From a virus, in IMG/VR virus record IMGVR_UViG_3300042893_001849: a DNA stretch of 64,000 bases; one strand, written 5' to 3'. Under the pieces are notes generated by a model, which searched no databases, was not told the origin of the DNA, and saw only the letters and a program-made list of their open reading frames with translations. The position numbers were made by a program, and so were the translations under genes. Shown piece by piece: positions 1 through 64,000 of this stretch; positions within the stretch are counted from its first letter, which is position 1; every line of letters begins with the position of its first letter.

Positions 1-870
1 AACACCTGTTTCCATCAAATCACCTTCAATGTTGTTTATTCTAACATAATCTAACATTTGATGTAGATTATTCATTCTTTTAAGACCAATCATGGTAACA
101 GCGTCCTCAGGCCAATCTAACCCTTCAAGACGATGCTCATCTATTGGATTATTCATTATCTGTCTTATTACAGACTCCTCAGGAAATGTCCCATTATTAA
201 TCCAGTCGTTGACCAAGGTTGTATTCCCTACCCTACCAATTATAAGGTATTTTAGGAATTCTAATTTTAATTCATTACTCAATATCATATTCTTATTTTT
301 TAAAACTGTTAATCCGTTGTTGTTCGTATAAACTTTATGTAATTCCCAAGATTGTCCAAGTTCTGTGGTAAGAAAATCTTCAACCGCAGTCATAAGCCCT
401 TGTTTTGTTGTTGGGGTTACTTTTACAACATCACTAGCATGATTATAAATAATCTCATCAATTCTACCAAAATGTTCTGTATCGTGTAGAACAATGTATT
501 TTGAAACTTTATTTGAATGTATTTCTAATTCTTTTATTAATTGACTATAAGTGTGAAGCGTATCAATAAAAAGAAGTTCGGTTGGTTCAATTTCTAATTG
601 AAGAACATCTCTTTCTTGGAAAGAATAATTAATCGAATATTCGTTACAAAGATTTATTACTTCGGTAATGTTTGGGTTAGTTACAATATCATAACTAATC
701 ATTTTCTTTGGATTAGAATAAACTAAAGGCCATGTTGATGACACCCATCTAACTCCCATCTCTGTGATGTGAGAACATTCTTTACCTAAATTGTATAGAG
801 TTTCTAAATGTTCGTTAATATCGGAAGTATTATTTTTGTGTAGATTGTATTTTTCTAAAATTTTTTCCAT
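1..870 (-). CDS. SAM-dependent methyltransferase, partial; the C-terminus runs off the window start. It has tandem Methyltransf_24/TylF-like domains.
   Basis: The minus-strand ORF starts with the ATG at 868-870 (MEKILEKYNLHKNNTSDINEHLETLYNLGKECSHITEMGVRWVSSTW, a class I MTase motif I). Near the window start, a second TylF-type motif is read on the minus strand (TMIGLKRMNNLHQMLDYVRINNIEGDLMETGV). Confidence 0.5.
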   Translation of the reverse strand, partial: MEKILEKYNLHKNNTSDINEHLETLYNLGKECSHITEMGVRWVSSTWPLVYSNPKKMISYDIVTNPNITEVINLCNEYSINYSFQERDVLQLEIEPTELLFIDTLHTYSQLIKELEIHSNKVSKYIVLHDTEHFGRIDEIIYNHASDVVKVTPTTKQGLMTAVEDFLTTELGQSWELHKVYTNNNGLTVLKNKNMILSNELKLEFLKYLIIGRVGNTTLVNDWINNGTFPEESVIRQIMNNPIDEHRLEGLDWPEDAVTMIGLKRMNNLHQMLDYVRINNIEGDLMETGV

Positions 871-876
871 AATTAT

Positions 877-1656
877 TTATTTTTTATTTATTTTTGTAAA
901 TTGAGGTTTCCACTTACTTAATTCTTGATTAAATGTTAGATTTTTATGTTCTAATTCTAATAAATGAAATACCTTTCCATCAGGAGTACAATCTCGTGAA
1001 CCACCTTTTTCAACTGTAGTACTACGTTCAAAATGGATTATTGGTGAGTTAAAAATATATGCTCCTTTATAATTTGAACTATATAATTTTGAATAAATAT
1101 AATCATCACCATAGAAAAAAGTTAAATCTTTTGGGATTTGACTATAAAAAGATTTCCTAAAGGTTATATCCCATCCTTGTCTATAAGGTTGTTCCATAAT
1201 TTGATATTCCAATAAATCAGACCAACATGAATAATTTAAATTATTGGTTACATGATTTACAAAACCAACTAAAGGCTCTTTTTCTAATACTGAAATTGAT
1301 GTTGATAGAAAATTAGGAGGTAACCTAACATCATTATTTAATAAACATAAAAAATCTGTTGATGAGGTATTAACAAATTCATTCCATAGGTGATTTAGAG
1401 GACGATTATACCCTGTGTGTATTATTTCCAAAAAATTTATTTTACCATTAAATTCACCATTATTGTATTGTAAAAAAAAATTATTGAAAAAGTCATTAGT
1501 ACCTTCTTCCAAACTATTTTGGTCAACTAACCTTAAATTAAATTCTACATCTTGATTTAATAAATCTTCAATACACTGTTTTGTGTATAATAGATTATTA
1601 AGGTTAACTACGAGTACTGAAATTTTAACAGACATATTTTTTTTTAATAAAATCAT
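877..1656 (-). CDS. Family-2 glycosyltransferase (GT-A fold).
   Basis: N-terminal ISVLVVNLNN...CIEDLLNQ followed by LNNDV and GDDYIY acidic motifs, typical of GT2. Contains an A9 homopolymer at 1472-1480. Confidence 0.5.
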   Translation of the reverse strand: MILLKKNMSVKISVLVVNLNNLLYTKQCIEDLLNQDVEFNLRLVDQNSLEEGTNDFFNNFFLQYNNGEFNGKINFLEIIHTGYNRPLNHLWNEFVNTSSTDFLCLLNNDVRLPPNFLSTSISVLEKEPLVGFVNHVTNNLNYSCWSDLLEYQIMEQPYRQGWDITFRKSFYSQIPKDLTFFYGDDYIYSKLYSSNYKGAYIFNSPIIHFERSTTVEKGGSRDCTPDGKVFHLLELEHKNLTFNQELSKWKPQFTKINKK

Positions 1657-1728
1657 GATTTATTTGGTTTTTGGGCATAACTCATACTTTGTTAAAAAAC
1701 ATAAGTGATTTATTCAATAAAATCTATA

Positions 1729-1911
1729 TTATTTGCGAATGGTGATTTTTTTATCCTCGTTACTTTTATACATTTTTAAAAGTTTTAAAGAATCGTTGTA
1801 ATGTTTTTCTAACCTATCAAGCTCTTCTACAGGTACACAACTCTCACAGGCATTGTTGTATTGCTCTTCAGCTTCTTTAATAATTTTCTCTATCGTTTTG
1901 AGAAGTTTCAT
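1729..1911 (-). CDS. Hypothetical small protein.
   Basis: 60 aa ORF lying in the operon with the GT2 and MTase genes. Confidence 0.35.
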   Translation of the reverse strand: MKLLKTIEKIIKEAEEQYNNACESCVPVEELDRLEKHYNDSLKLLKMYKSNEDKKITIRK

Positions 1912-2009
1912 ATCTCATAAATATACATTATTGGTGTCTTTATTTGTTTTTTAATAAAACTATCTTTTAAAATGTATAAAAAGCCAGAATCTGGTTATTT
2001 ATTATAGAC

Positions 2010-4247
2010 ATGAGCGAACCATACGACATTTATTTATTTGAGGACTGTAACGATTCCACAAACTTATTCAGATTTGAGAATATCCCAGGGACACTAACTG
2101 AAGGATATGTGTATAGTATTGTAGGAGGTACTGGATTTACAGGATTTGCCAAAGTGGTTACATATAATGAAGAAGGTCCTATATACTCAACTAATGGAGT
2201 AATTTTTACGGGAGGAGAAACTCAATGTCCTACACCAACTCCAACACCAACTCCGACAACAACTCCTGAATCTAGCCCAACACCAACTCCGACACCAACC
2301 GAGGAATTAATGCCTATGTTATTTAGTGTACCATCAGGGTGTGGTTATTCAGTATTTTGTTTCTATACTTATTTGCCGTCATTATCGGGTTATAGCGGTA
2401 ACTATACTGAAGGAGCAACATATGCTGGAGCTCCAACTTATTCTGGAGACGGAACAACTGCAGGCGTAATTTATTATAATAGTGGAGTAACGGAAAGTTA
2501 TTGGTGTTTATCTAATACTCTTGGAGGAACTTGTGTTTTACAAGGAGCGACACCATGTTATTCAGATTGTCCTGATATTGCGGCAAATGATTTTTATAGT
2601 GGTGTTTGCCCTACACCTACACCAACTCAAGTTAATTGTTCAACATTTGACTTTAATGCCTATTTTGACTGCGATTGGGAGCCACTTCCAACACCAACAC
2701 CAAGTGTCGCGTGTGATGATATTAACTTTATAGTTGATACTATTGGAGTTACTCCAACACCAACACCTACTGGTGACATTTGTAATGGAGTGGGTATCTC
2801 ATTTGTTATGAGTGGATACACACCAGCAGTTACACCTACAATAACATTAACACCTTCAGTTACATTAACAAATACTGTTCCTGTAGGAGGTCAAGTAACA
2901 TTCCCAATGATAGACGAAACATTTAGTTGTGTATCTGTTAAGGTATTAACAGATTGTCAATCAGGTGATGAATTTTATGTTACAGACGGTCTTTCATTTA
3001 TGGGAGTTCCTGTTGTAATTGGAATGACTATTTTAGTTGAACTTAACGGAGGATACCATTGTGTTAGTTATACTAGAGATGATTCAAACTTCTCATCAAA
3101 TACTGTGGTTGGAGATATCGTACAACTTTATTCGGTTTGTGAATACTGTAGTATTATTCCAACACCAACACCAACTATTACAACAACGCCAACTATTACA
3201 CCAACAAGTTCTCAAACACCAACACCAAGTATTACTGCAACCGCAACATTAACGCCATCGCCAACGTCAACTTTTGGAAGTACTCCACCACCAACACCTA
3301 ATCCAACAAGTACGCCAACACCAACTAATACACCAACACATACAATGACACCAACACCTTCAACAACACCTAATTATGTTTATGTGTATGAAAGTTGTTC
3401 ACCAATATATCCTAACTTGTTACCAACACAAATGATTCAAACACAAAAAGTGACATTTGTGTCTCAACCTGGAGTAATTTTTAAAGACTTACTTAATACT
3501 TGTTGGAACTACATTGGTAGATTTGATTCAACATACATTGCACCACCAACTGTATTACCTGTAACGTATTCAGGAAACTATTTTGATGGCTCACCTTCAA
3601 TAACTTATGCCACTTGCGTATCTTGTGAGGAAACACCAGCTAGATTGGGGGGATGTCAACAATATCAATATTGGAGTGGAACAAGATGTGATAATGACCA
3701 AACAATAATTGTTAAGAGTTGTTATTCTGAGCCTACCCAAATTACAATTAACATATTTGAATTTGGGGTTGCTGGTACGACAACAAGTTATTTAGACTTC
3801 AACGTTAAAGTTGGAGAAATTGCGGTAGGTAATGATGGAACTAATGATTTCTGTATCACAATCAATAGTGAAGTAGGCGTACAAAATGCAAGTTATACTG
3901 TATCAAAACCTTTTGTAAGTACGATTACATCATGTTCTTCTTGTCCGACATATAGAAAATATACTGCAAGGGCTTGTGACGATAGTGAACAAAACGTAAC
4001 AATATATACACCAACAAGTGTTGCACCGTTTGCATTTGCAGGTAGTGATGGAGGAAATATTGTTAGTGTTAGTACAAGTAGTCTTTGTTATACTATTCTA
4101 AATTATGATGGTATTGTAACAGATTATTACATTACACCAAGTACTGCAAAATTTGTAGTTCAAGGATTTGCTGACTGTCAAGTATGTGCTGACGCATATA
4201 CTGCATCAATAAGTGGTGGAGGCGGAGGAGGAGGCGGAGGTTCATAA
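2010..4247 (+). CDS. Cys-rich virion-associated protein with PT repeats (probable tail or fibre component).
   Basis: 745 aa with multiple (TP)n linkers separating Cys-rich globular segments and a Gly9 C-terminus. The nested short ORFs are repeat artefacts. Confidence 0.55.
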   Translation: MSEPYDIYLFEDCNDSTNLFRFENIPGTLTEGYVYSIVGGTGFTGFAKVVTYNEEGPIYSTNGVIFTGGETQCPTPTPTPTPTTTPESSPTPTPTPTEELMPMLFSVPSGCGYSVFCFYTYLPSLSGYSGNYTEGATYAGAPTYSGDGTTAGVIYYNSGVTESYWCLSNTLGGTCVLQGATPCYSDCPDIAANDFYSGVCPTPTPTQVNCSTFDFNAYFDCDWEPLPTPTPSVACDDINFIVDTIGVTPTPTPTGDICNGVGISFVMSGYTPAVTPTITLTPSVTLTNTVPVGGQVTFPMIDETFSCVSVKVLTDCQSGDEFYVTDGLSFMGVPVVIGMTILVELNGGYHCVSYTRDDSNFSSNTVVGDIVQLYSVCEYCSIIPTPTPTITTTPTITPTSSQTPTPSITATATLTPSPTSTFGSTPPPTPNPTSTPTPTNTPTHTMTPTPSTTPNYVYVYESCSPIYPNLLPTQMIQTQKVTFVSQPGVIFKDLLNTCWNYIGRFDSTYIAPPTVLPVTYSGNYFDGSPSITYATCVSCEETPARLGGCQQYQYWSGTRCDNDQTIIVKSCYSEPTQITINIFEFGVAGTTTSYLDFNVKVGEIAVGNDGTNDFCITINSEVGVQNASYTVSKPFVSTITSCSSCPTYRKYTARACDDSEQNVTIYTPTSVAPFAFAGSDGGNIVSVSTSSLCYTILNYDGIVTDYYITPSTAKFVVQGFADCQVCADAYTASISGGGGGGGGGS

Positions 4248-4250
4248 TAT

Positions 4251-4898
4251 ATGAATACTTTTGAAAAAATTGCAGAAAATAATCAATATTTTTTTTATCA
4301 AAGAGGACAGGTAAAAACAAGTAATATTTGGAATCGACCATCTTACAATGTTCTTAAAGAATTTTTAATTGAAATTAAAAACACAACAAACATTCTTGAA
4401 GAATATGAGTTGTATTTGATGGGAGGAGTTTTATATGATTTTAATAAAACATGGGACGTTGATTTTTGTATAACAGGTCCATTGAAAGACCAAAATGTTT
4501 TGGAATCATATATGAATACCATGTATGATTTATCATTAAATAAGTATAAATTTTTAATTGATATACAGTGGCTCGAACAACCACTACCACAAGTTTCCTA
4601 CCAAGAAATCACTTCACCTGAGTTTAACCATTATAGATTAAAATACATTAAAACGTCTTATATCGTAAAACAAATAGGGGAAGAAAAATCAATTAGTGAT
4701 TTAAGAGAAAAAGAAGGTATAACCAAATTAACAGAATTTTTGGTTGAAGGTACACATGAAGAATATCCTGGTAGAAAAGAAAAAATAGTTAATAGAATAT
4801 TGAATAATCCTGATAAAGTATTAAAATCAGTATTTAACGTAAAAACTTTTTTAGAAACAGACGAGGAGTATTTCCTCACTAATACAAATAGATTTTAA
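4251..4898 (+). CDS. Hypothetical protein.
   Basis: 215 aa ORF, tightly packed after the previous gene. Confidence 0.45.
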   Translation: MNTFEKIAENNQYFFYQRGQVKTSNIWNRPSYNVLKEFLIEIKNTTNILEEYELYLMGGVLYDFNKTWDVDFCITGPLKDQNVLESYMNTMYDLSLNKYKFLIDIQWLEQPLPQVSYQEITSPEFNHYRLKYIKTSYIVKQIGEEKSISDLREKEGITKLTEFLVEGTHEEYPGRKEKIVNRILNNPDKVLKSVFNVKTFLETDEEYFLTNTNRF

Positions 4899-4911
4899 AG
4901 TATTTATTAAT

Positions 4912-5130
4912 ATGGCGGTACAAGTAACAATTAATGGTATAACAGGTCAGTCTCCTTATGATGTTTATATATGTCAGTCAAACGGAACAGGGTGTTTTTA
5001 CATTTCAACAACATCTGTGATACCATATGTGTTTGATATACCTGCGCCATATAATAATTCAGTTTCTTATATGTTAAAAGTTATTGATTCAAATAATTGT
5101 ATCATATCGGGAACAACACTCGTACAATAA
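4912..5130 (+). CDS. Small protein with an SprB-like repeat domain.
   Basis: VTINGITGQSPYDVYICQ...YMLKVIDSNNC resembles a degenerate SprB repeat (GGxxPYxY...VxDxNGC). Paralogous to the N-terminus of the next gene. Confidence 0.5.
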   Translation: MAVQVTINGITGQSPYDVYICQSNGTGCFYISTTSVIPYVFDIPAPYNNSVSYMLKVIDSNNCIISGTTLVQ

Positions 5131-5837
5131 TGGGACAACAAGTAACAATAACATCAGTAACCGCAAATACACCTGTAGAAATATACTATTGTGATTCTAT
5201 GAGCGCAAGTTGTGTCTACGTCGCAACAGTTTCAACTTTCCCATTTAGTTTCGATGTTTCAAGTCCTTACGACTTAACAGATTATATAATTCAAATAGTA
5301 GATGTTAATGGATGTATCGATACTGATACAATTCTTATTACACCAACACCGACACCCAGTGTTACACCAACTAATACCATAACTCCAACTAATACTCCAA
5401 CTAATACACAAACACCTACACGAACGCCAACTAATACCATAACTCCAACTACAACAATTACAACAACGCCAACACAAACACAAACACCTACCGCAACACC
5501 TGTTGTTTCAGTTCACGCAATTGGACAAAATTCTTATACATCTTCAGCAAGTACTTGTAATGATGTAATGAGTGTTAACAATCTATATTGTTATATTAAT
5601 CAAGCCAATACAATCCCTGTTATTGGAGTTAAAGTTTATTCTAATTTGTATAACGGAGTTTTATATTCAATATACAATGGAATGAACAAATGGATTCTGA
5701 TGGCTTGGGGAGGGTTCTTTTATTCAGTTCAGATAGACACATCAGGAACGATTATTAACTATGCCATTTGTACTAATTTAATTACACCAACACCAACATT
5801 AACCTCGTCACCAACACCAACACCTACGACCACATAA
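5130..5837 (+). CDS. SprB-like repeat protein with a PT linker (paralog of 4912..5130).
   Basis: Start reassigned to the ATG overlapping the upstream stop (TAATG). MGQQVTITSV...YYCDS...CVYV...IVDVNGC is followed by a long TP repeat. Confidence 0.5.
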   Translation: MGQQVTITSVTANTPVEIYYCDSMSASCVYVATVSTFPFSFDVSSPYDLTDYIIQIVDVNGCIDTDTILITPTPTPSVTPTNTITPTNTPTNTQTPTRTPTNTITPTTTITTTPTQTQTPTATPVVSVHAIGQNSYTSSASTCNDVMSVNNLYCYINQANTIPVIGVKVYSNLYNGVLYSIYNGMNKWILMAWGGFFYSVQIDTSGTIINYAICTNLITPTPTLTSSPTPTPTTT

Positions 5838-5910
5838 CAAATAAACCTATACAAAAAACACTTAAAACCTATAATTATAGGTAATACTAAAAACTAACCA
5901 ACCAAAACAA

Positions 5911-8520
5911 ATGGCGTTATCAACAACTTGTGGAAATTGTTACTCTTATACCTACATAGCAATGGGTTCTGGTACCATTTATTGGACAAACTTTAACGGG
6001 TTTTCCGATTCTGCGTTTGTTAATGCTGGAGGTAGTTATTATATTGCTTGTGCCATTGAAGATACATTAACAGGCGATGGAACATTTAGTCAAGGAGATT
6101 TTTGTGGTAATGTACCATGTCCTCAAGAAACATCCACACCTGCACCAACTACTACACTAACAGCAAGTAATCCAATTACACCAACGCCAACAACAACGTT
6201 AACCACAACTCCAACACAAACAAGAACACCAAATCCAACTCCATCAACAACACCTATTAGGTGTGGAGAAGCTGTTACAACAGGAAGTTATTATTACATT
6301 GACTGTTGTGGTAATTTTATTCAAGGAACTGAAGTAGGTCTATTGGTGACAATGGATTATACTAAAAGAGGTCTATCAAATGGTGTTACATTATTAAATA
6401 ATGTTGCAACAGTTAGTTGTCCTACACCTACTCCAACACAAACTCCAACATACACACCAACAAATACAACAACTCCTACAATAACACCGACAAATACAAC
6501 AACACCAACACTTACAAGAACACCTAATGTAACTCCAACTAACAGCCAAGTTCTTAAATTAAAGAATGAATGTGACGTGTTTACATTATTTGAAATGGGA
6601 GTTCAATGTAAACCAATCTTACAACCAAAAACATCAACATCTTTGGATGGTATTTTGTCGTTAACAATAACGGGAGGTACAAGTCCTTATTCATATTATT
6701 GGAAAGGTGGACAAAGAAATCAAACTTTAGTTGGAGTACGTCAAGGTACTTATGAAGTTGTCGTGGTTGACTATTATGGTGATTATACTGCAAGTACAGT
6801 ATGTTCATTAGTTGCTCCAACACCAACCGCAACACCAACTCAAACAGTTACTCCAACAGTAACACCTTCAGGTATTTGTCCTAAATTATGTTTAATTGCA
6901 ATTTCTTCAACAGAAGCAATCGGACCTTATCAATTTGTTGGTAGTGGTAATAAGAATGGTAAGACAACTTGGACATACAACGGACAACTTAATATTGTTT
7001 GGTCTATTACTAGAAATCGTTGGGAGATTCTTCAATCAGATATGTCTACGCCATACACCCCTAATGGAGGAGGTATATTCGCTAGTACAACAACATCTTA
7101 CTACCCTGATAATGGATGGGCAATTATTGGAGGTACAGTTGCATATTCAGTAACAATGAATCAAGGAGATTGTCCAGCGTCAGTACCATTACAGGCGGTT
7201 GCAACTGTCCAAAATAGTAGTTGTAATTCAACAGTTAATGCTAACGGGTCAATTACTATTTCTGCAAAGTATGGTGTAATTCCTTATTCATATTCTATTG
7301 ATGGTGGAATTACATATCAAAGTAGTAATAGTTTTAATGGATTAAGTCCAAAAACATATAATGTAATAACTCAAGATTACGCGGAAAATGTGATAACTCA
7401 GACAGTTACTGTTGGGTATGACGAATCGCCTGTGACATATCAATTAACAATAAGCGCTAATACGGATAACGTTATAAGTTCTGTACAACCTAATAGCAGT
7501 TCAAGACAAACAACAGTACAGGTAGTGACAACACCTGAATTACCTAATGGAGTTACTATAGAATTTGAATTAGTGTTATCGTCTACAAAAACATATAACG
7601 GACCTGGTACGGGATATATAGGCGAAAATTTCACAGTCAGTCAAGGAGGAGTTGAGATAACACAAACAGCTGCAGAATCGTCAAGCGAAACAGGAACGAG
7701 ACCTAACTGCAGTCCTTCAGAACAAACAATTGTGAGTAGTGCCACCACTTATACATTAGAGATTAGTAATTCATCACCTGTGATAATTGTTGACAACTCA
7801 ACTTTATCAATAACTGACGGACAATATAGTGACAACTGTTTAACAAATTTAAGTCAAGAAATATTTGCGCAATTAGTAACACCACAGATTAAAGGATGTA
7901 GTTGTTGTTTAGTTGTTGCAGATGCACAACGTAATTCAATCAATAGTAATAGTTTGGATTATACACCAAACGCAGAGACACCACCAGAGACAACTCAAGT
8001 ATACTATAGTATCTATGATTGTGTAAACAACGAAGGTTATTACACTCAGGCATATACAAATGGAAAATTTGTAGAACCATTTGAGGCTCCATTCCAAAGA
8101 GTGTACGGGTATATACCTGGTAATCCTGCTAGTACATCGTTTACTGTTCAAGGTAAAACATATACATCTCAATCAACTGCCATATCGGTATATACTAGTG
8201 GATATCAAACGGGATGTCCTTCACCGTACGTACCAGACCCTCCACCACCAGGTCAATCTTATCTTACAGATTTAACAGGATTCGCTAGTGCGTCATCATG
8301 TTGTACAAACGGAAATCCATTTAATACTCCAGTTACTAGTAAGTACATGGCAGCTGAAGATTCAGTGCCTGTTGAAGGGAACTATGTCTATAACGAACCA
8401 GCTTTAGAAACTTTTTATAATGGAGGATTTAACTATCATAAAATGCGTAAAGGAAGTGCTAATTATGCCGTACAAATTGGAGCTATAGGTCAAATTTTAG
8501 ACGTACAAGTATGTTCATAA
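5911..8520 (+). CDS. Large PT-linker structural protein carrying SprB-type repeats (candidate adhesin or receptor-binding protein).
   Basis: GGTSPYSYYWKGG...GTYEVVVVDYYGDYTASTVC and CNSTVNANGSITISAKYGVIPYSYSIDGG...GLSPKTYNVITQDYAENV match the SprB repeat consensus. Several TP/TPT linkers. Confidence 0.6.
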   Translation: MALSTTCGNCYSYTYIAMGSGTIYWTNFNGFSDSAFVNAGGSYYIACAIEDTLTGDGTFSQGDFCGNVPCPQETSTPAPTTTLTASNPITPTPTTTLTTTPTQTRTPNPTPSTTPIRCGEAVTTGSYYYIDCCGNFIQGTEVGLLVTMDYTKRGLSNGVTLLNNVATVSCPTPTPTQTPTYTPTNTTTPTITPTNTTTPTLTRTPNVTPTNSQVLKLKNECDVFTLFEMGVQCKPILQPKTSTSLDGILSLTITGGTSPYSYYWKGGQRNQTLVGVRQGTYEVVVVDYYGDYTASTVCSLVAPTPTATPTQTVTPTVTPSGICPKLCLIAISSTEAIGPYQFVGSGNKNGKTTWTYNGQLNIVWSITRNRWEILQSDMSTPYTPNGGGIFASTTTSYYPDNGWAIIGGTVAYSVTMNQGDCPASVPLQAVATVQNSSCNSTVNANGSITISAKYGVIPYSYSIDGGITYQSSNSFNGLSPKTYNVITQDYAENVITQTVTVGYDESPVTYQLTISANTDNVISSVQPNSSSRQTTVQVVTTPELPNGVTIEFELVLSSTKTYNGPGTGYIGENFTVSQGGVEITQTAAESSSETGTRPNCSPSEQTIVSSATTYTLEISNSSPVIIVDNSTLSITDGQYSDNCLTNLSQEIFAQLVTPQIKGCSCCLVVADAQRNSINSNSLDYTPNAETPPETTQVYYSIYDCVNNEGYYTQAYTNGKFVEPFEAPFQRVYGYIPGNPASTSFTVQGKTYTSQSTAISVYTSGYQTGCPSPYVPDPPPPGQSYLTDLTGFASASSCCTNGNPFNTPVTSKYMAAEDSVPVEGNYVYNEPALETFYNGGFNYHKMRKGSANYAVQIGAIGQILDVQVCS

Positions 8521-8541
8521 CAATTAAAATATTTATAAAAG

Positions 8542-10737
8542 ATGTCATATATTATTAAAAATACTGCAGCGTTAATTAACACAAGGTTAACAGACGTTGG
8601 AAGAAGAAATATCTCTCAAGGAAATTTCAACATATCGTATTTCCAAATTGGAGATAGCGAGGTTAGTTATAGTGCTGTAACAAACTATAATCAAACCAAT
8701 AATAATATTTTGATGCCAGCGTTCAATGCTCAGAATGACACTGGTTCACCTCAATCAAACAAACAAAATATTAAGTACCCTTATTATGTTGAAGGAAGTG
8801 CGGGTAACACATATGGTATTCCATTTATGGATAACCAAATTCAATCAGTATATAATTCAGCAGGACCAAAAGGATTTTTTACAACAGGTAATACATTAAT
8901 TGAAACTTCTTCGGCCTATACAATCACTTCTAGTTATTGGATGGATATGTCAACAATTACAGGACAAAATCAAATTGAAATTGAGTTTGATAATAGTCCT
9001 ACTTCATGTTCTTCAACAGGAACCCCCGCAATTAATGATTTTGTTACAATAGTTTTTGATGGTGATGGAGGTTGTGGTAATTTTGGTACTAATCAAATTT
9101 TGACTTATAAAATTAAAAACATGACTCCTGTGACAGGAACAACAGGAAGTACGTTCACCATTACATTAGATAGGGTATTACCAAATTATGTCGGTTTACC
9201 TAGCCCAAGTAATGCGAGACTTTATGTTTATCCATCAGGGATGACTCAATTATATGACTTTATAACACCAGCACCATTTTGGCAGACCGACACTCTTAAC
9301 TTTGAATCACCTTGTGATGTTACAAATCGAGAGAATACTTTAATTTGGAATATGAATATTCCTTGGAGTGAAAATCCTGCGGGTCTTTACCCAAGTAATT
9401 ATGAAAGTTATGCAAACTATGGTTCTGTTTCTTACATTGGAACTAAAGAATATTTAGGTTATCAAGAGCCAAGTGGACAAACAGATACAAGTAAAGTTTA
9501 TTTTTATAACTCATTTGATGAGCAAATAATAGTTACACCAAAAGAACAAAAGGCGATTGCTATTATACACTACACCAATCAAGACATTGATAATGTTTAT
9601 GGCGAAAAATTTGCAACACAACCATACGACCCACAGAATCCAACTGATGATATCGGATTAGCAAGACATTTTAAGTTAACTATGCCAACATTGATGTGGC
9701 ATAAATCAACAGGGACAACTATCGGACAAACGTTTTGGATAGACCCTCCAGGTTATGATTTATGTATACCATATTATATCAAATCAACTGAGAACCTTGA
9801 TATGAATGACCCTGGTATTAGATACTATCATCTATGGGATACAAACCCTGATAGTAATGGTAACTTGAATAGAATTGGTAAAGTATTCCCTGACCAAGAA
9901 ATTGTTGTTGTCGATGATGAGGAAGTTATTGCTGCAATGTCTTATAAGTCAAATAGAAATTGGACATTACCAGCTCCTAAACTTTCATTATTAACACCTA
10001 ACGCTTGTTCGTCTGAAAGTGTGACACAATCTGGATTAATGACAAGCCCGACTGAAAGAATGTGGGTAACGTATAGATTTGATACAAATACAGGTGCTAC
10101 AAGTTCACTTCATTGTAATTACTATACTTCTATTCAACCTATCAATGCAGTTACCGCTAACACACAAAACGTTGCAGTTAGATTCGGGCCTGAATTTACA
10201 TTTATGTCTCAACAACAATTCGATGGATATTCAGCGACATCTATGAAATTATTATGCCAAATAGTTACAGGTGATACAAGACCATCATCAACTGCTTGGA
10301 GAGTAATCGATGTTACAACTGCAATGACTCTATCAAATGGTTATATCACTATGGATGGTATTACTCAAACAACGTTTCAAATTACCACCGATAATTACAA
10401 TCCAACAACAGGAGCAACCTATTATAATTTAGGTCCAATTTTAGAATTACCTGAAAATGGACAAACAAACCAATTGAATTTTGGAGATGAGTTCTACTTC
10501 TATGGTAATTTGGAAACTGATATTACCGCAACAATTTATGAGATGAAATATCTTGTCAATCTTGGGCGTAATCAATTTACCAACACGTCAAATCCAACTT
10601 GGAGTAAGGGTACAAAATCATATGTTACTGAAATTGGTCTTTACGATTCTAATAAAGACCTTATTGTTATATCTAAGTTACAGTCTCCTGAATTACGTCA
10701 AGGTATTCAGCAGTATGTAGTTAAATTAGATTTCTAA
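8542..10737 (+). CDS. Hypothetical large protein (probable structural or tail protein).
   Basis: 731 aa, Ser/Thr/Asn/Gly-rich, directly downstream of the SprB-repeat genes. Confidence 0.45.
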   Translation: MSYIIKNTAALINTRLTDVGRRNISQGNFNISYFQIGDSEVSYSAVTNYNQTNNNILMPAFNAQNDTGSPQSNKQNIKYPYYVEGSAGNTYGIPFMDNQIQSVYNSAGPKGFFTTGNTLIETSSAYTITSSYWMDMSTITGQNQIEIEFDNSPTSCSSTGTPAINDFVTIVFDGDGGCGNFGTNQILTYKIKNMTPVTGTTGSTFTITLDRVLPNYVGLPSPSNARLYVYPSGMTQLYDFITPAPFWQTDTLNFESPCDVTNRENTLIWNMNIPWSENPAGLYPSNYESYANYGSVSYIGTKEYLGYQEPSGQTDTSKVYFYNSFDEQIIVTPKEQKAIAIIHYTNQDIDNVYGEKFATQPYDPQNPTDDIGLARHFKLTMPTLMWHKSTGTTIGQTFWIDPPGYDLCIPYYIKSTENLDMNDPGIRYYHLWDTNPDSNGNLNRIGKVFPDQEIVVVDDEEVIAAMSYKSNRNWTLPAPKLSLLTPNACSSESVTQSGLMTSPTERMWVTYRFDTNTGATSSLHCNYYTSIQPINAVTANTQNVAVRFGPEFTFMSQQQFDGYSATSMKLLCQIVTGDTRPSSTAWRVIDVTTAMTLSNGYITMDGITQTTFQITTDNYNPTTGATYYNLGPILELPENGQTNQLNFGDEFYFYGNLETDITATIYEMKYLVNLGRNQFTNTSNPTWSKGTKSYVTEIGLYDSNKDLIVISKLQSPELRQGIQQYVVKLDF

Positions 10738-10739
10738 CT

Positions 10740-11342
10740 ATGGTCGAAAATAAATTAAAAGAAAGCCCTAAAGTTTTAGGATTAGATGTTTCTACTCGAA
10801 CAATCGGAGTAGCTTTGTTTGATATTCAAGATAAAATATTATTAGAATTAACCCATATATCACCAGTTCCAAAACCAAAAGTTGAGAATAAGATTGAAGA
10901 ACTAATTTTAAAAAGTAATATTTTTAGAGAAAAACTTAGAGGATATGTTGGTATGGGAATTACCAGTGTAGTTATCGAAGAGCCACTTCTAAACTCAAAC
11001 AACGTATATACAGTTGGAACCTTAATGAGGTTTAATACTTTAGTATGTAAAGAAGTTTATGAAATATTAGGAGTTGTGCCTGAATTCATTTCAACATATA
11101 ACTCAAGAAAATTTGCATTCCCACACCTAGTTCAATCAAATGACAAAGGAAAACACGTTTTATTTGGAGGTCTACCAAAAGATATAGATAAAAAAGTTAT
11201 TATATGGGAATTGGTTGCAAAAAAAGAACCACAAATTATTTGGCAATACACCAAAAACAACACACTCAAGAAAGAAAACTTTGACCAATCTGATGCCTAT
11301 TGTGCAGCCCTTGGTTATATGAAGATGAAAGAAATTTGGTAA
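10740..11342 (+). CDS. RuvC-like Holliday junction resolvase.
   Basis: VLGLDVSTRTIGVALFD (catalytic Asp motif I), VIEEPLL (Glu) and a C-terminal DQSDAYCAALGY (DxxDAxxxAL motif). Confidence 0.55.
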   Translation: MVENKLKESPKVLGLDVSTRTIGVALFDIQDKILLELTHISPVPKPKVENKIEELILKSNIFREKLRGYVGMGITSVVIEEPLLNSNNVYTVGTLMRFNTLVCKEVYEILGVVPEFISTYNSRKFAFPHLVQSNDKGKHVLFGGLPKDIDKKVIIWELVAKKEPQIIWQYTKNNTLKKENFDQSDAYCAALGYMKMKEIW

Positions 11343-11370
11343 ATCCAAACCTTTTCACTATCTTTGTGGT

Positions 11371-11736
11371 ATGCCACGATATACCATAGACGACACCGAA
11401 TCCAAAGCTATTAAGAAATCACTTGTTAAATGGGGAGAAATTCCTGTTAGAAATCAAGGCCTTAAAGGTACTATCATAATTAAAAATTATCGTAAGTATC
11501 AATATAGAAGTGAGGTTGATATTGAATTCAAGGGAGAAATTTTTGTTAGACTCTATAACGAAAATAGAAAGTGGTATAGTTCCGACATCATTACTAATGG
11601 AAGAGTTAGTGTTTCCAAAGTCAAATTAAATCGATACATCAGAAAAAACTCTTTGAAAGATATTCAAATGAGAATGAGATATTTTGGTGTTAATATAGAT
11701 GAGTATCAGAATGTCAACAAAATAAAATGGTCTTAA
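11371..11736 (+). CDS. Hypothetical protein.
   Basis: TATCTTTG promoter box 4 nt upstream of the ATG. Confidence 0.45.
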   Translation: MPRYTIDDTESKAIKKSLVKWGEIPVRNQGLKGTIIIKNYRKYQYRSEVDIEFKGEIFVRLYNENRKWYSSDIITNGRVSVSKVKLNRYIRKNSLKDIQMRMRYFGVNIDEYQNVNKIKWS

Positions 11737-11919
11737 TATGATAATAATTGCCTATATATGGATTTTTTTCCTTATGTTCACCTCAATATTTTTTGTTATG
11801 ATGATAACGGTTGAAAAAAATATTGATGAAAATTCACGATTTGGTAAATGGTGGAGAAACAACATAATTGGGATAGAACCAAAAGATGACATTACCGAAT
11901 AATTTACTATCTTTATAAT

Positions 11920-12834
11920 ATGTCAGATGAGATAGAAGTATTAGTAGAGTTACTTACAGATGTGTTGGGGAAACCCAAACAACACTACGAGTCCAAAGGT
12001 CAAATATCATTTGATTGTCCTGTCTGTGCTGAAGATAAGGGGTTAGACCATGGTGATGGTAAAGGTAACCTTGAGATTAACTACGGTAAACACGTTTATA
12101 AGTGCTGGTCTTGTGGTGAAACATACGGAACTCAAGGACCTCTTGGTAAGTTATTTGACAAACACGGAACCAAAGCTCAAAAAAAACTATACAATTTAAT
12201 CAAACCTGAGGAGTTAAAGAAAGAAGACCTTAAACGACCAACATTAAGACTTCCTGAAGGTTATACAACCTTTAAAGATTCAAACGCAAGGTTTATACCA
12301 CACATTGAAGCCATGAGGTATCTTACCTCAAGAGGTATTACCGAAGAAATTATTGAGAAGTATAAGATAGGGTATACCGTATCAGGAGACTTCGCCTATA
12401 GAATTATTGTCCCATCCTTCAACACTGAAGGTACTTTAAACTATTTTGTTGCAAGGGCGTGGATATCAAACAAAATGAAATACAAGAACCCGACGGTTCC
12501 TAAAGATGAGATTATATTTAACGAGGGATTAATTGATTGGGAGAAAGATGTCTATTTGGTTGAAGGAGCATTTGACGGATTCTTTTTAGAAAACTCTATT
12601 GTAATGTTAGGGAAGAAGATGAGTAAGTTATTGTTTGAAAACTTATACAACAGAGCCAATGGGAATATAATCATCTGTACTGACGGTGATGCATGGAAAG
12701 ATGGACTAAAACTATACCACGAGTTAAACGGTGGTAGATTATATAACAAAATAAAAATTGTTAAATTACCTGGTGATAAAGACATCTGTGATTTACGAGG
12801 ACAAATAGATGAGTATTACTATGAAATTAAATAA
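11920..12834 (+). CDS. DNA primase (zinc ribbon plus Toprim).
   Basis: CPVCAEDKG...YKCWSCGE zinc-binding pairs and a VEGAFDGFF Toprim motif. Confidence 0.6.
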   Translation: MSDEIEVLVELLTDVLGKPKQHYESKGQISFDCPVCAEDKGLDHGDGKGNLEINYGKHVYKCWSCGETYGTQGPLGKLFDKHGTKAQKKLYNLIKPEELKKEDLKRPTLRLPEGYTTFKDSNARFIPHIEAMRYLTSRGITEEIIEKYKIGYTVSGDFAYRIIVPSFNTEGTLNYFVARAWISNKMKYKNPTVPKDEIIFNEGLIDWEKDVYLVEGAFDGFFLENSIVMLGKKMSKLLFENLYNRANGNIIICTDGDAWKDGLKLYHELNGGRLYNKIKIVKLPGDKDICDLRGQIDEYYYEIK

Positions 12835-13657
12835 AGTAGCTGAAGAAATCAGGGAGTTAATCGCTCAAAGACAACAAGAACTTGGACTAACCTTTGAAGA
12901 GGAAGACCACATATACACAATGAACGGAAAGAAGGATTACCCTTCAGTTTCCAAAGTATTAAAGAAGTTCTATACTGAGTTCCCAACTGAGGAGGCGGCT
13001 TATAATAAAGCAGGTGGAGACCCACAAAGACAACAAGAATTAATTGAAGAGTGGGCTGCGGCTGGTGAGTATTCAACTAACATGGGAAGTCGTGTTCACT
13101 TTGTATTAGAGAGCGAACTCATTAAAAGAAATGGGAATTATAAAGAGGTGAGACAACCTGACTTCAACTGTGATTTAACACAGATGATGAAGGGTGATAA
13201 TATGATTGTTGCGGGTAACAAGTATCTCAAGTTAATGGAGGAAAGAGGAGCGGTTCTATTAGACACGGAGATGGTTCTTGGAGACCCTGAATTAGGATAC
13301 ACAGGACAACCCGATAAGATTTGGTTAATGATGAACAGACTTAATACTGAGTTTGGATTAGTTATCACGGATTGGAAAACTAATAAACCAAAGAACTTTC
13401 TCGTAACAAATTATACTAAGAAAATGTTACAACCATTCACCAAATATGATGACACGGCACTTGGCCACTACTACCTTCAACTACCCTTATATGGTAAGTT
13501 ATTAAAGAAGATGTTAAAAGGTACCAAATATGAAGACATTAAATTATTTGGATGTGTTATATCACATCTTAAAGATGACACTCAATATGATGAATATAAA
13601 GTACCTCAAGATGTTATTGATATCATAATGGACATGGATATGAAAAAATATTTGTAA
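12809..13657 (+). CDS. PD-(D/E)xK family exonuclease (RecB/Cas4/lambda-exo-like).
   Basis: GQPDKIWLM ... LVITDWKTNK (D...D/ExK motif). Confidence 0.5.
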   Translation: MSITMKLNKVAEEIRELIAQRQQELGLTFEEEDHIYTMNGKKDYPSVSKVLKKFYTEFPTEEAAYNKAGGDPQRQQELIEEWAAAGEYSTNMGSRVHFVLESELIKRNGNYKEVRQPDFNCDLTQMMKGDNMIVAGNKYLKLMEERGAVLLDTEMVLGDPELGYTGQPDKIWLMMNRLNTEFGLVITDWKTNKPKNFLVTNYTKKMLQPFTKYDDTALGHYYLQLPLYGKLLKKMLKGTKYEDIKLFGCVISHLKDDTQYDEYKVPQDVIDIIMDMDMKKYL

Positions 13658-13713
13658 AAACGAATATTATTTATTATATTTTTTAAGACTTATAAAAGAA
13701 AATAAAACACAAT

Positions 13714-13950
13714 ATGCAATTAGAAAAACCAAAAATTAATTTAAGAGATTGTCCTACCATCAAATGTGAAAGTTGTGAGGGAATCTACTTCAAAGAAGTT
13801 ATTTATCTTAAACGTGTTTCTGCTCTTATGACTGGTTCATCTGAAGACACTACAGTACCGTTCCCGATTTACAAATGTGAATCTTGTGGGCACATAAACA
13901 AAGGGTTTAATCCTTTTGAAGAAAATGAAAAAACATTAATTAATGATTAA
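13714..13950 (+). CDS. Zinc-ribbon protein.
   Basis: CPTIKCESCEG ... YKCESCGH four-Cys arrangement. Confidence 0.4.
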   Translation: MQLEKPKINLRDCPTIKCESCEGIYFKEVIYLKRVSALMTGSSEDTTVPFPIYKCESCGHINKGFNPFEENEKTLIND

Positions 13951-14722
13951 TAGACTTGTTCATTTCTCTGATTTACACGTAAGACTATTCAAGGACCATG
14001 ATTTGTATCGTGGAATCCTTGAATCTGCGTTAAAAGAATGGGAAACACTTCAGCCAGATAGAATTGTCTTTACAGGAGACTTGGTTCATTCAAAGAATCA
14101 AATGACACCTGAACTTATAGAATTCGTCGCGTGGATTCTAACGGAATGCTCCAAGATTACTAAAACAATAGTAATCATTGGTAATCACGACTTCCTTGAA
14201 AACAATAACACCAGACTTGATGCTCTTACTCCAATCATTGATTCACTTAACAATGAGAACATTGTCTATTTGAAGAATAGAGGGGTATATGAGGACGATA
14301 ATGTTAATTGGTGTGTATATTCATTAATGGAACATAACATCCCACCAGACATCAACAAATCAAAGAATAAGAACATTGGTTTATTTCACGGACCTATCCA
14401 AGGACTTTATACCGACATCGGTTATAAATTCGAAGATGGATTTGATGTGAGTAAGTTCAAAGGTTGTGACCTTGTATTGTGTGGAGATATTCACAAGAGA
14501 CAAGTGTTTGACATCCCTGGCGGAAAGAAAGCATACATGATTGGTTCAACTATCCAACAAAACTTTGGTGAGAAAGTAACCAAACATGGTTATGGTGTTT
14601 ATGATATTGCCAAAGACGAGTATGACTTTATTGACTTACCAAACCCTAAACCATTCTTATCATTTTATATTAACTCGATTGACAATTTAGTTGAAGGAAC
14701 TGAAAAGCTAGTTAATTATTAG
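13943..14722 (+). CDS. sbcD: SbcD/Mre11-like metallophosphoesterase nuclease.
   Basis: VHFSDLHV, TGDLVH and IIGNHD calcineurin-like motifs. Lies upstream of an SbcC-like ATPase. Confidence 0.75.
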   Translation: MINRLVHFSDLHVRLFKDHDLYRGILESALKEWETLQPDRIVFTGDLVHSKNQMTPELIEFVAWILTECSKITKTIVIIGNHDFLENNNTRLDALTPIIDSLNNENIVYLKNRGVYEDDNVNWCVYSLMEHNIPPDINKSKNKNIGLFHGPIQGLYTDIGYKFEDGFDVSKFKGCDLVLCGDIHKRQVFDIPGGKKAYMIGSTIQQNFGEKVTKHGYGVYDIAKDEYDFIDLPNPKPFLSFYINSIDNLVEGTEKLVNY

Positions 14723-14723
14723 T

Positions 14724-15452
14724 ATGGAATTAAAGATTAACTTTTCAAATACAGAACATAAAGATTTGTTGTCTTACTGTAACCTTAATGACTTGCTCAT
14801 TAGTGAAGTTGTCAAGAAATCCTTTACAACCGGTTTTAATATTGAGAGGTATGGTCTTTTAAATAGCGGAGGAGAGACTATTGAGAAGGAAGTAATCAAA
14901 GAGGTCATCAAGTATGTTGAAGTCCCTGTAGTCGAAGAAAAAGAGGTTGTGAGGATTGAATATGTTGAAGTTGAAAAACCTGTTGAAGTAATTAAGGAAG
15001 TTATAGTTGAAAAGATTGTTGAGGTCATTAAAGAGATACCTATCGACAAGGTAGTTATTAAAGAGGTGATTAAGGAGATTCCTATTGAGACAGTTGTCAC
15101 AAAAATAGAATACATTAGTGACAACACTCAGACAAATGAACTGTTGTTAAAAATACAACAGTTGGAAGACAGACTACCTGAAACTGTTGAAGTAATCAAG
15201 GAAGTTGAGGTCGAGAAAATCGTGGAGGTAATAAAAGAAGTTGTTGTAGAAAAAGAATCGACTGATAACAATTGGAAACCAAAACTTGAAGCACTTCAGA
15301 ACACAGTTCAGAAGTTGAAACAAGATAATATCGATAAAGATAAAAAGATTAAAGAATACGAAAAAACAATTGAAGACATTCAAAAGTTTAATAATGATAA
15401 GAAAGCTTTATTTTTAAAAGGGTCCAACTTGGACGACAAATTATATAGATAA
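14724..15452 (+). CDS. Repeat protein with tandem (V/I)(I/V)KE(V/I) units.
   Basis: About 15 imperfect repeats (EVIKEV, EKIVEVIKE) with underlying nucleotide repeats and a coiled-coil C-terminus. Confidence 0.45.
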   Translation: MELKINFSNTEHKDLLSYCNLNDLLISEVVKKSFTTGFNIERYGLLNSGGETIEKEVIKEVIKYVEVPVVEEKEVVRIEYVEVEKPVEVIKEVIVEKIVEVIKEIPIDKVVIKEVIKEIPIETVVTKIEYISDNTQTNELLLKIQQLEDRLPETVEVIKEVEVEKIVEVIKEVVVEKESTDNNWKPKLEALQNTVQKLKQDNIDKDKKIKEYEKTIEDIQKFNNDKKALFLKGSNLDDKLYR

Positions 15453-15652
15453 TGGGAGAAATCGAATGGGGTAAATGTGAGATTTGTGATAACGAAGGTC
15501 AGCTACATCGTAAGTATTATAGGTACGGGATTAAATGTGAATGTTGTAGTAATGAACACTTTGAAATTGTGTGGCATTGTGGGAACTGTGAACCCAAAGA
15601 CCCAGGAGTAAGAAAAATAAAATTAAGTAACGAATTAAAACACAAAATATGA
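15452..15652 (+). CDS. Cys-rich zinc-finger protein.
   Basis: CEICDNEG...CECCSNEH...HCGNCEP. Confidence 0.4.
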   Translation: MGEIEWGKCEICDNEGQLHRKYYRYGIKCECCSNEHFEIVWHCGNCEPKDPGVRKIKLSNELKHKI

Positions 15653-16002
15653 TAACACAACTATTACTATGGATGGTCATGGCCTACGGGATGACCAACA
15701 TAATTGTTTACGGAAGTATCTTCAACGGACCAAGAAACTTCATTAATAAAGCGTCAAGCACACCAAAATATCCTTTACGCGGATTCTTTATCTTTGTAAG
15801 TGATATGATTAAATGTATGATGTGTGCATCAACATGGATTGGATTCTTCTTTGGAATTTTCTTATATTCACCTGTACACCAAATACTTGGAGTTACTCCA
15901 TGGGCATCATGGTTCTTTGATGGTATGTTAGCGTCAGGTTCGGTATGGGCAATCAATTCAATCATTGAATGGTATGAGTTGAACAGACCAAAACAAGACT
16001 AA
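15649..16002 (+). CDS. Membrane protein.
   Basis: Three predicted hydrophobic helices. Confidence 0.4.
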   Translation: MITQLLLWMVMAYGMTNIIVYGSIFNGPRNFINKASSTPKYPLRGFFIFVSDMIKCMMCASTWIGFFFGIFLYSPVHQILGVTPWASWFFDGMLASGSVWAINSIIEWYELNRPKQD

Positions 16003-16003
16003 T

Positions 16004-16207
16004 ATGCAAAGAATTAACGCAGAGTATACGATTACTGTAAAGGTGGTAGATGTTATGAATACTTCTATTGAAACAGAACCTGATATCGATTCAATGATTA
16101 AGGAAGAAGGTCGTAAACTTATTAGAAAATATTTGAATGGGGAATTGTTCGACCCTGAGAATAACGTAATAACAGAACAAATTAAAATAACTGAAAAAGG
16201 ATTATAA
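16004..16207 (+). CDS. Hypothetical protein.
   Basis: 67 aa ORF in the operon. Confidence 0.35.
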   Translation: MQRINAEYTITVKVVDVMNTSIETEPDIDSMIKEEGRKLIRKYLNGELFDPENNVITEQIKITEKGL

Positions 16208-16208
16208 A

Positions 16209-16382
16209 ATGGGCAAAAAAGAAAAAGAGCACAGAAAAAAAGTTGAGGCAAGAAATCAAAAAATCAATGCGCAAAAAAATGCAATGCAAAAAATATTTGA
16301 TGAATCCATGAAGAAACAACTTGAAGACTTGAAGAAAGAATATGACGCAGCTAAAACAGGTGGACAACAACCAACAGCATAA
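16209..16382 (+). CDS. Small Lys-rich protein (57 aa), not in the supplied ORF track.
   Basis: ATG at 16209 to TAA at 16380-16382 (MGKKEKEHRKKVEARNQKINAQ...), exactly filling the gap before the SbcC start at 16385. Confidence 0.3.
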   Translation: MGKKEKEHRKKVEARNQKINAQKNAMQKIFDESMKKQLEDLKKEYDAAKTGGQQPTA

Positions 16383-16384
16383 AC

Positions 16385-18763
16385 ATGAAATGGGATTTAT
16401 TCAATCCACCACCAACGTTTAATTACAAACATATGGCGACAAAGCTAGATACAACTACTTTGGATAATCCGTACATCCAAGTCATTTGGGAGGATACACC
16501 AGAGAATTTTACTCAAGAGAGGATTAAGTCGGTAAAACAGTACTTCATGAAGAAGTACGCCTCTTCTAACATCAACGTAATCACAAAGGTGAAGACGACT
16601 GATGATACACAACAAACCGTTGATGTTTCTGTGAACATCATGGACAAAAACTACCAAATAGAGTTAATCAAGTCATTACTTGAAGCTAAGGGACAAGACC
16701 AATACTTGGACCAAGTTATGAATATTGACCTTGCGGTAGAAAACAGAATGGCGGCCAACGAAGTTGAGGTTACTCCATTCAAAAGATGGTACATCAAAAA
16801 GATTGAGTTTAGTAACTTCTTATCTTATGGTGAGAACCAAGTAATCGACTTCGAGAAGTGTAATGGTATTACCGTGGTTGAATCAGACCCACCTAACTTT
16901 GGTGGTAAGACTGTATTGACTGTGGACTTACTATTGTTCTTGTTCTTTAACACCACTACGAAGACACAGAAAGCAGAAGAAATCTTTAATAGATTTACAG
17001 ACATTAACAAGGTTAGTGTTAAGGGTGACATTGTGATTGACGGAGAGGAATATGTTATTGCTCGTCAGATTGAACGAAAGAAATCCAAAGCTGGAGAATG
17101 GAATGTTAAGACAGAACTTGAGTTCTTTAAAAAACTTGCTGATGGTCAACTTCAGAACTTCACAGGTGAACAACGTAGAGAGACTGAAGAATTCATGAAA
17201 AAATCTATTGGAACGATGGATGACTTCTTGATGACAATTGTCACAACTGCGTCAAACCTTGAGGATTTATTGGATGCAAAACCAACAGCTCGTGGTCAGG
17301 TACTAAGCCGTTTCTTAGGTCTTGAATTCTTGAAGAAGAAGGAAGAGACAGGTAAGGAAATTTACTCTGAGTTCTCAAAAGGAATGATGTCTAATGTGTA
17401 TAACACAGAGTCTTTGAAACAAGACAACGAGACATCATCTGAAGAGATTACTCGAATGAAGAATGAAATTAAAGACATGACCAATAAAATTGGTGACGTT
17501 GATAATAGACTTCAGAAGGGACAAGAGTATAAGGACAATCTACTCGGGTCTAAATTCACAGACTTGGACAAAGAGTTGATTGTTCTTAATCCTATCAAAT
17601 TACAATCTGATATTTCAGACCTTGAAGGTTCAAGTGAAAGAATCAAAGGACAAATCAAAGATGTTAAAATCGTTGAACCTAAAGAGTTCTATCATGAAGA
17701 CAAACATGATGAGATTAAAGATGAACTAAGAAAAACGGGAGATGACCTACTCATTGCCAACAAGGAGGTTATGGATATTAAAACCCTAATCGAAAAGTAT
17801 GGTGATGGTATTCAATGTGAGCACTGCGGAATCAAATTGATGGAAGCGGCTCTCACAAAGAAAAAAATTGATGAGTTAAAGGATTGGGAAAAGAAAGTTA
17901 AGGCTCTTGATAAAGAGTATGAAAAACTTGACAAGAAAGAAAAATCCTATACTCAACTTAAGAAAGACTTTGACGAATACGAGAGAAACAAACTTATCAA
18001 GGAGAAACACGAGTTATCGTTGGAATCCAATGATTTGAAGTTAGCTAGTGTCAAAGACAAACTTAAGAGATACGAAGAAGTTCAGGACAAGATTAAAAAG
18101 AACAATGAGATTGATGCCCAACTGGTGAAAGCTGGTTTACGTATTGACGAATTGATTGGAGAGAAGAGGGGGTATGAGAAAATTCAAAATACCAATGGAA
18201 CTCAAATTGAAAACCTTGAAGCTCGTATCGAAAAGAATAACGGATTCATTCTTAGAATTGCCGAGGAGTTTGAACGTGAGAAGATTTATAAAATCTACGT
18301 TGACATCTATGGTAAGAACGGAATATCCAAAATTATTATGAAGACAATGATGCCATTGATTAACTCTGAACTTCAGAGATTACTTCAGGACTCTTGTTTA
18401 TTCAACTTGGAAATTCGTATCAATGATAAGAATGAGGTTGACTTTATAATGATTGATAACGGAACAGGGATTGAGAAACCATTGACTGCAGGTTCAGGAT
18501 ATGAAAAAACAATAGGGGCACTCGCTATCAGAGCAGTACTTGCTAAGGTATGTTCACTTCCAAAACCAAACATATCGGTATATGACGAGACGTGGGGTAA
18601 AATTTCTAACGACAATATGGAGATGATTGGAGATTTTTTTAAAAAATTAAAAGATTACTTTGAAAAAATATTTTTAATTTCCCATAATGGACTTATATCC
18701 AATTTCGCGGATAATGTAATTCATATTACAAAAACCGATAACATTTCAAAAGTCTCACAATAG
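16385..18763 (+). CDS. sbcC: SbcC/Rad50-like SMC ATPase.
   Basis: N-terminal P-loop (PPNFGGKTV), long coiled coil with a CxxC zinc hook (GIQCEHCG) and a C-terminal signature/Walker B region (VYDETWG, LISHN). Confidence 0.75.
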   Translation: MKWDLFNPPPTFNYKHMATKLDTTTLDNPYIQVIWEDTPENFTQERIKSVKQYFMKKYASSNINVITKVKTTDDTQQTVDVSVNIMDKNYQIELIKSLLEAKGQDQYLDQVMNIDLAVENRMAANEVEVTPFKRWYIKKIEFSNFLSYGENQVIDFEKCNGITVVESDPPNFGGKTVLTVDLLLFLFFNTTTKTQKAEEIFNRFTDINKVSVKGDIVIDGEEYVIARQIERKKSKAGEWNVKTELEFFKKLADGQLQNFTGEQRRETEEFMKKSIGTMDDFLMTIVTTASNLEDLLDAKPTARGQVLSRFLGLEFLKKKEETGKEIYSEFSKGMMSNVYNTESLKQDNETSSEEITRMKNEIKDMTNKIGDVDNRLQKGQEYKDNLLGSKFTDLDKELIVLNPIKLQSDISDLEGSSERIKGQIKDVKIVEPKEFYHEDKHDEIKDELRKTGDDLLIANKEVMDIKTLIEKYGDGIQCEHCGIKLMEAALTKKKIDELKDWEKKVKALDKEYEKLDKKEKSYTQLKKDFDEYERNKLIKEKHELSLESNDLKLASVKDKLKRYEEVQDKIKKNNEIDAQLVKAGLRIDELIGEKRGYEKIQNTNGTQIENLEARIEKNNGFILRIAEEFEREKIYKIYVDIYGKNGISKIIMKTMMPLINSELQRLLQDSCLFNLEIRINDKNEVDFIMIDNGTGIEKPLTAGSGYEKTIGALAIRAVLAKVCSLPKPNISVYDETWGKISNDNMEMIGDFFKKLKDYFEKIFLISHNGLISNFADNVIHITKTDNISKVSQ

Positions 18764-18810
18764 TGAAGAGATAGAACCATACATACTAAAAGAATTAGGA
18801 ATTAAATAGA

Positions 18811-18836
18811 CCCCACCCATAAAGTGGGGTTTTTTA
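18811..18836 (+). terminator. Rho-independent terminator.
   Basis: CCCCACCCATAAAGTGGGG hairpin followed by T6. Confidence 0.6.
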
Positions 18837-18865
18837 TTTCAAATATTTTTTGTTATATTTGTTCT

Positions 18866-19507
18866 ATGAAAAAATCAAAACATGGTATGACAAGTGAGCA
18901 AGCCCGTCAAAAAAAATTAATGGGTCATAATAATGAGAACATTGTTGCTAATGAAGTTGGTGGTATTGTATTGACAGGAAATAAAAAAGGAGATATTAGA
19001 ACTTTTGAGGATAAGACAATTTCAGTGAAGACAGGAACTAAAACGCAGTGGTCTCTTTATTGTGAGAACACTATGATTAGTGGGGATTGGAACAAAATTC
19101 AAAAAAAATCATTAATAGATTATATTAATTTCTTACCTGATTCAAAGGAGGATTATGAAAATAATAGAGCTAAATATAGAATAAACCCTTACGCCTCTGA
19201 TTTATATAGTGCATTCAAGCATGATTATATGAAGTTAATAAAGTTTTTTTGTGGATATGGTAAAGTAGATTTATTTCATTTAACTGACATAAGAGATAGT
19301 GAAAGTTATCAAGTATCTTCAAATGATTTTTTTGAGAGTATTAAAAACTCTATAACAAGAATATATACAACACCTGGTGGTAAATTTGTTATTGCGGGAG
19401 GCAGAAAGGACACCATTTTATTTGAGTTAGAATTAAGGAAAGGTACCAACCATAAAAAAATTTTATTTCACTCTCATTTGTCTCGTATCATTGATGTTGT
19501 GAAGTAA
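18866..19507 (+). CDS. Hypothetical protein.
   Basis: Start moved to MKKSKHGM, because the earlier ATG lies inside the terminator hairpin. TATATTTG box 4 nt upstream. The N-terminal approximately 45 nt are homologous to 21844-21888. Confidence 0.45.
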   Translation: MKKSKHGMTSEQARQKKLMGHNNENIVANEVGGIVLTGNKKGDIRTFEDKTISVKTGTKTQWSLYCENTMISGDWNKIQKKSLIDYINFLPDSKEDYENNRAKYRINPYASDLYSAFKHDYMKLIKFFCGYGKVDLFHLTDIRDSESYQVSSNDFFESIKNSITRIYTTPGGKFVIAGGRKDTILFELELRKGTNHKKILFHSHLSRIIDVVK

Positions 19508-19525
19508 TTTTTTATATTTATAAAT

Positions 19526-20413
19526 ATGAAAACACCAATTAGATACGCAGGAGGGAAGAGTAAAGCGATTAAAATAATTACACCATTTGTTAGTGGCGTA
19601 GACAAAATAGTTTCACCATTTTTAGGTGGGGGTTCTTTAGAGGTTCATTGGGCTTCAATGGGTAAACAAGTTATTGGATATGATTTATTTGATGTTCTTG
19701 TTAATTTTTGGAATGTATTGTTGAATAACAAAACAGAGTTTGTTGAGAAACTAAAAGAAATCGCCCCAACATCAGAAGAGTATTCTCGAATTAAGGAAAT
19801 TTTGATGAAATGGGATAATACCCAAGATATGTTGAAAGATTGGAAAACAGAACATTACAAAAGAGAGGATATAATTAGATTAGACAATATTACAGCAGCC
19901 GCGTATTATTATTTTAATCATAACACATCTTATGGACCAGGTTACTTAGGTTGGGGTTCATCAGTGTATCTACAACCAAAGAAGTGGAGTGATATGATTA
20001 ATAAGATATCTAAATTTGATTTACCAACGTTATCGGTAAATCAAGGTAGTTTTGAAACCGTCTTACCAAAACATACTAAAGATTTTTTATATCTTGACCC
20101 ACCATATTACCTTGAAAAAGATTCTGATAATAAAATGTTTACAGGGATTTATCCCATGAGAAATATTCCTGTACATCACAATGGTTTTAATCACGAATTA
20201 TTGAGAGATTTACTTAAGGCTCACAAAGGAGGATTTGTATTGTCGTATAATAATTGTGAGACTATTCGTGAATACTATAGTGAATTTGAATTACACTACC
20301 CAAGTTGGAGTTATTCGATGGGTAATGGGGAAAAACGAATCGGTAAGAATAGAATTGAGGCTGGTATTACCAACTCTAAAGACTCACACGAGATATTAAT
20401 AGTAAAAAGATAA
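19526..20413 (+). CDS. dam: DNA N6-adenine methyltransferase (Dam/D12 class).
   Basis: IRYAGGKSK N-terminal motif and a DPPY catalytic motif. Confidence 0.8.
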   Translation: MKTPIRYAGGKSKAIKIITPFVSGVDKIVSPFLGGGSLEVHWASMGKQVIGYDLFDVLVNFWNVLLNNKTEFVEKLKEIAPTSEEYSRIKEILMKWDNTQDMLKDWKTEHYKREDIIRLDNITAAAYYYFNHNTSYGPGYLGWGSSVYLQPKKWSDMINKISKFDLPTLSVNQGSFETVLPKHTKDFLYLDPPYYLEKDSDNKMFTGIYPMRNIPVHHNGFNHELLRDLLKAHKGGFVLSYNNCETIREYYSEFELHYPSWSYSMGNGEKRIGKNRIEAGITNSKDSHEILIVKR

Positions 20414-20423
20414 ATAATACTAA

Positions 20424-20446
20424 CCCCACCCACAATTGGGGTTTTA
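20424..20446 (+). terminator. Rho-independent terminator.
   Basis: CCCCACCCACAATTGGGG hairpin followed by a T-run. Confidence 0.55.
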
Positions 20447-20482
20447 TTTTGCCATTTAATTAATTATGTATATCTTTGTTGC

Positions 20483-21088
20483 ATGACAAACGCCTACCTA
20501 TACCTTGCAACAGATGGAGTAAACGATTTCAAAAAATTTGGAATTGCCGCGAATGCTAACATCCGTTTAATCAACTACAACACTACAGAACACTTAAGAC
20601 CAATTTATTTTGAAAAGGTATTTGTGTTTGATAGTTACAATGAAGCCCGAGACGCGGAGACTAACCTCAGACAAAATCTAAAGAAATTTATCATACAGAC
20701 TCAACACATTGAAACTTTTGTATGGAATAATGAAACTAAAGAGATGTTTAATGAGTTAACCAAAGACTATACTTTAATTGAATTCTCTAATGATTATGTA
20801 GGCAATTTACAGAACAAAAAATTTCCATACCATGAAGAGTTAGTTAAATTAATAAACTATGCGGTTGAGAGTGGAATTCCAAAGAAGACAGTGGAGAAGT
20901 TGGTTATTAAAAGTCGTGTAGGATATTATCGTGAAGATGCTCCTCCTAGAATTGTAATGGAAGACCGAATCAAACATCTGGTTAGACTAACTAACAAGGA
21001 ACTATGTTGGGATAACAAACCAAGAATTTTGGATAGAATGCAAAGATTATATACCTTTGAAGAACAAATTAAAACAATATTGGCATAA
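20483..21088 (+). CDS. T5orf172/MUG113 domain protein (GIY-YIG superfamily).
   Basis: AYLYLATDGVNDFKKFGIAANANIRLINY resembles the T5orf172 core (YVYIL..G.YKIGIT.N...R). Confidence 0.45.
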   Translation: MTNAYLYLATDGVNDFKKFGIAANANIRLINYNTTEHLRPIYFEKVFVFDSYNEARDAETNLRQNLKKFIIQTQHIETFVWNNETKEMFNELTKDYTLIEFSNDYVGNLQNKKFPYHEELVKLINYAVESGIPKKTVEKLVIKSRVGYYREDAPPRIVMEDRIKHLVRLTNKELCWDNKPRILDRMQRLYTFEEQIKTILA

Positions 21089-21171
21089 TGCAAACATTCT
21101 TACCATACTCTGATATTACAGAATCATTAAGGGTTCTTGACAACAAACGTTTAGGTAAACAACGTGGTTAA
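21088..21171 (+). pseudogene. Truncated duplicate of the first 26 codons of gene 22005..22478, ending in a stop after the junction.
   Basis: 21088-21166 match 22005-22083 in 78 of 79 nt. Then a novel junction is followed by a copy of the sbcC 3' end. Confidence 0.6.
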
Positions 21172-21200
21172 AATTACAAAAACCGATAATATTTCAAAAG

Positions 21201-21230
21201 TCTCACAATAAAATGTGAGATTTTTTTTTA
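21201..21230 (+). terminator. Rho-independent terminator.
   Basis: TCTCACAATAAAATGTGAGA hairpin followed by T9. Confidence 0.6.
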
Positions 21231-21300
21231 AAATATTTTACAGAAAAACTTTACGTAATTAAATAATTATACTATATTTATAAAAAATAAAAATATAATT

Positions 21301-21936
21301 ATGGAAAAAAATTTAGTAGATTTAATTAACAAAATTCAGAGCAAGCGTGGGGAAGATGCTTTTGAAGTGTCAAACAATCCCATCTCAGAAGCATTAAACC
21401 AAGAAAAAGACCTTAAAGTTGTCTATGATGAAGGTGATTTAACAAAGAACTTTGTTAAATTCGCAACAGACTTGTTGTCTGGTAAATTTGGTGACTATTT
21501 TATAGAAGAGGTTATTAAAGGGTTTGGTGAAACCCTTAAGACGGACAAGGGAGATTTTAAAGAGTCCTATCGAAACAAACCATCTTCAATTAAAGAAATA
21601 TTACCAAGTGTGTTCATTCATACATCTATGAGTAAAATTTTGATGGAAAGTTTAATTATTGACTTAATAACTAAAGCAAGATTAACGGTTAAGTTTTACT
21701 CTCTTGAAAAAAGAAATGATTGGACATTAGAGTTAATTATGAGGGAAGCCAAAAAATATGATACAATGACTGGTTTCAGTAGAGGCAATTCAAATGCTTA
21801 TAGTGCGGCTATTAAACTTGGCATTAAAGAAGCGGTTCAAGTTCACATGAAAAAATCAAAACACGGAATGGGTAATGAGCAAGCTCGTAGAGAGACTCCT
21901 GAACAACGTCGTAGAGAAAAAATGAAAAATGATTAA
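21301..21936 (+). CDS. Hypothetical protein.
   Basis: 211 aa. The C-terminal MKKSKHGMGNEQARR segment is homologous to the N-terminus of 18866..19507. Confidence 0.45.
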   Translation: MEKNLVDLINKIQSKRGEDAFEVSNNPISEALNQEKDLKVVYDEGDLTKNFVKFATDLLSGKFGDYFIEEVIKGFGETLKTDKGDFKESYRNKPSSIKEILPSVFIHTSMSKILMESLIIDLITKARLTVKFYSLEKRNDWTLELIMREAKKYDTMTGFSRGNSNAYSAAIKLGIKEAVQVHMKKSKHGMGNEQARRETPEQRRREKMKND

Positions 21937-21943
21937 TTTTAAA

Positions 21944-21971
21944 CCCCACCCAAAAAGGTGGGATTTTTTTT
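21944..21971 (+). terminator. Rho-independent terminator.
   Basis: CCCACCCAAAAAGGTGGG hairpin followed by T8. Confidence 0.6.
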
Positions 21972-22004
21972 TGTTTATCTTAAAATAATACATATCTTTG
22001 TGGT

Positions 22005-22478
22005 ATGCAAACATTCTTACCATACTCTGACATTACAGAATCATTAAGGGTTCTTGACAACAAACGTTTAGGTAAACAACGTGTGGAGACCTTTCAAATT
22101 ATAAATGCAATTACTGGCAGACCAAAGTTGGATGGTACCCCCTACAAAGGGTGGTTAAACCATCCATGTTCTGTTATGTGGAGACAACACGTACCCTTAC
22201 TCAAGATGTACTTAAATGCAAGTATTGACGAGTGGGTACGTCGTGGGTTTAAGAATACCATGACCAAAGAAGTGATTGATGAATCTGTAACCTACCCTGA
22301 TTGGTGGGGTAATCAAAAGTTTCATGACTCACACAAGTCTAACCTATTGAAGAAAGATTTTGATTTTTATTCTCAATATAGGTGGACTGCGGAACCAACC
22401 AATCCATATGTTTGGTTAGATAAAGATGGTAAGTGGTACGAACAACATTCAGGAGAGAAAGGAAAAATATATTTTTAA
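22005..22478 (+). CDS. Possible pyrimidine-dimer DNA glycosylase family (Pyr_excise-like) protein.
   Basis: LDNKRLGKQRVE...KGWLNHP resembles bacterial endonuclease-V-like proteins (LD.KGL...REALLA...KGYKNHP). The match is weak. TATCTTTG box 4 nt upstream of the ATG. Confidence 0.3.
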   Translation: MQTFLPYSDITESLRVLDNKRLGKQRVETFQIINAITGRPKLDGTPYKGWLNHPCSVMWRQHVPLLKMYLNASIDEWVRRGFKNTMTKEVIDESVTYPDWWGNQKFHDSHKSNLLKKDFDFYSQYRWTAEPTNPYVWLDKDGKWYEQHSGEKGKIYF

Positions 22479-22479
22479 T

Positions 22480-22962
22480 ATGGAATTATATAATAGATAC
22501 AAAGAATCAAAAACTGGTAACATAGATGTAAAAATCGAGGTGTTGACTGATATTATTCGACAATACCCAAAGATTATAGATTATATATACAATAGGGTGG
22601 ACACTTGTTTTGGTCCTCACATTGTGTATTTGGTTCACATGAGGGTTGGAGGGGTGGATATGATAAAGATAGGGTATACCAAAAATTCAGTTCAAGCAAG
22701 ATTTTCTGAGTCAAGATATGCTGGTCGGGATGAGATTGAGATTGTTGAGATTATTAGGGAGAATACCTTGCAAGCTAAAGCATCTGTTGATTTTGAGAAA
22801 GCGTTGAAGACATCCTGTGTTCCTTATGCAATCACAACTGAGTTAACATTGCCAGGTAAGGGAGAGTTTATGAATATCCAACATAGAGATGCCATCATAG
22901 AGGTGTATGATAGATTATATCCCAGTTTTTCAGAAATTGTTGGATTAAAAGCACCTAATTAA
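22480..22962 (+). CDS. T5orf172/MUG113 domain protein.
   Basis: Start reassigned to MELYNRY, immediately after the upstream stop. PHIVYLVHMRVGG.DMIKIGYTKNSVQARF is the T5orf172 core. Confidence 0.45.
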   Translation: MELYNRYKESKTGNIDVKIEVLTDIIRQYPKIIDYIYNRVDTCFGPHIVYLVHMRVGGVDMIKIGYTKNSVQARFSESRYAGRDEIEIVEIIRENTLQAKASVDFEKALKTSCVPYAITTELTLPGKGEFMNIQHRDAIIEVYDRLYPSFSEIVGLKAPN

Positions 22963-22998
22963 AATAAAAATATTACATTTGTCAAAATTAAAATATTA

Positions 22999-23517
22999 AT
23001 GGAAAACTACTTATTAACAGTACTCGGAACGTTTGATGAAACTTTACGTAAAGAAATTGCTTTGTCTGTAACGCCAATCGTTGATTCGCCTAACCTTAAA
23101 TTTCAATATGCCACTGGTGTATTAATTTTTCACTTCACCTCTGAGGTAAACAAAGAAGATATCTTTGAATATGTTAAAGGAATTCTTTATGGGATATCAG
23201 ATTCTTTCTTTTTAAATGCTATAACTGACAATGTGTCTGTATGTCTTAACAATGATATCTATGGTCATTTATTTGACTTGGATAGTCCTGGTGATGACGT
23301 GGACATGAAATTTGACATGAATCGGATTAAGAACAACTTGGATTTTATGGAGTCAGAAGATGATGATGACTTTGTGGCATTACTTTTGGACGAAGCTAAA
23401 GAAAGAAACTTATTTAAAAAACCATCTCTTGACCAACTATTGGATAAACTTTTATCTAAGGGTATGGATTCATTGAGCCAATACGAAAAAGACACATTAG
23501 AAAAATACAGCAAATAA
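22999..23517 (+). CDS. Hypothetical acidic protein.
   Basis: 172 aa with a D/E-rich C-terminus. Confidence 0.4.
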   Translation: MENYLLTVLGTFDETLRKEIALSVTPIVDSPNLKFQYATGVLIFHFTSEVNKEDIFEYVKGILYGISDSFFLNAITDNVSVCLNNDIYGHLFDLDSPGDDVDMKFDMNRIKNNLDFMESEDDDDFVALLLDEAKERNLFKKPSLDQLLDKLLSKGMDSLSQYEKDTLEKYSK

Positions 23518-23520
23518 TAT

Positions 23521-24318
23521 ATGAAAGAAAAATCATCAATTCCTATCAATCAAGAAGAGATTAGTAATTACTTGAAGGACATTCGTAAACTGAAAGTAAT
23601 GACTCCTGAAAGAGAACGAGAGTTAGCTGAAAGAATGCTATCTGGTTTTATAACAGAAGAAGAAACAAAAGAAATTCAAAAAGAACTTTTGGAAGGTAAT
23701 CTACGTTTTGTTATTACCGTGAGTAAACAATATCAAAACCAAGGGTTGGACCTACCTGATTTAATTGCGGAAGGTAACCTTGGATTGATGAAAGCAATCG
23801 AGCATTTCGATTGGTCTAAACAATTAAGATTCATATCTTATGCCGTTTGGTGGGTTCGCCAATCTATCTTGCAATCATTGAATGAAAATGCAAGAACCAT
23901 CCGTCTACCAGTAAACGTGGTTCAAGAATTGCATAAAGCAAAGAAAGAATTGGAGAAGGCAGGTGTTGACCTACCTGAAAAATTCGTAAACTTACCTTAT
24001 ACGGTGAACTTGGATAGTCCATTGAACGAGGAGGGAGATACGTTATTGGATGTGTTGAATAACCCTAATGCTGATTTGGCAGATGCCAATCTATCTACGG
24101 AACAGACATTAAAAGAGAAGTTATTATCAATGTTGGACGTTTTGGATGAGAGAGAAAAAATAATTATTCAAGATTATTTCGGGTTGTCTGGTTCAACAAG
24201 AACCTTGGAAGACATAGGTAATGACTTTGATTTAACCAAAGAAAGGGTTCGACAGATTAAGGAAAAAGCTCTTCGAAAATTAAGAAATGAAACAGCTATT
24301 CTTTTCGAATATCTATAA
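23521..24318 (+). CDS. RNA polymerase sigma factor (sigma-70 family).
   Basis: Region 2 (NLRFVITVSKQY...DLIAEGNLGLMKAIEHFD) and region 4 (TLEDIGNDFDLTKERVRQIKEKALRKLR) helix-turn-helix. Confidence 0.8.
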   Translation: MKEKSSIPINQEEISNYLKDIRKLKVMTPERERELAERMLSGFITEEETKEIQKELLEGNLRFVITVSKQYQNQGLDLPDLIAEGNLGLMKAIEHFDWSKQLRFISYAVWWVRQSILQSLNENARTIRLPVNVVQELHKAKKELEKAGVDLPEKFVNLPYTVNLDSPLNEEGDTLLDVLNNPNADLADANLSTEQTLKEKLLSMLDVLDEREKIIIQDYFGLSGSTRTLEDIGNDFDLTKERVRQIKEKALRKLRNETAILFEYL

Positions 24319-24327
24319 ATTGATGTA

Positions 24328-24358
24328 AAGGGTGTATTTATTTAGTACACCTTTTATA
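24328..24358 (+). terminator. Rho-independent terminator.
   Basis: AAAGGGTGTA...TACACCTTTT hairpin followed by a T-run. Confidence 0.5.
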
Positions 24359-24387
24359 TTTTAAGGTGTATATTAAAAACAAAAATT

Positions 24388-24672
24388 ATGAAAAAATTTA
24401 TAGAAAATAACTTTGTGGTAATCGTATTGGTGATTGCCTTATTAACTTTCTTTAAAAGTTGCGGAGACTCACGAGATTTGAGTGCAATTAAAAAAGAGAT
24501 TAAATCTATTAAAGATTCAACTTACACAAAACAAGAGTTGGATGCTCAATTAAAGATTTCAGGGCTTGAAGCTGAAAAAAGAATGATTCAAGCAACTGAT
24601 AGAAAACTTCTTGACGTTAGAAGACAAACTGAAATCGAAGATGAGATAAAAAGATTAAACACAAAAAAATAA
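24388..24672 (+). CDS. Small membrane-anchored protein.
   Basis: N-terminal TM helix followed by a charged coiled coil. Confidence 0.4.
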   Translation: MKKFIENNFVVIVLVIALLTFFKSCGDSRDLSAIKKEIKSIKDSTYTKQELDAQLKISGLEAEKRMIQATDRKLLDVRRQTEIEDEIKRLNTKK

Positions 24673-25382
24673 TGAATTGGTTTCAAAAAAACTTTAAAAC
24701 GATAATCTACATTTCGTTCTTGGTCCCAATCTTGACCGTGGCGTTTGTATCTATATCGCACGTAACTAAATGGTATGGTTTATCCAATCCATTTAGTTGG
24801 GCAATCTATTTGTCTGTAGGTATTGAGATAGCTGCGTTATCTGCATTGGCTGCGATATCTGCTCAGATGGGTAAAAAAGTATATTTCCCATTTGGTATTG
24901 TTACCCTTATTCAATTTATTGGTAACATATTTTTTGCATATCAATATATTGATATTAATAGTGAATCATTCAAAGACTGGGTTGAATTAGTTGACCCCTT
25001 GGTTAGTTTCATTGGTGTTGGAGACATATCAGGTCATAAAAGATTCTTAGCATTATTCGCTGGTGGTATGTTACCATTAATCTCTCTTTCATTCTTACAC
25101 ATGTTAGTTAAGTTTGAAGAAGAAGACAAAAAGAAACAATATGAATTACCTAAGACAGAAGAAATTGATATTGACGCATTAAGTATTGAAGCTGGTAAAC
25201 AAGAAGCTTTGATTGAGAATGAAAAGTACAATCCAACCGAAGAAGATTTACAAAGACTTGAAGAAGAGTTGGTTAAATTAAATGAACAGAAATTTGGTAC
25301 ACTTGAAGAACCAACAACTTCAGAAGAACAAATAAATGAACCTGAAAAAAAGGTCTTGAATTATTTAAGAAGAGATGCTTAA
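24672..25382 (+). CDS. Multi-pass membrane protein with an acidic tail.
   Basis: Four or five hydrophobic helices. Possible holin-like or membrane-remodelling role. Confidence 0.4.
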   Translation: MNWFQKNFKTIIYISFLVPILTVAFVSISHVTKWYGLSNPFSWAIYLSVGIEIAALSALAAISAQMGKKVYFPFGIVTLIQFIGNIFFAYQYIDINSESFKDWVELVDPLVSFIGVGDISGHKRFLALFAGGMLPLISLSFLHMLVKFEEEDKKKQYELPKTEEIDIDALSIEAGKQEALIENEKYNPTEEDLQRLEEELVKLNEQKFGTLEEPTTSEEQINEPEKKVLNYLRRDA

Positions 25383-25980
25383 TATCCAAAAATATGGAAA
25401 TTTTAAACCAACGGGTAAGCAGAAAAAAAAGAAACAAATAATCCTATGTCATACATCAAGGGAGGTCGAGGAATACTTGGCCTCCCTTAAATTTAGGTAT
25501 AACGGGAAGTTTGATAGGATACCCAATTATGTTATTACCAAAGACGGTAGGATTCTACAACTACTATCTGACATATCACACACCAATTATTTCAACAACG
25601 AAAACATAAATCGTAATTCAATTATTATATGTTTAGAAAATTTGGGATGGTTGGAAAAGAAACCATTAACCAACTCTTATATTAACTGGAAAGGAAGTAT
25701 TTATAATAAACAGGTGTACGAAAAAAAATGGAGAGACTACTTTTTTTGGGAACCTTATACGACTTCTCAGATTGAATCAACTGCGGATTTGTGTAACCAA
25801 TTAAACAAAACTCTTCGAATAGAAAATAGATGTATAGGACATAATACCAAAGTAGCTGGTGTTGAGAACTTTGAAGGAATAGTTACCAAGAGTAACTTTG
25901 ATTCAGACTTCACTGACCTAAGCCCATCGTTTAACTTCGAAACCTTTAGAAAACTATTAAAAAATGAGCAATTTGCATAA
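25375..25980 (+). CDS. N-acetylmuramoyl-L-alanine amidase-like (Amidase_2/PGRP) candidate endolysin.
   Basis: IILCHTSREV...YVITKDGRILQL...NRNSIIICLENLGW parallels the Amidase_2 pattern (IHHTA...Y.I..DG.I.Q...N..SIGIE..G). Confidence 0.45.
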   Translation: MLNIQKYGNFKPTGKQKKKKQIILCHTSREVEEYLASLKFRYNGKFDRIPNYVITKDGRILQLLSDISHTNYFNNENINRNSIIICLENLGWLEKKPLTNSYINWKGSIYNKQVYEKKWRDYFFWEPYTTSQIESTADLCNQLNKTLRIENRCIGHNTKVAGVENFEGIVTKSNFDSDFTDLSPSFNFETFRKLLKNEQFA

Positions 25981-26536
25981 CGAGAGATACGACGAAATTA
26001 AATCTCTATTGAAGAAGTCTAAGTTCTTATTTGAACAAAGCACACAAATAAACGTAGCCAGTGATGTTGAGAGTAGAATTGCTCAAGATGCTGAGTACGA
26101 AACTGCCAAGACAGAAGTTGAAGACGGTGAAAAACCAGTTCAACAAGATAAGGTACAGAAATATAGAATATCTGGTGGTATCTTAGCTTTACACGGAAAA
26201 GACAGAAGTAATTTAGATATCACAACTGATGATAAAATTGCCTTCCAAGAAACTATGGACGAATTTGTAACTGAAGTATCAGACTTAGCTGACTTCAATA
26301 CTCTGAATGTCTATGCAAACAATGTTGAGTGGTCAGGAAAACTTATTGACGGAGATTTGGACTTCATATTCACAATCGGAGAAGACAGTGGAATATATAT
26401 CAACGGTCAAATGATTAAAGTTGATGATGAGTTCCTTGACTTAATAAACAAACTAAAAAAGTACTACCAGAAGTTTAAATCTAAATGGGGTAAGGTACTT
26501 GCTAATAGAAAAAAAACTAAAGAATCACCTGAATAA
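25964..26536 (+). CDS. Hypothetical protein.
   Basis: 190 aa. Confidence 0.4.
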   Translation: MSNLHNERYDEIKSLLKKSKFLFEQSTQINVASDVESRIAQDAEYETAKTEVEDGEKPVQQDKVQKYRISGGILALHGKDRSNLDITTDDKIAFQETMDEFVTEVSDLADFNTLNVYANNVEWSGKLIDGDLDFIFTIGEDSGIYINGQMIKVDDEFLDLINKLKKYYQKFKSKWGKVLANRKKTKESPE

Positions 26537-26537
26537 T

Positions 26538-26900
26538 ATGACACAGATTATTTTAAATTTCATTAAAGGAAATTACAAAACAATTGTTAAAGGACTTGTG
26601 GCTTTATTTATCCTATATTGGGTAATATATGTATTAACACCAACAATGCAAATGTCGGTACAAGAGAAACAAAAAATCGATTCTCTTAACATTATAATTA
26701 AAGAAATCTATAAGGACCAACAAAAACTAGATAGTAGTATCGCAGGATACAATAAAAAAATTGACGAAGTTGATAATCATATCGACAAAATAAAAGGTCA
26801 AAAGACAATAATAAAAGAAATTTATCATGAAGAAATTAATCGCGTTGATAGCTATACTGACAACGACATTGACAGCTTTTTCGCAGACAGATACAAGTAG
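26538..26900 (+). CDS. Membrane-anchored coiled-coil protein (i-spanin-like candidate).
   Basis: Start set just after the upstream stop. N-terminal TM (LVALFILYWVIYVL) followed by a coiled coil. The next gene is embedded in its 3' end in another frame. Confidence 0.35.
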   Translation: MTQIILNFIKGNYKTIVKGLVALFILYWVIYVLTPTMQMSVQEKQKIDSLNIIIKEIYKDQQKLDSSIAGYNKKIDEVDNHIDKIKGQKTIIKEIYHEEINRVDSYTDNDIDSFFADRYK

Positions 26901-27243
26901 TAAGGAACCAGTTAAATCTTTTCCAATATCCACTGTAAGAAAAATAATTAAAGACTTAAAAAGTGGTGATGAGGCCAAAGCTCAACTTAAATTGAGTGAT
27001 TCTTTATTAGTTGTAACTGAAGGTAAGGTTGTATTAAAAGACAGCGTTATTAATACAATGAAGGTAAAAGAAGTTAACTATGTTAACATCATAGGAACTC
27101 AAAATGAAAAATATAACGTGTTAGAAGGTTATAGTAAAAAAATAGAGTGGGACCTAAAGAAAGAGAAAGTAAAAAGTAAGTTCAAATCAATATTAGGAAC
27201 AGGGGTAATAGCTGTATTAACATTTTTCTTAATAACTAAATAA
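26827..27243 (+). CDS. Secreted protein with a C-terminal anchor (o-spanin-like candidate).
   Basis: Signal peptide MKKLIALIAILTTTLTAFSQ and a C-terminal TM. It overlaps the previous gene. Confidence 0.35.
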   Translation: MKKLIALIAILTTTLTAFSQTDTSSKEPVKSFPISTVRKIIKDLKSGDEAKAQLKLSDSLLVVTEGKVVLKDSVINTMKVKEVNYVNIIGTQNEKYNVLEGYSKKIEWDLKKEKVKSKFKSILGTGVIAVLTFFLITK

Positions 27244-27488
27244 TGGCACTAACAAGCTCAGAAATTAAAGAGATAGAAGTAATGATGCGTAAAGAGATTA
27301 AAAACTTTATGGAGAATAGTACTATCAAACAATTTGAAGACAAACTTATTGAAAGAATCGGTAAAGAAATCAAAAGAGGTAAATTAGAAGGCGATATTAA
27401 AGATATCACATTAAGAATGTTCAGAGAATTCTATCAATTCATGTGGATGAATAGAAGTTATTGGGAACCAAGACTTAAAAACGCTTAA
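27243..27488 (+). CDS. Hypothetical protein.
   Basis: 81 aa. Confidence 0.35.
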   Translation: MALTSSEIKEIEVMMRKEIKNFMENSTIKQFEDKLIERIGKEIKRGKLEGDIKDITLRMFREFYQFMWMNRSYWEPRLKNA

Positions 27489-27490
27489 TT

Positions 27491-28240
27491 ATGCCAAAAA
27501 CATCACAAAAAGTATTTAAAGACAGTTTAGATAAAGCATTTAGTGGAATTAAACTTAATCCAAGTACCATGACAGACCATGCAGGATATTCACAAGGTAT
27601 GAAAGAAGATAAAACTGAGGACACACCAATGATTAAAAGAAGTATTAATAAATTTCTTCACGCTAAGAAAAAAGAAACTAAAGAACAAGACGAGGTTACT
27701 GAAAAATGGAGTGAAAAATATAAAAAATCTATAAACTGTTCTAACCCAAAAGGGTTCAGTCAGAAAGCTCATTGCCAAGGACGTAAGAAGAAAGAAACAA
27801 AAGAAGCGACAGGTTCAGGTTCATCAGGAGCATATTCAGGACCAGTATTTGGTGGAGACGATGCGTTTTGGGAAAGAAGTAGAAGTGAGAACCCTAAGAT
27901 AAAAGAACAAGTTGAGAAAGTTGAGACTAAAGAAGCAACAACATCTGGTTCAGTTGGTGGTTATGAATCACCTTCAATGTGGGCCAAGTCAACCAAAAAG
28001 AAAGATTGGGGACCAAGTAGAAAGACTCAAATACCTGGCGGAGGGTTTGTTAAAATTAAAAAGAAATGTACTAAGTTCCCATACTGTAATCAGGGAGATA
28101 TTAATAACATAAAGATTAGTAAAAACGAATCAGTTAAAGAGGCGATTAAGAATGTCTCAAGGAAAACAGGAGTTAGCGAAAATGTCATTAAGACTATTTT
28201 GGAACACGAATACGAAAAAATAAACAAAAGACAGAAATAA
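27491..28240 (+). CDS. Hypothetical Lys-rich protein.
   Basis: 249 aa, highly basic and low-complexity. Confidence 0.4.
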   Translation: MPKTSQKVFKDSLDKAFSGIKLNPSTMTDHAGYSQGMKEDKTEDTPMIKRSINKFLHAKKKETKEQDEVTEKWSEKYKKSINCSNPKGFSQKAHCQGRKKKETKEATGSGSSGAYSGPVFGGDDAFWERSRSENPKIKEQVEKVETKEATTSGSVGGYESPSMWAKSTKKKDWGPSRKTQIPGGGFVKIKKKCTKFPYCNQGDINNIKISKNESVKEAIKNVSRKTGVSENVIKTILEHEYEKINKRQK

Positions 28241-28263
28241 AGATATTTATAAGAAAACAATTA

Positions 28264-29799
28264 ATGATGAATAATTTTAACAAAAATATTGATAAACTTG
28301 TCTCAAGAATCTTGAACGAAGAGATTGAGGGGAAAGTTAAAGAACTATCAAAAAAAATCAATGAAGGTGAATGGACTGAAGTTGAAATGGATGAAGAACT
28401 TAAAGGGGGTCAAAAGAAGATTGACGTTGCCGAGCCAAAAGGTAAAATCACTTCAGCAGATTTTAAGAAATTAAGAGATGCTAAAAAACATAAAGAAGAA
28501 GTTGAAGAATGGTTTTTCTTTGATGACGAAGAAGGTGAATCAACTCCTGGTGATTATGAGGGTGACGAAGAAGAGGAAGAAGAGGCTGAAGAATTATCTG
28601 CTCAAGAACCAACTTACGTTGGTAAAGGTTTAGGTAAGAATAGTTGGGACGTTAGTCGTAAACCAAAAATGATGGGTTCATTTGATGATGAACACGGATG
28701 GTATGATGACATTGACAGACAAAGTCATCCTGATGCTATTTCAGATTATGATGAAGAAGAATTTCCTGATTTTGAATCATTGATGTCAAAACATGGTAAA
28801 AACCAATCATGGTTTGCACCAAAAGGTGGAGAAAGATTCTTTAAACAATATCAAGATAAATTTGGTGGTAAACCATTCAGAGTTAGAACTCCAAGGGATA
28901 TGGGTGAGCAAGAAACTGAAGAAGGAAATGCTTTCTCAGGGGCTTTAGCTGACGCTAAAAAAGATGGTAAAGATTCTTTTGAAGTTGACGGTAAAAAATA
29001 TCAAGTTAAAGAAAATAAGAATTCATTAAGATTAACAGAAGACGAATTAATCGATATGATTGAACAAATTGTACTTGAACAAAAAGTTAAAGACAAAGCA
29101 GAAACTTCAAACATTGCAAAGAAAGAGGCTGAAGGTCTTAAAAAGACTAATAAGGTTTTAGAATTAGACAAGAAAGAGAATGATGATTATGCAAAAGAAG
29201 TAGTTACAAAAATGAAAGATTACATGAAAGATATGTTCATGGGTGGTAAAGGATACGATGAAAACCCTGACGATTTCCCTCAAAGTAATTACGACATGGA
29301 AAAAGAACACAAAGAAATGAAATATCATCCATCTGACGCAGTTGAAGAATACATCGAGGCGTTTGCTTACCCTGGTATGACAAACTTAGTTTATGATGAA
29401 ATCAAACCTGACGATAAGAGAATTGAGAAACAATTAAAAGGTGACGCGACTACGGGAAATGCAGTTACGGGTAAAGATGGTAAAGCTTTAGGTAATGTAT
29501 CAAAAAGAAGTGGTGAAGTTGGAGAAAGATTTAAAAAGAATTACGATGAAAATTTATATGGTGCTGAACAAATGAAAGCGTCTTATAAGAGACAACCACA
29601 ACCTGTTGAGGTTGAAGGTCAAGGTAAATCGAAAGGTTCTTTAAAGTCTAAACAAGGAGCTGACAAATCAAGTTCAATTAATAAGGCAACTAAAATACTT
29701 AACACATTAGAATCTACGGAAGATAAGAAAGTAAAAATCGTATCTGAAGAGATGAATAAGATGAAAAATTTAATTTCTTACGACAGAAAAACTCAATAA
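28264..29799 (+). CDS. Hypothetical highly charged protein (possible internal virion or scaffold-like protein).
   Basis: 511 aa, E/D/K-rich. Confidence 0.4.
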   Translation: MMNNFNKNIDKLVSRILNEEIEGKVKELSKKINEGEWTEVEMDEELKGGQKKIDVAEPKGKITSADFKKLRDAKKHKEEVEEWFFFDDEEGESTPGDYEGDEEEEEEAEELSAQEPTYVGKGLGKNSWDVSRKPKMMGSFDDEHGWYDDIDRQSHPDAISDYDEEEFPDFESLMSKHGKNQSWFAPKGGERFFKQYQDKFGGKPFRVRTPRDMGEQETEEGNAFSGALADAKKDGKDSFEVDGKKYQVKENKNSLRLTEDELIDMIEQIVLEQKVKDKAETSNIAKKEAEGLKKTNKVLELDKKENDDYAKEVVTKMKDYMKDMFMGGKGYDENPDDFPQSNYDMEKEHKEMKYHPSDAVEEYIEAFAYPGMTNLVYDEIKPDDKRIEKQLKGDATTGNAVTGKDGKALGNVSKRSGEVGERFKKNYDENLYGAEQMKASYKRQPQPVEVEGQGKSKGSLKSKQGADKSSSINKATKILNTLESTEDKKVKIVSEEMNKMKNLISYDRKTQ

Positions 29800-29838
29800 A
29801 AATTCACATTTAATATCATTTTATTATATTCTCCATAG

Positions 29839-30312
29839 ATGAACTCTATGGAGAATTTTTTTAATTGGATATCCAAACCAATACCTGAAGACGAATTAAT
29901 AATTTGGCTTAATATTCATAATATGAATTATGAAAAAATTGAATTGTATGGTGACATATTCAAATCTTTGAACCATATTATTATTGATACGTATATGGGT
30001 AATACTGATGAAAATACCGAGACTAAAATATCTTTAACTCAAGAAGATAAAGAATTACATTTTGTGTGGTGTTGGAATAAAGTTGTAGAAGACTTCCGAA
30101 AAGAAAACATTAAGATTAAGGAATATGGAGACCATAAAGAATATTTTAAATCATTTTTTATGGATACGTTTTATAACCATCCCGATAAAAATATTAAAGA
30201 TTCTATTCCAAAATTCTTAGGTGAAGTTTTTGATTTAAATAAACCATTCAGCAAATCAGATTTAGATATATTAACCGAACTTTATAAGTTATTAGAAAAG
30301 AGTATAGTTTAA
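29839..30312 (+). CDS. Hypothetical protein.
   Basis: 157 aa. Confidence 0.4.
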   Translation: MNSMENFFNWISKPIPEDELIIWLNIHNMNYEKIELYGDIFKSLNHIIIDTYMGNTDENTETKISLTQEDKELHFVWCWNKVVEDFRKENIKIKEYGDHKEYFKSFFMDTFYNHPDKNIKDSIPKFLGEVFDLNKPFSKSDLDILTELYKLLEKSIV

Positions 30313-30393
30313 AAAAAACCCTTATTCTATTTACACCAGAGGGATAAAAGTTAATATTCTAAAATAAACAATAAACTAAATTATAATTTAACA

Positions 30394-30576
30394 ATGGAAA
30401 CATTAGAACAAATTAAAGTATTAACTGAATTACTTTCAGTGGACACAACAAAATTCTTTAACGGAAACAAAAGTGCTGGTACCAGAGCTAGAAAATCTGC
30501 ACAAGAGTTGAAAGCATTACTTCAACAATTAAGAGGCGAAGTTTTAGAGCGCAACAAGACAGAAAAGAATGCATAA
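30394..30576 (+). CDS. Hypothetical small basic protein.
   Basis: 60 aa, KSAGTRARKSAQELK. Confidence 0.3.
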   Translation: METLEQIKVLTELLSVDTTKFFNGNKSAGTRARKSAQELKALLQQLRGEVLERNKTEKNA

Positions 30577-30753
30577 TATTGATACAATATATTTTTTTAT
30601 ATTTGTTTTCACAATATTAGTGTCATTGAAAAATGTCACAAAGTTTATAGGTGCCCTGTTACAAAAAGAACCAAAACCTTTGGTCTATAGTAACAGGGAG
30701 CTTATTTTCCTCGGACTATCAATAAGTTACATAATCACATATCTATATACAAA

Positions 30754-31215
30754 ATGAGTTTTTATAAAGAATTAGCACCGTTCGTAGAATACATCCACTC
30801 AATAAGAAAACTAAAAACTTATTTGAGTTTTGATATGGTTTTTCCAACAAAATGGGCAATACCTAAGAGTTTAATTGAGGAGGGTCAAATAGTCGGATTT
30901 GAGGCCGAAGACCAAAATTTTAAAGGGATTTCATTTGTTGCTCCAATTGCTGATAAAGAGATTTCAAATACTTTAATTAAAATTGCCAAGATTATTAAAT
31001 TAAATAAAGAAAAAGAATTTAAAGAAAAATTATTTAAGCAAACAGTTGAGCAACTAAAACAAACATTTGAAAAAACTGATTTAGATAAACTTCAAAATTT
31101 ATATTTTGACTTCGATGAGGGAGACACAACTTTAGATATTGAAGAAGAACCAAATTTAGAACTACATGAGCAACACGAACCCGTTACAGAGAGCCATGAG
31201 GATGGTGGAGAGTGA
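30754..31215 (+). CDS. Hypothetical protein.
   Basis: 153 aa. Confidence 0.35.
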   Translation: MSFYKELAPFVEYIHSIRKLKTYLSFDMVFPTKWAIPKSLIEEGQIVGFEAEDQNFKGISFVAPIADKEISNTLIKIAKIIKLNKEKEFKEKLFKQTVEQLKQTFEKTDLDKLQNLYFDFDEGDTTLDIEEEPNLELHEQHEPVTESHEDGGE

Positions 31216-31528
31216 GGAGAGAAAAGACTCTCAGCAAGTTGAGAAAATTAAACAATCTTATATTAAGGAAATTAAAAAGATTAAAAAAGAAGAAATGTTT
31301 CCTGTACCAAAAAAAATAAGTTTATGGAAGAGAATAAAAATACTACTTTTGGGGAGTTAGAAAAATTAGCATTGATTGCCGAATCAGTTCAAACAATTTT
31401 TAGTGGTAAGGCAACCATTGTATTCGAATTACCTAAAGGTGAATATACCAGTGTTATTAATCACTTCAGAGAAGTGGATAGACACCACAAACAATTTTCA
31501 ATTGATATTTCAGGAACCGATTTCCATT

Positions 31529-32173
31529 TTATTTTGACTGAGGCAGAGAAGTAAATTTTCTATACAAAACTTTTTTATCAAAGCCATTTGCCTCCAAAAT
31601 TCCATATAGATATTTTCGTTGAGCTGAGGAGTAATCTTTTACAAAAAGACAATCTCCTCTTTTTGTTTTAAAGAAGTGTGAAGAAAGACAATCAACAAAC
31701 CTTGAAGATTCTTTTTCTGATTTGAGTGTGAATAGATAGAACTTTTCTTCTTGTTGAATAACAATCTTATTATTTAATACGGATATCATTTTCATACCAT
31801 CACCCTTCATATATTTTTTCATAAGTTCTTGAGTGGTTATTTTCTTACTTTCTTTAATATCGTAAATAAGTTCTTCCTTTTTGTACGGAGCAATCTGGAA
31901 TAAAGTCATTCCATCTTCATTTAACTTAACTCTAACATTCCTACCGAACTCATCAGTCATATAAACTGGAACAAGTTGTTTACCACTCATCTCAACAAGA
32001 CCAATCTCATATTTACATTCTTTAGCCGCCTCAACTTCAACATCAAAAATTACATCTTGAGATTCTGTTAATAATTTATCATAAAACAATTTGGCTTTAT
32101 TGAACGTGATGAACTTCTTTATTATTTTTTTCTTTGTCTTATTTTTGAACAAGACTACGATGTAGTTCTCCAT
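31529..32173 (-). CDS. Hypothetical protein.
   Basis: 214 aa minus-strand ORF, convergent with upstream genes. Confidence 0.4.
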   Translation of the reverse strand: MENYIVVLFKNKTKKKIIKKFITFNKAKLFYDKLLTESQDVIFDVEVEAAKECKYEIGLVEMSGKQLVPVYMTDEFGRNVRVKLNEDGMTLFQIAPYKKEELIYDIKESKKITTQELMKKYMKGDGMKMISVLNNKIVIQQEEKFYLFTLKSEKESSRFVDCLSSHFFKTKRGDCLFVKDYSSAQRKYLYGILEANGFDKKVLYRKFTSLPQSK

Positions 32174-32175
32174 AT

Positions 32176-33099
32176 ATGAAAGATTACTATAAAATTTTAG
32201 AAGTTGAAGAGAAAGCGTCCGCAGATGAGATTAAAAAATCATACAGAGCACTTTCAAAGAAATATCACCCCGATGTAAATCCTGATGGAGCAGAACAATT
32301 TAAGGGAATTGCTGAGGCATATGACGTACTAAGTAATCCAGAAAAGAAAGCCAAATACGATAGTTCAAAATCAAATCCATTCGAAGGAACAGCTTATGAA
32401 GATATGTTCTCACAGATGTTTAGGAATGGAGGTTCTCCGTTCAGACAACAAAAAAGAAAAAACGCCCCTGATAAAATAGTGAAGGTAGTTATTACTCCTA
32501 TTGAATCATACTTAGGTGTGGAAAAAGATATTCATTATATTAAGGAAAACCATTGTAACATTTGTAGTGGAACAGGTGGGGAACAACAACAATGTACGAC
32601 ATGTAAGGGACAAGGGTTTGAAGTAAAAACATATGGTACTGGATTCATGGTACAACAAATTAGAACTAATTGTAGTACCTGTGGTGGTAAAGGATACACT
32701 TTGGTACACAAGTGTTATAACTGTGGAGGGAATGGTACCAAATCTTTGGCGAATAGTGTTAAAATAAAATTACCTGTTGGTATTGATTCAGGACAGTATT
32801 TAAAACTTGAAAATGCTGGTGATTTTAAACACGGAGACTATGGGGATTTAGTTATTCAAATTGAAGTTGTGAGTAAAGACGGGTTTGAAAAATTGAATAA
32901 CGATTTAATATATAATCTTTACCTTAATTTAGAAGAGGTCCAAAAAGATAAGTTCCTAATACCACACCCAAATGGGGATTTAAGTATGGGTTCACCACGT
33001 TTATTTGACACCTCAAGACCTTTAAGACTTAAAGGTAAGGGATATAATGGAGGGGATATGTATGTTAAGTTAAATGTTAAGTTTGAACGACCTATTTAG
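32176..33099 (+). CDS. dnaJ: DnaJ-like chaperone (J domain plus CxxCxGxG zinc fingers).
   Basis: DYYKILEV...SYRALSKKYHPDVNPD J domain and four CxxCxGxG repeats. Confidence 0.8.
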   Translation: MKDYYKILEVEEKASADEIKKSYRALSKKYHPDVNPDGAEQFKGIAEAYDVLSNPEKKAKYDSSKSNPFEGTAYEDMFSQMFRNGGSPFRQQKRKNAPDKIVKVVITPIESYLGVEKDIHYIKENHCNICSGTGGEQQQCTTCKGQGFEVKTYGTGFMVQQIRTNCSTCGGKGYTLVHKCYNCGGNGTKSLANSVKIKLPVGIDSGQYLKLENAGDFKHGDYGDLVIQIEVVSKDGFEKLNNDLIYNLYLNLEEVQKDKFLIPHPNGDLSMGSPRLFDTSRPLRLKGKGYNGGDMYVKLNVKFERPI

Positions 33100-33355
33100 T
33101 AAAGGTGTCAACCAAATCATGAATTAAAGCGATTGTGCCGTAGATTGCTGCAAATAGTAAATAAGCACCAAAAAATATTGTTGCGTATTGGCCCTTAGAT
33201 GTTGGCTTTTGATTACATTTTTTACATTCTGACATAATAGTTGTGTTAAGTTAATAAATAATACAATATTAGTATTGTATAGTCAATCTTATAAAACTTA
33301 TTAGAATCATTTGCTTTTTTGAATTTTATTTGTTATACTTGTAAAAAAGAAATCT

Positions 33356-34198
33356 ATGGCATTATCATACATCGGAGGTAAATCTAAAATTGGTAAATGG
33401 ATTGTACCGTTCTACCCTAACGACATGGAGACATACGTTGAACCATTCTCAGGAATGTTTTGGTGCTTCTTCAATACGAACTTAAATCAGTTCCCAAACT
33501 TAAAGAGAGTCGTTTATAACGACTTTAATCCATTAAACTATAACTTGTTCCAATGTTTACAGAACCCGTCTCAATTGTTAGATGAGGTCAATGCAATACC
33601 TTGTCAACAACAAGGGGTTAGTGTAACACCTGCAATATATAAAGAACAATTTATCAGGTTCCAAGCTGAAATTTTTGCTCAAGACTTCAGGGTACAACCT
33701 TATGATTATGTTATTGCCGCCAAATATGCTTACGTATTGTCACAAGTATTTTCAGGGTCTAAACCTGAAACAAGTTCATTCATTGATTTAAAAGGTAAAT
33801 ACAAGTCAAAATATCTAACCTTTAGAGATAAGTTAAGTAAACCTGATTGGGTTGAACATTTCTTAAGAATCAGTCATGTTGAGAATTTAGACTTCCAAGC
33901 GGTTATTGATAAGTATGATTCACCATCGACTTATATCTATTTGGACCCTCCATATTGGAAGACGGAGAACTATTATAATAATCATGATTTTGATAGAGAA
34001 GACCACGAAAGACTTGCAAACGTATTAAATAACGTACAGGGTAAATTTAGTTTATCGTATTACGATTTTGACTTATTACACACATGGTACCCTGAAACTA
34101 CGTTCAGATGGGAGAAAAAGGAATTCGCAAAAGCTGCTGCCGCAAAAAAAGGTGTAAAACAAAATATGGGTGAAGAGCTACTTATATTGAATTATTAG
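33356..34198 (+). CDS. DNA N6-adenine methyltransferase (Dam-like), second copy.
   Basis: LSYIGGKSK N-terminus, FSG motif and DPPYW catalytic motif. Confidence 0.75.
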   Translation: MALSYIGGKSKIGKWIVPFYPNDMETYVEPFSGMFWCFFNTNLNQFPNLKRVVYNDFNPLNYNLFQCLQNPSQLLDEVNAIPCQQQGVSVTPAIYKEQFIRFQAEIFAQDFRVQPYDYVIAAKYAYVLSQVFSGSKPETSSFIDLKGKYKSKYLTFRDKLSKPDWVEHFLRISHVENLDFQAVIDKYDSPSTYIYLDPPYWKTENYYNNHDFDREDHERLANVLNNVQGKFSLSYYDFDLLHTWYPETTFRWEKKEFAKAAAAKKGVKQNMGEELLILNY

Positions 34199-34242
34199 TT
34201 ATTTTTGCATTCCCAACATATTTATTAATAAATAAAAATCAG

Positions 34243-35565
34243 ATGAAATTTACGTCGTTATTAAAAAACATCATAGCAGAACAATCAAGGTTTGAAGTTT
34301 TGTTTAATGCTTTGACAAAACCAAGTGAGGATAAGAATGGTGTTAAGGTAAAACCCAAGCTAGATAAGAAAGAATTTATTGAATTAGTTAAGGCAGACCC
34401 AACAACAAAATTGAATAATATTGAAATTGATACGGCGAATTCTGACCAATTAGCTAAGGTAAAGGCGGGAGCGTATGTTCAATGGTTAATTAAGAATTAT
34501 TTAAACCCGAAGACTGAAAGACAGTATGGTGATAATGGTTATGAAAAAGAGGTTAAGCAGGTTAAAGCGACTTTTATGGAAGACCTTTATAAAGTTACTG
34601 ATGACCTTAAAAAGTTTGAAAGATTCAAAGGTAGATTACCTAAAGAATTAAGAGATATTAATAAGATTACTCCTGACCAACTATATGACGCGGTTAAAGA
34701 TTTTGATTTAACATTGGCATCAACAACTAAAGCTGAAAGAAAATCTGCTGAGGTTCACCCTGGTGCTAAATTAATGTATGACGGTGATAATTGGAGAGTA
34801 ATTGAAATTAAAGATAAGGGAGTTGTTGGTAAAGAGGCGGCTTGTTTCTACGGTGGTAATAACCAAGAAACAAGATGGTGTACATCTGCACCTGGTGCTT
34901 CATGGTTTGATAGATATATTAAGGATGGTCCTTTATATGTGATATTCAATCCAAACGATACAGACCTTGCTCCATCAACAGGATTACCTAAAACTCGTTA
35001 TCAATTCCATTTCCCATCAAACCAATTTATGGATAAGGATGACCGTCAACAAGATTTGGTTCAATTACTTAACGGACCAATGGCAGAATTGAAATCATTC
35101 TTTAAACCTGAGTTTGCTAAAGGTCTTACTGTGGGTGGAGAGAAATTGGTTATTGATAGTTTCAGTCATGGAGCAATCGGTAAGTTCATCGCTCTTTATG
35201 GTTTAGATGATTTAATTGGAAGTTTACCTGAATCACTAAAAGAATTCCAAATTCAAAACAGAGGTAATGATAACAAAAACGTTATTATTACTATCCCTGA
35301 AGAGATTGGAAGATTTAAAGATTTGAATATGATTCTATTGGATAACTGCATTACATCTATCCCTGAATCAATCTGTACATTACCTAAATTGAGATTCTTA
35401 GCGTTAATTAATAACCCTGAATTAAGAACAATTCCTGATTGTATTGCAGATTTACCTAATTTATATTTCTTGAACTTGAAAGGTTCTACCAATGTTGAGG
35501 TACCTGAAGCGATTAAGGCTAAAGGAACTGATATGGGCGGAGGTATGTGGGACCTTCAAGACTAA
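34243..35565 (+). CDS. Protein with an N-terminal conserved domain (paralog of 43192..44793) and C-terminal leucine-rich repeats.
   Basis: ACFYGGNNQETRWCTSAPGASWFDRY matches SCYYGKGTKWCTAAETDTHF in 43192. The C-terminal region has LRR-like periodicity (LxxLxLxNxxIxxIP). Confidence 0.45.
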   Translation: MKFTSLLKNIIAEQSRFEVLFNALTKPSEDKNGVKVKPKLDKKEFIELVKADPTTKLNNIEIDTANSDQLAKVKAGAYVQWLIKNYLNPKTERQYGDNGYEKEVKQVKATFMEDLYKVTDDLKKFERFKGRLPKELRDINKITPDQLYDAVKDFDLTLASTTKAERKSAEVHPGAKLMYDGDNWRVIEIKDKGVVGKEAACFYGGNNQETRWCTSAPGASWFDRYIKDGPLYVIFNPNDTDLAPSTGLPKTRYQFHFPSNQFMDKDDRQQDLVQLLNGPMAELKSFFKPEFAKGLTVGGEKLVIDSFSHGAIGKFIALYGLDDLIGSLPESLKEFQIQNRGNDNKNVIITIPEEIGRFKDLNMILLDNCITSIPESICTLPKLRFLALINNPELRTIPDCIADLPNLYFLNLKGSTNVEVPEAIKAKGTDMGGGMWDLQD

Positions 35566-35591
35566 TTGTTTAACAACTAACTGACTATACT

Positions 35592-35942
35592 ATGAGTGTT
35601 GATGTTGAGATATACATGAATAACATCGTTAAATTCTTTAGAGAAAATCCGAACGACCTTCTTAACTTGGTTCCAAAGACCAAGGAGGAAGAGTTTTATT
35701 CTAAGCTACGTGAAGTTGCTTTTCAAAACTACGAAAATGGAGAAGAAGTTAATTTAACTCGAGAACAAATTATTGAGATTTGTGCTAATATTCATGGTAA
35801 GACTAAGAAGGTCAGAGAAGAAAAGAAAGAACCTACAAAATCTTTAACGATTGATGAAATTTTAAAACATCCCAAATATCAAGAACTTTCATTAGACCAC
35901 TTGATAATTTCAACCCAATTTGGAAAATATTCTTTAAATTAA
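35592..35942 (+). CDS. Hypothetical protein.
   Basis: 116 aa. Confidence 0.35.
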   Translation: MSVDVEIYMNNIVKFFRENPNDLLNLVPKTKEEEFYSKLREVAFQNYENGEEVNLTREQIIEICANIHGKTKKVREEKKEPTKSLTIDEILKHPKYQELSLDHLIISTQFGKYSLN

Positions 35943-35995
35943 TTAGGCTGGTAATTTTATTGGGCGTATATTTGTAATCTAAACAAATCAGATAT

Positions 35996-36745
35996 ATGTT
36001 GTCAATCGAAACCCTACATGAAGTTGCTCCATCAGTATTCGCAACTAGTCCATCTCCGAAAATGTCGGACAAGTACACATTCGTTCCTACCATCGAAGTT
36101 GTTGAAAACTTTGATAGAGAAGGTTGGAAAGTTTATTCAGCCTCGCAAGTTGGTAAAGGTCAATTTGCTCAGCACGAGTTGCGTCTTCGTAATGGTGACT
36201 TACCACAAGTTGGTGATTCATTAATCGAGGCGGTAATTAGAAACTCGCACAATGGATTAAGTTCATTCTCTGTGAGCTCAGGTCTTCACCGTTTGGTATG
36301 TTCTAACGGACTTACTGTACCTACCTCAGTTTCCGATTCAATTGCCGTGAAACACATGAAAATTGATATGGGAGCTGTAAGACAAATCACAGACCAATTC
36401 GCAGAGAGATTACCGATTGTACAGAGAGCCGTGGGTAAAATGGAATCAAGTTTTATGAGCGATGCTCAGTTGGTTGATTTCGTCAACAAGTCAGCAATGA
36501 TTCGTTGGGACAAAGGTTCAATCCCTGTTATTAAAATGGAGGACTTCTTACGTCCTGAAAGAGATGGGGATATTGGCAACAGTGTCTGGAAGGTATTCAA
36601 TGTAATTCAAGAAAAGTTTGTTCGAGGTGGATTGAAGTATCAATCTAAAAAAGGTAGAACGACTTCAATGAAAGAGTTGAAAAATTTCTACAACATTAAC
36701 AAAGTTAATACTACACTTTGGGAGTTGGCAGAAACGTATTGTTAA
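35996..36745 (+). CDS. DUF932-like protein (phage/plasmid family).
   Basis: RNSHNGLSSF...HRLVCSNGL resembles the DUF932/TIGR03299 core (NSHDGS...R.VCSNG). Confidence 0.4.
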   Translation: MLSIETLHEVAPSVFATSPSPKMSDKYTFVPTIEVVENFDREGWKVYSASQVGKGQFAQHELRLRNGDLPQVGDSLIEAVIRNSHNGLSSFSVSSGLHRLVCSNGLTVPTSVSDSIAVKHMKIDMGAVRQITDQFAERLPIVQRAVGKMESSFMSDAQLVDFVNKSAMIRWDKGSIPVIKMEDFLRPERDGDIGNSVWKVFNVIQEKFVRGGLKYQSKKGRTTSMKELKNFYNINKVNTTLWELAETYC

Positions 36746-36794
36746 TCAAGATGGGGGACTTTGTTCCCCATTTTATTTTTCCTATATTTGTATC

Positions 36795-38435
36795 ATGAAG
36801 GTGGAGTTATTCAAACAAAGTTTCGAGAAGTATAAGTGTGTCTTTAATAAGACATCTACGCCAATTCAAAACAAGGACTTTATTTACGTTAATACTGAGG
36901 ATGTGTTTGGTGATTTAGTTAACCTCAATCAACCAACAAAGAAACACCCATTATTCGTTGTGGAAAAAGTCACTACGGATGAGGAGTCTTATATAGAGAA
37001 TTATAATAACCTTATGTGTGATGTAACTAAGTCTTACGTAATGGTTATTATTGAGAAGACAGAAGATAAAGTATCCATTAAAGTATTCAGAGGTAGTAGG
37101 AATAGACGAGCGGGTAATGTATGGTTTAAAGTCTCTCGAAATGTTGATTACATCACCGTAAATAAAAAGACTGGAGATGTTTATCATGGTTATCTACACG
37201 ATTATCAGAAGAAAAGAAAATGTGCTAAAAAGATTAGACGTAATTTCTTTTTTGCTGAACCGATAAACACTATCAAAAATATTATTCAGAACGCTTTATC
37301 TGATTATGGGGTAAACACGTATGAAATTGCAATCCGTGCGGTTTCTACATTCATGCTCGAAGTTGATGAAAGAGACGGATTTGAAAATTTAGATTTCAAC
37401 AAAAGATTATTTAGATTTTATTTGAATAAAAGACAGGTGAAATATCCAAATAATTTTTATGTGTATACTCAAATTTTAGTAGGACCTGAGATAAGAAAAA
37501 TATTAAAGAAGAACAATAATAAGTTGGTGGAGTCTTATATGATTAAGGAAGGACTATCAGGTAAGAAATTAAAGAAGGCTCTACATAATTGTGATACATT
37601 AAATATTGAACTATATAAACATGCGAGAATCCTATTTGGTGATGATTGGTTAAATCAAGATGAGGATGTTATATCTAAACTCCTCAATAGTAAGTTACAA
37701 TGTATGATAGTTCCGACTGAGTTCAAAACTTTTATTAGCCCTGAAGAACTTAAAAGAGTATATTCAATATTTAAGAGAGTTTTCATTTATGATGACTTGG
37801 ACTCTTACACTTTTTATGACCACATAAGGATGTATACGGAATTAAGGTTATATGGTGAAGATGATTTAAGATGGTATTCAGAAAATAGTAAAGAAGAGTT
37901 TAGAGAAGAACATTTAGATTGGACAGAAAAGATTCAATTCTATAAACAAGGAAACTATACCAGAACATACCCTGAATATTTCAAAGAAGTTATTGAAAAA
38001 GAAATTGATGGGTATACACCAGTGTTGTTGATGGATAGCAACTCATACAATGAGGAAAGTATGACACAATCAAATTGTGTTAAGACTTATATTGGTAAAC
38101 CGTCTTCGTTTATTGTATCATTAAGGAAAGGATTATTTGGTGATAGAGCAACTCTTGAATATAAGTTGTCCAAGAATGGGGAATATATTATCCCGATAAG
38201 AGTTCAGTCTCTTGGGAAATTTAATGGTAAGTTAGACGAAGAATGGAATGACGTTCTATTTAAATTAGACAAGGTTATATTATCTTCTATTAAAGATAAA
38301 AGATTTGAGACCGTTAAGATTATCAAAGAGTGTAAGAATGGGGTAACACTTAAATCAGACACTTATTGGGAGAATGATAATTTGAAATGGACTTATAAAA
38401 ACATTGAAACACAACATAATTGGGTTCTTTATTAA
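36795..38435 (+). CDS. Hypothetical protein.
   Basis: 546 aa. TATATTTG box 4 nt upstream of the ATG. Confidence 0.4.
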   Translation: MKVELFKQSFEKYKCVFNKTSTPIQNKDFIYVNTEDVFGDLVNLNQPTKKHPLFVVEKVTTDEESYIENYNNLMCDVTKSYVMVIIEKTEDKVSIKVFRGSRNRRAGNVWFKVSRNVDYITVNKKTGDVYHGYLHDYQKKRKCAKKIRRNFFFAEPINTIKNIIQNALSDYGVNTYEIAIRAVSTFMLEVDERDGFENLDFNKRLFRFYLNKRQVKYPNNFYVYTQILVGPEIRKILKKNNNKLVESYMIKEGLSGKKLKKALHNCDTLNIELYKHARILFGDDWLNQDEDVISKLLNSKLQCMIVPTEFKTFISPEELKRVYSIFKRVFIYDDLDSYTFYDHIRMYTELRLYGEDDLRWYSENSKEEFREEHLDWTEKIQFYKQGNYTRTYPEYFKEVIEKEIDGYTPVLLMDSNSYNEESMTQSNCVKTYIGKPSSFIVSLRKGLFGDRATLEYKLSKNGEYIIPIRVQSLGKFNGKLDEEWNDVLFKLDKVILSSIKDKRFETVKIIKECKNGVTLKSDTYWENDNLKWTYKNIETQHNWVLY

Positions 38436-38800
38436 TGGACAAACCAAATTACATACAAAATTTAGAATTAAAAGATGGTATCTTTTCAGTTATGGTTTGC
38501 CATGAATTGAAAGGAGAATTCTTAAAATATTTGAGTGAAAAAAAACTATCGAGAGTTTATGAAAAGTCATCCATGAAAAACAATGGGGGTATAGTTTTTG
38601 AGGAAGTGATTTTCAAAAGCCAACAAAACTTTTATTTGTTTGTTGAAATACGAGTGATTCCACAAACAGACACAATTTCAAATTTAACTATTTATTATAA
38701 AACGGAACAATACAACGAATTGTATTTGTTCATATCACAATTATTAAAACAATATAAAAATGCAACAACTGACATCAGAGGAAATCAAACAAAAAATTAA
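38420..38800 (+). CDS. Hypothetical protein.
   Basis: 126 aa. Confidence 0.35.
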   Translation: MGSLLMDKPNYIQNLELKDGIFSVMVCHELKGEFLKYLSEKKLSRVYEKSSMKNNGGIVFEEVIFKSQQNFYLFVEIRVIPQTDTISNLTIYYKTEQYNELYLFISQLLKQYKNATTDIRGNQTKN

Positions 38801-39080
38801 TGAAGGGGAAAACTTCATACTGGATTTATTTGCGGTATGGTGTGGCCCGTGTAAGGTTATGTTAACTAATCTTGAAAGAGTAAATGAATCTTTAATTAAG
38901 GAATCTACAGGTTCACCAAAATATGGTGTATACAAATATGATGTTGAGTCTGACATGGAATTCTCAAGAGAGTTGGGTATCAGAAGTGTACCAACAATAA
39001 AAATATTCAAGGAAGGAAATGAAGTTTTCTCTCAAACGGGAGTAATGCAACCAGCTCAGGTTCTTTCTTTATTAAATTAA
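38760..39080 (+). CDS. trx: Thioredoxin.
   Basis: WCGPCK active site. Confidence 0.8.
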   Translation: MQQLTSEEIKQKINEGENFILDLFAVWCGPCKVMLTNLERVNESLIKESTGSPKYGVYKYDVESDMEFSRELGIRSVPTIKIFKEGNEVFSQTGVMQPAQVLSLLN

Positions 39081-39085
39081 ATAAA

Positions 39086-39385
39086 ATGAACGAGTTAAAT
39101 GTTATAGTTTATACAATGAAAGGATGTCCGTTTTGTACGGATTTTAAAGATATGTTGACCAAAGAAGGTATTGAATTTTTTGACAGAGATATCGACGAAT
39201 ATAAAAAAGAATATGATATGTTCAGTGAAATAACTAATAATGATATGATACCTGCGTTATTAGTTATTGAAGGTAATGGCAAAAAACATAAATCATTTTT
39301 ATATGCACCTGACAGAAACTATAATGAACTTACTGAGGCGGTTGATATTATAAAAAAACACAGAAAAAACGTAGGACTACTTTAA
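39086..39385 (+). CDS. Glutaredoxin/NrdH-like redoxin.
   Basis: CPFC active site in a thioredoxin-fold-length protein. Confidence 0.7.
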   Translation: MNELNVIVYTMKGCPFCTDFKDMLTKEGIEFFDRDIDEYKKEYDMFSEITNNDMIPALLVIEGNGKKHKSFLYAPDRNYNELTEAVDIIKKHRKNVGLL

Positions 39386-40137
39386 AATAGTATTAAATCT
39401 TTATTTTTCTTTTTAATAAAAGAATACTCTTCAAGTGGATTTGTGAGTTCAATACTCCAATCCACTTTTTTTATTTCAGTACTTAGCCAAGTCATATCAA
39501 AATCAAATACATCTAAAATCGCTGACCTAAGTCTGTCGTCATAACTGTTTGATGAATAATTAAAAACTGTAAAAATATTATCACCATCCTCATCTTTCAA
39601 TGCACTTAATTTAAATGTTAATGAATGGTATAGATATGATGATGGGACACTATAGAACAAGTGCTTACCGTAATAATATAAAAGTCTACCTTGAGCCAAT
39701 GAATATCCATGAGGGAATTCAGAAACAAATACTAATTCTTCATCAGTAATTTCATTAGGGGTGTGATTAAAACCATAAGAAGATTCATTCGAATTAAATA
39801 AATCAATTTGTGATTGAGTGTAAGAACAGTTGTCACTAAAATGATATGTGTGTTCCAATTCAAGTTGAACTCCCATTTTAGAACCATATTCAATGATATC
39901 AATTGTGTGACTTATTTTAACGTCACTAATAATATTTGAATATTTTTTTTCAAATTCTGAGGTTAAAGTGACTAAATCTAATATTTCGTTAGAAGTTGTT
40001 TTTCCTTTAATTACGTAAAAATTATTACAGTCTATAACTTTTATTATTGATTGTTCGGTTTGAGGTATTTTAGATAATATAAAATCTGCAAATAAATTTG
40101 TTGTGAAGATTCTACTGCCTGGTTTCTTTAAGTTCAT
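39382..40137 (-). CDS. Hypothetical protein.
   Basis: First gene of a five-gene minus-strand island. Confidence 0.4.
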   Translation of the reverse strand: MNLKKPGSRIFTTNLFADFILSKIPQTEQSIIKVIDCNNFYVIKGKTTSNEILDLVTLTSEFEKKYSNIISDVKISHTIDIIEYGSKMGVQLELEHTYHFSDNCSYTQSQIDLFNSNESSYGFNHTPNEITDEELVFVSEFPHGYSLAQGRLLYYYGKHLFYSVPSSYLYHSLTFKLSALKDEDGDNIFTVFNYSSNSYDDRLRSAILDVFDFDMTWLSTEIKKVDWSIELTNPLEEYSFIKKKNKDLILF

Positions 40138-40229
40138 TAATAAGCGTGATAATTATTTATTGTTGGATAAATAATAGTTATTTTTAGAAATAAAAAGAAT
40201 ATTTTATCAAAATAAAAAAAGAGTTAATT

Positions 40230-41081
40230 TTAGTTAACCCCTTTTTTATTTATAACATTTTCAATTTCTTCTTTTGTATTGTATAACATTGTTAGGAATC
40301 TCGGCCAAATTTCAGGGTTATATTTTTTGATTTGCTCAATGTAATGGATGTAATATGGTTCTTCTTTATTAGTTTTCATTAAATCAGTTGCTCCAGGATA
40401 ATCTAAAGTAATATTTCCAAGTAAGTTGGAAATCCTATTATCATTAACATTTTCATCATTTAATCTACTTAGAATATCTAAAGATAAATTAGATAGTTTT
40501 TCACCTTTGCCAAAATAATTTAATATGTTACTTAAAGATTTTAATAAGTGTTTTTTATTATCAAGATTTCTTAATCTATTCGACCTTTTTGTGAATTCAT
40601 TAACCAATCCTTCTAAGAATTCATTTGTAATTGCTCTGAACTCAATTTTGTGACCCCAATAATCTTTATCAGATTTTTCATTATATGTTGATTGGTATTT
40701 GTTGTTAAATTTTGTGGACTGAGCAGGGTCAGTGGCGTGTAACATTTCGTGATATATGGTTAAAAATAAATTTTTCTTTGAGCCATACATTTTTGGATTC
40801 AATTGCATTACTAAATCCATTGGGTCTCTTGAACCTTTTGGTCTTGAATCCAATTCACCAAAATGACGATATCTTGGGTTGATAAATATTTTAACTAAAG
40901 CATCGGTTCCATCAGAAGTTTTAAATTGAAAATAGTCTACTTGAGTTTTCTTATCATATTCTTTATTTCTATTCGCCCATAACTTATCAGTTAACACCAA
41001 TAACTTAGTATAAGTTTCTGGGTCAAACTTGAATCGTTTCTGTTCAGAAATAACTGAAGATAATATATTAATAAATTTCAT
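40230..41081 (-). CDS. Putative zinc metallopeptidase (HExxH).
   Basis: TIYHEMLHATDP. Confidence 0.4.
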   Translation of the reverse strand: MKFINILSSVISEQKRFKFDPETYTKLLVLTDKLWANRNKEYDKKTQVDYFQFKTSDGTDALVKIFINPRYRHFGELDSRPKGSRDPMDLVMQLNPKMYGSKKNLFLTIYHEMLHATDPAQSTKFNNKYQSTYNEKSDKDYWGHKIEFRAITNEFLEGLVNEFTKRSNRLRNLDNKKHLLKSLSNILNYFGKGEKLSNLSLDILSRLNDENVNDNRISNLLGNITLDYPGATDLMKTNKEEPYYIHYIEQIKKYNPEIWPRFLTMLYNTKEEIENVINKKGVN

Positions 41082-41872
41082 TAGTTATCTAAATCGGTAC
41101 TCCAATCGATGTTAATCTTTTTTGGTTTAATCTTCCCAGCATAAGAGTCAAAAACTGCTTTGAAAGGAAGTTGGGCTTGTTTAATATCTTTTATTCTTGT
41201 CATGTTGTCGCCAACACCTGTAGATAAATAGGCCTGAATCTCATCATCGACAACATTTTCACCATAACCCATTCCAGTTATTTTCTTTGCAACTGTATTT
41301 CTTAAAGATGGATTCATTCTTTCAATGTTGTTGAATTGTTTTCTTTTGTATATTGAAGATGAAAACCATAATCCGTGGGCAACCTCATGGAAAATAAGTG
41401 ATGGGTCTTCACCGTCACTTTGGTCAATACCAATTAGGTAATAGTCATCACCACCTATAATGTTTTTGATTGTATCCACAACACTAAACATTATTAAGTC
41501 ATAAAAGTTAAGGTCAGGAATTTTGGCGATACAAGATTCAATTGATGTACAAGGCATGTTATAACCTGCCCAATCTTCATGATAAGAGAAGTAATCCTTT
41601 TTGGTCTTTTCTTTATAGAATTTGGTGTAATCTTGCCACTTGAAACCTTTACCTCTGAATGAATCTGAATCTGATTCATAGAATTCTTGGTATCTCATGA
41701 ATACTCTGGCTCTTAACTTATCATCTTTAATAACAAGAGCAAATATCTTTGGATACATCTCAAATAATTCAATCTGACCTAAGATACTTTTAATGTTCTT
41801 TGGCGGAGTTTTGCGTGGGGTAAACCCTCTTTGCTCTTGAAGAACTTTTAATATGTTGTTAACTATGTTCAT
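41081..41872 (-). CDS. Putative zinc metallopeptidase (HExxH).
   Basis: LIFHEVAHGLW. Confidence 0.4.
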   Translation of the reverse strand: MNIVNNILKVLQEQRGFTPRKTPPKNIKSILGQIELFEMYPKIFALVIKDDKLRARVFMRYQEFYESDSDSFRGKGFKWQDYTKFYKEKTKKDYFSYHEDWAGYNMPCTSIESCIAKIPDLNFYDLIMFSVVDTIKNIIGGDDYYLIGIDQSDGEDPSLIFHEVAHGLWFSSSIYKRKQFNNIERMNPSLRNTVAKKITGMGYGENVVDDEIQAYLSTGVGDNMTRIKDIKQAQLPFKAVFDSYAGKIKPKKINIDWSTDLDN

Positions 41873-42906
41873 TAAAGATACTCTTGGAAATATGTATTTA
41901 TGTTTTTATCTACTTCACGATGGTCTGGATAATCAGGAGCTTGAACACTTAGACAATCCCTGTCTTCTTTCATTATTCCTATAAAGCTTCCATGATATTC
42001 TAAAGTACCTGAATTACCATAACCCTTATTATTAATTAGATATTCATTAATGTCTGACTCAAAGTTTATTATTGGGATTTTAAAGTATTGAATTTGAGTG
42101 TTCTTCTTGTATGGGTGGGATTTACTAACCCATTCACCATTACCTTCAAAATAAGTTCCTAATTCACTCCATATTGTATTGTAAACAGAACTTTCATATG
42201 CAGAATTATATGCAGAACTATGGATTGAATATAATTCACCTTTCAAATCACTCAGTTGGTCACTAAGTAATTCTTTCATAGTTTCCTCATCTTCAATAAT
42301 TCTTTTAACATTTTCAATATCCACTTCAACATATTCTGGATGACCTTGCTCCGATGCAATAAGTTGAAGTTCATCAGTATCCGCAGATATTTGTTGACCT
42401 TTTAACATATCAACAATATATTCACCAAGTTTTTTGTCGTTCTCAGGTGTTAATTCTTCAATAACATCTCTATAAACATCATCAGTCGTGTTATGGTAAG
42501 GTTCGTAAAAATCACCATCACCTGATAAAATATTTTCAATAGTATCTCTTGATAAGTCATATCTGTTTCCATCACAGAATAAGTTTGATAAATCACCTCT
42601 ATCAGAAATTTCTAAATAGGCTTTACCATTTTCAATAATAACATCAGTTAATAAACTTGGAACCCATTTGTAGTAGTTTTCTCTGTCGTTTTCATATAAC
42701 CAAAGAAGATATTCGTTTTGCCAAATTGAACCATCACTGGCGTTCTTAGGGTCAACTTCACCCATAAGACCTCTTTTCTTCAATACATTAAAAAATGTTT
42801 CATAGTCGTTAAAATACTTTTGAACGTCTAAGTCATTATTATTGAATTTTTCTACAATGTCATCCCAAGAATATTCCATAACATATAAATACAAAAAAAG
42901 GGGCAA
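41872..42906 (-). CDS. Hypothetical protein.
   Basis: 344 aa. Confidence 0.4.
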   Translation of the reverse strand: MPLFLYLYVMEYSWDDIVEKFNNNDLDVQKYFNDYETFFNVLKKRGLMGEVDPKNASDGSIWQNEYLLWLYENDRENYYKWVPSLLTDVIIENGKAYLEISDRGDLSNLFCDGNRYDLSRDTIENILSGDGDFYEPYHNTTDDVYRDVIEELTPENDKKLGEYIVDMLKGQQISADTDELQLIASEQGHPEYVEVDIENVKRIIEDEETMKELLSDQLSDLKGELYSIHSSAYNSAYESSVYNTIWSELGTYFEGNGEWVSKSHPYKKNTQIQYFKIPIINFESDINEYLINNKGYGNSGTLEYHGSFIGIMKEDRDCLSVQAPDYPDHREVDKNINTYFQEYL

Positions 42907-42943
42907 TTTTCATTGTCCCTTTAGTAATTTCATCAAGAATGGA

Positions 42944-43153
42944 TTACTTGGTTGTTTTATTAACGTTATAATACTTCTCAACTGTTTTTTTGATAGCTTG
43001 CTTAATGCTCTCAGCCTGTTGTTGTTTAACTACTTGTGCAGCTTGAACTTGTTGTTCATTCTGTGGCTGTGCTTGTGATTGGTTTTTACATCCGCATCCC
43101 ATATGATTATGTTTTTTTAATTGTTTATTATTATAAATAGTTCCTTGGAACAA
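42944..43153 (-). CDS. Small Gln-rich protein.
   Basis: Q-rich low-complexity, CGC motif. Confidence 0.3.
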   Translation of the reverse strand: MFQGTIYNNKQLKKHNHMGCGCKNQSQAQPQNEQQVQAAQVVKQQQAESIKQAIKKTVEKYYNVNKTTK

Positions 43154-43191
43154 TAATAGTATACGAAAGATATTTATTAAATAAAAGATTA

Positions 43192-44793
43192 ATGGATTTT
43201 TTAAAATTAATACAAGAAGGGAGAGTTGATGACTTTAAATCAAAGTATGGGCAGAAGTTTGTACCTAATATATTAAATGATATCACCTCAAAGATAAAAC
43301 CAAAATATCTTTTGTGGGTGGGTAAAGTTTTTGATACTATTAATTTTGAAGAGAATTTTCCGAATTTAGTTGATGCCATTAATAAATTTGATAAAATTTC
43401 TAATAATTTACCAAAAACAGATATAAATCAATATCAGAATTTAAGTGAACTTTTAGATGTTATTAACATATACGAAAATAGAAATAGAAGAGATGTTAAA
43501 CAAGTTGAAGGAGGGAATGTTGTTTTTGATGACGGAAGATTTTTTGTTGTTAATCCATTAGACCATAAGGCATCTTGTTATTATGGTAAAGGTACCAAGT
43601 GGTGTACCGCGGCAGAGACCGACACACATTTCAAAAAATATAATGAGGATGGTAAGTTATTTTATATAATAGATAGAAGTAAACCAACCACTGACCCGCA
43701 ATATAAAATTGCTTTACTTAGAAAGTTTGATGGTGATAAAATATATTATGATGCTAAAGATGAATATGTTAAAGTAGGATGGATTCATAATACAGAAAAA
43801 CTAAATGAAATATTATCTAAAATAGATTCATATCTTAGTACTGAATTTACAGAACAACTTAAAATTTATACGGATAAAGAGTTGGCTAAAAAAGAAAAAG
43901 ATAGACTTCAAAGACTAAGAGAACAACAAAGAGTTCAGGCGATGAGAAATGAAGCTCAAGAAAGAAGGGAAGAAGGAGAATGGACATTAGATGGAGATTG
44001 CCCTGACGAAGGATTAAAGGCTCATGCGTTATTAAATTATTTAGTAAGCAATCGAGAAGTATCTGCAATAACCAATGAAGATAAGATTAACATTCAAAGA
44101 ATTAAGGATGAGATTGAAAGATTAAATACAGAATATGATGAGAGTGAAGACCCAAGAGTAGATATTCTTGACAGAATTGAAGAACTTGAGGATGAATTGG
44201 ATGATTATTCAACAAGTTATATTGATGTTTATAATATTGTACCAAGTGGTAGTTTTTATCGTACAACTGAATTTGAGGTTATTGATAATCCCGATGTCGA
44301 AGGTAATAGATATGCTGTTGGTGATGATGATGAAATGAAAGAAAGTTGTGAAGAAGCAATTGAAAGTTTAATTGATGATATTGGGTATGAAGGTTTTAAT
44401 GCTGGTTTTGCAAGAGATTATTTAGATGAGGAGGCGATTGCAGATTACGCTGAAGATGTTTATGATACTGACGTAAGAGATAATCCCGAATCTTATTTTG
44501 ATGAAAGTGATAGAACGCTATCCAATGAACAAGAAGAAAAAATAGAAATTTTAAATAGAAGAATTGAATATAATACAGAAACTATTAAAAATTTAGAAGA
44601 ACAAATGGATGGGGAAAATGATGATTTAATTCAAGAGAAGATTGATGAGTTAAATGAACTTTCAGAAGAATATAGTAGTGATATTGAAGATATTGAGGGA
44701 GACCCTGAAGGAGATTTTCCTGAAGATATGATAGATGAAAAAGTTCAAGATTTAGTGAGTGATGTTAAGAATGACCCAGAGTCGTGTATTTAA
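43192..44793 (+). CDS. Protein with an N-terminal conserved domain (paralog of 34243..35565) and a long acidic C-terminal tail.
   Basis: SCYYGKGTKWCTAAETDTHF...LFYIIDRS aligns with 34243. The C-terminal approximately 250 aa are D/E-rich. Confidence 0.45.
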   Translation: MDFLKLIQEGRVDDFKSKYGQKFVPNILNDITSKIKPKYLLWVGKVFDTINFEENFPNLVDAINKFDKISNNLPKTDINQYQNLSELLDVINIYENRNRRDVKQVEGGNVVFDDGRFFVVNPLDHKASCYYGKGTKWCTAAETDTHFKKYNEDGKLFYIIDRSKPTTDPQYKIALLRKFDGDKIYYDAKDEYVKVGWIHNTEKLNEILSKIDSYLSTEFTEQLKIYTDKELAKKEKDRLQRLREQQRVQAMRNEAQERREEGEWTLDGDCPDEGLKAHALLNYLVSNREVSAITNEDKINIQRIKDEIERLNTEYDESEDPRVDILDRIEELEDELDDYSTSYIDVYNIVPSGSFYRTTEFEVIDNPDVEGNRYAVGDDDEMKESCEEAIESLIDDIGYEGFNAGFARDYLDEEAIADYAEDVYDTDVRDNPESYFDESDRTLSNEQEEKIEILNRRIEYNTETIKNLEEQMDGENDDLIQEKIDELNELSEEYSSDIEDIEGDPEGDFPEDMIDEKVQDLVSDVKNDPESCI

Positions 44794-44978
44794 GTCTTTG
44801 GATTAATCTTGTCTGACTATGTGGATAAAGATGCGTTTATTCAAGGAGTTATAGACGCTGATGGATATGGACATACCATCAATAGTTACGATGGGAACGC
44901 TGACGAAATATATATTAATGATACTTTATTTTATGTAATGAGAATTGATTAATAATTCATTAACTTTATAATTGATTT

Positions 44979-45761
44979 ATGGCTAGAAAGAAAAAAATAG
45001 AGTTTAAGCTTAATCCTGAATGGATGTTTAAAGAACCATTGGATTTTGAATATAACAAATATACACTGTTGGATTACTTACAAAAATGTGAGAAAGGTTT
45101 CGACAAGATGGAGGTATATCCTGATTTTGTTGAGATATCACTTCATTTGGCAAATCTACAATCAATAGTTAAAGAGAATACATTATTACTTACCAATAAA
45201 AAATTTGAATCGTGTGACGATGAAATATTGGTTAAAGAACTTATACCTAAAAAACCAAGGTTGTTATCTAAAGAAGAAGAAGATGAATTAGATAAAACAA
45301 TCAAGTTTTCTGGTAATAAATTATTTGACGCTTTTAATATGGCGAAAGCTATTTGGAATATAGCTTATGATAACACAGAGATTACTCTTAAGAAAAATAA
45401 AAGAGGTTTAGTTTCTGGTTCAGGTTATGTTTTTTATTATGAAAGAGGAACCGAAACATTATACGTTTGGGAATATCAAATTAAAAAAGGTAAAACAGAT
45501 AGAAGTAATAATAAAACTTATATTAATTTAATATATAACGGTCCCGTTGACGAACTTACGTTAACAAATATTCTTGATACTTTTTCAACATGGAATCAAA
45601 CTGATTTCTATAAAGAACTACCAGTCTTTGAGATGAAATGTTCTCAGAAATTACCAATGAATGAAACTATAGTACCTATAATGAAAAGAAAAATTATGGC
45701 GTATGTGTTTCAAATAGTTAATTTTGAAAAAATTAATAATAACTTTGACTCTGAAGACTAA
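44979..45761 (+). CDS. Hypothetical protein.
   Basis: 260 aa. Confidence 0.4.
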   Translation: MARKKKIEFKLNPEWMFKEPLDFEYNKYTLLDYLQKCEKGFDKMEVYPDFVEISLHLANLQSIVKENTLLLTNKKFESCDDEILVKELIPKKPRLLSKEEEDELDKTIKFSGNKLFDAFNMAKAIWNIAYDNTEITLKKNKRGLVSGSGYVFYYERGTETLYVWEYQIKKGKTDRSNNKTYINLIYNGPVDELTLTNILDTFSTWNQTDFYKELPVFEMKCSQKLPMNETIVPIMKRKIMAYVFQIVNFEKINNNFDSED

Positions 45762-46412
45762 GTTTATTATATTTGACTCATGGGTTTTAACAAACGATGG
45801 GTCGTACTCAATAGCTGTATCGACGCCCTTAAAGAGGGAAAACTAAAACAATACTACGGCAAGAGTGACATGCTTCATTTTGAAGATGACACAAGTGTGC
45901 TCATTCATGATTTGTATTGTCAAGGTAAATCGGATGAAGAAATCCTTATAATCATTAACCAATTAAACACGGAGGAAACAACCAATGAAGTGCATTAAAT
46001 TAATTAGACAATCTAAAGGTAGAGAGTTAGGAGAAATCATGCGTACTAGCGATTCAGACGCAGAATTAAGAGTAAAAGGCGGTAACTGGGGTTACGTACC
46101 AAAATCAGAGTGGAAAGACTATAACGGTAAAGTTAAAAAGACCGAACAAGTAACCGAACAAGTAACTGACCAAGAAGGTGGCCAAGTAAGGGCAAGAAGG
46201 GGGAAGAGAGCTAATGCGAATTAATTCATTTTTTATGTTGGCAGGTGTGTTATTTATGATATTAATTTCAATTATAATCACATCAAGAATTGATTCATAT
46301 AATAAACAAATGACTCATGATAAATTAGAATTTATTAAAGATAGTCTTGAGACAGAGTACTATAAAAAACAATTAAAGTCGTACCCATACGACCACAGTA
46401 AAATACCGACAG

Positions 46413-46643
46413 ATGACACAATCAAATGAGATGGTAAACCATCCAAATCACTATGGAGGTGAGGATAACACATACGAAGTAATAAAAGTATGTGAGGCTT
46501 GGGAATTAGATAAAGACGCTTACTTATTCAACGTAGTTAAGTATGTTGCAAGAGCAGGTAAGAAAGACCAAGCAAAAGAATTAGAAGACCTTAAGAAGGC
46601 ATCTTTCTATTTAAATCGTAAAATTAAAAACTTAGAGAAATGA
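46413..46643 (+). CDS. DUF3310-family phage protein.
   Basis: VNHPNHYGG...EVIKVCEAWELD...FNVVKYVARAGKK...EDLKKASFYL matches the DUF3310 pattern (HPSHY, W.L, IKYI.RAG.K, EDL.KA.WYL). Confidence 0.55.
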   Translation: MTQSNEMVNHPNHYGGEDNTYEVIKVCEAWELDKDAYLFNVVKYVARAGKKDQAKELEDLKKASFYLNRKIKNLEK

Positions 46644-47077
46644 TTTATTGGTTAACAGGACAACCTGGTGCGGGTAAAACAACTTTGGGAAATTGGCTCA
46701 TCGCAGCATTACAAGGAGAAGCAGTATTGGTTGACGGTGATGACATTAGAGAAATCTTTGAGAATAAAGATTACAGCGAACAAGGACGTAGAAAGAATAT
46801 TGAGTTAGCTCAAAATATTGCACACTTTCTAAATAATAAAAAAATGAACTCTGTTGTTTGTTTAGTGTCACCATACAGAGACCAAAGAGAAAACTTTAAA
46901 CAAAAAATGGGAAAAGATATTGTTGAGATTTATATTCACACCAGTGAAATTAGAGGGAGAGAATCATTTCACGTTGAGGGATACGAAAAACCGTTAGAAA
47001 ACTTTATTGATGTTGATACAACCAATAAAAAAGTTTATGATTCTCTTCAAGAAATCAGAGTCAAATTAAAAATATGA
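46640..47077 (+). CDS. P-loop kinase of the adenylylsulfate (APS) kinase family.
   Basis: IYWLTGQPGAGKTTLGNWL (Walker A), VDGDDIRE (the DGDNxR motif of APS kinases) and LVSPYRDQRE (SPYxxxR). Confidence 0.55.
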   Translation: MIYWLTGQPGAGKTTLGNWLIAALQGEAVLVDGDDIREIFENKDYSEQGRRKNIELAQNIAHFLNNKKMNSVVCLVSPYRDQRENFKQKMGKDIVEIYIHTSEIRGRESFHVEGYEKPLENFIDVDTTNKKVYDSLQEIRVKLKI

Positions 47078-47299
47078 TGAAGGTAAGCATCAGATATAAC
47101 ACTAAAGCAATATCTAACGAAGATTTACATTGGAGAGTAATCATTGATGGAGTTGAACATTTGGCGTCTAATGTTATTATTAATTGTATGAGTTATACGA
47201 CTAAAGATATAATAGAAGGAGTTGGGGAAAAATGGCACATAACCTGTCAACCTAAACAAGTTCAATGGATGGAAAAAGAATGTATATTAATTTAATATT

Positions 47300-47701
47300 A
47301 TGGAAAAGATACACATAGAGGGAGACCCTAAATTAAAAAATAATCCTGGTAAACAATTCTCAATGTTTATCGGAAGATGGCAACCGTGGCACGATGGACA
47401 CAGATGGTTAATAGACCAAAGACTTGAACAAGGTAAGAATGTTTTAATCTGTATTAGAGACATTGAACCTAATGAACAGAATCCATTCACAGCACAAGAG
47501 GTTCAAGAGAATATTACGGTTAAGTTATTAGATTTAATTCGTGAGGAAAGAGTTATTGTGATGGTAATACCTGATGTTGAGTCGGTAAACTTTGGAAGAG
47601 GAGTTGGTTATGATATCATAGAACATTTACCACCACAAGAAGTTAGTGAAATATCGGCAACTAAAATTAGGGAACAATTAAAACAAGAAGGTAAATTATA
47701 A
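47300..47701 (+). CDS. Cytidylyltransferase-superfamily nucleotidyltransferase (HxGH; NMNAT/TagD-like).
   Basis: FIGRWQPWHDGH (GxFxPxHxGH) and a C-terminal ISATKIRE (the ISxTxIR motif of TagD/NMNAT). Confidence 0.55.
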   Translation: MEKIHIEGDPKLKNNPGKQFSMFIGRWQPWHDGHRWLIDQRLEQGKNVLICIRDIEPNEQNPFTAQEVQENITVKLLDLIREERVIVMVIPDVESVNFGRGVGYDIIEHLPPQEVSEISATKIREQLKQEGKL

Positions 47702-48549
47702 TGTTAGAAACAAATAAAATAATCCAAGGAAATTGTGTTAACGTAATGGCGAATCTTCCTGAGTCATGTGTCGACTTGATAGTAACGTCACCACCATACA
47801 ATGTAGGAATTGATTATGATAGTTATGATGACAAACAATCAATGGAGGACTATTGGCAGTTTACAAAAGATTGGTTGTCTGAGTCTTACAGACTTCTTAA
47901 AGATGACGGAAGAATTGCGGTAAACATTCCATACGAAGTAAACGTACAAGATAGAGGTGGGAGAATATTGTTTATGTCTGAGTTTTATCAAATCATGAAA
48001 AATCTTGGATTTAAATTCTATGGACTTGTGGACCTTGACGAGAACTCACCACATAGAAGTAAGACTACCGCATGGGGTTCATGGATGAGCCCATCAAGTC
48101 CTTATATCTATAATCCAAAAGAATGTGTAATCTTGGCTTATAAGAAAGACCGTATTAAAAAAGTTAAGGGTGAACCACAATGGAAAGGAGAGTTGGTTGA
48201 TTTAGAACAAGAAGATGGTACAATCAAACAGAAGATGGTATACCAAGAAGAAGATAAGAAAGAGTTTATGAGTTTGGTATATGGTCAATGGGAATACTTT
48301 GCGGACACCAAACAACAAACTAAAGCCACTTTTTCAATGGATATTCCAATGAATGCAATTAAGATTCTTACATATAAAAATGATATTGTTCTTGACCCTT
48401 TTACAGGTAGTGGAACTAGTTTAGTCGCAGCCGAAGTTAGTGGAAGACGATGGTTAGGGATAGAGTTAAGTGAGAATTATACTAAAGTGGCTAAAGAAAG
48501 AGTTCAACACTTTATAGATAAGAATCGACAAATGGGATTAGGTTTATAA
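47701..48549 (+). CDS. DNA methyltransferase (N6-adenine or N4-cytosine; DPPY type).
   Basis: DLIVTSPPYN catalytic motif near the N-terminus and DPFTGSGTS SAM-binding motif near the C-terminus. Confidence 0.8.
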   Translation: MLETNKIIQGNCVNVMANLPESCVDLIVTSPPYNVGIDYDSYDDKQSMEDYWQFTKDWLSESYRLLKDDGRIAVNIPYEVNVQDRGGRILFMSEFYQIMKNLGFKFYGLVDLDENSPHRSKTTAWGSWMSPSSPYIYNPKECVILAYKKDRIKKVKGEPQWKGELVDLEQEDGTIKQKMVYQEEDKKEFMSLVYGQWEYFADTKQQTKATFSMDIPMNAIKILTYKNDIVLDPFTGSGTSLVAAEVSGRRWLGIELSENYTKVAKERVQHFIDKNRQMGLGL

Positions 48550-48551
48550 TA

Positions 48552-48577
48552 AAAGGGTCATACGACCCTTTTTTTAG
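48552..48577 (+). terminator. Rho-independent terminator.
   Basis: AAAGGGTCATACGACCCTTT hairpin followed by T6. Confidence 0.6.
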
Positions 48578-48607
48578 TTATATGGATATTTATAAATAAA
48601 AGTATAC

Positions 48608-49675
48608 ATGGCTCAATTCGTATTTACAGAAGACCAACTATTAGTAATCAAAAAAAGTATCATTGTTGAAAAAAAATATGAGAAAAAAGATTTGATTAAT
48701 GAGGCGTGGTATAATACCGTAATGGACGTGTTAGGTATTATTGACCCAACACCAATAATCGACATCATTAATGCAACATCATACTTTATTCAAGGGGACA
48801 CTCTTTTTGGAGTTTTAACAATTGTTTCAGCAATACCATATGCTGGAGATATTGTTGCAAAACCTGTTTTGGGGGCACTAAAAATTGGAGGACCATCTGT
48901 CAAAGCTTTGGAGTCTGCAATAAAACTTTCTAAAGGAGCCGCTGTAGGTAGTAAAGAATATAAAGCCGCGGCAGCAACCATAGAAAAATTAGCAAAAGAA
49001 CCAGGTGTTATAGGAGGTTTTCTAAAGAAAATGGGTGGTTCTTTTGGAGATAAAGTTATTAAAACAATAGACGAAATTCCTGCAGGACCATTCAAAGGAA
49101 TGAAAAATACTATCAAAAGTTATTTCGAATTATTAAGTAACGCTGGTAAGAAAAGTGCTATGTTCCAAAAAAGAGCTGGAGTTCTTGCAAAGAACTTCCA
49201 AAAAGGAACTGCAGCTGTCAAAGATGTTGAGCTTTTAAAAAATTATCTTAAAACTCAAAAAGTATTTAATCCCGCCACTCTTAGTAAGCCAGGGTTCTTT
49301 ACAAATGTATTTTTTGGCGGAATTCCAAGACTATTTAGAAGTCCAGCTCAAAGAAGATTAAGAATTTTAATGCAATCTACAAAATGGTGGTTAGGATTTC
49401 TTGATTACGTTGGTTTAGGTAATTGGGTAGGTGCTGAAGAATTGGCTAAAAAAATGGGAGATGAAAATTTCACGAAAAAAGTTGATGAATATAATCAAAC
49501 ACCTGAGGCCAAACAAAACTTTGAAGACCAATTTGGTTCAGAAAGAACGGAAGGTCAAACAGATAATCAACAAAGTACGTCTTCATCCACAAATTCGGAA
49601 CCAAATCTTGACCCATTAGCTAAATTCTTAAGAAATATGTTTATGGGACAAGCGAATCCAATCCCTGGAATTTAA
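48608..49675 (+). CDS. Hypothetical protein.
   Basis: 355 aa, Gly/Ala/Lys-rich. Confidence 0.4.
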   Translation: MAQFVFTEDQLLVIKKSIIVEKKYEKKDLINEAWYNTVMDVLGIIDPTPIIDIINATSYFIQGDTLFGVLTIVSAIPYAGDIVAKPVLGALKIGGPSVKALESAIKLSKGAAVGSKEYKAAAATIEKLAKEPGVIGGFLKKMGGSFGDKVIKTIDEIPAGPFKGMKNTIKSYFELLSNAGKKSAMFQKRAGVLAKNFQKGTAAVKDVELLKNYLKTQKVFNPATLSKPGFFTNVFFGGIPRLFRSPAQRRLRILMQSTKWWLGFLDYVGLGNWVGAEELAKKMGDENFTKKVDEYNQTPEAKQNFEDQFGSERTEGQTDNQQSTSSSTNSEPNLDPLAKFLRNMFMGQANPIPGI

Positions 49676-49695
49676 ATTAAATTAAATAATATAAA

Positions 49696-50055
49696 ATGGC
49701 AAAGAAAATTATAAGACTAACTGAAGCTGATTTAACAAGATTGGTTAAAAGAGTTATTAAAGAACAAAATCAAATGAGTGGAGAAGAGGTATTTGAACTT
49801 CAAAACGCGCTAAATGATTATTTTGAATTAAAGAACATTAATAAAAAAATTGCAACTGATGCAAAATGGGGACCAACAACTATAGATGCCCTTAAGATGT
49901 TTCAAAAGGCTGAAGGTATTAATCCTGATGGTATTGCAGGACCTGACACTTATAGTAAATTACGTAGTTTAGGGTTAAACCAAGATGCTATTGATTCTAT
50001 TTTTTCAGGATTAAAAAAAGCTGCCTCTTGGATTGCTAAAAAAATAGTAGGATAA
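49696..50055 (+). CDS. Protein with a peptidoglycan-binding domain (PG_binding_1).
   Basis: WGPTTIDALKMFQKAEGINPDGIAGPDTYSKL. Confidence 0.6.
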   Translation: MAKKIIRLTEADLTRLVKRVIKEQNQMSGEEVFELQNALNDYFELKNINKKIATDAKWGPTTIDALKMFQKAEGINPDGIAGPDTYSKLRSLGLNQDAIDSIFSGLKKAASWIAKKIVG

Positions 50056-50057
50056 TA

Positions 50058-51470
50058 ATGAAAAGAATTATAACAGAAACAGGATTAAGAAATATCAATG
50101 CTTTAAAAGATAGATATCAAAAAGCTGAGATATATTTTCACCAAGACCTTGATGGAGTAACAACAGCAATTGCAATGAAAAAATACCTTGAAGATAATGG
50201 TATTGATGTTGTAGGGGCTCATATCATTCAATATGGTGACAAAGAGTTTGCTGTTAAAAAGAACGACGCTCAAGGTGATATAATGCCAGTGTTGGTGGAT
50301 TTTGCTCATGGTAAGCCTATGTTTGTTATTCATACGGACCACCATGATAGACAAGTAGGTGTTGAAAAAGGTACCTCCAAACAATTTAGAGGTGCTCGTT
50401 CTAATGTTGAGACGATATCTCAAGTGGTATCACCAAAAGACTTATTTCCCTCAGCTGATATATTATTAATTAATACTGTGGATTCGGCAGATTATGCAAA
50501 ATACAATATTACACCAACAGAAGTTGTTAATTATATCTATAAAGTAGATAAAGATAGTTCACTTCAAAAGAACAAAATGTTATTAGGTTTAGTTATTAAT
50601 AAACTACTTTTAGCATTTAAAAATAAGCCAGGGTTTTTAGAAAGTTTAGTTATGGACTGTGAGCCATCATTACTTTCAATTTTAAATAAAATTAAGGATT
50701 GGATGAAAAGAACCAATTCAGCAAACCCCGAAGAACTACAACAAAATGCACAAGATTATGCCGAAAAAATGAAGGGATACCCCAAGGTATCTGATAACAT
50801 TATCTTCCAATATGGTGGGGGTAGTATGTTTAAACCTGGGTCTTACGACAGATATACACCATTCAGAAATAATCCTGACGCAGACTTTCTCATCATGGCG
50901 TGGCCGATGGGACTTGTTCAAGCTTCTTGTAATCCATTTAAGAAAGAAAGAGAACTTAAAGGAGTTAATCTCGGTGAGATTGCCCAAGAAGTTATAGGTA
51001 AATGGGAGGGTCAGTTAAAACAAAGAAGTATTCCATTATCTACAATGAAATGGGTGAGTGAAACAAGTGCAGGTCCTGAAAGTGTTGGATTTACATTCAA
51101 AGACTTTGATGCTCTTTACGGTGGTAAATTTATGTTTATGGATGGAGGAGAAAAGATGTTAGGTAGAATTGAGGAAATGATGGAGAAGCCATTCAGTGAA
51201 TTATCTGAAGAAGAAATCTCATTGATGGACAAAATCGGAATCAATGCTTGGGACCTTATCCAATCCAACTCGGGTGGGCACAAATGTATTACTAATATCT
51301 CAGGGCTTAATTATTTAGGTAGGGGTAAAAGACCACCACAAGGCAAATATAAATATGATTCCGAGAAAGATGATTCACCTTCAGTTAAGTTCACTAAGAT
51401 GATTGCAGCTGAATTCCAAAATGTACTTAAACAAAAGATTGCGGAGTCTAAATCATCTTCAGAGGATTAG
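50058..51470 (+). CDS. DHH-family phosphoesterase (NrnA/RecJ-like).
   Basis: HQDLDGVTTAIAM (motif I), VLVDFAHG (II), VIHTDHHD (III, DHH) and SNSGGHK (IV, GGGH-like) in the canonical order. Confidence 0.5.
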   Translation: MKRIITETGLRNINALKDRYQKAEIYFHQDLDGVTTAIAMKKYLEDNGIDVVGAHIIQYGDKEFAVKKNDAQGDIMPVLVDFAHGKPMFVIHTDHHDRQVGVEKGTSKQFRGARSNVETISQVVSPKDLFPSADILLINTVDSADYAKYNITPTEVVNYIYKVDKDSSLQKNKMLLGLVINKLLLAFKNKPGFLESLVMDCEPSLLSILNKIKDWMKRTNSANPEELQQNAQDYAEKMKGYPKVSDNIIFQYGGGSMFKPGSYDRYTPFRNNPDADFLIMAWPMGLVQASCNPFKKERELKGVNLGEIAQEVIGKWEGQLKQRSIPLSTMKWVSETSAGPESVGFTFKDFDALYGGKFMFMDGGEKMLGRIEEMMEKPFSELSEEEISLMDKIGINAWDLIQSNSGGHKCITNISGLNYLGRGKRPPQGKYKYDSEKDDSPSVKFTKMIAAEFQNVLKQKIAESKSSSED

Positions 51471-51820
51471 TACAGGTCGTACTCTACAGAATCGCCAGGT
51501 AAAATATTAAGGTCTTCACAAGAACCACCTTCAATTTCCAAAACTATATTACCATTTCCACAATAGGATGGGCAATCAAATTCATCATGACATGGAGGAC
51601 AATTACTATGTATATTAACGATTACATTATTTTTAATGATTAGAATATCCAATGGTATAATACAATTTTTCATCCAAAAACATTGTTTCTTTCCATCCAT
51701 AAGAAATAACAATCCATTAAATGAGTCGTCAAAAGTTTTTCCCATCATACCAATAGATTGAGATTTTTTATCTATTAAAGTTTTGACATTAAAAATATTT
51801 TCATTAATTTTGACCTTCAT
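51467..51820 (-). CDS. Cys-rich hypothetical protein.
   Basis: CPPCHDEFDCPSYCGNGN. Confidence 0.35.
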   Translation of the reverse strand: MKVKINENIFNVKTLIDKKSQSIGMMGKTFDDSFNGLLFLMDGKKQCFWMKNCIIPLDILIIKNNVIVNIHSNCPPCHDEFDCPSYCGNGNIVLEIEGGSCEDLNILPGDSVEYDLY

Positions 51821-51834
51821 ACTTAATAAATACT

Positions 51835-52257
51835 ATGGAAAACAAAAGACACGTCGGTGTGATGGTAAAATGTGGGGACAAAATTCTTCTATGTAAGAGA
51901 AACAGCCAAGGTTCAAACCCTGGTATGTGGTCAATCCCTGGTGGTAAAATGGAAGATAATGGGGAAACACCTCAAGAAGGAGCAAAGAGAGAGTTTTTAG
52001 AAGAGACTGATGTAAATATTAATGACAAAGAACTTCAGTTCATTGGGCTTATTCCAAGACATACCAGAGATGGTAAGAAAGTTAAAGGAATAATGTATGT
52101 GTATTTATTAGAAGTAGAGGAACCAATCATTCCTGATTTGGTTAATGCTATTGACGGTGAAGAACACACTGACTCTGGATACTTTACTTTAGATGAAATT
52201 AAACCTGAGACTTCGGGAGATTACTTCCACAGACTCGCAGAAATTATATTAAAATGA
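51835..52257 (+). CDS. NUDIX hydrolase.
   Basis: GGKMEDNGETPQEGAKREFLEETDV Nudix box. Confidence 0.8.
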   Translation: MENKRHVGVMVKCGDKILLCKRNSQGSNPGMWSIPGGKMEDNGETPQEGAKREFLEETDVNINDKELQFIGLIPRHTRDGKKVKGIMYVYLLEVEEPIIPDLVNAIDGEEHTDSGYFTLDEIKPETSGDYFHRLAEIILK

Positions 52258-52450
52258 TTACATTAATTGGATTAGCGATATTAGTATTTGTCGGGATAGT
52301 TGGTACTATCAGTATGAATCGTCAAATCAAAAAAATTGTTGACAAACTTGACTAACTAATAAAAGTTTATTATACTTTGTAAACAATGGATATATTTATA
52401 TATTCCTGTCCGAAAGGACGAACACCCCAAAACGTTTCACGTTAAAAAGA

Positions 52451-52482
52451 TTTGATTGAATGAGAATTTATTCTTATCTTTG
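52451..52482 (+). promoter_or_regulatory. Bacteroidota-type sigma-A promoter (TTTG, 20 nt spacer, TATCTTTG) driving a short hairpin RNA.
   Basis: TTTG at 52451-52454 and TATCTTTG at 52475-52482. Confidence 0.5.
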
Positions 52483-52487
52483 TGAGA

Positions 52488-52555
52488 CAACACATCCCAC
52501 GAGAATATTGTTTGAGAAAACTTTTGAATCGTGGGATTTTTTAACTAAGTTCTTT
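52488..52555 (+). ncRNA. Candidate small RNA (about 65 nt) ending in an intrinsic terminator.
   Basis: Perfect 9-bp stem ATCCCACGA/TCGTGGGAT (52494-52502 / 52539-52547) followed by T6, immediately downstream of the promoter and with no ORF. Confidence 0.4.
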
Positions 52556-52650
52556 AACATTAAAATATTGATTACACCCGCTGGTACAACCAGCGCATGA
52601 CGTGGATAGGTGACCGTGGGGAAGTGGGAAGTAATCTTTTGAAATTATAT

Positions 52651-52722
52651 CGCGAGGTAGAGCAGTGGTAGCTCGGAAGGCTCATAACCTTTAGGTCGGT
52701 GGTTCGAATCCATCCTTCGCAA
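52651..52722 (+). tRNA. tRNA-Met (anticodon CAT), initiator-like.
   Basis: Hand-folded cloverleaf: acceptor CGCGAGG/CTTCGCA with a C1:A72 mismatch, D arm GAGC-AGTGGTA-GCTC, anticodon arm GAAGG-CTCATAA-CCTTT, and T arm GGTGG-TTCGAAT-CCATC. No CCA is encoded. Confidence 0.7.
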
Positions 52723-52754
52723 CAAAAAATAGTTTAACTATTTTTCATAAAGAA

Positions 52755-52786
52755 TTTGATTAATTGAAAAGTTATTCATATCTTTG
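52755..52786 (+). promoter_or_regulatory. Bacteroidota-type promoter (TTTG, 20 nt spacer, TATCTTTG).
   Basis: TTTG at 52755-52758 and TATCTTTG at 52779-52786. No ORF downstream. Confidence 0.5.
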
Positions 52787-52792
52787 TAAAAC

Positions 52793-52985
52793 AATTGGGA
52801 GAGGTTGACCGTAGGTTCGTAAAATCGAGGTTCCCTACCCAAAACAAACTTTCAGGTAAAACTGATTGTTTCTTTGACAAACAGACGAATTAGCCCGTCC
52901 TATTGAGAGTAGGGGGTCAACAAGATAGTTAGATGATACTATCAAGGAAGAATGAATTCGTTAAAATCATCAGTCAAAAAAAAGT
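52793..52985 (+). ncRNA. Candidate structured non-coding RNA (about 190 nt).
   Basis: GC-enriched relative to the flanks, with mutually complementary segments (GGGAGAGGTTGACC...GGGGGTCAAC; CCCTACCC...GAGTAGGGGG). No ORF. Lies between two promoters. Confidence 0.35.
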
Positions 52986-52995
52986 TTTATAAAAA

Positions 52996-53027
52996 TTTGA
53001 TTGTTTCCCAAAACATTCTTATCTTTG
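52996..53027 (+). promoter_or_regulatory. Bacteroidota-type promoter (TTTG, 20 nt spacer, TATCTTTG).
   Basis: TTTG at 52996-52999 and TATCTTTG at 53020-53027. Confidence 0.5.
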
Positions 53028-53032
53028 TAAAA

Positions 53033-54036
53033 CAAATGAAGGAGAGGGGTTGTAAATGTTCCTACTTCGGTGGGTCGTAAAGATTCCTTTCTCCTTCATT
53101 AATTTTGAATACGTTCTTTGAATATAAAATATTTTCTTGAAACATGTTGATGATGAGACCTTCGGGTTGATTCTGAGATAGAAATAAAGAAATTGGGCGG
53201 TCTATAGTCCATAAAATAAACCATGAAAGTGGTATAAAGTGACTTGTTCTTGATTGGAACGGTTGCGGCTTTGGTAACGGAGCTCGAGTAGACAAACGAG
53301 ATATTATTTGACCTTGAGTATTGAGGGTAACACTTTAGGGAAAGTGGTCGAATAATCAAGCGATGTGGGTCGTTTGGTTGAGGAGGGAACTCCGATAAGA
53401 ATAACTCGTAGAACTGTTGTGAGAAGTATGGTTATCCGACTATATAATTGCGGGGTTCAATATTAGAGTAGACTTAAAACCGAAAGGTAAGAGTTCGTAC
53501 AGGTGGTGCTGTTGTTCTCCTTACTCTTCACCTACCAAGGTAGGAGTTATGAAGTAGACTTGAAATATGGAGGTCGGGAGACTTCAAGGTGTAGTTCAGT
53601 ATTGTCTCGTTCAAAAGATGGGACAGCTGGTTTGACGGACCGCTACATCTATCATCCACAAATCAAACTTTTACTTTCAATGGTGAAAACTAAAAACTAA
53701 AAGGAAAAGTGTTCGTCAGTCGTGGTAGACAGGTCACTACTTAGTCATGAGTTGTTCATGGCCGTAAAGGGTCCCAAACCCGATACGATTGTTTTGAAAG
53801 TTCTCTAATCCCGCAAGGATGAGTTTGGGTGGCAACCTAGAAGAGTGATGAGTAAGAATAGAGTATATTACGACTTAAGGATTGGTTAATCTAATTGACC
53901 GTGACTGAGAGGTACTTCTCAAAAGGAAGTGGAAATCGGAGGAATCAAAATAATCTCCTGTAAAGTCTCTCATTGAAAGGTGTATTCTCAACCTGAATGC
54001 CAAACTAACCCTGACGTTTCTACGTCGGGGTTTTTT
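53033..54036 (+). ncRNA. Candidate large structured non-coding RNA (about 1 kb), class unknown.
   Basis: About 1 kb without a credible ORF in an otherwise gene-dense genome, and GC-enriched. Begins with an 11-bp stem (AATGAAGGAGA/TCTCCTTCATT) that encloses a UUCG-type tetraloop hairpin. More C(UUCG)G and GAAA-loop hairpins follow. The GAGTAGAC motif recurs at 53285, 53465 and 53552. The region ends at a strong terminator. Confidence 0.4.
54008..54036 (+). terminator. Rho-independent terminator.
   Basis: CCCTGACG-TTTCTA-CGTCGGGG hairpin followed by T6. Confidence 0.65.
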
Positions 54037-54091
54037 ATTTGGTAAATTCCCCAAATAGTCCTATCTTTGATATTCAACAAAACCAAAATAT

Positions 54092-54631
54092 ATGTTTGAC
54101 AAACTAATTGACCTCGTAGTAACCTTTATTCATGACATTCTTCCATTTAAAATTGTGGACCAATGGGAAATGGGGGTTCATCTTAAGACGGGTAGATTTC
54201 ATCGTGTCGTTTCTCCTGGATTAAATTGGAAGGTTCCATTTTTTGATAAGATTTGGGTTACACCTGTCATAACGCAAACCGTTAATTTGAGTCCTCAAAC
54301 TCTTACTACATTAGACGAACGTTCAGTGGTTCTAACTTCAATAGTTAGGTACCATGTTGTTAATGTTCATAGTTTCTTATTGAATGTAATGCATGCTAAT
54401 GACGTATTAGTAGATATGACTCAAGGTATTATTCGTGATATTGTTGAGACTACTAATTGGGATGATTTAGTTGACCTAACAAACATTGTTACTCCTGCGG
54501 TGAATGATGAAGTTGCTAAATGGGGGATTTTAGTTGAAGCTGTTAAGTTCCCTGATTTAGGTGAAATAAAAACATATCGTTTAATTACAGACTCTGGAAA
54601 TAAAAATCCAGGACAATTAATATTAGAATAA
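54092..54631 (+). CDS. SPFH/band-7 (prohibitin-like) domain protein.
   Basis: WEMGVHLKTGRF...GLNWKVPFFDKI...VRYHVVNVHSF follows the SPFH pattern (GLHF.IPF.D...VD.R...VVYRV.D). TATCTTTG box at 54062-54069. Confidence 0.5.
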   Translation: MFDKLIDLVVTFIHDILPFKIVDQWEMGVHLKTGRFHRVVSPGLNWKVPFFDKIWVTPVITQTVNLSPQTLTTLDERSVVLTSIVRYHVVNVHSFLLNVMHANDVLVDMTQGIIRDIVETTNWDDLVDLTNIVTPAVNDEVAKWGILVEAVKFPDLGEIKTYRLITDSGNKNPGQLILE

Positions 54632-54706
54632 TAAAGGGGGTAATATCCCTTTATTATTTGTCGTTTCAAATAAATTTACTATCTTTGTATTCTAAATCAA
54701 GACAAT

Positions 54707-54988
54707 ATGAACCTACCTCAACACAACATTAAGATTCAACATGAGACTTTCGGAGTACTTTTAAACGAAACATTCGTTAATGGCACTCAATTCAAACTAT
54801 TCTTGAAAATGGTACAGGGATGTATTGAACTTAAGAATGACTTGACTTTTTTTAATGGTACAGATTTTTTAGTTCATGTACCACACAAACATTTGGTTAA
54901 TTCAATCATCACAACAAGTGTTGATAGTTATACCTTAGCTGAGCATTTAATTAATAAATCTAAAATGGAGGCGTTAGAAACAAAATGA
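54707..54988 (+). CDS. Hypothetical protein.
   Basis: 93 aa. TATCTTTG box at 54680-54687. Confidence 0.35.
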   Translation: MNLPQHNIKIQHETFGVLLNETFVNGTQFKLFLKMVQGCIELKNDLTFFNGTDFLVHVPHKHLVNSIITTSVDSYTLAEHLINKSKMEALETK

Positions 54989-55260
54989 GAAACGAAGGAC
55001 TATTAGGGAATCTTTTAAAAATAGCAGGAGCTGGAGCTCTTTTATACGGAGCTTATAAACTTGGAGAGTATCATGCAAATCAACAATTACAGGATAATGT
55101 AATACCTGTGATAAATGATGAGACTAAAGTTGAGAGTGAAGAAGAAAAAGTCCTTGGACTAATTCAAGAATTGAAAGATAAACCAAATAAAACAAAGACT
55201 GATAAATTCAATATCGAATTGCTTGAGGTTAAATTAAATCAAATAAGAAATAAAAAATGA
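54985..55260 (+). CDS. Small membrane-anchored protein.
   Basis: N-terminal TM (LGNLLKIAGAGALLYGAY). Confidence 0.35.
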   Translation: MRNEGLLGNLLKIAGAGALLYGAYKLGEYHANQQLQDNVIPVINDETKVESEEEKVLGLIQELKDKPNKTKTDKFNIELLEVKLNQIRNKK

Positions 55261-55553
55261 TAACGGTAAAAGATATTATTGAATGGTCCAAACCACATCC
55301 ATTAGAGGGAGGTAAGATAACACGTCTTTGTAATAAAGAAATTGAATTCTCTATTGTTGGAGGAAGAAGTGGGTTGTATGGCGATTTTATTAATGACTTT
55401 GAGGTTGCAATTTTAGATAATAAAAATGGAGAGTTTATTACAAAGTTTTTTTATCCTGAAGCGAATGACGAAGTTATTGGATATATGAAAGGAAACGATT
55501 TAGAAGAACTAGTTAACAAAGTTTTTAGAAAAGATGATTTCCAAGTTAGATAA
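55257..55553 (+). CDS. Hypothetical protein.
   Basis: 98 aa. Confidence 0.35.
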   Translation: MITVKDIIEWSKPHPLEGGKITRLCNKEIEFSIVGGRSGLYGDFINDFEVAILDNKNGEFITKFFYPEANDEVIGYMKGNDLEELVNKVFRKDDFQVR

Positions 55554-55593
55554 AACTTGGTGGTGGAATCTGTACTAAAACCGTACGGCCCTA

Positions 55594-55630
55594 AAGGGGA
55601 GACTTTGGTCTCTCCTTTTTTTTAACTTTT
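55594..55630. terminator. Bidirectional intrinsic terminator between convergent genes.
   Basis: GGAGAC-TTTG-GTCTCTCC hairpin with a T9 run on the + strand and A-rich on the other side. Confidence 0.5.
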
Positions 55631-56131
55631 TAAACCTGGATGACGGTCATCCCACCAAATACCAAAGCCACAGTTGTTAAAAACTAATTGGTTGCAATCT
55701 TCTCTGATTCCATCAACCAAGTCGTCATAATCTGACCAATCCCCCATACCAAGGTCTTCTCCTATTTCTTCAATTGTTTTGTAAGTTTCATTTCCATCAT
55801 CATCTTGAGATAATATATTGGTGTCACCCCACTCCCAATCACATAATACAGTTGTTTCATCATTTTCTAAGTCAAGACGTGGATTGTGTATTATAATGTA
55901 GGCGTATTCTTGTGAGTCATCCTTACCTTGAATTTTTATACCCTTTGGAGTTGACATTTTATTAAGGGATTTCTCTGTGAACTCGTCGGCTTTTTCTTCT
56001 CCAATTTCTGCAACTAAATCAGGAAGAAATTCTTCCAAGTTATAGTCAATCATTTTGGCAATAGAATGTATGGATGGGTTTGGATATCCAACTTTATTCA
56101 ACACTTTTAAAAATCTATTTAACTCACTCAT
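55622..56131 (-). CDS. Hypothetical acidic protein.
   Basis: 169 aa. Confidence 0.4.
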   Translation of the reverse strand: MSELNRFLKVLNKVGYPNPSIHSIAKMIDYNLEEFLPDLVAEIGEEKADEFTEKSLNKMSTPKGIKIQGKDDSQEYAYIIIHNPRLDLENDETTVLCDWEWGDTNILSQDDDGNETYKTIEEIGEDLGMGDWSDYDDLVDGIREDCNQLVFNNCGFGIWWDDRHPGLKS

Positions 56132-56979
56132 TTTTTTGTGTAGGGTGTCATATCATCTAACTTGAATGTGTCCAATTCCATATCGTTAGTCAGATACATT
56201 TTTGGGTTATCATTATAGTAACTACAATATATTTCATTAATATTGACCCAATTGACAAATTTAACCCATTTTTCATCAATTTTTAATTTTATGTATTCAT
56301 CTCTCAATCTGTCAAAATCATATTCACTAAATGCTATGTCGGTATCTCTTTCTGTGTATTCACATCTTTCTTTGATTTGTCTGTTCCAAGTTACGATAAA
56401 ATATCTTTCGTATATGTAATCGCTGGTTTCCACTTCACCTTCGCCATCACAATATTCGCAACTTTCTTTACCACTGGTACAATCGTCACAACTTACTTCA
56501 CCATTTCCATGACATTCTTGACACCTAACTTTTTCTTTACCATCACATTCTGGACATGTAACGATTTCACCATCTTCTTCCACTTCACCTTCGCCATCAC
56601 AATAGTCACAGGTTATTTCGCCTTCACCAGAACATTCATAACATTCAACGTTCTGAGTGCCATCACAATTTTGACAGTCTGTGTCGCCATTACCACTACA
56701 ATTATCACATTCCTCTCTGTGATAATCACCAGAGTTGTTAAAAAGAACTGCAAATCCAATATTATTCAACATCTTATCTGATTCCTCAAATGAATTTGTT
56801 TGTGCGTAGGAATAACAATAAAATGATAATTTAACTATATTCTCAGGGGACATATGTTCAAAATAGTCCTTTTGTTTTCTCATAACCTGAATCAAGCTAT
56901 AATAGGTTTCCTGTGGAGTTTCTGTATTTGCAAGTAACTCCGTAATATTCTTGGCTAATCTTTTTATTTTATCGCTCAT
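56128..56979 (-). CDS. Cys-rich protein with about 8 tandem CxxC(x)G zinc-finger-like repeats (DnaJ-CR-like).
   Basis: CDNCSGNG, CQNCDGT, CYECSGEG, CDYCDGEG, CPECDGKE, CQECHGNG, CDDCTSGK and CEYCDGEG. Confidence 0.45.
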   Translation of the reverse strand: MSDKIKRLAKNITELLANTETPQETYYSLIQVMRKQKDYFEHMSPENIVKLSFYCYSYAQTNSFEESDKMLNNIGFAVLFNNSGDYHREECDNCSGNGDTDCQNCDGTQNVECYECSGEGEITCDYCDGEGEVEEDGEIVTCPECDGKEKVRCQECHGNGEVSCDDCTSGKESCEYCDGEGEVETSDYIYERYFIVTWNRQIKERCEYTERDTDIAFSEYDFDRLRDEYIKLKIDEKWVKFVNWVNINEIYCSYYNDNPKMYLTNDMELDTFKLDDMTPYTKK

Positions 56980-56980
56980 A

Positions 56981-57373
56981 TTATTCTCTTGTGTAATTAA
57001 ACTTATAACCTAAGTCAAAAATATGTTTTGTATCGGCTTCATATTCTATGTTAAAAATCATAGGTTCTGTGGCAAAACAATTTGAGTTTTGTCCTTCAAT
57101 TATTTTACCTTCTTCAGTTATAACATATTCGTTTAAGACATCTCTTAGTTTTTCAGACATTCTTTGAATATCGTGTGCAAAACTATACATATCAATATCT
57201 ATCCCGCCTTGATAATCAAATTTAACGTCTATATCGTAATTTGCTAATTTAGTATGATTTTGGTCAATGTAATCAAATTCAATGTGGATACTCATGATGT
57301 CAAATTGTGTAGATTTTGCGTTCATGGTAATCAAATACTTTAATTTTTCCGACAAAAGTTCTTCGTTAATCAT
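56981..57373 (-). CDS. Hypothetical protein.
   Basis: 130 aa. Confidence 0.4.
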   Translation of the reverse strand: MINEELLSEKLKYLITMNAKSTQFDIMSIHIEFDYIDQNHTKLANYDIDVKFDYQGGIDIDMYSFAHDIQRMSEKLRDVLNEYVITEEGKIIEGQNSNCFATEPMIFNIEYEADTKHIFDLGYKFNYTRE

Positions 57374-57432
57374 ATTAATAAATACCTTTATTTTGTATTA
57401 GTGTGTGAATATGTTTATAAAAAACAAATACT

Positions 57433-57855
57433 ATGTCAATTAATGTAATTTTAACTGAAAAAGAAGTCCTCGATACACCAAATGATGCCATATTGGGTAG
57501 ATTGGTTAGAAATAAATTCTGGCAAGCCAGGAGGGACCAAGAAGGACCTCAATACGATGATGAACACTTCGGACTCACCATAGGTGAAGACGGTCTTGTT
57601 AAGTCTATAAATCGTCCGTTTACCTGTTCTATCTGTGGAGGAGATACCTCAGAGATAGATTACGACTATTTGGTTGGTTACGACCATTTGGGATGTCTAC
57701 TTAAAGAAGAAGAAGTGAGACCTGACGCATTTGATAAATGTGTAATATGTGGTAAAGAAACTCCTTATTTACGTTCTACTCATATCGATTTAAGAGAAGG
57801 ATATGTTGAGGGTGGAGGACAAGGATGTTATCAACCGAATATTTGTGAAAAATAA
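57433..57855 (+). CDS. Cys-rich hypothetical protein.
   Basis: CSICGG...CVICGKE zinc-ribbon-like pairs. Confidence 0.4.
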   Translation: MSINVILTEKEVLDTPNDAILGRLVRNKFWQARRDQEGPQYDDEHFGLTIGEDGLVKSINRPFTCSICGGDTSEIDYDYLVGYDHLGCLLKEEEVRPDAFDKCVICGKETPYLRSTHIDLREGYVEGGGQGCYQPNICEK

Positions 57856-57910
57856 TTTTGGCTGGTAAATTTAGAATCACTATATTTGTATTCACAAAAA
57901 CGATAAAGAT

Positions 57911-58369
57911 ATGACCAACACCACTACCCCTTCAGTAATCAAAGTAACAACAGGAACATTAGCAGGAGACGTATTCTACGGTTCTTTTGACACCACAGTA
58001 AAGAACAAGAGAGTCTCTGTAATGGTTTCAAACCACATCAAAGACGTGAATAAAGAGTACGAATTCCGTATCGCAAACAAATGTCAAGCGGGGTTCGTTA
58101 ACATCCACGACAGTAAAGGTACCGCATCTGATATGATGAGAGGTTGGACTAAAAACTGTCTTGTTAATATCCAAGTAAAGAACGAGTTCGGTCAATGGAT
58201 GAACGTATACACGACTAAAGGTGGTAAATGGTACTCAATCGACAAAGGGTTCTTGGAAGTGATGACTGTGGGAGATATGAGACAATCATTCCCTGACATG
58301 TGTGACATGAACATTTGGGGTCGATTCGGAGCTAAGACTTGGGCGGACAAAGCATTCTCTCAAAACTAA
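57911..58369 (+). CDS. Hypothetical protein.
   Basis: 152 aa. TATATTTG box at 57881-57888. Shares a 23-nt 5' leader with the next gene. Confidence 0.45.
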   Translation: MTNTTTPSVIKVTTGTLAGDVFYGSFDTTVKNKRVSVMVSNHIKDVNKEYEFRIANKCQAGFVNIHDSKGTASDMMRGWTKNCLVNIQVKNEFGQWMNVYTTKGGKWYSIDKGFLEVMTVGDMRQSFPDMCDMNIWGRFGAKTWADKAFSQN

Positions 58370-58378
58370 TAAAAAATA

Positions 58379-58406
58379 AATCCCCGAAAGGGGATTTTTA
58401 TTTTGT
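58379..58406 (+). terminator. Rho-independent terminator.
   Basis: ATCCCCGAAAGGGGAT hairpin followed by a T-run. Confidence 0.6.
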
Positions 58407-58454
58407 AATATCGAATGGATTCTTTATCTTTGTATTCACAAAAACGATAAAACT

Positions 58455-59192
58455 ATGACATCTACCTCTACCATCGAAAAAGTTCGTAACTACCAAGGTC
58501 AAAATTCTTTCGTCATCAAGATGAAAGACGCGGTATCAAAATACGGCAGTTTGACTCCAAACCAATTAGCAGCAGTTGAGAAATGTCTTAACGCAGTTGC
58601 AATCGTTAAAACCGAAGAAATGACTGAAGACTTGAAACGCATCGTTGACTACACAGGTGAGAACACGTTCGTTAAGGACATTGCATCTAAGTTCCAAAAG
58701 TATGGTACTTTGACTGAGAAACAAAAATCTGTTGCTTTAGCTCAGATTCAAAAAGAGGAAGATAAAGAGAAGACCATCCGTATGAATTGGCCTACTACAG
58801 GTGAGACTATCATCATAGGTCGTAAAGTTGGTCAACTATTGAAAGAGACATACGAGTTGGAGTTCAACCCAATGTTGATTGATATCACTCGTTTGTTAGC
58901 TGTTAGTCCAAAAGCGGTTAAGTTCGCAGGTAAGATGACCATCAAAAGAGGTAAAATCTGTACTTCTTGTATGAGAGATTTGACAGATGAGTTTTCAATG
59001 TTAACAGGGATGGGTAAGATATGTGCAGCTCACATGAAGGTTCCTTATATCAAAGATGCTTCTGAAGCGACTCGTTTCCGTGAAGATTATTTGAAAAGAG
59101 TTGAGGAGATTGGGGAGATGGAGTTTTGGATTCCAAGAAAACAAATTAAGAAGTGGGAAGGGATGACAGAGAGTATCTTGAGAACCATGTAA
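58455..59192 (+). CDS. Hypothetical protein.
   Basis: 245 aa. TATCTTTG box at 58425-58432. Confidence 0.45.
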   Translation: MTSTSTIEKVRNYQGQNSFVIKMKDAVSKYGSLTPNQLAAVEKCLNAVAIVKTEEMTEDLKRIVDYTGENTFVKDIASKFQKYGTLTEKQKSVALAQIQKEEDKEKTIRMNWPTTGETIIIGRKVGQLLKETYELEFNPMLIDITRLLAVSPKAVKFAGKMTIKRGKICTSCMRDLTDEFSMLTGMGKICAAHMKVPYIKDASEATRFREDYLKRVEEIGEMEFWIPRKQIKKWEGMTESILRTM

Positions 59193-59201
59193 AAATAATC
59201 C

Positions 59202-59232
59202 AACCCACACCCTAAAAAGTGTGGGTTTTTTC
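59202..59232 (+). terminator. Rho-independent terminator.
   Basis: AACCCACAC-CCTAAAAA-GTGTGGGTT hairpin followed by T6. Confidence 0.6.
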
Positions 59233-59276
59233 TTAATATAGTGATATATATCTATTAAAAAAAGTACATATTTTTA

Positions 59277-59669
59277 ATGGAAAAATTTACACCTTATCAT
59301 CAACACTTGCTAGTTAAGTGTTGGGTAACAAACCCTCCTAAGAAAGAGGAATTATTGAATAAATGGTTTAAGTATTTAGTCGAGACGGTAGGAATGAAAG
59401 TGGTAGCAGGACCCACAAGTGTTTATGTTTCAGACCCTGGTAATGAAGGGTTGACAGGAACAGTAACATTGGCAACGTCACACGCGTCAATACACATTTG
59501 GGATAACATGGAACCAGCTATGGTTCAGTTTGATATCTACAGTTGCAAAGAGTTTACTCTTGAACAAGTAATGAAATGTTTTGAACCATGGGGTTTTATT
59601 AAAGGAGAATGGGTTATGATTGACAGGAATGACAAACCAACAATAACATCTGAAGGAATCTGGAACTAA
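59277..59669 (+). CDS. S-adenosylmethionine decarboxylase-like protein (pyruvoyl-dependent AdoMetDC, SpeH class).
   Basis: HLLVKCW near the N-terminus. TLATSHASIHIWDN resembles the ESHxSIHTWPE processing motif. VQFDIYSCK resembles AIDLFTCG. Length is about 130 aa, as in class 1b enzymes. Confidence 0.5.
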   Translation: MEKFTPYHQHLLVKCWVTNPPKKEELLNKWFKYLVETVGMKVVAGPTSVYVSDPGNEGLTGTVTLATSHASIHIWDNMEPAMVQFDIYSCKEFTLEQVMKCFEPWGFIKGEWVMIDRNDKPTITSEGIWN

Positions 59670-59685
59670 AGTATATTTATTAGGT

Positions 59686-60681
59686 ATGGAGAAATTAATA
59701 TCTCAAATTGTACTTAAGGTTTTATTGGAACAAAGGGAACCATCGATGCCCGTTATTGTTAAGTTGTTTAAAATGTTGAATGAAGAGAAGAAGAAGAATA
59801 AAACCAGAGCCTCTCTTATTCAAGTTATTGAGAATTATGCTCCATATATGAATATTCCATCTGAATATGCATTATATCTATTAGAATTATACGTATTGAA
59901 TTACAGAAAAGATGGGGACTATTCAGGGTTAACAAAAGGTAATTTTATTGACCCAAGAAAACAACAAGGTAAAACAACTTCAAACCCAAAAGCAAAATTA
60001 TATACCATTGCGCAACTACCATTTAAAGGTTCTAATCTAATTGGACGATGGAGTAAAGATTACAACGGTAAACCATTCTATGAAGTAGTTTCTTATAATT
60101 GGTACCCTGTTTACATATTCAAAGACGATAAGTGGTACGAAGTTACGGGTAGATATTCATCTTCAACATCAAAACAAATGAGTAATGCAAATCCTGTTAA
60201 ATGGGAGAATGAGTTACAAGAGGTAGTTTATTTATTATCACAAGAAGAGATGAAGATGTTAAAACAAGGAGCAACTCATGAGGAAGTAATGAAACATAAG
60301 TTAAAGAAACTTAAAGAACTTGAGCCTGAATTAACCAAAAGAAAGAAAACTGCAAAAACTTTTAGTTGGATGGGAGACGAGGAGACAGCCAACGCAAATA
60401 TTAAATTCAAAATTAAATCAATTGAAGAAGAAGGTGATAAGGCGATTGTTACAGTTGATATTCTTGATGTGATTCGTAGAGGCGATAATGGAGAAGAACC
60501 TACTTCACAAAATTATTTGAAAGGGGAAATGCAAGGTATGACCAAAGAAAAGGCAGAAGAGAGAGCCAAAGTTAAAATCATGGAACTTCTTAGAGACTAC
60601 ATGGCGACAAGATTTAGATACAATGGAGAAGACCCACCGATACAAAACATATTCTTTAAATTTAATCACTTAAAAAAATAG
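59686..60681 (+). CDS. Hypothetical protein.
   Basis: 331 aa. Confidence 0.4.
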   Translation: MEKLISQIVLKVLLEQREPSMPVIVKLFKMLNEEKKKNKTRASLIQVIENYAPYMNIPSEYALYLLELYVLNYRKDGDYSGLTKGNFIDPRKQQGKTTSNPKAKLYTIAQLPFKGSNLIGRWSKDYNGKPFYEVVSYNWYPVYIFKDDKWYEVTGRYSSSTSKQMSNANPVKWENELQEVVYLLSQEEMKMLKQGATHEEVMKHKLKKLKELEPELTKRKKTAKTFSWMGDEETANANIKFKIKSIEEEGDKAIVTVDILDVIRRGDNGEEPTSQNYLKGEMQGMTKEKAEERAKVKIMELLRDYMATRFRYNGEDPPIQNIFFKFNHLKK

Positions 60682-60758
60682 TAGAACCCTCAATTTGATT
60701 GGGGGTTTTTTATTTCTTATCTTTGTAGAAAATAAACTTAAGATTTAAAAATATTATT

Positions 60759-61103
60759 ATGGAAAGATTGTCACAACATATGATGGAAGAAAAAATGATT
60801 AATAATATCTTAAAGAATTTTGATTTCAAAAAATGTCACAATGCAATGAAGGCTCTTGATTGGCAATGGGCCATGAGAGAAGGAGTGCCGACTGTTGATA
60901 TGTTAAAAGAATCGTCAATTGAAAGACTTAGGTCGGCAATGAAAGGAGTTAAAGACAAAGAGAATAAACTTTCCTCAGATGAGACTTATTTTTCTTCAAG
61001 TGGAGGACTTAAAGGTACTGCATGGAAAAACCGTTACGGTCATGTGTCGGGGATAAGATTAGAGTTTGTCCTAACTGAATGGGACTCCGATGGAGATTAT
61101 TAA
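60759..61103 (+). CDS. Hypothetical protein.
   Basis: 114 aa. TATCTTTG box at 60718-60725. Confidence 0.4.
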   Translation: MERLSQHMMEEKMINNILKNFDFKKCHNAMKALDWQWAMREGVPTVDMLKESSIERLRSAMKGVKDKENKLSSDETYFSSSGGLKGTAWKNRYGHVSGIRLEFVLTEWDSDGDY

Positions 61104-61147
61104 GTAAAATAAGTTAAGAAACATTTTTAAACTGATATTTATTCATA

Positions 61148-62140
61148 ATGAAAGTATGTTTAAAAAAATCGGGGGAGTTCCCAAAGAAGGAAGAGGTTTT
61201 AGTTGTTAAGAAATTTCTCCAATTTTTACAATCCCAAGTCCCATTAAATAAAAAAATTCAAATCACGTTTACTGACGAGAGAGAGGTCCCTATGACCACA
61301 GGAGTTAGAATGCCTGGTAATGAAATATTTGTATTAGCCAAAGGAAGATTATTAATTGATATTTTAAGAACTGTATCACATGAGTGGGTTCACGAATTTC
61401 AAAATCAAAAGATGGGAGTCAAAGATAATGTTAAGATTCAAGACATTGGAGGTCCTGAAGAAAATATGTGTAATATATTATCAGGGGTGTTCATTAAAAA
61501 ATTTGAAAATAAATACCCTGAATTTAATAAAGTTACTTATGGAGAATCTGTTAATGAAGAGATTTTGTATGAAATATCTCCAAAATCTAATGGTGTAAAT
61601 GACTTTTTAGAGTTTATGAAAAGTAACTCTGAATACATGATTCAAATTGGTTTTAAAACTTATACATGGCTTAAAGATTATATTGCGAGCGCAAGTTATG
61701 ATGAATTTGTTGAATTACTGGATGAATTAGAAACTATTTTAAAACAAAAAGATGAGTACATCAGTGATGAGATGGATGAGATTGAAAGGACTGTACAGGA
61801 TTTAAGTAGAGATGGGTCATTAGAAATAACAGTTCAAGATGTTGTAAGAGCCTTTACCAAAGCCAAAGAGATTGTAATACCAAAAGAGGTTTGGCTCAAA
61901 CTTGAAAACACAGAATCGAATCAAGTTAAGAAAGGAGAAATGAAAAAAGTCATTGCGATTGCAAAAAAATACAATAAGACATCACCATTAGAGCTTAAAA
62001 AGGCGTTAATTTCAGGAGAGTATAAACCCCCATTAATATTAAAGTTTGGAGATAGATATCATTTAGTTGCGGGTAATACAAGATTGTGTACTGCTGCAGC
62101 GTTAGGAATGAATCCAAGAGTTATAATTGCTGAAGTTTAA
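61148..62140 (+). CDS. Protein with a C-terminal ParB-like nuclease domain.
   Basis: C-terminal DRYHLVAGNTRLCTAAALGMNPRVIIAEV matches the ParB/Srx core (Y.L..G.RR..AA...G...IP..V). Confidence 0.45.
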   Translation: MKVCLKKSGEFPKKEEVLVVKKFLQFLQSQVPLNKKIQITFTDEREVPMTTGVRMPGNEIFVLAKGRLLIDILRTVSHEWVHEFQNQKMGVKDNVKIQDIGGPEENMCNILSGVFIKKFENKYPEFNKVTYGESVNEEILYEISPKSNGVNDFLEFMKSNSEYMIQIGFKTYTWLKDYIASASYDEFVELLDELETILKQKDEYISDEMDEIERTVQDLSRDGSLEITVQDVVRAFTKAKEIVIPKEVWLKLENTESNQVKKGEMKKVIAIAKKYNKTSPLELKKALISGEYKPPLILKFGDRYHLVAGNTRLCTAAALGMNPRVIIAEV

Positions 62141-62148
62141 TATGGTGA

Positions 62149-62427
62149 TTAAACAAACTTAACGTTACACTCTTCATCTTCTAATATAATCCTTTTAATC
62201 TCTTCATCTCTCATTATAATTTTGGATAATATACTTCCGTTATCGCTTAAAATATTAACAATCCAAAGACCAAGACGATGACCTTCAATTTCAATCATTT
62301 CACCTGAATACATTCCTAACTCCATGATTCTTAATCGTAAACAAACGTCACAATTTTGACACGGTTCACTTTCAGGAACATCTTTTATTTTAAAAGTTTT
62401 ACCAATTAAAGAATCGTCAATTAACAT
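62149..62427 (-). CDS. Hypothetical protein.
   Basis: 92 aa. Confidence 0.3.
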   Translation of the reverse strand: MLIDDSLIGKTFKIKDVPESEPCQNCDVCLRLRIMELGMYSGEMIEIEGHRLGLWIVNILSDNGSILSKIIMRDEEIKRIILEDEECNVKFV

Positions 62428-62643
62428 GTATTATTGTTTTTTATAAATATTTATAAAAATATGAGTAAAGAAAATAGAATAGACGGAATATATATTCCAT
62501 TAAAGATTGGAGACACTATCTACACAGGAAGATTTAAAAATAAGAAAACAACTGTAAAGACAATAGGCAAAGATGAATATGGTATGCCAACCATCAATGG
62601 TAAACGAGTGGCGACATTTAGAATTATTTCAAAAGAAAAATAA

Positions 62644-63627
62644 TTACCACTCCCAAGATGTGTTTGTATTAGTTGATTCATAATTCAAAATAAATGGCAT
62701 CCCTGTGGATTTACGTATCATTTTTTCCAAATCGTAAGTTAAGTCATCTGCGTCAAAATCACCTCGTCTTATTGAAGAATAATATACCATGATTTTTACA
62801 CTCATATATTTCTCTTCTGTTTCTCTATTACTGTGTTTTATAGTGACCCAATCTGCTTCTGTAACCTTAACTTTCTCAAGTTCTTCGATTTGTCTACAAG
62901 ATTCGTCTCCAACATCTCCTTCATAATCATCAGCGCCTTTATCACAAACTCTACGAATATAATCCATCCTATTATCAATAAGGTCTTGAAAAAATTGGAT
63001 ATGTTTTTGTGACTCTAATATAATATTATATTGAGATTCTGTAACAACATATTTCTTTTTTGATTCATCTACACTACGTTCGTCTTGATATTTTTTAGTG
63101 ATATACTTCTCATACTTTCTAATGAAATAAAAATACAATTCATCCTTCTCTTTAAGACTAACCTTTAAATTTGTTGTTTCCCAAATGTCATTAAGAATAT
63201 ATTCTGTTAAAGTGTTACAAACTTCTTCGAGATATTCTAAAGGACTGTTAAATGATGAGGCGTTAAATTCATAATCCATAATTGTGTTTAACTGGTTGAA
63301 TACTTCACCATTAGTCAATCTTCGTTTAACATGAGTAGACATTGATTCCGACAAGGGTTCAACTTCATTACACTTTTTTGCTGTTGAACCAACATATACA
63401 TCAACACCAATCCATTTTTTAATTTCTTGTTTAACACCTTCTCTAATCATTTTTGCAACAAATCCTGGCTTTGTATTGGCTTCTTTTATATAGTCAATAT
63501 CTAAGACTACTATAACTTGGATTGGGCCTTCACCATCTGGGTCAACTATATATCCGCAGACACCGTCAACCTCTTTATCAGATAAAAAGGATTCAAGTAA
63601 CTTAACTGTTTTTTCGCGGCTCTCCAT
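62644..63627 (-). CDS. Hypothetical protein.
   Basis: 327 aa. Confidence 0.4.
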   Translation of the reverse strand: MESREKTVKLLESFLSDKEVDGVCGYIVDPDGEGPIQVIVVLDIDYIKEANTKPGFVAKMIREGVKQEIKKWIGVDVYVGSTAKKCNEVEPLSESMSTHVKRRLTNGEVFNQLNTIMDYEFNASSFNSPLEYLEEVCNTLTEYILNDIWETTNLKVSLKEKDELYFYFIRKYEKYITKKYQDERSVDESKKKYVVTESQYNIILESQKHIQFFQDLIDNRMDYIRRVCDKGADDYEGDVGDESCRQIEELEKVKVTEADWVTIKHSNRETEEKYMSVKIMVYYSSIRRGDFDADDLTYDLEKMIRKSTGMPFILNYESTNTNTSWEW

Positions 63628-63639
63628 GTATAATAAATA

Positions 63640-63996
63640 CTACTCAATGGAAATAACTTTCAACTTATATCCTTTCATGAACCAGTAGTTAATAACGGTT
63701 ACGAATACTTGGTCCATATAACCTTTACCATACTTCTTATTTAGGGTTTGTTTCACCTCATCACTAACGTACATCACACCTGTCTTAATATCAAATAGGA
63801 AGAATTCATTTGCCCATGTCTGTTCAGATTTATCGTAGTAAAGGTATGGAAAACTAAACTTATCATCAATGAACTTAACTATTACTTTTTCTATCTGTGT
63901 CATACTAATCAAATATAAGATATTTATAAACGTGAGACAACTTATCAAAAGAATACTTAAGGAAGAAAAAGAGAAGGATTTAAGTTCAGCAATCAA
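63640..63996 (-). CDS. Hypothetical protein.
   Basis: 118 aa. Confidence 0.35.
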   Translation of the reverse strand: MIAELKSFSFSSLSILLISCLTFINILYLISMTQIEKVIVKFIDDKFSFPYLYYDKSEQTWANEFFLFDIKTGVMYVSDEVKQTLNKKYGKGYMDQVFVTVINYWFMKGYKLKVISIE

Positions 63997-64000
63997 AGAA

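What the first reader, a model, noticed from the sequence alone, without database searches (positions are those of the whole stretch)
46413..52257. Cluster of nucleotide-metabolising enzymes (DUF3310, APS-kinase-like P-loop kinase, HxGH nucleotidyltransferase, DHH phosphoesterase, NUDIX) next to the RNA island: candidate cofactor-salvage or anti-signalling module
Within about 6 kb the phage encodes five such proteins:

- a DUF3310 protein, a family that frequently accompanies phage nucleotide kinases;
- a kinase with the diagnostic APS-kinase motifs (Walker A, DGDDIR, SPYxxxR);
- a 133-aa cytidylyltransferase-fold enzyme with the GxxxPxHxGH and ISxTKIR motifs shared by NMN adenylyltransferases and TagD;
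- a 470-aa DHH/DHHA1 phosphoesterase with motifs I-IV in order; its family includes NrnA, a pAp phosphatase and oligoribonuclease, and cyclic-dinucleotide phosphodiesterases;
- a NUDIX hydrolase.

An NMNAT paired with a Nudix is reminiscent of the phage NadM-Nudix NAD salvage arrangement. DHH and NUDIX enzymes are also plausible degraders of nucleotide second messengers used by abortive-infection systems. The APS-kinase/pAp-phosphatase pairing further hints at PAPS chemistry. The cluster's function is not evident from sequence and could be a new counter-defence or modification pathway.
Basis: partly seen in the sequence, partly recalled or inferred. Interest (0 to 1): 0.65.

Follow-up and report, generated by a model that had tools for sequence, protein, structure and literature searches.

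The report
Phage sulfate-activation cassette among unrelated accessory genes
The five "nucleotide enzymes" are real but are not one pathway: only the kinase and the small nucleotidyltransferase belong together, as a mobile two-gene cassette that in other phages sits next to sulfotransferases and so most likely makes the sulfate donor PAPS, not NAD or an anti-signalling activity.

Summary
All five domain calls are correct at the stated coordinates: DUF3310, APS-kinase-like kinase, HxGH nucleotidyltransferase (NT), DHH/DHHA1 phosphoesterase and NUDIX.

They do not form one module.
- The stretch has at least three transcription blocks. A strong terminator follows the DNA methylase, and one gene lies on the opposite strand.
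- Among 76 related phage loci, kinase and NT are both present in 48, both absent in 28, and never alone. That needs at least 8 gain/loss events. DHH and DUF3310 stay either way; NUDIX varies on its own.

The kinase and NT are fused into one ~250-aa protein in thousands of environmental phage sequences and in phages Salvo and DLP_6. They lie as overlapping genes in SAR11 and SAR86 genomes.
- In 16 of 79 phage loci holding the fusion, a sulfotransferase lies 0-2.8 kb upstream.
- Of 80 sulfotransferase loci, about 55 have this kinase close by, most of them abutting, with or without the NT.

My reading: the kinase is an APS kinase. The NT, whose nearest known relatives are archaeal NMN adenylyltransferases, supplies APS as a minimal ATP sulfurylase (inferred).

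The DHH protein is a separate matter. Its near relatives are fused to cell-wall-binding and lytic domains.

No sulfotransferase and no Nampt is in the window.

The parts
46413..46643 (+). DUF3310 protein (76 aa). First gene of the operon. Not part of the kinase-NT cassette.
   Evidence: Pfam DUF3310 E 1.2e-15. Its stop overlaps the kinase start (ATGA). It is present in lineage loci with or without the cassette, and abuts the methylase where the cassette is absent.
46640..47077 (+). APS-kinase-like P-loop kinase (145 aa). Cassette gene 1. Proposed reaction: APS to PAPS.
   Evidence: Pfam APS_kinase E 4e-17. PDB APS kinases 2e-12. Below NCBIfam equivalog cut-offs. Matches the N-terminal half of phrog_10255. 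Relatives abut sulfotransferases.
47074..47295 (+). 73-aa ORF of unknown function that travels with the cassette.
   Evidence: No family hit. Homologs lie immediately downstream of the kinase-NT fusion in 5 distant phage loci and in 14 lineage loci, where it mostly lies after the NT rather than between kinase and NT.
47300..47701 (+). Minimal HIGH-motif nucleotidyltransferase (133 aa). Cassette gene 2. Proposed reaction: ATP + sulfate to APS.
47701..48549 (+). N6/N4 DNA methyltransferase. Last gene of the operon and right flank of the cassette slot.
   Evidence: Pfam N6_N4_Mtase E 3e-36. PADLOC type II MTase E 5e-53. Present in 79 of 80 lineage loci.
48551..48572 (+). Intrinsic terminator that closes the DUF3310-kinase-orf73-NT-methylase unit.
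   Evidence: 9-bp stem, 4-nt loop, T-run. Sequence read.
48608..49675 (+). 355-aa protein of unknown function. First gene of the DHH unit.
   Evidence: No hit in Pfam, PHROGs, NCBIfam or PADLOC. Found in 59 of 80 lineage loci.
49696..50055 (+). Peptidoglycan-binding protein (119 aa), ending 2 nt before the DHH gene starts.
   Evidence: Pfam PG_binding_1 E 1.8e-13. The same domain is fused C-terminally to the DHH domain in the closest 50%-cluster representatives.
50058..51470 (+). Divergent DHH/DHHA1 phosphoesterase (470 aa). Substrate unknown.
   Evidence: Invariant catalytic motifs in 55 homologs. Sub-threshold Pfam DHH in 54 of 55. Best PDB sequence hit is PggH, E 0.034. Foldseek returned DHH-family structures at all of the top 38 ranks, including a PAP phosphatase, PggH and RecJ. 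The AlphaFold model is poor, pLDDT 47.
51467..51820 (-). DUF192 protein on the opposite strand, convergent with the DHH gene.
   Evidence: Pfam DUF192 E 7e-19.
51835..52257 (+). Generic MutT-like NUDIX hydrolase (140 aa). An independently variable accessory gene.
   Evidence: Pfam NUDIX E 5e-19. PDB hits are mixed MutT, RppH-like and Ap4A hydrolases. Present or absent in the lineage independently of its flanks.

Best explanation
The 5.8-kb stretch is a run of independently exchangeable accessory genes in a jumbo phage (relatives lie on 146-326 kb contigs). It is not one pathway.

The one functional unit is the kinase plus the 133-aa nucleotidyltransferase (NT), with a 73-aa hanger-on. This cassette sits in a hypervariable slot between DUF3310 and a DNA methylase.

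Proposed mechanism, a two-step sulfate activation:
1. The NT transfers AMP from ATP to sulfate, giving APS. This step is inferred.
2. The trimmed APS kinase phosphorylates the 3'-OH of APS, giving PAPS. This rests on family membership and on gene context in relatives.

The domain order in the fused forms is the same as in animal PAPS synthase (kinase N-terminal, adenylyltransferase C-terminal; from knowledge of that enzyme). PAPS would feed a sulfotransferase. In many other phages one is encoded right next to the pair. In this phage it must be encoded elsewhere or be a host enzyme.

The DHH phosphoesterase is co-transcribed with a peptidoglycan-binding protein, not with the kinase. The NUDIX hydrolase is a separate accessory gene. 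The substrates of both are unknown.
For: Kinase and NT are coupled.
- Both halves map to one PHROG profile.
- They are one protein in Xylella phage Salvo gp32 and Stenotrophomonas phage DLP_6 AAY80_227.
- All of the best 120 of 6915 database hits are such fusions.
- In the window's own lineage, 48 loci have both, 0 have one and 28 have neither (Fisher p 2e-21). That needs at least 8 changes on a methylase tree.
- In the window the genes overlap at ATGA and TAATG junctions and end at a terminator.

The kinase is an APS kinase.
- APS_kinase is the top Pfam family, above the cut-off, for the window protein and for every relative tested.
- The window kinase keeps Walker A, DGDxxR and SPY, and a YS-x3-GR-x2-N stretch where APS kinases have GFS-x2-DR-xEN (alignment).
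- Kinase-only relatives carry the canonical NKDLGFSxxDR.

Link to sulfation.
- A sulfotransferase (Sulfotransfer_3, E 2e-17) lies 0-2.8 kb upstream in 16 of 79 fusion loci and never further out in the 10-kb flanks.
- These sulfotransferases are diverse: median 30% identity, 10 clusters at 70%.
- Reciprocally, of 80 sulfotransferase loci, 29 have kinase plus NT (27 abutting the sulfotransferase, 2 lying 2-4 kb downstream). About 26 more have the kinase alone.

The NT as the APS source.
- It is an adenylyltransferase-fold protein about 35-50 residues shorter than archaeal NMNAT.
- SAR11 and SAR86 genomes carry the pair as overlapping genes.
- SAR11 is reported to have an APS kinase and aprBA but no sat, except in one strain (PMC3448164).

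Not one module.
- DHH 0 of 80, DUF3310 0 of 80 and NUDIX 2 of 80 in fusion loci.
- Terminator after the methylase.
Against: - No sulfotransferase, DUF2061 or other PAPS user was found in the 64-kb window or in 20 kb of its closest relatives.
- By sequence and by fold the NT is nearest to NMN adenylyltransferases, not to ATP sulfurylase. It lacks the QxRN motif. Its Pfam ATP-sulfurylase score (14 bits) is below the cut-off (24).
- Kinase-only phages show that the NT is dispensable next to a sulfotransferase, so it could have another job.
- Only about a quarter of fusion loci show a sulfotransferase.
- The SAR11 neighbourhood has no sulfotransferase.
- Many loci are closely related, so the counts overstate independent events.
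- No biochemistry exists for any member.
Confidence: 0.5

Rival explanations
1. NAD+ salvage or reconstitution. The NT is an NMN/NaMN adenylyltransferase and the kinase phosphorylates nicotinamide riboside, as in NadR. The NUDIX trims NAD/ADP-ribose. Together they boost NAD or counter NAD-depleting defences.
For: - The best sequence, profile and fold matches of the NT are archaeal NMNAT and NadM. GRxQPxHxGH, NPF and IxATxxR are shared with them.
- Jumbo phages are known to carry HIGH-NTase-Nudix and HIGH-NTase-P-loop-kinase NAD genes (PMC7824862).
- NUDIX presence correlates loosely with the cassette in the lineage (27/7 against 7/11).
Against: - No Nampt/NAPRTase is in the window or among the common neighbours of the fusion.
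- The kinase is APS-kinase-like, not NadR-RNK-like.
- The match to NMNAT stops after about 77 positions, and the scores are 34-41 bits against cut-offs of 127-181.
- This reading does not explain the repeated adjacency to sulfotransferases.
- The NUDIX lies in another transcription unit and is absent from distant fusion loci.
Confidence: 0.17
2. Anti-signalling. The DHH phosphoesterase, and perhaps the NUDIX, degrade nucleotide second messengers of CBASS, type III CRISPR or Thoeris (cyclic oligonucleotides, their linear products, ADPR derivatives). They act independently of the kinase-NT cassette.
For: - The DHH catalytic motifs are intact and conserved.
- The family includes c-di-AMP, pApA and pGpG phosphodiesterases and a cOA-degrading nuclease. 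The best PDB sequence hit is PggH; GdpP and DhhP appear among the fold hits.
- DHH phosphodiesterases in jumbo phages have been proposed as counter-signalling enzymes (PMC7824862).
- Fusion of close relatives to SAM lyase and to lytic domains is compatible with an injected early-acting protein.
Against: - The evidence is family membership only.
- There is no hit to any known anti-defence family and none in PHROGs or PADLOC.
- The structural model is too poor to judge the pocket.
- The fusion and adjacency to peptidoglycan-binding and hydrolase domains has no precedent among signal-degrading enzymes.
- The NUDIX is a generic MutT-like protein.
Confidence: 0.2
3. PAPS cycle including the DHH. 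The DHH protein is the 3'-phosphoadenosine-5'-phosphate (pAp) phosphatase that clears the by-product of sulfotransfer, so kinase, NT and DHH form one sulfation support pathway.
For: - NrnA-type DHH enzymes are pAp phosphatases (established knowledge).
- A DHH-family PAP phosphatase (8A8K) is among the top fold hits.
- The genes lie about 3 kb apart.
Against: - DHH is present in all 28 lineage loci that lack the cassette.
- It is absent from all 80 distant fusion loci and was not among the gene families recurrent next to the fusion, where the sulfotransferases lie. The 80 sulfotransferase-anchored loci were not searched for DHH.
- It is in a separate transcription unit.
- The ranking from a model of pLDDT 47 is not reliable.
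Confidence: 0.1

Closest known systems
Bifunctional PAPS synthase (animal PAPSS1/2; bacterial and fungal Sat-CysC fusions such as Aquifex 2GKS)
   Same: - An APS-kinase domain is joined to, or translationally coupled with, an HxxH-type adenylyltransferase-fold domain.
- In the fused phage proteins the kinase is N-terminal, as in PAPSS.
- The genes lie next to sulfotransferases in many phages.
   Different: - The transferase part is 113-133 aa and NMNAT-like. It is not the ~390-aa Sat with its PUA-like domain and QxRNPxHxxH / GRDHAG motifs.
- The kinase is trimmed to 135-145 aa.
- The whole unit is about 250 aa, against 570-630 aa.
- No activity has been shown.
Archaeal NMN adenylyltransferase / NadM (TIGR01527; PDB 1F9A, 1EJ2, 2QJT)
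   Same: - GRxQPxHxGH, NPF and the S/A-T-x-I-R motifs.
- 28-34% identity over the first ~80 residues.
   Different: - About 35-50 residues shorter; the profile match covers only the first ~77 of 113 positions, and the segment between the fourth strand and the final motif is 23 residues.
- Carries a family-specific invariant GRxVGY.
- Never fused to Nudix, and never seen with Nampt.
- Always paired with an APS-kinase-like protein.
NadR and the jumbo-phage HIGH-NTase-P-loop-kinase proteins (Iyer et al. 2021, PMC7824862)
   Same: A HIGH nucleotidyltransferase coupled to a P-loop kinase in one protein or operon, in large phages.
   Different: - The domain order is reversed.
- The kinase belongs to the APS_kinase family, not to AAA_28/RNK.
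- NadR is only a weak match (E 8e-4).
NrnA / PggH / DHH-type PAP phosphatase (DHH-DHHA1 phosphoesterases)
   Same: - DHH motifs I-IV and the GGH of DHHA1 are invariant.
- Fold hits are restricted to this family.
   Different: - 470 aa, with long insertions.
- Below the Pfam and PDB sequence thresholds.
- Relatives are fused to PG_binding_1, GH19, Peptidase_M23, SAM-lyase and SET domains.
Viral 'cysC' and 'nadM' auxiliary metabolic genes listed in viromics surveys (PMC8066274, PMC12713726)
   Same: These are probably the same genes, counted separately under sulfur and cofactor metabolism, and unvalidated.
   Different: Here the two are shown to be one co-inherited, often fused, unit tied to sulfotransferases.

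Membership tests
APS kinase (CysC; PF01583, TIGR00455) | Walker A P-loop, DGDxxR, and the (V/I)SP(Y/F) motif | tested here: met
   GQPGAGKTT, VDGDDIR and VSPYRDQRE read in the sequence. Aligned to APS kinases 7YQ0 and 8A8H.
APS kinase (CysC; PF01583, TIGR00455) | Score above the curated family cut-offs | tested here: inconclusive
   The Pfam cut-off is met (63.1 against 21.1 bits). The NCBIfam equivalog and subfamily cut-offs are not met (64-68 against 127-139 bits).
APS kinase (CysC; PF01583, TIGR00455) | Genomic association with sulfate-activation or sulfotransfer genes | tested here: inconclusive
   Met for relatives: sulfotransferase adjacent in 16 of 79 fusion loci, and this kinase close by in about 55 of 80 sulfotransferase loci. 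Not met in the window itself.
APS kinase (CysC; PF01583, TIGR00455) | Phosphorylates the 3'-OH of APS | not testable with these tools
   Needs an enzyme assay.
ATP sulfurylase (Sat; PF01747) | QxRNPxHxxH and GRDHAG motifs; family score above the cut-off | tested here: not met
   The NT has GRWQPWHDGH and FGRGVGY. Pfam ATP-sulfurylase gives E 0.026, 14.3 bits against 24.3. There are weak hits in 9 of 21 members, best 0.0027. It is therefore not filed as a Sat family member; only the activity is proposed.
ATP sulfurylase (Sat; PF01747) | HIGH-superfamily fold, coupled to an APS kinase | tested here: met
Archaeal NMNAT / NadM (TIGR01527, PRK01153) | GRxQPxHxGH, NPF and SxTxxR motifs | tested here: met
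   Invariant in the alignments of 39 (NT region) and 21 (NT domains only) family members.
Archaeal NMNAT / NadM (TIGR01527, PRK01153) | Full-length match, including the region after the fourth strand, at the family cut-off | tested here: not met
   34.3 against 181.2 bits, and 40.6 against 127. PDB profile matches cover positions 5-77 of 113 only. The protein is 133 aa against 168-181 aa.
Phage NAD reconstitution (Nampt + NadM-Nudix) | Nampt/NAPRTase present; NMNAT fused to or beside Nudix | tested here: not met
   No NAPRTase family among 64 window ORFs. NT and NUDIX are 4 kb apart in different transcription units. Nudix was found in 2 of 80 fusion loci.
DHH/DHHA1 phosphoesterases (PF01368 / PF02272) | Motifs I (DxD), II (D), III (DHH), IV (D) and the DHHA1 GGGH | tested here: met
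   D30/D32, D81, D94-H96, D142 and G406-G407-H408 are invariant in 55 sequences.
DHH/DHHA1 phosphoesterases (PF01368 / PF02272) | Family score above the cut-off; DHH fold | tested here: inconclusive
   Pfam 20.6 against 28.1 bits. 54 of 55 homologs are sub-threshold, best E 8e-7. No DHHA1 hit. Foldseek returns DHH-family structures at all of the top 38 ranks, but from a model of pLDDT 47.
NUDIX hydrolases (PF00293) | Nudix box GX5EX7REUXEEXGU | tested here: met
   Pfam E 5e-19. The box reads GGKMEDNGETPQEGAKREFLEETDV, with one extra residue before the first E and D in place of the last G. No specific subfamily reaches its cut-off.
DUF3310 (PF11753) | Full-length match to the 60-position profile | tested here: met
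   57.7 bits against a cut-off of 24, positions 1-60 of 60.

The most novel reading that the evidence does not exclude
The 113-133-aa NMNAT-like nucleotidyltransferase is an unrecognised, minimal type of ATP sulfurylase, distinct from both Sat and CysDN. Joined to a trimmed APS kinase, it would form the smallest known PAPS synthase (~250 aa). Phages would use it to feed their own sulfotransferases, sulfating host or virion glycans. SAR11 and SAR86 would use it as the 'missing' sulfate-activating enzyme.
Probability: 0.35. Interest if true: 0.8.

Novelty: new variant of a known kind. Interest (0 to 1): 0.55.

Why it matters
- Annotation. Viromics surveys count 'cysC' and 'nadM' as separate auxiliary metabolic genes for sulfur assimilation and for NAD. 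If they are one fused or co-inherited sulfate-activation unit linked to sulfotransferases, both annotations and the ecological conclusions drawn from them need revising.
- Phage biology. Phage-driven sulfation of cell-surface or virion glycans would be a largely unexplored kind of phage-host interaction.
- Marine microbiology. SAR11 is reported to have an APS kinase and aprBA but no sat. A neighbouring non-canonical sulfurylase would change how its sulfur metabolism is read.
- Enzymology. A ~250-aa PAPS synthase would be useful for enzymatic PAPS regeneration.
- Method. For this window the result is a caution: nucleotide-enzyme domains lying side by side in a jumbo-phage accessory region are not evidence of a pathway.

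Tried and rejected
- AlphaFold model of the DHH protein. Only homologs of at least 82% identity could be supplied, so the model was poor (pLDDT 47). It was used only to confirm the fold family.
- Direct PDB sequence search with the DHH protein: nothing. A profile of 55 homologs gave only PggH at E 0.034.
- Sulfotransferase or DUF2061 in the window and in close relatives, searched with HMMs built from phage examples and with a motif scan: none.
- NAD-salvage partners (Nampt/NAPRTase) in the window: none.
- PurZ idea. An adenylosuccinate-synthetase-like gene lies within about 5 kb of the fusion in the three fusion loci fetched by protein look-up (L009-L011; abutting in L011). A homolog was found in only 2 of 80 loci of the wider set, so the idea was dropped.
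- 2OG-Fe(II) oxygenase between kinase and NT in some relatives. It turned out to be one of several alternative inserts.
- PADLOC scan: only the methylase, a weak mad8 P-loop hit and a generic Nudix match.
- Literature. No paper was found on the kinase-NT fusion, and none of the six papers that mention DUF2061 deals with APS kinase or sulfur activation, judged from titles and abstracts only.
- Nucleotide search against isolated phages: no close relative.
- Whole-genome check. I could not read the rest of the ~280-326 kb genomes of this lineage, so whether they encode a sulfotransferase remains open.

Full report
**What is there.** The window has about 33% G+C and reads like a large phage. Its closest relatives lie on contigs of 146-326 kb.

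Between 46413 and 52257 there are ten ORFs. Pfam assigns them as follows:
- DUF3310, E 1.2e-15
- APS_kinase, E 4e-17
- no family for a 73-aa ORF
- CTP_transf_like, E 1.8e-5
- N6_N4 DNA methylase, E 3e-36
- no family for a 355-aa ORF
- PG_binding_1, E 1.8e-13
- DHH, E 5.6e-4, which is below the cut-off
- DUF192 on the minus strand, E 7e-19
- NUDIX, E 5e-19

To the right lie tRNA-Met and a GOLLD RNA. The DHH call needed extra work, given below.

**Transcription units.** DUF3310, kinase, orf73, NT and methylase are packed head to tail. The stop and start codons overlap (ATGA at 46640 and at 47074, TAATG at 47701), and the run ends at a clean hairpin plus T-run at 48551-48572. The 355-aa gene, the PG-binding gene and the DHH gene form the next block. 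DUF192 converges on that block from the other strand. NUDIX follows on its own. The five enzymes are thus spread over at least three units.

**The kinase and the NT are one unit.**
- Both map to a single PHROG profile (phrog_10255, 230 positions). The kinase matches positions 2-89 and the NT positions 134-228.
- tblastn found them as one gene in Xylella phage Salvo (gp32), in Sano, Bacata and other Xanthomonas and Stenotrophomonas phages, and in the 168-kb phage DLP_6.
- A search with the DLP_6 protein returned 6915 hits. The best 120 are all fusions of 243-290 aa.
- Aligned, the fusions show invariant GLPGxGK, D-x2-R, DWDF, R-x-RQ, FV-x-P, and then G-R-x-QP-x-H-x-GH, NP, YGRDVGY and I-x-AT-x-IR. 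The window NT aligns with the C-terminal half and shares those NT residues, except that the D of GRDVGY is G.
- Among 76 loci of the window's own lineage that contain both flanking genes, 48 carry kinase and NT, none carries only one, and 28 carry neither. In most of those 28, DUF3310 then abuts the methylase.
- On a tree of the methylase this pattern needs at least eight changes.
- The slot can also hold a 2OG-Fe(II) oxygenase, or an FkbM methylase plus another P-loop protein.

The pair is therefore a mobile cassette in a hypervariable slot. DUF3310, DHH and NUDIX do not depend on it.

**What the cassette does: evidence from context.** I fetched 79 viral loci around fusion genes and clustered their neighbours. 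The most frequent neighbours are:
- a DUF2061 two-helix membrane protein, in 18 loci, mostly immediately downstream;
- a sulfotransferase (Sulfotransfer_3, E 2e-17; Sulfotransfer_1, E 1.6e-11), in 16 loci. It is always 0-2.8 kb upstream and never further out, although the flanks reach 10 kb.

The sulfotransferases are very diverse, with a median identity of 30%.

The reverse search gave the same link. Of 80 viral sulfotransferase loci, 29 have kinase plus NT: 27 abut the sulfotransferase and two lie 2-4 kb downstream (one of them a split NT next to a kinase-DUF2061 fusion). About 26 more have the kinase alone, and the rest have neither. The kinase-only genes carry the canonical APS-kinase motif NKDLGFSxxDR, together with the clade-specific DFVCPT and RFxDTNKLF motifs. 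APS_kinase is the top Pfam family for all of them. Other recurrent neighbours are a second cytidylyltransferase, an NAD-dependent epimerase, FkbM methylases and radical SAM enzymes. These are mostly the kinds of gene found in glycan-modification clusters (that reading is mine).

Homologs of the window's 73-aa ORF lie right after the fusion in five distant loci.

By contrast, phmmer with the window's DHH, DUF3310, NUDIX and methylase found 0, 0, 2 and 1 of 80 loci.

**Mechanism.**
- Shown: the kinase belongs to the APS-kinase family and sits beside sulfotransferases in many unrelated phages. The NT is obligatorily coupled to it.
- Inferred: the kinase makes PAPS from APS. The NT supplies APS from ATP and sulfate.

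The inference about the NT rests on five points:
1. The activity missing between sulfate and an APS kinase is an adenylyl transfer from ATP to a small anion.
3. It is 35-50 residues shorter than archaeal NMNAT, and the match to NMNAT ends after about 77 positions. From memory of the NMNAT structures, the missing part includes the helix that holds the nicotinamide ring. I could not test this here.
4. The fused proteins have the kinase N-terminal and the transferase C-terminal. From knowledge of the enzyme, animal PAPS synthase has the same order.
5. SAR11 and SAR86 genomes carry the pair as two overlapping chromosomal genes. Grote et al. 2012 report that SAR11 strains have an APS kinase and aprBA but, with one exception, no sat (PMC3448164).

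Points against:
- The NT's nearest relatives are NMNATs.
- It lacks the Sat motifs, and its Pfam ATP-sulfurylase score is below the cut-off.
- Kinase-only phages show that the NT is dispensable.
- Neither the window nor 20 kb of its nearest relatives contains a sulfotransferase.

I put about 0.7 on 'APS kinase', about 0.4-0.45 on 'NT is a sulfate adenylyltransferase', and about 0.8 on 'not a five-gene module'.

**The DHH protein.**
- Sequence searches of PDB, PHROGs, NCBIfam and PADLOC gave nothing.
- An exhaustive search of 50%-identity representatives found 368 relatives.
- In an alignment of 55 of them, down to 27% identity, the invariant columns include the DHH motifs I-IV and the DHHA1 GGH. 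R265, Y266 and N292 are also invariant.
- 54 of the 55 give sub-threshold Pfam DHH hits.
- The profile's best PDB match is the pGpG phosphodiesterase PggH, E 0.034.
- The AlphaFold model was poor (pLDDT 47). Even so, Foldseek returned DHH-family structures at all of the top 38 ranks: an uncharacterised H. pylori protein, a methanogen PAP phosphatase, RecJ/Cdc45, PggH, DhhP and GdpP.

It is therefore a real and probably active DHH/DHHA1 phosphoesterase of a very divergent branch.

Unexpectedly, the closest representatives (65% identity) carry C-terminal PG_binding_1 plus GH19, or Peptidase_M23. Others carry SAM-lyase/DUF3293, SET or Peptidase_S74 domains. In the window, a PG_binding_1 gene ends 2 nt before the DHH gene starts. 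This looks like the multi-domain proteins that phages carry in the virion, but I have no direct evidence for packaging. Nothing links the protein to the kinase-NT cassette, so the tidy idea that it is the pAp phosphatase of a PAPS cycle gets only about 0.1.

**The NUDIX and DUF3310 proteins.** The NUDIX protein matches MutT, RppH-like and Ap4A hydrolases about equally, and no subfamily reaches its cut-off. Inside the lineage it comes and goes on its own. It shows a loose positive association with the cassette (27/7 against 7/11), but relatedness is not controlled. DUF3310 is a constant gene at the left edge of the slot.

**Comparison with known systems.**
- The cassette works most like a PAPS synthase, but it is not a member of the Sat family: a defining feature was tested and not met.
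- Its NT is a divergent offshoot of the archaeal NMNAT/NadM family, but fails that family's full-length test.
- It differs from the NadR-like kinase-NTase proteins described in jumbo phages (PMC7824862) in domain order and in kinase family.
- Viromics papers list viral cysC and nadM as separate, unvalidated auxiliary genes (PMC8066274, PMC12713726).
- I found no paper that treats them as one unit.

**Verdict.** The interesting residue is a widespread, uncharacterised kinase-NT unit that is probably a miniature PAPS synthase. I rate this a new variant of a known kind, interest 0.55.

Noticed in passing
window 52651-54032: tRNA-Met (52651-52723) and a GOLLD RNA (Rfam 329 bits, 53587-53994), closed by a strong terminator at 54007-54032. 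The stretch 52724-53586 is unassigned and may be the variable 5' half of GOLLD.
   Followed up: partly
window 46643-47701; loci L092-L171, L001-L004: The gap between DUF3310 and the DNA methylase is a hypervariable insertion slot in this phage lineage. It can be empty, or hold kinase+NT, orf73, a 2OG-Fe(II) oxygenase, or an FkbM methylase plus another P-loop protein.
   Followed up: yes
window 47074-47295; L069, L075, L084, L085, L089: A 73-aa protein with no family travels with the kinase-NT unit in distant phages. Within the lineage its position differs (between kinase and NT, or after the NT). In one locus it is present without the cassette.
   Followed up: partly
P0361, P0362, P0368, P0431, P0439 (relatives of window 50058-51470): The DHH-like domain is fused to PG_binding_1+GH19, Peptidase_M23, or SAM-lyase/DUF3293. 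SET and Peptidase_S74 also occur among the 55 aligned relatives. This suggests a polyvalent, possibly virion-borne protein.
   Followed up: partly
L252-L276 (SAR11 and SAR86 genome contigs): Kinase and NT occur as two overlapping chromosomal genes in Pelagibacteraceae and SAR86. In SAR11 they lie amid GcvT/DmdA-like, MTHFR-like, enoyl-CoA hydratase, Rieske oxygenase and SBP56 (methanethiol-oxidase family) genes.
   Followed up: partly
L245:11514-12152, L246, L247: The APS-kinase-like domain is fused to a DUF2061 two-helix membrane domain. DUF2061 is also the commonest gene immediately downstream of the kinase-NT fusion (18 of 79 loci). Its function is unknown.
   Followed up: partly
L001/L002 14614-15153 and 10 of the loci L092-L171: Relatives carry a PduO-type cob(I)alamin adenosyltransferase (PF01923) between DHH and DUF192. 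It is absent from the window.
   Followed up: no
L011:6979-8004; L009, L010, L012, L015: A short adenylosuccinate-synthetase-like gene (329-341 aa, PurZ/PurA-like) lies next to or near the kinase-NT fusion in a few phages. In L011 it lies in the same locus as a GMP-reductase/IMPDH-family gene (about 6 kb away).
   Followed up: partly
window 1-64000: The window also encodes DnaJ, a sigma-70-type factor, AdoMet decarboxylase, thioredoxin/glutaredoxin, a pyrimidine-dimer glycosylase, two Dam-type methylases, a Band_7 protein and a SprB-repeat protein. The SprB repeat hints at a Bacteroidota host.
   Followed up: no
phage sulfotransferase ORFs in the fusion loci L012-L091 (four of the ten sequences printed): Several phage sulfotransferases carry extensions of about 330-370 aa C-terminal to the sulfotransferase domain. 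Pfam finds no domain in them.
   Followed up: no

Follow-up and report, generated by a model that had tools for sequence, protein, structure and literature searches.

The gene-free island at 52380-54060 of the window (the whole stretch of viral DNA that was analysed, 64,000 nt long) is, with high confidence, a phage-borne cluster of translation-associated non-coding RNAs. Its payloads are an initiator-type tRNA-Met, a full-length GOLLD RNA and two smaller structured RNAs, here called elements X and Y (Table 1), and the order X, tRNA-Met, Y, GOLLD is common to related viral contigs. The setting is that of a phage: the window's proteins match phage families, and the relatives are IMG/VR viral contigs. 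The ~1 kb RNA of the island belongs to the already known class GOLLD, and the by-product of the analysis is element X, possibly an undescribed phage RNA motif.

Table 1. Features of the RNA island, in window coordinates
Feature	Position	Strand	Description and basis
Promoter P1	52451-52482	+	Exact TTTG-N20-TATCTTTG match; conserved in relatives
Leader hairpin 1	52494-52542	+	9-bp stem AUCCCACGA/UCGUGGGAU, conserved UUGAGRA in loop, then U-run
Leader motif GUUCUUUAA	52549-52557	+	Same motif also after P2 and P3 hairpins
Element X	52570-52636	+	Conserved structured RNA upstream of tRNA; core 52588-52607
tRNA-Met (CAU), initiator-like	52651-52723	+	ARAGORN and Rfam, 62.5 bits
Weak A/U hairpin and U-run after tRNA	52725-52745	+	Possible terminator; sequence reading
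Promoter P2	52755-52786	+	Exact module match; kept in 8/8 relatives covering the site
P2 leader	52795-52871	+	Two hairpins, then UGUUUCUUUGA; fold and alignment
Element Y	52884-52962	+	Small conserved RNA between tRNA and GOLLD
Promoter P3, upstream of GOLLD	52996-53027	+	Exact module match; kept in 9/9 relatives
GOLLD leader hairpin	53035-53100	+	15-bp outer stem, symmetric GUAAA internal loop, UUCG-capped inner stem
GOLLD 5' domain, env-38 type	53194-53586	+	Aligns with env-38 from nucleotide 1
GOLLD conserved 3' domain	53587-53994	+	Rfam RF02032, 328.9 bits, E = 1.8e-93
Intrinsic terminator of GOLLD transcript	54007-54037	+	11-bp stem and U-run, z = -6.4

Coding potential and composition of the island

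The first-pass annotation had seen no credible ORF in this region and had proposed that it encodes structured non-coding RNAs of a phage, a proposal now supported by the Rfam match to GOLLD, by covariation and by the lack of a coding signal. The longest ORFs within 52380-54060 are of 86, 77 and 65 aa, ORFs of 59 and 46 aa are present as well, and these five are what would favor a reading in which the island encodes small proteins and its RNA structure is incidental. None of them is kept across relatives, however. When compared with eight related phage loci, the 86-, 77- and 65-aa ORFs are broken by stops or frameshifts; four of the five have 1-5 in-frame stops in each relative covering them, the 77-aa ORF stays open in L050 and L012 only and has stops in the other six, and the lengths of the ORF alignments in many relatives are not multiples of three. 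No conserved coding signal was found in the relatives. Scored with an RNA covariance model, the same sequence reaches 328.9 bits, and compensatory pair changes are pervasive. The small-protein reading is already refuted by these pair changes and by the broken ORFs, and we assign it a negligible probability.

The region had also been described as visibly more GC-rich than its surroundings, and GC content is indeed raised, but only modestly (0.36-0.415, versus 0.30-0.35 in the flanks). UUCG and GAAA tetraloops are found in the island as described, and the recurring motif GAGTAGAC lies at 53288 and 53467, with AGTAGAC at 53553. Searches of 52300-54100 against Rfam at E up to 10 gave no match to RNase P, tmRNA, 6S, group I/II introns, HEARO or self-cleaving ribozymes, with the exception of Hairpin-meta2, which scored 12.4 bits over the terminator, far below threshold (gathering score 210). 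The remaining weak matches in this stretch score 11-24 bits, far under their gathering scores. ROOL RNA is another large ornate phage RNA that occurs near tRNA islands and builds an RNA-only cage, an 8-mer nanocage; it is unrelated to GOLLD in sequence and fold, and none was found in the window at the gathering score or in 52300-54100 at E up to 10.

The GOLLD RNA and its neighboring tRNA

Classes such as GOLLD and ROOL had been suggested from the sequence, with no class assignable by eye; cmscan against Rfam gives an unambiguous, full-length match to GOLLD. The match to RF02032 (gathering score 150 bits) covers model positions 1-416 of 416, with every helix and the long-range pairing of the 3' domain represented, and no non-canonical pair is flagged. 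Of the 109 pairs predicted for the 5' domain from 25 diverse sequences including env-38, 79 have compensatory changes. The core of ~800 nt (53194-53994) aligns end to end with env-38 at ~74% identity, a figure that is approximate because the env-38 sequence was taken from a PDF and has 816 nt rather than about 835 nt. The start of the published env-38 construct is the exact start of the conserved core in the window. An RNA of about 1 kb had been predicted here; that length is supported and can be refined to a leader of ~160 nt followed by the ~800 nt core. Judged by its sequence, the core is a genuine GOLLD RNA and falls in the env-38 subtype.

GOLLD env-38, from a marine metagenome, is a 14-mer nanocage with D7 symmetry that was solved by cryo-EM; it is located downstream of a Met-tRNA, and its internal linker is disordered (Kretsch et al. 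2025, PMC12286853). In GOLLD RNAs, conservation is described as lower in the 5' than in the 3' domain, env-38 is the only GOLLD known to assemble into a D7 14-mer without protein, and expression that goes up during lysis is reported for other GOLLDs (PMC12286853). The RNA described here shares with env-38 the architecture of the core with its 5' and 3' domains, the position downstream of tRNA-Met, and a variable, A-rich linker that follows the first 3'-domain hairpin (~53655-53705 in the window). It differs in that its surroundings are visible too, namely a promoter of its own, a terminator, elements X and Y, and a leader that contains a conserved hairpin. By analogy with env-38, it would form a D7 14-mer nanocage without protein, the A-rich linker facing the interior; it would also be made during lytic infection, and it may be trimmed from its leader. 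To our knowledge, GOLLD belongs to the very small number of natural RNAs that form a cage without protein.

GOLLD RNAs (RF02032) reportedly also occur in a Lactobacillus brevis prophage and in Mycobacterium tRNA arrays (Weinberg et al. 2009; Morgado et al. 2020). Like these, the window's RNA has the conserved 3' domain, resides in a phage or prophage and adjoins tRNAs. It differs from them in its 5' domain, which is of the env-38 type from environmental viral contigs, and in its Bacteroidota-type promoters, which would imply another host phylum.

The tRNA-Met noted in the first reading was found by both ARAGORN and Rfam, and the GOLLD core begins 470 nt downstream of it. In the Rfam alignment it bears two initiator hallmarks, a C1xA72 mismatch, flagged as non-canonical, and an A11:U24 pair (D-stem GAGC/GCUC). 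Three consecutive G:C pairs (29:41, 30:40 and 31:39) are typical of the anticodon stem of bacterial initiator tRNA-fMet; here G30:C40 and G31:C39 are present, but position 29 pairs as A29:U41. Because only two of these three G:C pairs are present, initiator identity is likely, not complete.

Promoters, leaders and transcript organization

The module TTTG-N20-TATCTTTG occurs six times in the window, versus 0.01 copies expected, each time on the + strand. The three TATCTTTG boxes that had been claimed for the island lie exactly at 52475, 52779 and 53020, all three promoters are conserved in relatives, and a fourth copy of the module (54038-54069) falls just beyond 52380-54060. The module is a predicted promoter of the Bacteroidota -33/-7 type. 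GUUCUUUG was considered as the -33 element of a further promoter and rejected, there being no TAnnTTTG at the right distance.

In relatives, too, every leader hairpin is followed by the conserved motif GTTCTTTRA, which occurs 12 times in the window (3.35 expected). The hairpin behind promoter P1 had been read, as part of 52494-52553, as an intrinsic terminator. Its 9-bp stem (52494-52537, then U5-6; fold z = -3.2) is real and covaries in relatives (GUCCCACAAG/CUUGUGGGAC) with the loop motif kept, but a terminator role is uncertain because in L012 and L109 the stem is swapped for UUUGGUA/UACCGAA without a U-run, the loop motif again being kept; the hairpin is better described as a conserved element of the leader than as a clear terminator. 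Behind promoter P2, the first hairpin (52795-52842) is an insertion common only to L025-type loci, and the second (52846-52871) has a GUAAAA loop. The closing-stem hairpin proposed at 53033-53100, ahead of GOLLD, is confirmed with a slightly different start and the longer outer stem of Table 1; its fold z is -3.7, and it shows compensatory changes among relatives. The strong terminator that had been placed at 54008-54036 also stands, its stem spanning 54007-54032 before the U-run, with compensatory changes in L055 and L109.

We propose that each of the three Bacteroidota-type promoters would drive a short leader (a hairpin, then GUUCUUURA) and a payload RNA: promoter P1 would give element X and then the initiator-type tRNA-Met, P2 the small RNA Y, and P3 the GOLLD RNA, in a predicted primary transcript of ~1005 nt ended by the strong intrinsic terminator. 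There is no intrinsic terminator downstream of Y in the sequence, so read-through may make the three transcripts overlap instead of leaving them as separate units. GOLLD and the phage initiator tRNA may jointly take over or protect translation; the literature has yet to assign GOLLD a biochemical function.

The absence of a terminator after Y also fits a single polycistronic precursor, in which promoter P1 drives all, P2 and P3 merely boost downstream levels, and the modules of hairpin and GUUCUUURA are RNase processing sites that free X, the tRNA, Y and GOLLD. Such a module stands before every payload, with or without a promoter; in L139, L213 and L238, which lack P2 and have Y directly after the tRNA, the tRNA is followed by a hairpin and AGUUCUUUGAA module and then by Y. 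The hairpin after the tRNA is weak, and relatives have at this site either a weak A/U hairpin or a larger structured element. However, P2 and P3 match the promoter module exactly and are conserved in 8/8 and 9/9 relatives, and U-runs lie behind both leader hairpin 1 and the post-tRNA hairpin. We regard a single precursor as quite conceivable, short of probable, and favor three transcripts that may be joined by read-through.

Elements X and Y and the relatives of the locus

Element X, the most conserved small element of the island, was missed by the first-pass annotation. It is a motif of ~60-90 nt that consists of a closing stem P1 of variable sequence (GAUUAC.CCCGC/GUGGG..GUAAUC in the window), a covarying stem P2 (GGU/ACC), and an invariant P3 hairpin with a CAUGA loop together with an invariant internal loop, in the pattern AACCAG-N-GCAUGAC-N'-UGGAU(A)GGYG. 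Its helices show clear covariation, and it scores 59 bits in a covariance model versus at most 15 bits for background. The outer stems of both X and Y vary in length and could not be aligned with MAFFT and RNAalifold; they were therefore tested by duplex energy, with matched versus mismatched flanks.

At least 118 IMG/VR contigs (viral metagenome) contain the exact X core, and X was found in 0 of 50,697 GenBank phage records. A pattern scan of bacterial and archaeal genome contigs gave 12 matches, 11 of which are due to chance, lying inside coding sequence with N and N' non-complementary; the remaining one is a probable mis-binned phage contig. X has no Rfam 15 match in the window at E up to 10, a set of 12 diverse loci that carry X gave no Rfam match to it at E up to 0.5, and full-text literature searches with the X core sequence and among papers on GOLLD, ROOL and tRNA motifs found no description of it. 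X is associated with tRNA-Met, tRNA arrays, tmRNA and GOLLD; jumbo-phage contigs carry it within islands of tmRNA, tRNA-Met, GOLLD and 13-24 tRNAs. It lies 5' of tRNA-Met in 47 instances and also heads tRNA arrays. A tRNA lies upstream of X in 25 instances, and in all of them 10-31 nt separate the end of that tRNA from the X core; X itself starts within a few nt of the tRNA 3' end in the arrays whose junction was read (L124, L128, L132, L138, L197 and L125). From the core to the start of the next tRNA the distance is 23-40 nt. We consider the chances evenly balanced that X is an undescribed class of phage-specific structured RNA from the translation RNA islands of uncultured phages (tRNA-fMet, tRNA arrays, tmRNA, GOLLD) and, within this one estimate, that X is a processing or attenuation element or a GOLLD-tRNA partner RNA and Y a second, narrower new motif.

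In function, X probably acts in cis in processing or attenuation, or else is a small stable RNA that belongs to the same pathway. As a cis-regulatory attenuator or riboswitch-like aptamer, it would act when stem P1 forms, for example with ligand, tRNA or protein bound, and P1 with a U-run stops transcription before the tRNA or tRNA array. The location of X 5' of tRNA-Met and at the head of arrays would suit such a switch, as would the U-run directly after P1 in many instances (L012, L109, L126, L130, L161 and L175) and the aptamer-like invariance of the internal and terminal loops. Yet L124, L132 and L197 have X between two tRNAs without a U-run, the tail after X in the window is merely CUUUUG, and an alternative antiterminator pairing was not identified; we think an attenuator rather unlikely. 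It is likewise somewhat doubtful that X is a tRNA-precursor processing element, self-cleaving or RNase-guiding, or a stable small RNA that pairs or dimerizes through its CAUG loop: X matches no Rfam family, the ribozyme families included, but its tight spacing from the tRNAs on either side argues for such a role. The 5'-CAUGA-3' loop reads as holding the self-complementary palindrome CAUG and could, speculatively, pair with UCAU in the tRNA-Met anticodon loop, and oligomers are possible for small phage RNAs (bioRxiv 10.64898/2026.07.01.735769).

Identification of X as an HDV-like, hammerhead, twister, pistol or hatchet ribozyme was rejected, the P1/P2 topology or core sequences being absent by eye and Rfam giving no match. 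Pairing of the X loop with GUCAUG of the GOLLD 3' domain was rejected because that segment is not conserved in env-38 or L001. The tRNA cluster of phage T4 contains small stable RNAs, species 1 and 2 (rnaC, rnaD), which are co-transcribed with the tRNAs and whose function is unknown; they offer an analogy for X only, as short structured RNAs inside a phage tRNA cluster, and no relationship is claimed.

Element Y is closed by the stem ACGAAUU/AAUUCGU, inside which lie the invariant hairpin CCCGUCCUAUUGAGAGUAGGGGGU (52894-52917), a second hairpin that varies, and a conserved GAAU. Its core pattern recurs in 33 IMG/VR contigs, in each case with tRNA-Met on one side and GOLLD on the other. The hairpin has ten predicted pairs, one of them with a U:A to C:G compensation, and the sequence of the closing stem differs between classes. 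A search of Rfam 15 at E up to 10 likewise gave no match over the window's copy of Y.

The locus presents a complete, well-delimited transcription unit of a structurally solved GOLLD subtype, with promoter, leader, core and terminator. GOLLD of the env-38 type is part of a conserved module that also comprises an initiator-type tRNA-Met and two more conserved RNAs, and this module suggests that GOLLD acts in one pathway with the phage initiator tRNA, tRNA arrays and tmRNA. Elements X and Y are new candidate partners of GOLLD, and X, if truly undescribed, would add a widespread, phage-restricted RNA motif to the catalogue.

It is the promoter type that points to Bacteroidota as the apparent host of this phage. 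A scan of viral contigs with the 15-mer CAGGTGGTGCTGTTG returned mostly chance matches, GOLLD being present in only 10 of 120 loci after nhmmer filtering. Megablast of 20 kb of the window against GenBank phages gave no match, tblastn of the SbcC-like protein against them reached only distant huge phages at 22-25% identity, and no cultured relative was found by these searches. The tRNA-Met of Cellulophaga phage phi4:1, in whose tRNA array element X was not found, is 83% identical to that of the window.

A non-coding island with a GOLLD RNA and an initiator-like tRNA

The gene-free island at 52380-54060 is non-coding. Its longest ORF on either strand is 86 aa, and in an alignment of eight related viral contigs none of its five longest ORFs is preserved: four have in-frame stops in all relatives covering them, the 77-aa ORF is intact in L050 and L012 only, and many aligned ORF lengths are not divisible by three. 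The first-pass annotation, made from the sequence alone, had likewise seen no credible ORF, and instead of the conserved coding signal that would have spoken against its reading, the relatives show broken frames. It had also described the island as visibly GC-richer; GC is indeed higher than in the flanks (0.36-0.415 versus 0.30-0.35), but only modestly. The flanking NUDIX gene and the island recur in identical order in eight IMG/VR contigs, and no cultured relative was found in the phage collection.

In a cmscan of the entire window against Rfam 15, exactly two matches scored above gathering, a tRNA and, at 53587-53994, GOLLD (RF02032). The GOLLD match spans all 416 positions of the model (1-416) and scores 328.9 bits, where the threshold is 150 (E = 1.8e-93). 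The structured RNA of about 1 kb proposed earlier, among other structured non-coding RNAs, could not be named by eye and was referred to such a scan; it is GOLLD. The region upstream of the RF02032 match is the GOLLD 5′ domain: by blastn and nhmmer, 53140-53586 matches sequences that immediately precede Rfam-confirmed GOLLD 3′ domains in the huge uncultured phages LR745206 and LR756502 and in IMG/VR contigs. Covariation among homologs is present, with compensatory double changes at 79 of the 109 pairs that RNAalifold predicts from 25 diverse 5′ domains, the window and env-38 among them. The supposed 1-kb RNA is therefore leader, GOLLD core and terminator. The facultative hairpin of the leader is missing in three relatives (L012, L109 and L094).

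The tRNA-Met was correctly spotted at first pass and is called initiator-like. Its first acceptor pair, C1×A72, is flagged as non-canonical in the Rfam alignment, and its D-stem gives A11:U24; a 1:72 mismatch and A11:U24 are hallmarks of bacterial initiator tRNAs. Its anticodon stem lacks one of the usual three G:C pairs and has the other two.

The marine-metagenome GOLLD RNA env-38 has been solved by cryo-EM as a 14-mer D7 nanocage (Kretsch et al. 2025, PMC12286853). Its sequence (Supplementary Table 4 of that paper) can be aligned over its full length with window 53192-53994, at ~74% identity. The start of the published construct coincides exactly with the start of conservation in the window, at UGGGCGGUCUAUAGUCC, and both RNAs lie downstream of tRNA-Met. 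By analogy, the window GOLLD would assemble into a 14-mer cage free of protein, with its A-rich linker pointing into the cage interior. The company of initiator tRNA, tRNA arrays and tmRNA suggests that GOLLD, together with these RNAs, may contribute to the way the phage manages translation.

Features of the island and its flanks (window positions)
Feature	Position	Strand	Remarks
NUDIX hydrolase	51835-52257		Island flank
Promoters P1, P2, P3	start 52451, 52755, 52996	+	Exact TTTG-N20-TATCTTTG match
Further exact promoter copies	11335-11366, 54038-54069, 60694-60725	+	TTTG-N20-TATCTTTG
Leader modules	52494-52557, 52846-52880, 53035-53121		Precede X, Y and GOLLD, respectively
Element X	52570-52636	+	Also in L012, L025, L050, L124, L126, L147 and others
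tRNA-Met (CAU)	52651-52723		Single tRNA; ARAGORN and Rfam agree
Element Y	52884-52962	+	Small RNA of the transcript from promoter P2
GOLLD leader	53032-53193		~160 nt; conserved hairpin 53035-53100 plus facultative hairpin
GOLLD core			~800 nt, between leader and terminator
A-rich linker	~53655-53705		Variable among relatives
Terminator	54007-54037		11-bp stem, z = -6.4
SPFH/Band_7 protein	54092-54631		Island flank; behind fourth promoter copy

Promoters and leader modules

The 64-kb window has six copies of the promoter module (0.01 expected), always on the + strand, and the three island copies recognized at first pass are among them. The copy directly after the island overlaps the U-run of the GOLLD terminator, upstream of the SPFH/Band_7 gene. 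Promoters with TTTG at -33 and TAnnTTTG at -7 are of the Bacteroidota type, so the phage host, judged from promoter type alone, would belong to the Bacteroidota. The strong terminator said to close the island is likewise real, as are the hairpins noted at 52494 and 53033 (z = -3.2 and -3.7), and the three promoters, leader hairpins and terminator are kept in relatives, with compensatory changes.

Upstream of every payload RNA stands a hairpin followed by GUUCUUURA; the window has 12 copies of GTTCTTTRA, where 3.35 would be expected. Because the same module joins a tRNA to the next RNA without a promoter in three viral loci (L139, L213 and L238), it is an RNA-level feature, possibly an RNA-processing signal. 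The island transcripts may overlap. A 60-nt insertion at 52797-52855 is confined to the window and L025-type loci. It is similar to the GOLLD leader hairpin (53048-53090) as well as to an element just after tRNA-Met in loci L055 and L097, with shared GGUUGA...GUCGUAAAAUCGAGGUUCC, and appears to be a hairpin module that was duplicated or is mobile.

Elements X and Y

Of the small pieces of the island, element X is conserved best; it was not singled out at first pass. It is a structured RNA with covarying helices P1 and P2 and the invariant core AACCAG-N-GCAUGAC-N′-UGGAU(A)GGYG; exact AACCAG-N-GCAUGAC-N′-UGGAU was found in at least 118 viral contigs, 1-321 kb in length. In its helix P3 (CCA-G-NG/CN′UGG), the N:N′ pair is A:U, C:G or U:A in all 45 distinct instances, and the two inner pairs of helix P2 are canonical throughout (100%, against ~50% in shuffled controls), with four or five pair types each. 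When 30 sequences were aligned with MAFFT, 95.8% of cells paired (76.6% when shuffled) and the covariation score was 0.457 (0.107 in shuffles); slid controls gave 14-43% pairing. The closing stem P1 is 7-19 bp long with sequences unrelated between classes, and its flanks fold at -12.8 kcal/mol when 5′ and 3′ sides are matched versus -7.0 when mismatched. With a covariance model, true X reaches 56-62 bits, and all else in 0.93 Mb stays at 15 bits or less. No Rfam 15 family matched X at E up to 10 in the window or up to 0.5 in 12 diverse loci. X lies outside current catalogues and, being a candidate for a new phage RNA motif, merits follow-up.

Bacterial and archaeal genomes essentially lack X: among 185,579 of them, its core pattern has 12 matches. 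Eleven are chance, lying inside coding sequence with non-complementary N and N′; the twelfth is on an 11.9-kb contig with the same phage-like island (L247, CAZGIL010000023.1, from a 'Candidatus Woesearchaeota archaeon' MAG). That contig carries X, tRNA-Met and Y with Bacteroidota-type promoters, and is probably a phage contig mis-binned into an archaeal MAG. X was not found in GenBank phages; the sole record with even a weak core match is a human faecal 'Bacteriophage sp.' (MT835501.1, 713-747; 83% over 35 nt, E = 0.2), which may hold a divergent X of a gut phage.

Element Y has the invariant hairpin CCYGUCC.AUU...AGU.GG.GGU, with one compensatory change of U:A to C:G, within a closing stem whose sequence varies by class. 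Its pattern is found in 33 IMG/VR contigs, in each between tRNA-Met and GOLLD, and no Rfam family matched Y in the window. Y and the leader module also appear to fall outside current catalogues, more weakly so than X, and Y is less well supported than X.

Genomic context of element X

A tRNA starts 23-40 nt past the core in 60 of 122 X instances, tRNA-Met (CAU) in 47 of those 60, and in 25 of the 122 a tRNA ends just upstream. GOLLD is also present in 59 loci of this set, in which loci are often incomplete; X was not found in the GOLLD loci L001, L002 and L016. Four jumbo-phage contigs (L147, L130, L161 and L175; IMG/VR, 100-320 kb) have one-strand 'translation RNA islands' in the order tmRNA, tRNA-Met, GOLLD, X, terminator and an array of 13-24 tRNAs. 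X could be a processing element, an attenuator, given that P1 often runs into a U-run, or a small RNA pairing through its invariant CAUG-containing loop. In nine loci, including L141, L145, L149, L209, L219 and L228, the tRNA-Met after X is truncated (...ATTGTGAGGTATTTTTTTGG) and unrelated sequence comes next, apparently an island variant that arose by deletion.
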